From: the human T2T-CHM13v2.0 reference genome, Homo sapiens
DNA: 64,000 bases
Strand: one strand, 5' to 3'
Assembly: GCF_009914755.1 (NCBI RefSeq)
Contig: NC_060926.1
Translations under genes and position numbers: made by a program
In this document: positions 1-64,000 of the stretch, piece after piece
Layout of the letters: each line of letters begins with the position of its first letter
Position numbering within the stretch: position 1 is the stretch's first letter
Notes under the pieces: model-generated
The model's input: only the letters and a program-made list of their open reading frames with translations
Told to the model about the DNA's origin: nothing
Database searches by the model: none

Positions 1-59
1 TGCTCCAGCCTGAGTGACAGAGCAAGACCTTGTCCCTACAAAAACCAAAAAACATGTAT

Positions 60-2220
60 CTCAATATATAATTCTGTTTTTGTAATCATATTTTTTATTT
101 AATTAAATGAATAAAACAGAATCAAATGAAGACAGCAGTCTTTAAAAATGAAAAACAACCTGAAACTAATGAACCTAACTGTATGTCAAGTTGGTAGCAT
201 ATTCATACAGAGAAAAAAATCATTTCAAGTGACTTTAAAATACAGTATTTTTCCTGTACATCCTTATGAGATATAATTTAAGAACAAAAGAATGGCAAAG
301 AAACTCAAAACTGCAATCAGTATTTATTGATAGTAGAAATATTGGCATTATCTGAAAATATTCTAGATATATTGAAAAGTAAAGTGAAATTAAAACTTAC
401 ATAAATATAATTTAGAATGAAGATATTCAGTAATCAGTACAAGAGCAGAGAAATAATGTACAAAAATCAAGGAAGTTTATATTCATGGGTAACAAAACCC
501 AAAAGAAATGTATAAATAAATATGAATAAAATAATTTAAAACAATTTAAAAAAAGAAAGAAAAAATATAAAAAAAGATTTAAAGAATCAAGGAGGTTAAG
601 TTAAAACATTGTAATTTTAAATTTGAATTGGAAGTATAAGAATGAACTCAAAATTATATTTTTCTCTTAAAAATGTAATTTTAGCTCTGTTCTCCAAAAC
701 ACCTAGAAGTAATAAAAAGCAAGTGACGAGCTCCAGTTGTGCCTAGATTACAGTCTCTAAATATCCATTTTCTTTACAAAGCTGCCAGAAGTCTTTGGAA
801 AAATGATAGGAAATGTACACTACCTATATGAGGTTAGTACCTATATGAGCTGGAAAACAAAGAAGTTATAAATTAAGTCAAAATGATAAAACAGCCATCT
901 ATTTTTTTGAGATGGAGTCTCACTCTGTCACCCAGGCTGGAGTGTGGTGGCGTGATCTCGGCTCACTGCAACTTCCGCCTCCCGCGTCCAAGTGATTCTC
1001 CTGCTTCAGCCTCCTGAGAAGCTGGGACTACAGGCATGCACCACCACGCCTGGCTAATTTTTGTATTTTTGGTAGAGACAGGGTTTCACCATGTTGGCCA
1101 GGCTGGTCTTGAACTCCTGACCTCAGGTGATCCTCCTGCCTCGGCCTCTCAAAGTGCTGGGATTGCAGGTGTGAGCGACTGCACCTGGCCATAAAAGAGC
1201 CATCTTGAAGGGCCATTCTCTGGTCTCAGAATAGACATTTTGGGCAGAAATCAAGATAAATAATGACTACAGCTCATCAAATATATTAAAAATCTATGAG
1301 TTCATAATGACACTGAAGGAAAAACTAATTGGTCACCATTTGGAGGTCATTAGGACATTATAACTCATTTACTGTCATTACCCTGAAAATAAGGAAAGAA
1401 TTAAGCATTTTCCTGTGTTTCCTGTATATACTATGCCCAGGATAGCCAAACTATTAATAAAGGAAAGTTTTCCTTTACATAAAAAATCCAGCTTATAACT
1501 GTAGGTGGAAAAAAAAATGAAAGGATTAGAAAATCACCATTTTGCAACTCCTAAAAATATAATGGATCTAGGCAATCATCTTCAGTGGATGCTAAAATAA
1601 GTAGATTAAAAGTTGATGGAGGAACTTTACAAATGAAGAATTAGGCTACTACCTGAACCCAACTGATTGATCTTAACATCACTAAATGTGGGCCAGCCAG
1701 ACATTCCGTGCGTCTTGATGTGATACAATAGAAAGTGCACAGCATCACCTATGAAGTATTCTTGCCTAAAGTAAATTGAACCAAATAGAATCAAATCTCT
1801 AAATCTAACTACCATTTTGCCAGAAATGCCGGGAATGGAGGAAGAGTTAAATGACATTATGAGAAAGCAACCAGCCACATCTAAAATTTGTAACATTCTA
1901 AAGGATAAATGATTCTCCAACAAATTTATTGTACGAGAATGAAAGGAGAGATGAGGGACTAATAAAATAAAAGAGATTTAAGGGACTTTATAACCAGATA
2001 AAATGTGTAGACCTTGTTTGAAGGCTGGCTGCCTTTGAGACAATCAGGGAAATTTTAACACACACTGGGTATTAGATGAAGTAAGTAAAGGATCCCTTGT
2101 TAATTTTGTCAGGTGTGATAATGGAAAGATGATTATGTTTAAAAAAGTTTGTTAGTTAGCAATACATCCTGAAATGCTTATTAATCATATGATATCTGGG
2201 TCTTTAAAATATGCTGGTGT
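60..2220 (+). mobile_element. Old L1M/L1ME 3' region, interrupted by an Alu
   Basis: A-rich; L1ME-like ACAGCATCACCTATGAAGTATTCTTGCC and CTGAACCCAACTGATTGATCTTAACATCAC. Confidence 0.6.
902..1190 (-). mobile_element. AluS
   Basis: Full dimeric Alu, poly(T) at left. Confidence 0.95.
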
Positions 2221-2451
2221 CCTAAAATACTAAACAAAAAGATTTAAAGAAAGGTATGGCCATCAGGCAGAAATGTTTCAGAGATGACTGGTAGAATGGG
2301 AAAAGTATTCCTTGGTTTAAGCAGTAGGTGAGTCATTGGTGACTTTACAAGAGCATCTACAGATGGGTGGTCGAGGAGCAAGGCAGACCAAATGATTTGG
2401 GGAGAGTTAGAGGAAAGGGGGTGGACAAGTGCAGTCAGTGAGAAATTACTT

Positions 2452-3114
<663 letters not shown>

Positions 3115-3299
3115 CTAGAGGGGTTTGAGAAAGGTTTGTTTGCTGACCTTTTTTAATGTGAAGAGATTCTATAGAGAGGGAAGGGGGATAATGCCTGCCT
3201 TTTTTTTGAACTTTCAGAATTTGGTCTACAACACCATGTTCTCTCTTTTCCTGTGCCAGAGAGACAGGCAATATTCTCGAGAATGTCTTCTCCTTTTCC

Positions 3300-3445
3300 C
3301 CTGAGTCCCAGAGTGAGTAAACTTGGAACAGAGTTTCCAGCCAAGGTATGATGGATGTGTAGGGAGAGTGAGAATAAACCTCTATTGTTTTAAGCAACTG
3401 ACATTTTGGAAGTGTTTGTTATTGCAGCATAACTTAGCCCATTTG
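3300..3445 (+). mobile_element. MLT1 (MaLR) LTR 3' fragment
   Basis: GTGAGAATAAACCTCTATTGTTTTAAGCAACTG...TTTGTTATTGCAGCATAAC. Confidence 0.6.
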
Positions 3446-4890
3446 ATTTAGGGATACATTTTAACATAATAAAATACAGAAGATGTCTAATGGATTCTGG
3501 AGTAGCGTTCAGTCAGACATACACTTGCAATAACACCTTACCAATGTGGCCAAGGGAGAATTTAATGCCACCAACTGTGTGTTCTCCATCTGGGTCTCAT
3601 AGTAATGGTACCTACATCTGTTTTCTCTGGTAGGACCACAGAGAAGGTTTCTGTGTTTTCAGAGAAGGTTTTTTTCTTATCTTTTCACAAGAATGGAAGT
3701 TAAAAATAGATCCCCCTTTGGCAGCATCATGCTACCCAGCCCTTCCTTCCCTGCCAAAATGGGTTGCACTAGCAGAGGGTGGCCCAGTCTATGGGCCCTA
3801 AAATCAGAGCAAGAAGAGCTGGGGCTGGGGCTGGGGCTGGGGGGTGAGGCAGGTTGAGACACTTCAAACTTTAGGAAGTCTGTAGAGGACTTGGTAAGTA
3901 TTCAAAGAACACTGGTAAGGAAAGTAAAATGGTTGGAAACTTTGACCCAGTCTAGGTCTGCAAACTCTGAGGACCAAGCATGGTGGGATATTGGAACTCC
4001 TTCCCCATCTTCAGGCAGGATCTGGGATTTGTTGCCTGCCTGAATCCTGGTGCATTTATTGAGGCACTGCAGTTACCCACTTAGCAGCTCTCCCTGGTTT
4101 CCCTCAGTGGAGCCCCACTGGGCAGGAATGTGATTAATCTGCCCATGGCCTAAAATCCTAGCTAATGCTTTGGTGGATCAGGCTTTGTCTTAGAAATATT
4201 TTCCAGTGGACAGAAAAACAGCTCTTTCTGGCTCACCACAGGGTCTGTCTCTAAGAGTGCTCTCAGAACTGCTGACATAGTGATATATTTCTATGAGGCA
4301 GTAATTAGCCAACTGCCCTGGGGCTGATCCCTTCTACACTTGCAGCAGGTTCACAGCAGGGATCCCTGCTGGATAACCTAAGCCCAGTTCATCTTAGGAC
4401 TCAGACTTGCTTGGGCATGATCTGGAAGGCTGATGTGTCCCAGGGGGTTGGGTTTTTGAATTAAGAGCCTCATGGAAAGGAACCACATAAAGGGAAAAAA
4501 ATAATTGAAGTTCACAGGTTGGTTTAAAGATAGCAAGAAGCCAAGTACTGGGGACAAGAGAGGGCAGGGTTGTGAGGGTGCTGTGATGGATGTCTGCCAC
4601 TCCCATGGCCCTCTGTGTCAGCTTGCTGGGCTGCACTCTTGCGTCCTGGAGGAAGGAGAAGGAGCGGCAATAAACATCAAATAAGAATGGAAAGAGTTGC
4701 TCTGCTGGTAACCTCAGTAAGACACAAAGGGGACCAGGACACCTTACTGTGAAGCTTCATCTGAGAGCACCCTGATTTTTCAGTTTCCCGTGGCTATCCC
4801 CAGGGTCACCTCTGGCTTCTGCTCCCACTGGCCTCTTCACCCCACCCCTCAGCCGGCTTGGCTTTTCTCTTCTTCAGTTACCCACATTAG

Positions 4891-5620
<730 letters not shown>

Positions 5621-5799
5621 TTTCCTGCTTTCTTTCAAAGACCCCCTTATGGAAGGTGTTTATACATGTGGCAGATTTTATTTAATATTTAGAGTCCAGA
5701 AATGGTATCACATCACTGCACTGCTCAACCTCCCCTGGAGAGTCTATCTCACCACAAAGCAATCTGCCCTCTCTGAGGTCACCTGTCAATTTTGGTGGC

Positions 5800-6431
5800 T
5801 GGTTATCAGGCACACTGACTATTCCTCACTTCAGGGCCTTAAGTGCGTCACTGCTTAAGGGCATTCTGAGACACCGGGCCTGCGACAGGGGGGTTTATGC
5901 TCTAATACCAACCCAGAGCTGATGGGGAGCATATGTAGGTAGATAAATACCCCAGCTTCCCAGTCTCACAGTGGGGAGATTGTGTAGCATGTTCTACAGA
6001 GCTCTGCGGAGAGTCCCAGCACCAGCAGTGTTCTTATTAACATATGCCACTGTAGGGTGGCTATAATTAACAATAATATATTATGTCATTTCAATAGTGA
6101 GAAGGAAGATATTGAATGTTCCCAACACAAAGAAATGATAAATGTTTGAGATGATGGATATGCTAATTATCCCGATCTAATCACTCTACATATGTATTGC
6201 AACATCACTATGTACCCCATAAATATATACAATTATTATTTGTCAATTAACAAAATAAAATTTAGTTTACAAAAACACAGAAAAACAAAAATCCTTCATG
6301 GCTTCTCTCTTTTTCCTGTCTCTCACTTTACCCACCCCCTCACTTCTGTTTCCTAGCAACACCTCCCGGCAACCTGCCTACACCTAAGCCCTTCCTTAGC
6401 AGCTGCTTTTTGTAAAACCTAAACCAATACA
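5800..6431 (+). mobile_element. LTR16-like ERVL LTR interrupted by an L1M 3' end (~6045-6290)
   Basis: GATAAATACCCCAGCTTCCC and terminal CCTAAACCAATACA; L1 3'UTR GAATGTTCCCAACACAAAGAAATGATAAATGTTTGAG with an A-rich tail. Confidence 0.6.
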
Positions 6432-7060
6432 CCTACTCTCTGTATTTCAGTTGCTACTAGTTTAAATTCTCTGCCCTCTCTTAGTTTTTCAGGCCTTTGG
6501 TCTTATAGCTGAAGTCTCATGAATATCTCCGTGAAAACAACATGCCATCTACTCTCTGTATCACGCAGTTTAGCAACATAGAGGAGCTGTGTCTTTGACA
6601 TTTCAGTCTTCCTTTTCCTCTTGCCTCCACCGGTGTCTGTTTGCAGTAGATGGAAGCAGTGAAGAAATTTCTCTGCCCCTTGATATGAATTGTGCATGGA
6701 CTATGGTCTCTTGCAAGGCAGAAATGACTGCAGTAAGCTTGCTTTTATGCAGTTTTACTTCCATCCAGTGGCAGGATATGTTTCTCCTTGGATGCAGTTG
6801 GAGCGGGTGGTGGACACAGGGATTTACGGAGTAAAAGCAGGGAGAATATCAGGTCTTGCAACATTATGGTCGCTTTAGAGGCTCTGGCACCAGATTTAAG
6901 TGCTGAGTGAGGTACATGGAAGGTGGCTTCAAGGGTACATTGGAGGCACCCAATAGAGCTAAGTGGCACCATTTGGGAGGAATTTGATGGATGGTTGGAT
7001 TTCCTACAGCATAAATGAGAATGAAATCAAGGTTATCCTTTTAGGTGATGTCTATTTTGA

Positions 7061-10023
<2,963 letters not shown>

Positions 10024-10070
10024 TTATTATTTATTATTTTGTTCAAGTAGTATTTTTATTATTATTTTTT

Positions 10071-10790
10071 CTGCTCTGGAAGCTTTTTATTGTTGCTCCA
10101 AGTTTAAGAATTTTCAGTGATGGTAGAAAACCAATACTTTTAGACAACCTCCCGCATAGCCCTGCTCAGCTTCTGAATCTTGGTCTTAACAGACATGTCA
10201 ACATATTTCTCTCAAATGCGCACAATCATTCCACCCATGATTGACGGATCAGTCTTACCCTCCAATTTCAATACTTGGCTTTGACTTAGGAAGCTCTTCA
10301 GGACTGTTTTTAATTCAGAGAGTGTGGCTTCCTCTAAAGGAGATGCAGTGGTCCCTGTGCAAGGTACCTCTCCACGGTGGACACTCATCATGATAGAAAA
10401 AGAAGAAACGACTCCTTGGGTATTGCTTAAGCAACCATATTGAGCAAGCAAATTGATCAGGGTTGGAGAGAGAATGTCTCTTTGGCTGTGATGTCATTTA
10501 GGCTTTTCACTTTAATGGAACACTTCACACAGGGATTCAAAATAGAAGCAGCCACTTTGGGTTCCTTTAGGATTTGTGCTATTCTCAACAGCTCCTTTTC
10601 TACTTGCTCCAGCTTATTCTGTTTCGATGCAGCAGAATAAAGAGCCATGGCATAGCGACCTTCCATACTGTGTACCTAAACAGGAGGCCTCACAAGCTTG
10701 ACAATGGTCTGACCACAGATGTACTGAAGCATCACACCTGCCAGGAGAGCCCAGACACTGCTGGGGGGTGGCCATCACCTCCCGGGCACC
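10071..10790 (-). pseudogene. ATP5POP1: Processed pseudogene of ATP5PO (ATP synthase OSCP subunit)
   Basis: Intronless minus-strand frames [27 protein letters not shown] and [37 protein letters not shown] match OSCP; ATG at 10775, stop at 10140-10142, several frameshifts, AATAAA at 10086-10091 and a degenerate poly(A). Symbol from recall. Confidence 0.93.
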
Positions 10791-10825
10791 CTTTTACTAT
10801 TTTTTAATTATAGAAGTAATACATA

Positions 10826-11573
<748 letters not shown>

Positions 11574-11749
11574 CTAGTGGGAGTCACTGACAGCAGTTTA
11601 CTGGCTATTGATTCAATCTTTTGTCTGTGCCTGTATATGTACATAGAGGTACATACACATATCTAAGAATTTTTAAAAACATAAATATGCTAATACTAGT
11701 CCATAACTTTGCTTAGAAATCTTTCCATGTCTGGTCATAAAGATCTAAC

Positions 11750-23033
<11,284 letters not shown>

Positions 23034-23049
23034 ACAAACTTTTTTTCTA

Positions 23050-27400
<4,351 letters not shown>

Positions 27401-27714
27401 CCGTTCGCAGCACTCTATTGCATGTAATACCGCCGGCGGCACTCTACACGACTTGGAGCCGCCTGCGCTACCGTATGCAGCACTCTCCACGGTAGCTCCC
27501 TGGGGACTCAAACTTTTCCAGTTCCCCATCTTTAGGCTGCAACAGCATGGCAATGCCCAATAGAAAACAACGCAAGCAGTAGCCATCACGCTGCCAACAC
27601 TGGCGGTGCCCTCTTGGGCAGTGGCCACTGTCTGCTGGGCGCATTACTAAGCCCAGAGCACTCTATGAACTCATCATCTCCATCTGGTGTCCCTGTCCTG
27701 CTTGCTGCTCTAGT

Positions 27715-28035
27715 TGCCCTAAAAATATGCCCCAGTCTTGTTTTGAGCAGGAATAATAAGATGCACAGACACGCAAATGATTGCCAACGAACAAGTCATA
27801 TTTTATTATACTCACAGTCCCCAAGACACGGGAGGGGGGTCACTCCACACAGGGCCACACAGGGAAGTGACAAAGCAGAATGAGCAGGCGTAGAGAGAGG
27901 GAAAGCACTGGCAGACTCTTTATTGTGGATTTCTCAGGAAGGAATGGGCAAAGCAAGGTAAGCAAATGGCACAAATTTAGGATTGGATAGTTTGCATTGT
28001 TTCAGCAGATTCTGCGCTATAGGGTGCATCCCCAA
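27715..28035 (-). mobile_element. MER74-like ERVL LTR (partial), with a tRNA-Ser PBS remnant at 27697-27712
   Basis: Collinear with 40907-41560; CAGGGCCACACAGGGAAG and TTAGGATTGGATAGTTTG motifs; CCTGCTTGCTGCTCTA is 13/16 identical to the tRNA-Ser 3' end. Confidence 0.7.
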
Positions 28036-28078
28036 TTGTATAAAGACTGGTTTTGGAGAGTCTGAGTCTTAGTAAATC

Positions 28079-28403
<325 letters not shown>

Positions 28404-28544
28404 TAGTAAATCATGAGTTTTAGGGCCTGATGCTCTCTAAGCAAATTGCTGCTTCTCCAAGATAATGAACTGTAGCTTGGAGCCCACAGAGAAGGCCCTA
28501 GAAACCAGTCTGTCCGTTGTTCTCCCTCCTCTTTTCAAGATTTT

Positions 28545-29460
28545 AAAACTTGTAGCAATAAACACATAACATTAAATTTACCATATTTACCATTTTAAGC
28601 GTACAGTAATGTAATGTTAAGTATATTCACATTATTATGCAACAAATCCCTGGAACTTTTTCTTCTTGCAAATCTAAAAGTCTGTAAACAGCAAACACTG
28701 ATTCTCCTTCCCTCTTTCTGGCCTTTGGTAACCTCTTTCTACTGTTTCTGTGATTTTGACTACCTTATTTAGTCTTTCTTTTCTTTCTCTCTCTCTTTTT
28801 CTTTTTTTTTTTTTCAGACAGGGTCTCACTCTATTACCCAGGCTGGAGTGCACATGCAGTATTGTGATCATAGCTCACTGCAGCCTCGAACTCTTGGGCT
28901 CAAGTGATCCTCCTACATCAGCTTCCCAAGTAGCTGGGACTACAGGCACTCACCACCACATCCTGCTAATTTTTAAATCTTTTATAGAGACAGAGTTCCC
29001 CTATGTTGCCATAGCTGGTCTCAAACTCCTGGCCTCAAGGGATCGTCCCTCATGGCTGGGATTACTGGCATGAGCCACTGTGCCTGGCCGTTTTTGTTTT
29101 TGTTTGTTTTAGAGACTGGGTCTCACTCTGTCTCCCAGGTTGGAATGCAGTGGTGGGGGTGGGATCACAGCTCATTATAGGCTCCACCTCCTTGGGCTCA
29201 ATCAATCCTACCATCTCAGCCTTTCAAATAGCTGGATTACAGGTGTGTGCCACAACACCTGGTGATTTGACTCCTTTAGATCCTCCATAGGAGTCCTCTT
29301 GTGACTGGCTCATTTTTTTTAAGGGCCCTACATATTGTTTTCCATAATGGCTGTATTATTTTACATTCCTACCAACAGTGCCCAAGGGTCCCAGCTTCTC
29401 CATTTTCTGGCCAACACTTGTTATTTTTGTTTCTTTTTTCTTTAGTAGTGGGCATGTTAT
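28545..29460 (-). mobile_element. L1MB-like fragments interrupted by AluJ/FRAM (~28772-29263)
   Basis: ACATTAAATTTACCATATTTACCATTTTAAGCGTACAG; CATATTGTTTTCCATAATGGCTG. Confidence 0.6.
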
Positions 29461-29906
29461 GGGCTGTGTTGAGGATCAGTACACAAACATTTGTATTTGA
29501 ATACAATTCTTAACATACTAGAATGAAAATCTCAAAAGCCATGTTGTTGTGGTCTTTTCTAAAACGATTCCAGTGACTTCCCAGCTTAAAAGCTTGGGGC
29601 AAATTTTCCTTAAGAGCTGTTAATTTACAATGTAATATCATATAAATTACCTGCCCAAATTTTCAATCTTCCGCGGCATATTAACAAAGTTATTAGGAAA
29701 TAACTTTGGTTATGGACTACCATAACCAAAGATATTACAGAGTGCACATAATCCTTTTTTTTTTTTTTTTTTTTGAGACAGAATCTCAATAAGTATCCAG
29801 GCTGGAGTGCAGTGGCGCGATCTCGGCTCACTGAAACCTCTGCCTCCCAGGTTCAAGCGATTCTCCTGCCTCAGCCTCTCGAATAGCTGGGATTACAGGT
29901 GAGTGA

Positions 29907-30071
<165 letters not shown>

Positions 30072-30379
30072 TGACAGGGAGAGTAAAGATTAAGGAGTGG
30101 TTTTCTTTTCTTTCTTTTTCTTTTTCTTTTTTTTAGAGACAGGGTCTTGCTTTGTCAGCCAGACTGGAAAACACTGGTGCAATCATAGCTCACTGCGGCT
30201 TTGAACTCCTGGGTTCAAGCGATCCTCCCGCCTCAGCCACCCGAGTAGCTGGGACTACAAGCATGAGCCATCACGCCCACCCGCCCCCCGCACCCCCCCA
30301 ACCCCTTTTGAAAGTAAAATATTTAGAATGGCTTTTATTTCTAGGCAACTACCATTTTTCCCCCTCTGTCTTTTGATGT

Positions 30380-31077
30380 TCACCTGACAAGCTCCTGGTG
30401 GTAGCCGGTAGCTCTGACAGAGAGCAAAAGAAATAAGGTAAGGTCCCAACCTAGTGATCCCAGGTCTGGGCGGTATTTCACCTTTGGTGGTGCCATTGGT
30501 TTCCTGTTGTGAGATTATTCCTCCCACTGGGGTTAGGACACATAGGCCAGGGGTTGGGGGGTTGGGTGGGGGGTGCGGTGTAGTAGGAGGTCAGGGGTGG
30601 GAGGGGTGAGGGAAGACTCCCTCCTTTGCTATGGGTGTTACTTTCCTGGTTCACTTTAGCATTTAGCCCCACCTTGGGCGGAGATAGCAATCTTGCAATT
30701 GTTCCATGCCCTTCAGCTCTCCTTGGCTTGAGGCAGGGAGGACCTGGTCTTTAATCTGTCTTGTCTTTAACCTTAGTCAATCAGGAGCTGCTATGTGGTC
30801 TATTCTTGTTAGACCAGAGGCGCCTGGTCGCATGGCTCTTTTTGGGAGGACTTAGGTTGATAATGGCAACCTCATGCTTTAGGGCGGACACGGTGAACAA
30901 CAGACAACAGAGGGCTTTATGCAGCCCGCATAGCAGCAGCACACCCCTCCAGCAAGCAGTTCTGCTTCCCCACATGGTGCTAGCCATGGGGGAAGAGCCA
31001 CAGCAAGCCACACGCAGGTCAAAGGCATTTTGTTGTGCCCCTTGTGGTTGTGACCACACACCCTGCTTGCTGTGCCA
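30380..31077 (-). mobile_element. ERVL internal leader downstream of the MER54-like LTR, with tRNA-Ser PBS at 31060-31077
   Basis: ACCCTGCTTGCTGTGCCA is 16/18 identical to the tRNA-Ser(TGA) 3' end ACCCTGCTCGCTGCGCCA; both mismatches are CpG transitions. Left boundary is a guess. Confidence 0.6.
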
Positions 31078-32324
31078 GTTGTATTTTTCTCTAATTTGAT
31101 CTTTCCTCTAATTTGCTCCTGAGACAGACAGTAGCTATGAAGTCTAGCCTGTCCTGAAGGGGCTGCCCTGAAGAGGATGCTTATATTGTGTTTTTCACAG
31201 AATACTTCTTTATCCTGACCTAATGCCTGATTGTCCAGCCTGTATCCAGGTGTCCCTCTCACAGGAAGCTTGTTTATATGGGCAGGTGCCCTTGTGGCTC
31301 TTGTCTGACCTATGTCCAGGTTATTCCGCTGAAGCCGGAATACTCCCTCTAAGAGCCCTGACCGGCAGGAGGGTTCGCTTCCAGTGTTTAGCTCAGGTGA
31401 GACACAGCAGAGGTAACACAACGAAACACGTGAAATAACAACAACAACAAAAGCAGTGTGTCACTGACAGATCCCAGAGAGAAGAGGACAGCACGTCTTG
31501 CAGGGCCAGCGAGAAGCGGGGAGCCATCTGGGACATGCACGCTTAGGCAGCGGGCGGGGAGCAAGCAAGAGTGTGCAGGGGAACTGTGGGCCAAGCCTTT
31601 AGAAGGGTCCAGGGCGTCACCCAAGCAGGCTTCCTGCGGGGAGTTTTTTTTTGTTTTGTTTTGTTTTAACGGGATTTGGCTTTTGTTGCCCAGGCTGGAG
31701 TGCAGGGGCATGATCTCGGCTTACTGCAACCTCTGCCTTCCCAGTTCAAGCGACTCTCCTGCCTCAGCCTCCCGAGTAGCTAAGATTACAGGTGGCCCAC
31801 CACCACGCCTGGCTAATTTTTTGTATTTTTAGTAGAGGTGGGGTTTCACCATGTTGGCCAGGCTGGTCTCGAACACCTTGACCTCAGGTGATCCACCTAC
31901 CTCGGTCTTTCAAAGTTCTGGGATTACAGGCGTGAGCCACTGCACCTGGTCCCCGTGGGGGGTTTAGAGCAAGCAGGCATGAGTTCCGTGGGGGCACGCA
32001 TGCTGTGACTGGGAGGGGGGCACTGTGACATATCTGTGCAGTCTATGCAGGGTGTGGGAGCCAGTGGGTGAGTCTAGTAGGTTGTGCCTAGCTGTCCTCT
32101 AGGGAGGTGGTCACCAGGAGATGGTGTATGAAGTAGATTGCTGGATCATCTACCTTGAGAAACTGAGAGGAGGTGGAGAGTTGAGAACTGGAAACAGTGT
32201 CAAGGGTGACTAAGCCCTGCTTCTGGTATGAGAAAGTCCAATTTTATATTATATTCAATACGACAAAGTCCAACTTATATTCAAAGTGGATGCCAGGCAA
32301 CATAAAATTGTAAGAATTCCCTAC
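31078..32324 (-). mobile_element. MER54-like ERVL LTR (Alu at ~31644-31951)
   Basis: Minus strand begins TGTAGGGAATTCTTACAATTTTATGTTGCC and ends ...AAAAATACAAC; matches the recalled MER54 consensus. Confidence 0.75.
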
Positions 32325-32712
32325 AGCTTTGTATTACAGGATATAAAACTACCCTCTCCACCTACGGTTTGTTAAGTTGACACCCACAACAGTAAAGTGC
32401 TCCCATAATTTATATCCCACTGTTTTCTGGTTGTATAAAAAATAAACAGCATATGATTTTGCCTCTTTTTTAAAAAAAGCACTTAGTTGGGAAGCTGAGG
32501 CGGGCAGATCACGAGGTCAGGCGATCAAGACCATCCTCACTAACACGGTGAAACCCCGTCTCTACTAAAAATAAAAAAATTAGCTGGGGAATGGTGGCAC
32601 ACGCCTGTAGTCCCAGAGGCAGGAGAATCACTTGAACCTGGGAGGTGGAGATTCCAGTGATTGTGCCACTGCACTCCAGCCTGGGCGACCGAGTGAGACT
32701 CTGTCTCAAAAA

Positions 32713-32751
<39 letters not shown>

Positions 32752-33430
32752 AGCACTTAGGCCAGGTGCAGTGACTCAAGCCTGTAATCCCAGCATTTTA
32801 GGAGGCTGAGGTGGGAGGATTGCTTGAGCCCAGGAGTTCAAGACCAGCCTGAGCAACATGGCAAAGCCTGAGCAAAATGGCAAAAAACCCGTTTCTACAA
32901 AAAATAAAAAAAATTAGCCGGGCACAGTGGCGCAGGCCTGTAGTCCCAGCTGTTCAGGACCCTGAGGCAGAAGGATTCCTTGATCCCAGGAGGTCAAGGC
33001 TGCAGTGAGCCCTGTTCTTGCCACTGCATTCTAGCCTGGGTGACAGAGCAAAAGCCTGTTTCAAAAACAAACAAAAAAAGCATTTACATTTTAAAAATCA
33101 TAGTTCTTCCTTCTTAAAAATATTCATAGGCTGGATGCAGTGCCTCATGCCTTTAATCTCAGCACATTGGGAGGCCGAGATGGGGGGACTGCTTGAGGCC
33201 AGGAGTTCGAGACCAGCCCAGGCAATGTGTTGAGACCCCCATCTCTTTAAACATCAAAAATAAAAATAAATAAATAGCTGGGCATGGTGATTCGTGCCTG
33301 CACTCCCAGCTACTTGGGAGGCTGAGGTGGGAAGAGCGCTTGAGCCCAGGAATTAAGGCTGCAGTGAGCTATAATCATGCCATTGCACCCCAGTCTGGGT
33401 GACAGCAAAACCCTGTCTCAAAAAAAAAAA

Positions 33431-33925
33431 ATTACAGAGCTACTTGTGCGTTTACAAAATATAGTATTTGATAAAAATATTTCTCAGAATTGCACAAGAA
33501 GGAAGACAGGGACCACTGATAAGACAAGGGTGTAGGATATTAACCAGACTTGGCTTCTTTCTCTCCTGCTTCAGCAGAGGCTGGACTCTCCTTATTTTCA
33601 GTTTCTCCATTTTCTGCAGGAAAATCTTTACTTTCTGGGGCAGCTACTTTGGCCTGTTTGTCTTATACTTTTCTTTGCATTTTTTCATTTGTTTGTGTGA
33701 AGATTTATCCTTTCCTGCTGCCTGTTTTGGATTTGTTTTCACTTTTGTAGGGGCGGTTTTAGCTGATAACCTCACCAGTCTTCACTTCGGCTCTTCCTTC
33801 GCTGCCCCTTCAGCTGCGGGGAACTTGCTCTAGGGCATCTTGGCAGGAGGGAGGGCGTCTGAGGGTACTGGTGCCTGCAGACTTCAAGCACGGAGAGACT
33901 TCTTGAAGCGGTGCTGCCTGGCCAC
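33431..33925 (-). pseudogene. HMGN1P6: Processed pseudogene of HMGN1
   Basis: ATG at 33838 reads MP*SKFPAAEGAAKEEPK*RLVRLSAK...KDKSS...EAKSG*, stop at 33540-33542; premature stops, frameshift, HMGN1-like 3'UTR. Symbol from recall. Confidence 0.9.
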
Positions 33926-34007
33926 TTGGAAAAAGGTAGGGAGAAATCCACATGGAAGAAAGTAGGGAGTAATCAGAAAGTCCAAGGTGGGATGTGAAAT
34001 TACAGAG

Positions 34008-34162
34008 CCCTTGAGAGCCTGTTTGGAGGTTCTAACAGGGGAGTGCAGCTACTCATATACCCTCCATCGAAGAGTGATCCTCCTCTATCAGAGTAGGTTG
34101 TCCTTTTTGACGGAGCTCACAGCTTCAGGAGGAAGGGGACACCTGGCTAGTCAGACAGATCA
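34008..34162 (-). pseudogene. 7SK snRNA pseudogene fragment (RN7SKP family)
   Basis: Minus strand matches 7SK segments GGTGTCCCCTTCCTCC, GATAGAGGAGGA and GAGTAGCTGCRCTCCCCTGYTAGAACCTCCAAACARGCTCTCAAGG; truncated, with an internal deletion. Confidence 0.88.
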
Positions 34163-34189
34163 AAAACAGAGCTCTTAAGGTTCTCAAAA

Positions 34190-38105
<3,916 letters not shown>

Positions 38106-38294
38106 TGTCAGAAACACAGCTGGACGTGAGTTAAAGTGGTGAAAAAACAGATTTTATTCAGTAACTACTGAAAGTAGGGAAGGAGCTGAGCTTATTCCGA
38201 TTTCGGCAGAGGTGATTTGGGTGTTTTAAAGAAAGAATGAGGGAGACGGGAATAAAGGAGCTCCGAAGTGTCGGGGAAGTGAAAAAGTGCAAAG

Positions 38295-38460
38295 GGGAGC
38301 TTCCGGATAGCGAAGCACGTGGAGGTTCCTGGAGGGTGTCCTCCCAGAGAGGACGTGGAACCTTCCCGCTCCCACCGCGCACTTGCCCTGTGTATCTCTT
38401 CCCTTTGGCTGTTCATCTACATACGTGGTAGTTTCCTTTATAGTAAACTAATAAACGGAA
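38295..38460 (+). mobile_element. MER21 LTR fragment forming the 5' end of the retrocopy
   Basis: GGGAGCTTCCGGATAGCGAAGCACGTGGAGGTTCCTGGAGGGTG...TCCTTTATAGTAAAC resembles the recalled MER21 consensus. Confidence 0.75.
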
Positions 38461-40169
38461 ATTTGCAGCAGCTGTGAAAAACTTCAATTTTCTGAATCCA
38501 CTTTTGATTTTTAGTGGCGATTGCTTAAATGCCTCAGTTTTAAGTATCATAACGAAAGGAAAGCATACGATTCCTATATTAATGAATCGGAAGTACCTTT
38601 TGCAGTTTTTGTTTTGCTTTTTCAGACAAGGTCTTATTCTGTCATCCAGGCTGGAGTGCATTGGTGGGAACACAGCTCACTACCTACTCAGCCTCCTGAG
38701 CTCAAGCGATCCTCCCACCTCAGCCTCTCAAGTGGCTAGGACCACAGGCACCCACGCACTACACCGCCTAACTAATGTTTTGTTTTATATTATATTATTT
38801 TATTTTATAGAGACAGAGGTCTCACCATGTCGACCAGGCTAGTTTTGAACTCCTGGCCTCAAGCAATCCTCCTCCCACCTCAGCCTCCCAAAGTGCTAAA
38901 ATGATAGGTGTGAGCCACTGCACCCGGTGATTTTGCAGTTTTTGGAAACCACAAGTTTGATTTCGGTGTGAATATTTTGGAAGAATCTATGAAACAAATG
39001 CACTTCATCTGATTTCTCAGTAATGTTGATGATAGATTTACTTCTGAACCTCTTGGACGTGTGTATGTTAGAAGTTCTCCACCCAATTGATACGGAATTA
39101 AATAGCTGTGAAATTACTGTAAGAAGAACCGAAGCAACGTTGGAAATTTGGTAACTAATGCCACGTTGGAAGCTATTCATGCCAATGTAGCATTGCTTCA
39201 TACAGGTACTTCCAGATCTAATTGAATACATCCAGTGGGAAATTTCGCTTTGCGTGATTTTTTGGCTATCCTTCTCATAATGGACCCCAGTTTTAGTTGT
39301 CAGAGTAACACAGGCACAGCTGCTTGAAGGTCTTGAAAATGAGGTTAACAAATATTCAGCTTTTGGTGGGAGTTTTTCTCAAGTTGTTGGAATAGAATTT
39401 GGACTCAATTCAGATGCGGAACTGGGACACTGAATGATAGATAACAGATACTGTGAAAGTTCAAGGACCATACGAAAAAAATTTACCTTCTTGCTGCTAT
39501 AAACAATATATTGCACATGGGAAAGATAGTTACGTTATGCCTGATAGTTGTTCTTGAATGTTTGACACAGAAACTGTACAAGTACCTTCCACAGTCATCA
39601 TGAATCACTTTTAATCGATAAAAATTTTGTAGGGAAGGAAGCAGTGTCTTTCAGGCCATTGAATGAATTTGATTACTACTACGAACAAATCATCATTATT
39701 AACAGCCTTCGAGGAAGAATCAGATAAGCCATCAGCAGTAATTGCAGTACCTGGCATAGAAGGGTGAATTTGCCATATTTCTCAGCACATGAAAGAACAT
39801 TTGTACCAACTTAGAGCCGGAGGGGAACAAGGTTTAAGAACTTTTCCCGTTATTAGTGGTAATGCATCTGAAAATTTTGATTCTGATTGAAATACTATAT
39901 GGGTAATATATAATCAATGCCCAACTGAATGGAGAAAACCTACACTTTTTGCATTGTTAAGCACAGTAATATAATTTTGGCTCTTTGGCATTGTTCTAGA
40001 ATTAATTTTAATTCTAGGGATATTGCTCTAAATGTGCTTCTTATCACTTTTGACTCTTCAGTGTGTTATCCAGGAAACAATATATATACACTTGTGAACT
40101 GTTGTTTGTGATTTAAGCATATATATTGAATAATGTTTCCAGATTAAATGACTTCCAAGCTCCAAAGAA
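38295..40169 (+). pseudogene. Processed pseudogene of a 5'-nucleotidase (NT5EL/CG11883-like metallophosphatase) with a MER21-derived 5' leader
   Basis: Disrupted intronless frames FAAAVKNFNFLNPLLIFSGDCLN, AVF[Alu]GNHKFDFG (38944-38967), VRRTExNVGNLV, LLEGLENEV, IAHGKDSY, PGIEG*I; ATTAAA at 40143, A-rich tail from 40164, 12-bp TSD (38283-38294 / 40170-40181). Confidence 0.85.
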
Positions 40170-40906
40170 AAGAGTACAAAGCATTGGTCAATATAAACGT
40201 GATTAGGTCAGCTGTGTCTGCTAGCAGGCAGTTATCTGAATTAGGGATCTATCCTCCCACAGAGAGTTGGAGACGGAGGCCTTATCCTTCTTGATGATTA
40301 TATTTTGAAGGAATGGCTCTCAGATCCTTGAGAGAGATGCTCCTGAGTTACAATTGTGAGGACTTTTTGGTAAGTGCCCTAAGAAAGTGTGGTCAAGGAG
40401 CTATCATCAGATGTGTGCTGGCTAGAGCACATAGTAGATTTTCCTGGCAGCACTTAGCTTTCTCAGGCAGGCACTATTTAGGGGCCTGGGATCATTCTAG
40501 GGACACAGCCTTATGCTGCCAGAAGCCAGACTTGTTTGATCAGGTCTCAGTGCAGGGATTCGGATGGGGTTTTCATGTGCCAAGGGTTCTGCACTCTTCC
40601 TTCTCTGCTGCTTGGCACTGTGCATGGTGATCCGTACGGTAATCTACACAGCGTGGTGCTCCTCACCGCAATCTATGGGACAGCTCAGGGAGAACTCAGC
40701 TTTTCCAGCCCCCCAGTTTTAGGTTGAAAAATCATGGTAATACCCATTAAAAAACAACACAAGCAGTAGCCAGCAAGCAGCGAGGTGCCAACATTGGGGT
40801 GCCCTCTCAGGCAGTGGCTGCCGTCTGCTGGGGCCAGTTACTAAGAACTCTACAGACTCATTGTCTCCATGTGGTGTACACCACCTAGCTTGCTCGCTGT
40901 ACTAAC

Positions 40907-41005
40907 TGTTCTAAAAATATACCCTGGCCTTGTTTTTGAGCAGGTATAGTAAGGCACATACACCAGACATGCAAATGATCACCAGAAAGGAATACTGTTT
41001 TTTCT

Positions 41006-41037
<32 letters not shown>

Positions 41038-41812
41038 TTTTTTTTTTGAGATGGAGTCTCGCTCTGTTGCCCAAGCTGGAGTGCAGTGGTGCAATCTAAG
41101 CTCCTAGCAACTTCTGCCTCCCGGATTCAAGCAATTCTCCCTGCCTCAGCCTCCCGAGTAGCTGGGATTACAGGCGCGTGCCGCACTCCCGGCTAATTTT
41201 TTAGTTTTAGTAGAGACGGGGTTTTGCCATGTTGGCCAGGCTGGTCTCAAACTCCTGACCTCGTGATCTGCCCGCCTCGGCCTCCCAAAGTGGTGGGATT
41301 ACAGGCATGAGCTACCATGCCCGGCACATTTTTTATTATACCCACAATTCCCAAGACATGGGAGGCAGGCATACTACACAGGGCCACACAGGAAAGTGAC
41401 AAATTGGGGTGAGGAAGTGTAGAGAGAGGGGAACTGCTGGCAGAGCCTTTATTATGATATTTTCAGGAAAGAATGGGCAAAACAAAGTAAGCAAGTGGTG
41501 CAAATTTAGGATTAGATAGTTTGCATGGTTTCAGCGAATTCTGAGTTATAGGGTGGGTCCCTGGTGGTCTAGTACCTGGCGCTATAGTAAATAGGACAGG
41601 GGATAGTGTCCCAGGCTGTAGAGTTCTGATAAAAGGAGATGGCTAGGGGTGGTGGACAGGTGATTCGTTGGTTTGCATAGCAAAGGCGTGCTGGCAGGCA
41701 AGCTGTTTGTTATCTCTGGGAATGAGTTAAACCTGAGAGAGGTGGTTTCCCAGGTCCGAAAGGCCCTAATTGCATCAATAATACAGAAAATAAGAACATA
41801 CAGTTAATCCAA
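40907..41812 (-). mobile_element. MER74-like ERVL LTR (near full length, Alu at ~40998-41325), with PBS remnant at 40891-40904
   Basis: Ends AATACAGAAAATAAGAAC...TTAAT as recalled for this family; TGCTCGCTGTACTA resembles the tRNA-Ser 3' end TGCTCGCTGCGCCA. Confidence 0.7.
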
Positions 41813-42053
41813 TTTGACTTGTAGTGCTCTAGCATAACAACATTTTCTGGAGTCCTTACCATATCCTAATATTTGAACACTACCAATTAATTTTAAAAAA
41901 TAGTATCTGTGGAATTCACAGCCTCTAAATTCTTCCTTATAGAGTTATTCTATTTGAATATAAATTGCTTTATTGTTGCAAGTTAACTGCTGAAAATGTC
42001 TGAGTTTAAATAGAACAGCTCAATAATATAGTTTTCTTTTTTTTTTCTTTTGA

Positions 42054-42212
<159 letters not shown>

Positions 42213-43039
42213 TAGTAGAGACGGGGTTTCTCCATGTTGGTCAGGCTGGTCTTGAACTCCCGACCTCAGGTGATTCGCCCGCCTCAGCCTCCCAAAGTAC
42301 TGGGATTACAGGTGTGAGACACTGCGCTCGGCCAGTAATATCGTTTTCATATTGATGACCTCGTTGTCTAAAAGGCAATAGTAATTCTTTCTTTAAAGTT
42401 AAATCTCTAGAGGACATAAACTTTGGATGATTTTTGAATTTAAGAAAGAAACAAGTGTGACGTTCATAGCATTTTCAGCCCCAATTATCAACAGATGTTA
42501 AAAGCACTCTTTGAGGGCTACCGATTGTGTTTCTATTAGCAGGAAAAGAGAAAGGAGGAGAAAAAAACGTGTGAGTAAAAAACAAAGAGGAGCAATAGAG
42601 AAAGAAAAAAGAGAAAGGAGTAGAATATGGCAACAATTGGTAGAGAATTATTGGAAACAAACACCCCAGCTATGCCTGTATGAAGGAGGTGTATTACAAA
42701 TGTTTCCATACAACGTAAAGTGGAAAAGACTAGAATGAAGGAAGAATACAATGTAAAGACTACAGCTGAGAAGTTAAAAATCACACTATGCATAATTTTA
42801 AATTCATGTGGGGGAAAATGTTATCATGATTTTATACTTGTAGTTTCTTACCCCTGCAACTCCTTTGCCCACATTTACTCCTGATAAGCAGAAGCAACTA
42901 TTTTTAAAATTTTACTTTGAACTGGGTGTGGTGTGGCTCATACCTGTAATCCCAGTGCTTTGGAAGGCCGAGGTGGGAGGATCCTTTGAGGCCACGAGTT
43001 TGAGACCAGCCTTAGCCACATAGCAAGACCCCATCTCTA

Positions 43040-43216
<177 letters not shown>

Positions 43217-43382
43217 CTAGGTGGATCATCTGTATGTTTATATTAAAAAAGGCTTATATTGCTATTCAGTGATTTGCTGGCTGTAGACATTATATAATAT
43301 ATTAAATTCCTACATGACAGATGAGGAGTTATTAATAACTCATTTGCACGATTTCCCCTTGTACTCTTCTCCCCACACTTAG

Positions 43383-43974
<592 letters not shown>

Positions 43975-43999
43975 TGAGTAACTGGGACTGTAGTCATGA

Positions 44000-44251
<252 letters not shown>

Positions 44252-44482
44252 TGATCCACCCGCCTTGGCCTCTCAAAGTTCTGGGATTACAGGCGTGAGC
44301 TACTGCGCCCGGCCTGCATTTTCTTCAACAACATTTTTGTTCCAACAACCAGGAAGATGAGGACATTTAACACTACCATCTTTCCCTCTACCTTGCAAAT
44401 GAAACTTTTATCTGTTTTACAGGGAGGAATCAACATGACAAAATGAAGATATTTTCTGACCATTCACAGTAATTTAATTTGA

Positions 44483-44611
<129 letters not shown>

Positions 44612-45518
44612 TGAGTAGCTGAGACTACAGGTGCAAGCCGCCATGCCCAGCCAAATTTTTATTTTTAGAAGAGATGGGGTTTCACCATGTTGGTCAAGCT
44701 TGTCTTGAACTCCTGAGCTCAAATGATCCGCCCGCCTCAGCCTCCCAACGTGCTGGGATTACAGGTGTGAGCCACGGTGCCCGGCCCACAATTATTTTAA
44801 AATAATGATTTGGATGGGGCATGTGCATGAATCCCTTTATGCTTAAAGAAAACATTTTACTTTTTAAAGACCTAACATGCCAGGCTTCGGGGTAAAAGCT
44901 TTATAATGACCTCACCTGACTGTAAATAGGTAGAATGAAGCACACAGTAATAGAATTTGGGAAAAGACATAGTCCACACTCTAAATTGGTGAAATCTCAA
45001 TTCTTTTATGACCCAGCTATGAGATCTTGTTTTTTCCAAATAGCCTTTCCTTAAGACATTAGCCTAATATTAGCTTAAATGGCTTACAAAATGTAGACAT
45101 TATTGGAGTGCTTTCTAGACACAAAAGAGCAGGTTTTGGTGTTCCTTAAAAGAAGGAAGCATGTGAAATAACACATACTCAGCACTTTTTTCTCCCTGGA
45201 CCAAATATGTTGGGGGAGGAAATGAAGTACATACAAACCCAATCCTGATCTCTAAGGTCCTTTAAATATGTTTAGATGTGTAATGTGTTTAGATCTGTAA
45301 TGGGTTAATAAAGAATTGAGGGGGAAATTACAACTTTTGGAGCTTAACCTTATAGATAACTAAGCTCTCCCACAAAACGTGCCCATTGCCAGTAGACGGA
45401 AATCTGGTTTGTGCGGACTGCTGATCTGATGCAGAATGGCACTCCCTTTGATGTTTTATGATAGTATCATGTTGGAAGAAAAATTTTGCCAACTAAACTA
45501 TAACACAATTTCTTGTAA

Positions 45519-45662
<144 letters not shown>

Positions 45663-46005
45663 TGAGTAGCTGGGACTACAGGCATGCACCACCATGCCTG
45701 GCTGATTTTTTTGTAGTTTTTGTAGAGATGAGGTCTCGCTGTTTCCCAAGTTGGTCTTGAACTCCTGGGATCAAGCGATCCTCCCGCCTTAGCCTCCCAA
45801 ATTGCTGGGACTACAGGTGCGAGCCACCATACCTGGCCTATTTTTATTTCATACTCAGTAAAAGAGCACTCTCAGACTTTGACACATTTATTATGCATTG
45901 ATCTTGTGAATGCATAAAAAGAGACATATAAGTAAAATTGGTTTAGGTATTTCAGAAACTTCATATTCGGAACTCAACTTTCATTTTATTTATTTTTTTA
46001 ATTAA

Positions 46006-46327
<322 letters not shown>

Positions 46328-48339
46328 TGAATCACTTTTTGAATCAGTTGTCCATGGCTGTAGCTTTCCACCAAAAGTGTTGGTGATGCATCTAACTTTA
46401 AGAATGCTCCAGCTGGGCACAGTTACAGCTCATATCTGTAATCTCAGCACTTTGGGAGGTGAATGTGGGAGGATCCCTTGAAGCCAGGAGTTCGAGACCA
46501 GCCTGGGCAAAAAAGTGAGAACCCCCATCTCTACAAAAAGTAAAAAAATTAGCCAGGCATGGTGGCACACGCCTGTGGTCCCAGCCACTTTGGAGACTAA
46601 GGCAAGAAGATCGCTTGAGCTTGGGAGGTCAAGGCTGCAGTGAGCCGTGTTTGCGCCACTGAACTCCAGCCTGGGTGACAGAAGGAGACCCTGTCTCAAA
46701 ACAAAAACAAAAACAAAAACAAAAAACAGAGAGGGAGAGAAAGGAAGGAAGAATGCTGCACTATTGTATGCAGGATTTTCTTCCAAGCAGCTGATCTTAT
46801 TCTGCAAGTTTTGATGCTGGCACCTTCTTGATCTCACCTGAATATGTCAATTTTGTGTTTTCACGCAAAACATTCAGGACTTGTTTTCCTCCTTCAATGG
46901 TGTTATTGAATAAAAGCTGTAGGGGTTGTAACTGACTAATCAGGCTATCAAGAATAATATCGAAGTTATTTCATTTTTGGGGGGTGCAAGTAGGCTTAGT
47001 ATTTAACTGTTCATATATGGGTTCCCAAAATCCATCAAGAATGAATGTACTTGGTAAGTAACTCAGGGCTCCCAGAAGACTACTAGTTCTTAGCCAGTCC
47101 CATCTCTTTCTTTTCTAAATGCTGGGGAAATCTCTTTTTGGTCCTAGGAAAATCTTCTCCAGGCAAATCTTCCCTCTTTCCCTAGGAAAATCTCTCTCCA
47201 AGTTTGAGTGACTTTTGTCTGTTAATTCCCTTCCTCCTAGGGTTATGGGTTTTATTAAACAATGCACTTATCTCAGTTGAAATGAGGACAACCTGCACAG
47301 CAACATCCACGTTGTAATACGTGGAGGTAATGACAACCAGGTCTGTACTGCCACCCGGTCAACGAGAGTTTATAAGATGCATCTTGATTTCACAGATGTT
47401 AAAATGTGGGGAAAAACATGGCTTAGCATCTGTGAAATACATAATGTCATGGTGCTTCGATCAATGTATAGTGGATTTTCTATAATTCCAAAGTTGGGAT
47501 GTGGAAAAAACTTGCCTTAAAAGAAATCCGTACTTTTTGGTATGTTAAATCTAAGGGAGGTTATAAATCGAACAGTTGCAGGAGCCCAACTTTAAAGTGA
47601 GAGAAAGATGTAGTGGGGGAAGAAGGAGCTGAGAAATACAGAAAGAATAAAAACAATGGACGCAAAAGCAATAGGCAAGTTTTTTTGTTGTTGTTCTTTA
47701 AAGGGACAAAATCACAAGCTTACTAAAAAGGGTAACGACAATTACAGCTACAGCCAAAGAGCAAAGTAGCTCATTTTAAGATTATTTTTACATTAGACAT
47801 AAGCTTTGCAACAGGGCCTCTCTCCATTTTAGTAAAATTGGTTTAGGTGTTTCAGAACCTTCTTATCGCAGATTATAATTTCATATTCAGTAGTGTGATT
47901 CATTTAGGTTTGTGATCTCCGTTACACTTAAACTGTTTTTGCTCACAACTATATTCGTAATGGGGTAGCGCAGTGAATATAATTGCATGACCTAATGTTG
48001 TTTGTTAATATTTGTAACCCTTTAATGTGCAGGATAGATCTTTGAATACCTAACTTCCTTAAGCCTCAGTTTTCTCAATTTGTCAAAGGGGGACAATAAT
48101 AGGATTCATTCAGAGTTACTCTGAAATGAAATGCAATAATGTATAGAAACCTTAAACGGTGCCTAGCACAGAGCAAGCGCTCATTGAACAGCAGCTTTTG
48201 TGAGATGCACCTCACTATGAAATAGGCATGGAAACGGAAACGACTAGCTCTCTTAGCCCCGTTTTCTTTTCTACATTCATACGTTGCTTTGAATTGGCAA
48301 GCAGTTTTTATTTGGACCCTCAAACGCTAAAACCTTGGT

Positions 48340-49350
48340 CTCTACTTCGCGTCCCAACTGTGCTTATGAGTCTAGTCATTTTTGTTGGAACGCGATAGAT
48401 TTCCCAAGCTCCGGAGTGGGGCCCTGACCAGGGAGGAAGTGTCCGCTTTAAGAGCTTCTGGAGGGGAGGAAGGGGCTCCTCCGCCCGGGTGGGAGAGTGA
48501 GTGAGTGGGTGGGCGGGCAGGGGGCGGTCCCGCCGCTCCTGCGTCAGAAGGGGTCTGGTTTTCGCACCTTCCCTGACGTCAAACCTCCATCAGGGTTGCA
48601 ACGCCACGTTGCCTTGGATGCCTGCGTGAGTGGAGTCGCGACTCGGGGCCCGCGTCCTGAGAGACGCGCTCCCGCGCCGCTTCTCGCCTCCGGACCGCAG
48701 GGGCCGAAGTCGCCTATTTCTGGCTCCGCGGGCAGCGGGGCCGTGGCGCTCGGACGGTCTGGGATTCGGGCGCCGCCGCGGAACCGGAATAAGAAGGGAG
48801 AGCGCCCGGCTCGGTCCTCGGTCTCCACCGCGGCCCGGAAGGAATCCGGGCAGCCTCCGCGGAGGTGAGTGCCGCGGCGGGGGCGGGGCGCGGCCGGGGC
48901 GACGCCCGCGGGCGGGGCCTGCTCGCCGGGCGCCCGGGGCGCCTTCTTCCCGAGGGACGCCAGGACCGCTCGCTGGGCTCCCGCGGCCGCCTCGCAGGTC
49001 CTCGGCTTCCCCCCACCCCGCGTCCCTTTCTGCCCCTGCTGCGTGAGAGGTGTCGGCGGCTCCGGGCCGGGATCGAGGTGGCGGGGCGAGGGAAGGAGGT
49101 GGGGCGCAGGCTGCATTGCGCTTCTGTCCGGGGCCCTGGGTCAGAGGGGCCGGCGGACGAGGCCTCGGGTCCGGGCTTGGGGAGGGGGCGGTCTGCGGGG
49201 TCGGATTGAGGGCCGGGAACCCGCGGAGTCTTGCCCCTGGGCACCTGTGGGGCCGAGATCCCGAGCCACCTGTCCACACACCCCCTTCCCCCAGTGCCCT
49301 GCGTTGGGTCCAGCTGGCCCCAGACCTAGGCCTTTCCCAGCCTCGGGCGA
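48340..49350 (+). promoter_or_regulatory. ZDBF2: CpG island / ZDBF2 promoter
   Basis: ~1 kb GC- and CpG-dense; GC boxes (~48481, 48510, 48520), ETS-like GGAAGT (~48435), palindromic CRE TGACGTCA at 48574-48581; no obvious TATA box. Confidence 0.92.
48580..48864 (+). other. ZDBF2: ZDBF2 non-coding exon 1 (start approximate)
   Basis: Consensus donor GAG|GTGAGT at 48864/48865 inside the CpG island; the TSS cannot be fixed from sequence. Confidence 0.7.
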
Positions 49351-49960
49351 TTATAGTTTATTTGAAAACGTTTGATTTTTGTGTTAATGATTCTTTTACT
49401 ACCGCCGTGCAACAGTTGTGTAAATGTGGTCGTGTTACGCCATCGTTTTTACTTGCTCCTAAGAAGGGCCTTACCAGCTCCTGCGATTATCTCACGCGAT
49501 GATTCTTGGTAGCTCGTGAAAAAAATGCATAACAAGATACTGGTTCTCAAGGGACCAAAACCCCACCCCCACCTAAAGGAAATAGCTTGTTTTTGTTTTT
49601 CTTTTTTACAGCAATATGCTACGTGTGGGGAGGGGGAGGGACGATGGAGGCAGCCTGTAGCGATCTCATCCTCGAGAGAATCTGCTAACAATTTGGGGGG
49701 TATCTTTCCTTCCTTTTTAATTAATACACAAACATATATACGTGTGTTACATAAGGGGTGTTTATTTGCTTTTTTCACTTAATACGTGGAAGACCTTTTC
49801 TCTATCGTTTGAACCTAAAGCCTAGAAGGCAAGAAAGCAACTCGTTAGAGAGTTGATAAAGTATCACTGCAGTGGCCAGTGATTTGGATAGAAATAAGCT
49901 GAATTCAGGGTAAGAACTGGTTTCTATAAAATATGGTTTACTCTGCATAATAATTGGAGG

Positions 49961-50330
49961 CAGTGTTTTTTCAAACTGAGTTTTTTCAGCCGGTTCGTGA
50001 ATGGTGAAATTAATTTAGTCATGACTAGCATTTAAAAAAAAATAAGATCGCATAAAAAAATCAGAATGCATTATATGTAATGAGAGTATTGTTTTGTGAA
50101 AAATATTTTAACTGTGCGCGTGTGCATTGTGAAATTTAGTGGGTCGTGACTAGCATTAAAAAAAGTAAGATCGCATAGAAAATATCAGACTGCATTACAT
50201 GTAATGAGAGTATTGTTTTGTGAAAAATCTTTTAAGTGTGCGTATGTGCCTGTGCGTGTGTGCTCGGTTGTAATTAAAAATTTATTGGTTCCTGTGTGTC
50301 ATGTTAAATAATCTTGAGAGTCGCTAATCC
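49961..50330 (+). mobile_element. hAT-Charlie MITE (MER112-like) with an internal ~120-bp tandem duplication
   Basis: CAGTGTTTTTTCAAACTG start; 50012-50125 repeated at 50133-50250. Confidence 0.55.
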
Positions 50331-53300
50331 AAGGTACTGTCAGCACTCAAATGAGCAAGATGCAATTAAACTAGACATTAGTTTTATTTTTTCTTTGGAA
50401 TAGTGGTGATGTTGATTGCAGCAAATAAGAGTCCTAATTATTTGTTTTCACCTAATATTAAAACAAGTAGTATTCCTAAAAATACAGAGAGGAAGTGTCT
50501 AAGTCGTTAAGAGGTTAAAGCATAAACTACTCAAATTGACCAGTGATCACATCTCAGTTACGCTGGTTATTGGTGTGAGACCTGCAACAAGATACCTCTT
50601 TTCTCTCAACCTCAGTTCCCTGATTTGTTAAATGGGAATTAATCATGGCAGCTACCTTATAAAGCTGTTTGTTATTTAGATGAGATAATGCACAGGAAGC
50701 TGTTGACAGAGCGCCTGGCTCAGATTAAGTACTAAGTATTAGCTATTATTATTTTATTAAGACTGAATAGAGGTGTCTAGGATAATGCTTGTCACCAGAG
50801 GAAAGCCAGCATAGCGTGGATAATCCAGAAAAGGGGAAAATTGAAAATTAGTAGTGTTGTGTGGAGGAACTGACACTGAATTAGTGTGGTCTTTTTATGC
50901 ATTCGGCCATTGTTTTGTCATTGCTCCTCAATTGTTTCCCTACTGCTGGACGGAAAATTTAGATTGTCTTATTCAGAAAACCAAATGCCTTTCTATTGTC
51001 TTTCCTTATTATTATTATTTTTCAAATTAAGTTGATGTCTCTTTTGTCAGGCAGTTGAAAAATATGTTTTATGAGGATTGTGGGTTTTGTTAGTTCTTAC
51101 CACACTGCCACGCCACACTCAGTTTGAGAAATACACACACGACAACTCCAGACTCATTTCAGAAATATTTTTATCCATGTTTACCTCTGCAGCTGGTGCA
51201 GATCTCAGGTGTGCAAGAAATATTTCTTTAAAAAAAAAAAAACCAAAAACAAAATGCTGTTTTATTTGTATTTTAAGACATTTCTGCCTAAGTCATCTGG
51301 GTAGCTCAGAAATCTCTGTTCACTGCCTGGGATAGGTTTATGCAATTTTAAATGTTACATAAATGAATGAAATAAGAAGGTGAACATAGTCATTTTTTAA
51401 AAATAGCATTATTATTTTTATGAAAAATAAATAGAATGCTTTGGATTCATAAAAAGGCTATATTTGCAAAGTACTTAACTGGGTATGACATTGGGGAAAA
51501 ATGTTTAACATTGATGATAATTCTGCTCTCAGATTTGAAACTGCCTTCAGATTTTTGTTCTGCTTTAGAGGAACAAAAATGGAAACTCGGGTGAATTACG
51601 ATGTTGTTTGTGAAAAGACATGTCTCGAAACTCTAGCTAATCTGTCCAAAAAAAAAAAAAAAAGCAACAGTCCCCATACTAAAAATACCAATGAAACAAA
51701 AAAGCCCCATTTGATCTTAAACATATATACATTTAGAAGTTTTAAGTTAAATATTAAGGTTATGTGTGCATTTAAAAAATTATCTTACTGATTGACTTTA
51801 AGAAGTTAACCCACCAACTACTGGTTCTTGTCTTGACAGGGCTTTTATCTACACTGACAAAATGAAATACTATGCAATCATTAAACATTCTATTTTATTT
51901 TACTCTATTTTCTCCTATTTTATGATAGCATTTTATAATGGTATATGAAGGTGCTCATTATATGTGGTTCAGTGAGAGAGGGTGGCTATAGAATAGAATG
52001 TACTGTACCTTCCCATTTTTGTAAAAATATGTTTAGAACAAAGACGAATACGATACATGTTAATGGTGGGTAGATTATGGCTGATTTTTATGCTCTTTAT
52101 TTTTATAATTGTACTATTATAAATGCTTTACTTTTGTAATAAAAATTAATAAAAGTCATTTTTTAAAGAAAAATTAAATGTGTATTTTCTTATTTTGTAA
52201 GCATACATGACTATGCTTTAAGGGATACTGACTCTTAACTTGGAGATTTCGGGAATTAAGTAATTCTCCAGTATTTTAGGAAATGGTGCTGAGTAGTTAA
52301 TAGTTATATCCCTTACGCTTTGAAAAGCTCCTTTGAGTAGGAGAGAATCATTTTTCCAGAATTTTCTTAAAGCACCCTCAAGAATACCTCTTTCCAAAAA
52401 AACTTCCACAGTGCCTAAAGATACGGTCTAAATTCTTTAGTATGCTTTTGAATACTACCATGTCAAAATCCAATCTACTTGCCCTGGTTTATTGCCCCTT
52501 AAATTCTCAAATGAAACCTTAGATTCAGCTGAATTTATTAATTTACTATCTCCAAATGTACTTTGTATTTTCTTACTTTCGTACCTTTGCTTGTTGTATC
52601 ATTTCCCAACCTTTGAGTGAGTAAATCCTACCCATTTTCCAGTATCTGGTTAAAAAACCGTATCCACAGTGGCATCCCTCGCCGCTCTAGCTAAAACTGA
52701 ACTTTGCGTTGAACTCATTAGCATTTATTATTTTTGCTGAGGCATTTCTTAGGCAGCACCTCATTCTTTGGCTTTAATTTCCCAATTTCATTTTAAATTT
52801 TTTGAGGGTAAGAAAACTTGTCTCATATTTGTCTCTATCCCTTAAAGTTTCTAGCATGGAACTCTGTGCTGAGTGGGTGCTTAATAGTTATTCTTTGATT
52901 ATACCGTGGTGTCACTGGCTCTCTTGAGCCTATGTGTTGGAATTTTTTCTTAACCAGTGATCCTGGATAAGGAGCAGCACTTTGCCTACAACAATGCGGA
53001 GGAATAAAAAACATGCTTCTGCTTAATAGTGTATTGATATAGATAGGTGTTAAAAGAATTGACAGTATTTTTCATTAAAGCTAACGTGGTACCTGAGCCT
53101 CGGGAAGTTTCTCATGAAGCTCATTTTGGGTTTGACAGCATTTTTGCTCTCAACTTTACCAGAGGCACAATTGAGCCTTATAGTCTTTTACAGCTACTGT
53201 TCCAGGAACCTAGAGACCTGCAGTGTTTGATGGTGGGTTAGATGGGCCATCACAGTCACTGCGCCAGAACTTTAGGAGGTCATGTGTGAGATTCAGTGAG

Positions 53301-53457
53301 TCATAGTATGTAAAGTGCTTTGTACTCCAAAGTTAATATTTTTTCTTATATTATTGGAAACATGTCACCGTTCACAATATATCTGGATGTATTTATTTGG
53401 TCAATGGTAGACACTTATGGGACCTCTTCTAAAAAATGATTTTATTTTAATTTACAG

Positions 53458-53510
53458 ATACTTGCCAGAACTAATACAGCTGATGAAATACCTGACCTTT
53501 TCTGCTCCAG
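53458..53510 (+). other. ZDBF2: ZDBF2 non-coding exon 2 (53 nt)
   Basis: Acceptor TTTTAATTTACAG ending 53457 and donor CAG|GTAAAT at 53511, in unique sequence between exon 1 and the ATG exon. Confidence 0.7.
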
Positions 53511-53656
53511 GTAAATAATTTTTTACTTTATAAAAATATCAGGTTCTAGGAGAATTCAGAGTTTGTATAAAAATACCTATTTAGGCATGCAAAGTAATAT
53601 AAATCCAGACCCTAAAGAAATGATCCCTTTAATAAATAAGTTTTATTAGTTTATAA

Positions 53657-54070
<414 letters not shown>

Positions 54071-55718
54071 TGACCACTGGGATTTTGATTTGCTAAGTTT
54101 CTGATGGGGTCCTGGCATGTTAATTTTTAAAAATGCCAACACATGCTTCTGGTTTATTGTAACTCACTGTCATTAAGGCACTAGAGATGACGGAAGTGGC
54201 AGGTGATAATGCCACAGGAGTTAAGGGCCATAGGGTTAAAGACCAAAAATATTTAAGTATTTACATTTTGTGTGTATGTGATATTAGATTAATGGTTTAC
54301 TTTTGTCCTTTATTCAATGAATGTTTTAATTATATTTTCAATCCCCCAAAAGTTTATTTTAGGATTTTTCAAAGTTTACATTTAAGCTCTAGGTTCTCTC
54401 AGCTTGAAATTTGCCTTATGTGTAAGTACAATTTAAAATAAAAGTTTGTTCTGTTTTATTGCTGTAGGTTAATAAGTGAAGTAAATTAGTGGAAAAGAGA
54501 CCAAATTTTAAGTAAGTAATGTCTTACATGTTTTTTGTGTCAGAGGCTGGTTTAATTGATTAATTTTCCTCATAAATGTGAGAAGTCAGAAAATCAATTT
54601 CTCATAATAAGAAGTAATAGGTAAGTAAATATTATGCTAGCATTTTGACTTAATGAAGCTTTTTTCCCCTCATCTTATGGTTTTAAGGCTGTGATTTCAT
54701 TTTTCAGTTATTGATTTTAATGATTAAATTTTTTCCATTGCAGAAATTCTCATAACATGTTATAGAATGATTGTTATATATTTTCCAACAGATAAGAATG
54801 CTTAAATTAATTGAAATACAAAATTATTTGTAATTCTGTTTTCGGCTTAACAAAGCAGCAAATAAACTGCATTAAATTTTTTACTTAAAATAATCATAAA
54901 TTATATGTACATTGTGTCAGTTAATACATTGGTAGGGCATGAAAATTACTGGGGGAATTTTAAAAATTCTGAATCCTAGGCTCACCCTAGCTCTACTAAA
55001 ATTTTGGGTATTCAGCCTGGTTTGGGAACCATGCAGTATGTAATGTTGAAGGATTATACTTTTAGGTGAGTGGAAACTGGAAAACTATTTATTTGTAGAG
55101 AAATCTAAACAGTAATAGGAAAAAAATCCCTCCTATTTATCTGGCTTACATAATTGTCAGAAGAAAAGTGTTTTGTGTTTCAGAGGCTAAATTAGTTGTT
55201 CTGATTTTTAGCAACTGTGTTGGATAAATTATTTAAAAACCTGCCTCTCTATGAGCTGAGCAGAAAATGCCATGTGGTGTCTTTACACTCATGATAACAG
55301 AGAATGAGACGTTGTCAAATAATCTGGGGTTTGATATGGAAACATGATGGGGAAATTAATGAGCTCCATTAGAGTATAGTAAATATACCATAACAATATC
55401 TTAGAAGTAATTGGTCTTCGCAAATTGAATATTGTATTCTTTGTTACTAAATCAATATCTAATATCTCTAATAAGTTATTAGAAAAACTAAATATTCAGT
55501 CATCTAGTCTTCAAACATTGGCAACAAACTGCTCTTTCATAAGATACATAGTTCTTGTCTCTGCTCCAGGTTCACTTATTTATTCAGTGGCTCATGGCAG
55601 CCTTGTATATTTTCCTAATTATTAGAAGTGAATTTCTGTTTTCTGCTAATTATCATAGCCATTTTCCTCATAAGAGTAAGGAATTATGATTTTTACCATT
55701 TTTCTTTTTGTTTTTCAG

Positions 55719-55827
55719 CTTGAGTATTCAAAGACAGTAGCCATCTGACTTCAGTTATTTATTCAAGATGCAGAAAAGACAAGGATATTGCAGTTATTGC
55801 CGTGTGCAGTATAATAACCTGGAACAG
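55719..55827 (+). other. ZDBF2: ZDBF2 exon 3 (5'UTR plus first 20 codons)
   Basis: Long polypyrimidine tract ending TTTTTCAG at 55718; donor GTGAGC at 55828. Confidence 0.9.
55768..55827 (+). CDS. ZDBF2: First coding segment of ZDBF2 (DBF4-type zinc finger protein 2), partial; CDS continues beyond the window
   Basis: ATG at 55768 reads [20 protein letters not shown] (GYC-x2-C start of the DBF zinc finger), recognised as the ZDBF2 N-terminus; ends at phase-0 donor CAG|GTGAGC (55827/55828). Confidence 0.95.
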
Positions 55828-56619
55828 GTGAGCGGTTTCTATTAATATGATAATATCTCAAAGGACCTAGTTGTGACTTTCTCTTACATTTTATTAAATT
55901 AATTTATTTATTCATTGAACAGATCATATTGGGAATCTATTAGTTGGCAGACACTGTTTAAGGTTCTAGGGATATGACCATGAACAAAAACCAAGCCTCT
56001 TTTTTCATGAAGCTTATATTCTAGTATAGTAAGACAGAAGATAAATAATATATAAATTTAGTACATAATGCGTGAGATTGTGATAAATGTTATGAGGAAA
56101 ACAAAATAGGGAAGGGGTAGGGTGGCCAGGTAAGGCCTTTTTAAGGAAGTGACATTGAGTTGAGATTTGGAGTTTGGGTCTCAGGTTTGCATTTATCTGG
56201 GGAAAGATTTTCTAGGTAGAGGGAAGAGACAGAGACCCTGAGGGTACAGAGTGGTTGGCACACTAACGAAGAGCCAGGAGGCCGGTGGCTGCATGGATGT
56301 GGGGAGGTGGGTGAGAAGTAATAGGCAAAGAATTCAGACAAATCAATTCTGTATTTTAGATTCAGGGGGTATATGGGCTTGTTTGTTACATGGGTATATT
56401 GCATACCTGCTGGGGATTGGGCTTCTAGTATACCCATTACCCAAATCGGAGAAGTCGATTCTTTAAGACATTGTAGGCTAAGGTAAGGACTTTGAATTTT
56501 ATTTCAAGTGAGATGGGAGAGCATCTCAAAGTTTGAGCATAGGAGTTAAATCGTCTACTTTGTGTTTTAAAAGGTTCATTCTGGCTGCTGAGGGAAAAAT
56601 AGTTGGTATAGAGATTTAA

Positions 56620-64000
<7,381 letters not shown>

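What the first reader, a model, noticed from the sequence alone, without database searches (positions are those of the whole stretch)
38461..39890. Hidden fossil retrocopy of a 5'-nucleotidase gene (NT5EL/CG11883 type) apparently lost in humans
Seen: after removing the Alu at 38612-38930 (TSD TTTTGCAGTTTTTG) and allowing frameshifts, the + strand reads [87 protein letters not shown]...EVLHPIDTELNSCEITVRRTE-NVGNLVTNATLEAIHANVALLHTGTSRSN*IHPVGNFALRDFLAIL...DP-VLVVRVTQAQLLEGLENEVNKYSAFGGSFSQVVGIEFG...YIAHGKDSYVM...PGIEG*I. Knowledge: GD and GNH(E)FDFG are the metallophosphoesterase motifs of the UshA/NT5E family, and RxxEsnlGN, LENGV, FPQVSG, GxDGY and EGRI mark the 5'-nucleotidase C-terminal domain. 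Inference: the sequence is closer to the CG11883/mouse Nt5el subfamily than to NT5E. It is intronless, has a poly(A) remnant and a TSD, and carries an AluJ-type insertion, so it is an old mRNA record of the parent gene. The ORF track misses it because stops fragment it.
Basis: partly seen in the sequence, partly recalled or inferred. Interest (0 to 1): 0.85.

Follow-up and report, generated by a model that had tools for sequence, protein, structure and literature searches.

The report
Orphan retrocopy of lost 5'-nucleotidase gene
This stretch is a dead, intron-free copy of a 5'-nucleotidase-like gene that humans no longer have in working form; it keeps sequence that the broken original on chromosome 5 has lost, and it now makes up most of the last exon of an imprinted non-coding RNA.

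Summary
Window 38297-40166 (+) is a processed pseudogene flanked by a 16-17 bp target-site duplication. An old Alu (38612-38930) interrupts it. Its reading frames match the mouse-lemur orthologue of the NT5E-like ("NT5EL"-type) 5'-nucleotidase at 270 of 360 aligned codons. They carry 8 stops and 6 frameshifts. It does not derive from NT5E/CD73.

The intron-bearing parent survives on G000 chr5 65.20-65.27 Mb (minus strand) as a broken unitary pseudogene. It is 81% identical to the retrocopy in DNA over 657 bases. Coding for residues 1-62 and about 413-584 was not found there. The retrocopy still holds residues 413-584, in about 687 bases with no other match in the genome.

- The copied mRNA began in an LTR-like repeat exon (38297-38460) spliced onto an internal exon.
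- It used a cryptic donor inside a long exon, which removed about 155 codons and broke the frame. The copy was therefore non-coding on arrival.
- Its ATTAAA signal (40143-40148) sits 15 bases before the RefSeq 3' end of the lncRNA CMKLR2-AS/GPR1-AS (40163).

This is a new member of a known kind, an orphan retrocopy. It is not in the RefSeq table for this window.

The parts
38281..38296 (+). Left copy of the retrocopy's target-site duplication, inside dispersed repeat X
   Evidence: Five other genomic copies of repeat X (L022, L023, L024, L034, L035) run straight from the window's left flank (to 38296) into its right flank (from 40169), with 11-15 bases overlapping. Over 15 bases, 11 match between the two copies, read by eye.
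38297..38460 (+). 5' exon of the copied mRNA, derived from LTR-like dispersed repeat Y
   Evidence: It lies inside the duplication and is 72-76% identical to other Y copies (264 candidates, 40 scored). Other copies continue upstream with an A-rich CATAAAAACCC-type box 24-30 bases before the position of 38297 (6 of 8). They also continue downstream, with GT directly after the position of 38460 in 4 of 8.
38461..38611 (+). Copy of parental exon a (residues 64-114 of the lemur orthologue); one frameshift near 38576
   Evidence: 84% identical to chr5 65270681-65270831. There the exon is preceded by ttttttAG. Protein alignment.
38612..38930 (-). Old Alu inserted after retroposition, with a perfect 14-base duplication (38598-38611 / 38931-38944)
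   Evidence: for the sequence; 19.3% non-CpG divergence from the majority Alu consensus, the 3rd most diverged of 52 Alus in the window plus 120 kb of chr5.
38945..39064 (+). Copy of the 5' part of parental long exon b (residues 115-153; GNHKFDFG motif); stop at 39010
   Evidence: 85% identical to chr5 65233736-65233855. Protein alignment.
39062..39066 (+). Junction made by a cryptic splice donor inside exon b joined to the acceptor of exon c. Residues 154-308 are absent and the frame shifts.
   Evidence: On chr5, exon b runs without a break through residues 113-308 (65233855-65233257). The window leaves it where chr5 reads CATG|GTGCAG and resumes at the start of exon c.
39065..39207 (+). Copy of parental exon c (residues 309-357); frameshift near 39134
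   Evidence: 78% identical to chr5 65226594-65226746. Protein alignment.
39208..39372 (+). Copy of parental exon d (residues 358-412); stop at 39223, frameshift near 39286
   Evidence: 78-79% identical to chr5 65224618-65224768. Translated similarity runs to window 39373 / chr5 65224601. On chr5, GTATGT follows the exon.
39373..39890 (+). Copy of the downstream coding exons (residues about 413-584) ending in the natural TGA stop (39888-39890). No counterpart elsewhere in the human genome.
   Evidence: 71% identical to lemur residues 433-584 at E 7.2e-59. No chr5 or other genomic match by DNA, tblastx or protein. Frameshifts near 39440, 39474 and 39496. Stops at 39431, 39555, 39612, 39630, 39660 and 39765.
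39891..40163 (+). 3' UTR of the copied mRNA. The last 102 bases (40060-40161) match the end of the parental 3' UTR.
   Evidence: 84% identical to chr5 65203431-65203530. Similarity stops right after ATTAAA...gct.
40143..40148 (+). ATTAAA polyadenylation signal carried by the retrocopy and conserved in the chr5 parent
   Evidence: It lies 15 bases before 40163, the 3' end of NR_104359.1 in the hub's RefSeq table.
40167..40183 (+). Right copy of the retrocopy's target-site duplication, preceded by about 3 A's (40164-40166)
37299..40163 (+). Last exon of the lncRNA CMKLR2-AS (GPR1-AS), from the hub's annotation. About 65% of it is the retrocopy unit.
   Evidence: Hub's RefSeq table. The AG acceptor at 37297-37298 was read. 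The overlap is computed from the coordinates above.

Best explanation
Window 38297-40166 is an L1-type processed pseudogene: an mRNA was reverse-transcribed and inserted into an older dispersed repeat. Its source was a vertebrate paralogue of NT5E, the 'NT5E-like' 5'-nucleotidase found in sharks, reptiles, monotremes, marsupials, rodents, rabbit, dugong and lemurs. The human original lies on chr5 (G000:C5 about 65.203-65.271 Mb, minus strand) and is itself dead.

The copied transcript was not the canonical mRNA:
- It started in an LTR-like repeat (inferred: at that repeat's own transcription start).
- It spliced from a donor in that repeat to an internal exon. This skipped the exon(s) that code the start codon and residues 1-62.
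- It used a cryptic donor inside the long exon b. This removed residues 154-308 and shifted the frame.

The copy therefore could never have made the enzyme. It has since decayed neutrally (8 stops, 6 frameshifts) and received one very old Alu.

Its age is inferred to be early primate or stem Euarchontoglires, roughly 55-90 Myr. The parent stayed constrained for part of that time, because it shows about half as many amino-acid changes, and then broke.

Today the relic has no coding role. It supplies about two thirds of the terminal exon of the imprinted lncRNA CMKLR2-AS/GPR1-AS. In the RefSeq model it also supplies the polyadenylation signal.

What is shown directly: homology, intron loss, target-site duplication, disablements, parent locus. 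What is inferred: the LTR transcription start, splicing as the cause of both odd junctions, the dating, and actual use of the poly(A) site.
For: Identity:
- Pfam 5_nucleotid_C hits on two fragments, in collinear order.
- 51 hits among 1.84e9 representatives. These belong to a vertebrate and invertebrate orthogroup carrying Metallophos plus 5_nucleotid_C.
- Against lemur P0065: 72 of 89 and 198 of 271 codons identical, with the natural stop aligned.
- Tree of 16 rows: both human copies sit inside the eutherian clade at 100/100.

Not NT5E:
- The orthogroup scores only about 84-87 bits against human CD73 chains.
- Two window fragments find no CD73 chain at E<=10.

Retroposition:
- Five blocks match chr5 at 78-85% identity. 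There they are separated by about 36.8, 7, 1.8 and 21 kb. In the window they are contiguous.
- Splice-site dinucleotides flank the chr5 blocks.
- Similarity ends 13 bases after ATTAAA.
- The duplication and the uninterrupted 'empty site' are seen in 5 other copies of the host repeat.
- Only one such copy exists in the genome.

LTR-first exon:
- The 164 bases lie inside the duplication.
- They end exactly at the first base of exon a.
- They diverge from the repeat family where that family reads GTAAAG.

Cryptic splice: chr5 exon b is continuous through residues 113-308.

Parent broken:
- Stops at 65270768, 65233568, 65233559 and 65224657.
- Frameshifts at 65233835, 65233710 and 65224664.
- GNHEFD reads GNREF-.
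- The acceptor of exon c reads GG.
- Residues 1-62 and about 413-584 were not found.

Relative decay over 180 shared columns: 117 unchanged, 33 retrocopy-only, 18 chr5-only, 4 both changed differently, 1 shared derived, 7 ambiguous. End branches are 0.41 and 0.20.
Against: - Each Pfam fragment hit is below the curated cut-off on its own (20.4 and 18.1 against 23.6 bits).
- The poly(A) tail is nearly absent (about 3 A's). The duplication matches at only 11 of 15 bases.
- No copy of repeat Y more than 76% identical to the window's piece was found. The search covered 120 kb of the chr5 locus and the 40 scored of 264 genome-wide candidates. The proposed LTR exon therefore has no surviving parental counterpart.
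- The repeat families X and Y were not named. 'LTR-like' rests on a TATA-like box and AATAAA seen in an 8-copy alignment.
- The sister grouping of retrocopy and chr5 copy has weak support (65/73), and placement within Euarchontoglires is unresolved. The age is therefore loose.
- RACE in Kobayashi et al. 2013 (PMC3857343, passages seen) gave a 1505-nt, 6-exon GPR1AS. That implies a much shorter last exon than RefSeq's 2865 bases, so use of the 40163 site rests on the RefSeq model alone.
- The genome-wide protein search used a stricter first look and may miss weak exons.
Confidence: 0.9

Rival explanations
1. The 164-base repeat piece (38297-38460) was never part of the mRNA. Either the reverse transcriptase switched template from the 5' end of the nucleotidase mRNA to another repeat-bearing RNA, or a repeat fragment landed next to the retrocopy independently.
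For: No parental copy of this repeat was found in 120 kb of the chr5 locus, nor among the 40 scored of 264 genome-wide candidates at more than 76% identity. Template-switch chimeras are a known L1 by-product (general knowledge).
Against: The piece lies inside the same duplication as the exons. Its 3' end abuts the exact first base of parental exon a. It falls where 4 of 8 family copies read GT. A template switch or an independent insertion would hit both boundaries only by coincidence.
Confidence: 0.12
2. The missing residues 154-308 result from a DNA deletion in the retrocopy after insertion, or from an internal jump during reverse transcription, and not from cryptic splicing.
For: Internal deletions are common in old pseudogenes. 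The junction can only be placed to within about 4 bases.
Against: The 3' edge of the gap coincides with the start of exon c. The 5' edge coincides with a GT in exon b, where chr5 reads CATG|GTGCAG.
Confidence: 0.1
3. It is a pseudogene of NT5E (CD73), or a chance or transposon-borne similarity, and not a copy of a separate lost gene.
For: NT5E shares the same two Pfam domains. The genome-wide PF02872 scan lists NT5E exons as the strongest matches.
Against: - There is no DNA match to chr6.
- The window fragments find no CD73 chain.
- The copy is 76% identical to the lemur orthologue of the other paralogue.
- Exon-by-exon DNA matches to chr5 run at 78-85%.
- The sequence is single-copy and not a repeat family.
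Confidence: 0.01
4. It is a segmental (DNA-level) duplicate or a still-coding retrogene.
For: None beyond the homology itself.
Against: Three introns are absent, the unit ends at a poly(A) site, and it is flanked by a duplication. It has 8 stops and 6 frameshifts, no start codon, and about 155 codons missing.
Confidence: 0.01

Closest known systems
Orphan retrocopies and retrogenes: retrocopies whose parental gene was lost (Ciomborowska et al. 2013, PMC3548309; Carelli et al. 2016, PMC4772013; search listing and abstract openings only)
   Same: An mRNA-derived copy that outlives a working parent in the same genome. It is invisible to pipelines that search with the species' own proteins.
   Different: Here the copy is itself dead and was dead on arrival. 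The parent is not absent but survives as a decayed unitary pseudogene. The published sets, as far as their abstracts say, concern functional replacements.
Ordinary L1-mediated processed pseudogenes, such as ATP5POP1 and HMGN1P6 annotated in this same window
   Same: Intron loss, an end at the parental poly(A) site, a target-site duplication and neutral decay.
   Different: The source transcript was LTR-initiated and cryptically spliced. The parent is not a human protein-coding gene. The copy is absent from the RefSeq table supplied for this window.
Unitary pseudogenes of the human lineage (Zhang et al. 2010, PMC2864566; main text searched)
   Same: The chr5 locus is an intron-bearing, disabled, single-copy relic of a gene that is intact in other mammals.
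   Different: The main text of that paper has no occurrence of 'nucleotidase' or 'Nt5'. Its supplementary lists could not be opened, so prior listing cannot be excluded.
NT5E / CD73 ecto-5'-nucleotidase
   Same: Metallophos plus 5_nucleotid_C architecture.
   Different: It is a distant paralogue, at about 84-87 bits against the shark orthologue. The orthologues seen here open with an acidic or Ala-rich N-terminus rather than an obvious signal peptide (read by eye).
LTR-derived first exon of GPR1-AS itself (MER21C; Kobayashi et al. 2025, PMC12129452; abstract, section 5 and passages read)
   Same: It is another case in the same lncRNA where a retroelement supplies a transcript boundary.
   Different: That work concerns the 5' end. 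The terms pseudogene, nucleotidase, retrocopy, polyadenylation, last exon and final exon each have 0 occurrences in its text.

Membership tests
L1-type processed pseudogene (retrocopy) | Lacks the introns of an intron-bearing parent located elsewhere in the genome | tested here: met
   Exons a|b, b|c and c|d are contiguous in the window. On chr5 they are 36.8 kb, 7 kb and 1.8 kb apart.
L1-type processed pseudogene (retrocopy) | Flanked by a target-site duplication; the empty site is recognisable | tested here: met
   The duplication is 38281-38296 / 40167-40183, with 11 of 15 bases matching. Five other copies of the host repeat are uninterrupted across the site.
L1-type processed pseudogene (retrocopy) | Ends at the parental poly(A) site with a poly(A) tail | tested here: inconclusive
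   Homology with the chr5 3' UTR ends 13 bases after a shared ATTAAA. Only about 3 A's remain before the A-rich duplication.
5'-nucleotidase / UshA superfamily (Pfam Metallophos + 5_nucleotid_C) | Significant match to both domains | tested here: inconclusive
   Window fragments hit 5_nucleotid_C twice, each below the cut-off (20.4 and 18.1 against 23.6 bits), and do not hit Metallophos. Intact orthologues pass both: P0014, P0001, P0021. Membership of the relic follows from 75% codon identity to orthologue P0065.
NT5E-like ('NT5EL'-type) vertebrate orthogroup | Closer to members of this orthogroup than to NT5E; nests within it on a tree | tested here: met
   270 of 353 columns are identical to Microcebus P0065. 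The copy sits inside the eutherian clade at 100/100. That tree used 14 orthologues chosen from the 120 listed plus the two human copies, with no NT5E row. There are no CD73 hits for the fragments.
NT5E-like ('NT5EL'-type) vertebrate orthogroup | The orthogroup is the one that carries the symbols Nt5el (mouse) and CG11883 (fly) | not tested
   Names are automatic ('snake venom 5'-nucleotidase-like', 'YfkN-like'). Nt5el is confirmed only as a mouse gene symbol (PMC10969083) and NT5EL as a Tasmanian devil symbol. The CG11883 literature search was uninformative. The equation is an inference by elimination: the human genome shows only NT5E, the chr5 relic and this copy.
NT5E (CD73) processed pseudogene | DNA or protein similarity highest to NT5E on chr6 | tested here: not met
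   There is no chr6 DNA match. The best matches are on chr5.
Unitary pseudogene (the chr5 parent) | Intron-bearing, disabled, with no functional copy in the genome | tested here: met
   Four stops and three frameshifts, a catalytic-motif His changed to Arg, and missing terminal exons. There is no other locus (within the limits those searches state).
Unitary pseudogene (the chr5 parent) | Lies at the position syntenic with the functional orthologue in other mammals | not testable with these tools
   No other mammalian genome is held.
TE-initiated chimeric transcript | First exon begins at the repeat's own start site and ends at a donor within the repeat | tested here: inconclusive
   In the 8-copy alignment, an A-rich TATA-like box lies 24-30 bases upstream in 6 of 8 copies, and GT follows the junction in 4 of 8. 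The repeat family is unnamed and no parental copy was found.

The most novel reading that the evidence does not exclude
The retrocopy's arrival in an early primate brought a ready-made polyadenylation signal into the path of the imprinting-establishing transcript that runs from the GPR1/CMKLR2 intron towards ZDBF2. This created the terminal exon of primate GPR1-AS. It would explain why the human transcript is a free-standing lncRNA that stops about 8.4 kb short of ZDBF2, whereas the mouse counterpart (Liz) reads on and splices into Zdbf2. On this reading, a relic of a lost metabolic gene reshaped an imprinted locus.
Probability: 0.2. Interest if true: 0.65.

Novelty: new member of a known kind. 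Interest (0 to 1): 0.45.

Why it matters
- It documents a human-lineage gene loss with two independent relics. The retrocopy preserves about 172 codons and part of the 3' UTR that the parental locus has lost. That helps reconstruct the ancestral primate gene and date the loss.
- It is a rare 'fossil' of a non-canonical transcript, LTR-driven and cryptically spliced, from tens of millions of years ago.
- It shows a blind spot in pseudogene annotation. Pipelines seeded with a species' own proteins cannot find copies of genes the species has lost. This one is absent from the RefSeq table for the window.
- It forms most of the terminal exon of an imprinted lncRNA central to ZDBF2 imprinting, and in the RefSeq model it supplies the poly(A) signal. 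This gives a concrete, testable element for how that transcript ends.

Tried and rejected
- PDB sequence searches with single window fragments gave nothing or only a weak Staphylococcus-type 5'-nucleotidase hit at E 0.17. The fragments are too short.
- The word-indexed protein search with a 50-residue fragment found nothing: 7 candidates, none scored. The exhaustive HMMER search was needed.
- A parental copy of repeat Y was sought and not found. There was no match better than chance in chr5 65185001-65305000. Genome-wide there was nothing above 76% identity among the 40 scored of 264 candidates.
- chr5 counterparts of window 39373-40059 and of residues 1-62 were sought and not found.
- The tree could not resolve whether retroposition came before or after the strepsirrhine split, or even the primate-Glires split.
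- The absence of anthropoid names among the best 120 orthologue clusters was rejected as evidence of loss in anthropoids. Clusters are built at 90% identity, and lemur and rabbit proteins are already 90.8% identical, so clusters could merge species.
- Literature:
  - 'nt5el' matched anywhere in a word gave 14 papers. By title, none is on a human pseudogene. Two were opened.
  - 'unitary pseudogene' plus 'nucleotidase' gave 0 papers.
  - 'CG11883' gave 8 papers, none informative by title or abstract.
  - Two GPR1-AS papers do not mention the element.
- The supplementary tables of Zhang et al. 2010 were closed.
- GENCODE, RetrogeneDB, UCSC retro tracks, RepeatMasker and Dfam could not be consulted.
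Full report

Yes.

Two of these pieces match Pfam 5_nucleotid_C in collinear order. Window 39112-39222 matches profile positions 17-50 at E 5.8e-4. Window 39281-39433 matches profile positions 72-117 at E 3.1e-3. Each is below the 23.6-bit cut-off on its own, and the other nine pieces gave nothing.

A whole-genome scan with that Pfam model found only three kinds of place: NT5E exons on contig 6, this window, and one place on contig 5.

The Alu lies at exactly 38612-38930, with a perfect 14-base duplication.

**2. The parent locus**

Searching the window's own genome with the Alu-free DNA found a set of separated blocks on contig 5, minus strand (identities recomputed).

| Window | chr5 | Identity |
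|---|---|---|
| 38461-38611 | 65270681-65270831 | 84.0% |
| 38945-39064 | 65233736-65233855 | 85.1% |
| 39065-39207 | 65226594-65226746 | 77.6% |
| 39208-39356 | 65224618-65224768 | 77.7% |
| 40060-40163 | 65203429-65203530 | 82.4% |

In total, 657 aligned bases are 81.1% identical, with K2P 0.222.

On chr5 the blocks are flanked by splice-site-like dinucleotides. They are 36.8, 7, 1.8 and 21 kb apart. In the window they abut. This is direct evidence of an mRNA-derived copy.

No other copy exists in the genome by DNA search. The protein search agrees, but it ran with a stricter first look that can miss weak matches.

**3. What gene it was**

A 51-residue read-through of window 39136-39288 (TGA as X) was searched against 1.84 billion representatives. 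It found 51 proteins at E<=1e-3. The best was a 588-residue lungfish protein at E 8.9e-9 and 56% identity.

A 545-residue whale-shark hit was then used as a query. It returned 2307 proteins at E<=1e-20, of which the best 120 were listed. They include coelacanth, turtles, lizards, echidna, two marsupials, rabbit, several rodents, dugong and two lemurs (Microcebus P0065, Propithecus P0068), as well as invertebrates.

Three tested members carry Metallophos plus 5_nucleotid_C above the cut-off. Against solved structures the shark protein scores 120 bits to a 5'-nucleotidase chain (2z1a) but only about 84-87 bits to human CD73 chains. The orthogroup is therefore a distant paralogue of NT5E.

The symbols Nt5el (mouse, '5' nucleotidase, ecto-like'; PMC10969083, passage seen) and NT5EL (Tasmanian devil; bioRxiv 10.1101/2022.05.27.493404, passage seen) very probably denote this orthogroup. 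That equation is an inference and no call verified it. CG11883 was not tested.

**4. Anatomy against the lemur orthologue**

A frameshift-aware alignment was run against P0065.

Window:
- It covers residues 64-153 with 72 of 89 codons identical. There is a frameshift near 38576 and a stop at 39010.
- It then jumps to residues 309-584 with 198 of 271 codons identical.
- Frameshifts lie near 39134, 39286, 39440, 39474 and 39496.
- Stops lie at 39223, 39431, 39555, 39612, 39630, 39660 and 39765.
- The natural stop at 39888-39890 aligns with the protein's end.

chr5:
- Exon a covers residues 64-113 with 40 of 50 identical and a stop at 65270768.
- Exon b is a single long exon covering residues 113-308 with 165 of 195 identical. 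It has a 1-base loss in GNHEFD with His changed to Arg, a frameshift at 65233710, and stops at 65233568 and 65233559.
- Exon c covers residues 307-357 with 41 of 51 identical. Its acceptor now reads GG.
- Exon d covers residues 358-406 with 42 of 49 identical, and extends to about residue 412. It has a frameshift at 65224664 and a stop at 65224657.

Residues 1-62 and about 413-584 were not found in chr5 65185001-65305000 or elsewhere in the genome.

The human original is thus a broken, partly deleted unitary pseudogene. Window 39373-40059, about 687 bases, is the only surviving human record of the C-terminal 172 codons and part of the 3' UTR.

**5. True limits and the insertion site**

The flanks 38112-38296 and 40169-40599 belong to one dispersed repeat, called X here. 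In five other genomic copies X is uninterrupted, and the two flanks overlap by 11-15 bases (junction alignment).

This defines a duplication of 16-17 bases, 38281-38296 / 40167-40183, and an inserted unit 38297 to about 40166.

Homology with the chr5 3' UTR ends 13 bases after a shared ATTAAA (40143-40148). Only about 3 A's follow before the duplication.

**6. A non-canonical source transcript**

The first 164 bases of the unit (38297-38460) do not come from the nucleotidase gene. They come from another dispersed repeat, called Y here (264 candidates, 40 scored, 70-78% identity).

In an alignment of 8 Y copies:
- The family continues upstream of the position of 38297, with an A-rich CATAAAAACCC-type box 24-30 bases before it in 6 of 8 copies.
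- The family carries AATAAA near the position of 38450.
- The family continues downstream of the position of 38460. GT directly follows in 4 of 8 copies, and in a fifth after a 5-base gap.

The window leaves the Y family exactly there and continues with the first base of parental exon a. On chr5 that exon is preceded by ttttttAG.

The simplest reading is an LTR-initiated transcript whose repeat-derived first exon was spliced onto exon a, bypassing the coding start.

Second, the copy leaves exon b where chr5 reads CATG|GTGCAG and resumes at the start of exon c. This is a cryptic intra-exonic donor joined to the normal acceptor. It removes residues 154-308 and shifts the frame, which the window shows as ...EPLGRVYVRSSPPN*.

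The template was therefore already non-coding. Both points are inferences from boundary coincidences. No parental Y copy survives to confirm the first.

**7. Age**

The Alu inside the copy is the 3rd most diverged of 52 Alus in the window plus 120 kb of chr5, at 19.3% non-CpG divergence from the majority consensus. It is therefore among the oldest Alus. AluJ is plausible, but the subfamily was not tested.

Over 180 columns present in both human copies, polarised by 8 eutherian orthologues:

| Column state | Count |
|---|---|
| Unchanged in both | 117 |
| Changed in retrocopy only | 33 |
| Changed in chr5 only | 18 |
| Changed in both, differently | 4 |
| Shared derived (R to C) | 1 |
| Ambiguous | 7 |

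The tree used 16 rows: the two human copies plus 14 orthologues that I chose from the 120 listed. It puts both human copies inside eutherians at 100/100 and inside a clade with lemurs, rabbit and rodents at 83/89. Sister grouping of the two has only 65/73 support. End branches are 0.41 for the retrocopy and 0.20 for chr5.

I infer the following:
- Retroposition happened near the base of primates, or at most in stem Euarchontoglires.
- The parent stayed under constraint for roughly half the time since, and then decayed.

Absolute dates rest on recalled substitution rates and are rough.

**8. Present context**

According to the hub's RefSeq table, the last exon of CMKLR2-AS (NR_104359.1) is 37299-40163. 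The retrocopy unit makes up about 65% of that exon. The exon ends 15 bases after the retrocopy-borne ATTAAA, at the place where the parental mRNA was polyadenylated. In that model the lncRNA is terminated by the relic's own signal.

There is a caveat. Kobayashi et al. 2013 (PMC3857343, passages seen) obtained a 1505-nt, 6-exon RNA by RACE. That implies a shorter last exon, possibly ending near the A-tract of the Alu at about 37942-37956. That placement is my inference.

Neither that paper (0 occurrences of 'pseudogene' or 'nucleotidase') nor Kobayashi et al. 2025 (PMC12129452; 0 occurrences of six relevant terms; section 5 read) mentions the element. The 2025 paper does state that the mouse counterpart is a fusion transcript with Zdbf2, whereas human GPR1-AS contains no ZDBF2 exons. 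That contrast motivates the novel reading.

**9. Comparison and novelty**

In kind, this is an L1-type processed pseudogene and an 'orphan' retrocopy, a known category (PMC3548309 and PMC4772013, listings and abstract openings only). It is paired with a unitary pseudogene, also a known category (PMC2864566; the main text has no 'nucleotidase' or 'Nt5'; supplements closed).

This member combines four particular features:
- It is the relic of a gene lost in humans.
- It derives from an LTR-driven, mis-spliced template.
- It retains sequence that the parent has lost.
- It has been recruited as the terminal exon, and possibly the terminator, of an imprinted lncRNA.

It is not in the RefSeq table supplied for the window. 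I could not check GENCODE or the retrocopy databases.

**10. Verdict**

The finding is confirmed and its interpretation is supported, with corrected boundaries and a richer history. It is a tidy and instructive case rather than a surprise of principle. Interest is 0.45. Novelty is a new member of a known kind.

Noticed in passing
G000:C5:65203431-65270831 (loci L010-L016, L026), minus strand: A broken, intron-bearing relic (unitary pseudogene) of the NT5E-like 5'-nucleotidase gene. Four exons are recognisable (residues 64-412 of the lemur orthologue), along with the end of the 3' UTR. It has 4 stops and 3 frameshifts. No trace was found of the first coding exon or of residues about 413-584.
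   Followed up: yes
Proteins P0065, P0061, P0067, P0066, P0057, P0014: Orthologues of this family start with an acidic or Ala-rich N-terminus and have no obvious signal peptide. Their first metal-binding motif reads HFNDVY. As I recall it (no call), CD73 has His where these have the final Tyr. The 'ecto-like' enzyme may therefore be intracellular and catalytically divergent.
   Followed up: no
table (e.g. P0097, P0101, P0106, P0009, P0129): In echinoderms and cnidarians the same orthogroup is fused to ankyrin-repeat domains (Pfam PF12796, PF00023, PF13637 and others), giving proteins of 800-936 residues.
   Followed up: no
window 37655-37956: A younger Alu (+ strand; 6.8% non-CpG divergence) with a 14-15 base A-tract lies inside the CMKLR2-AS last exon. 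The 1505-nt RACE product of Kobayashi et al. 2013 would end about here. This suggests either an alternative 3' end or internal oligo-dT priming.
   Followed up: partly
window 38112-38296 and 40169-40599: Host repeat X is an old dispersed repeat. Other copies are 65-83% identical. The search with window 39350-40260 gave 25 matches, 23 of them to its downstream part. It was not named here.
   Followed up: partly
window 38406-38460 vs G000:C5:70114212-70114362: One copy of repeat Y (L019) shares the window's 'cggaa' just before the junction. It is only 73% identical overall and lies 4.8 Mb from the parent locus, so it is probably an unrelated family member.
   Followed up: partly
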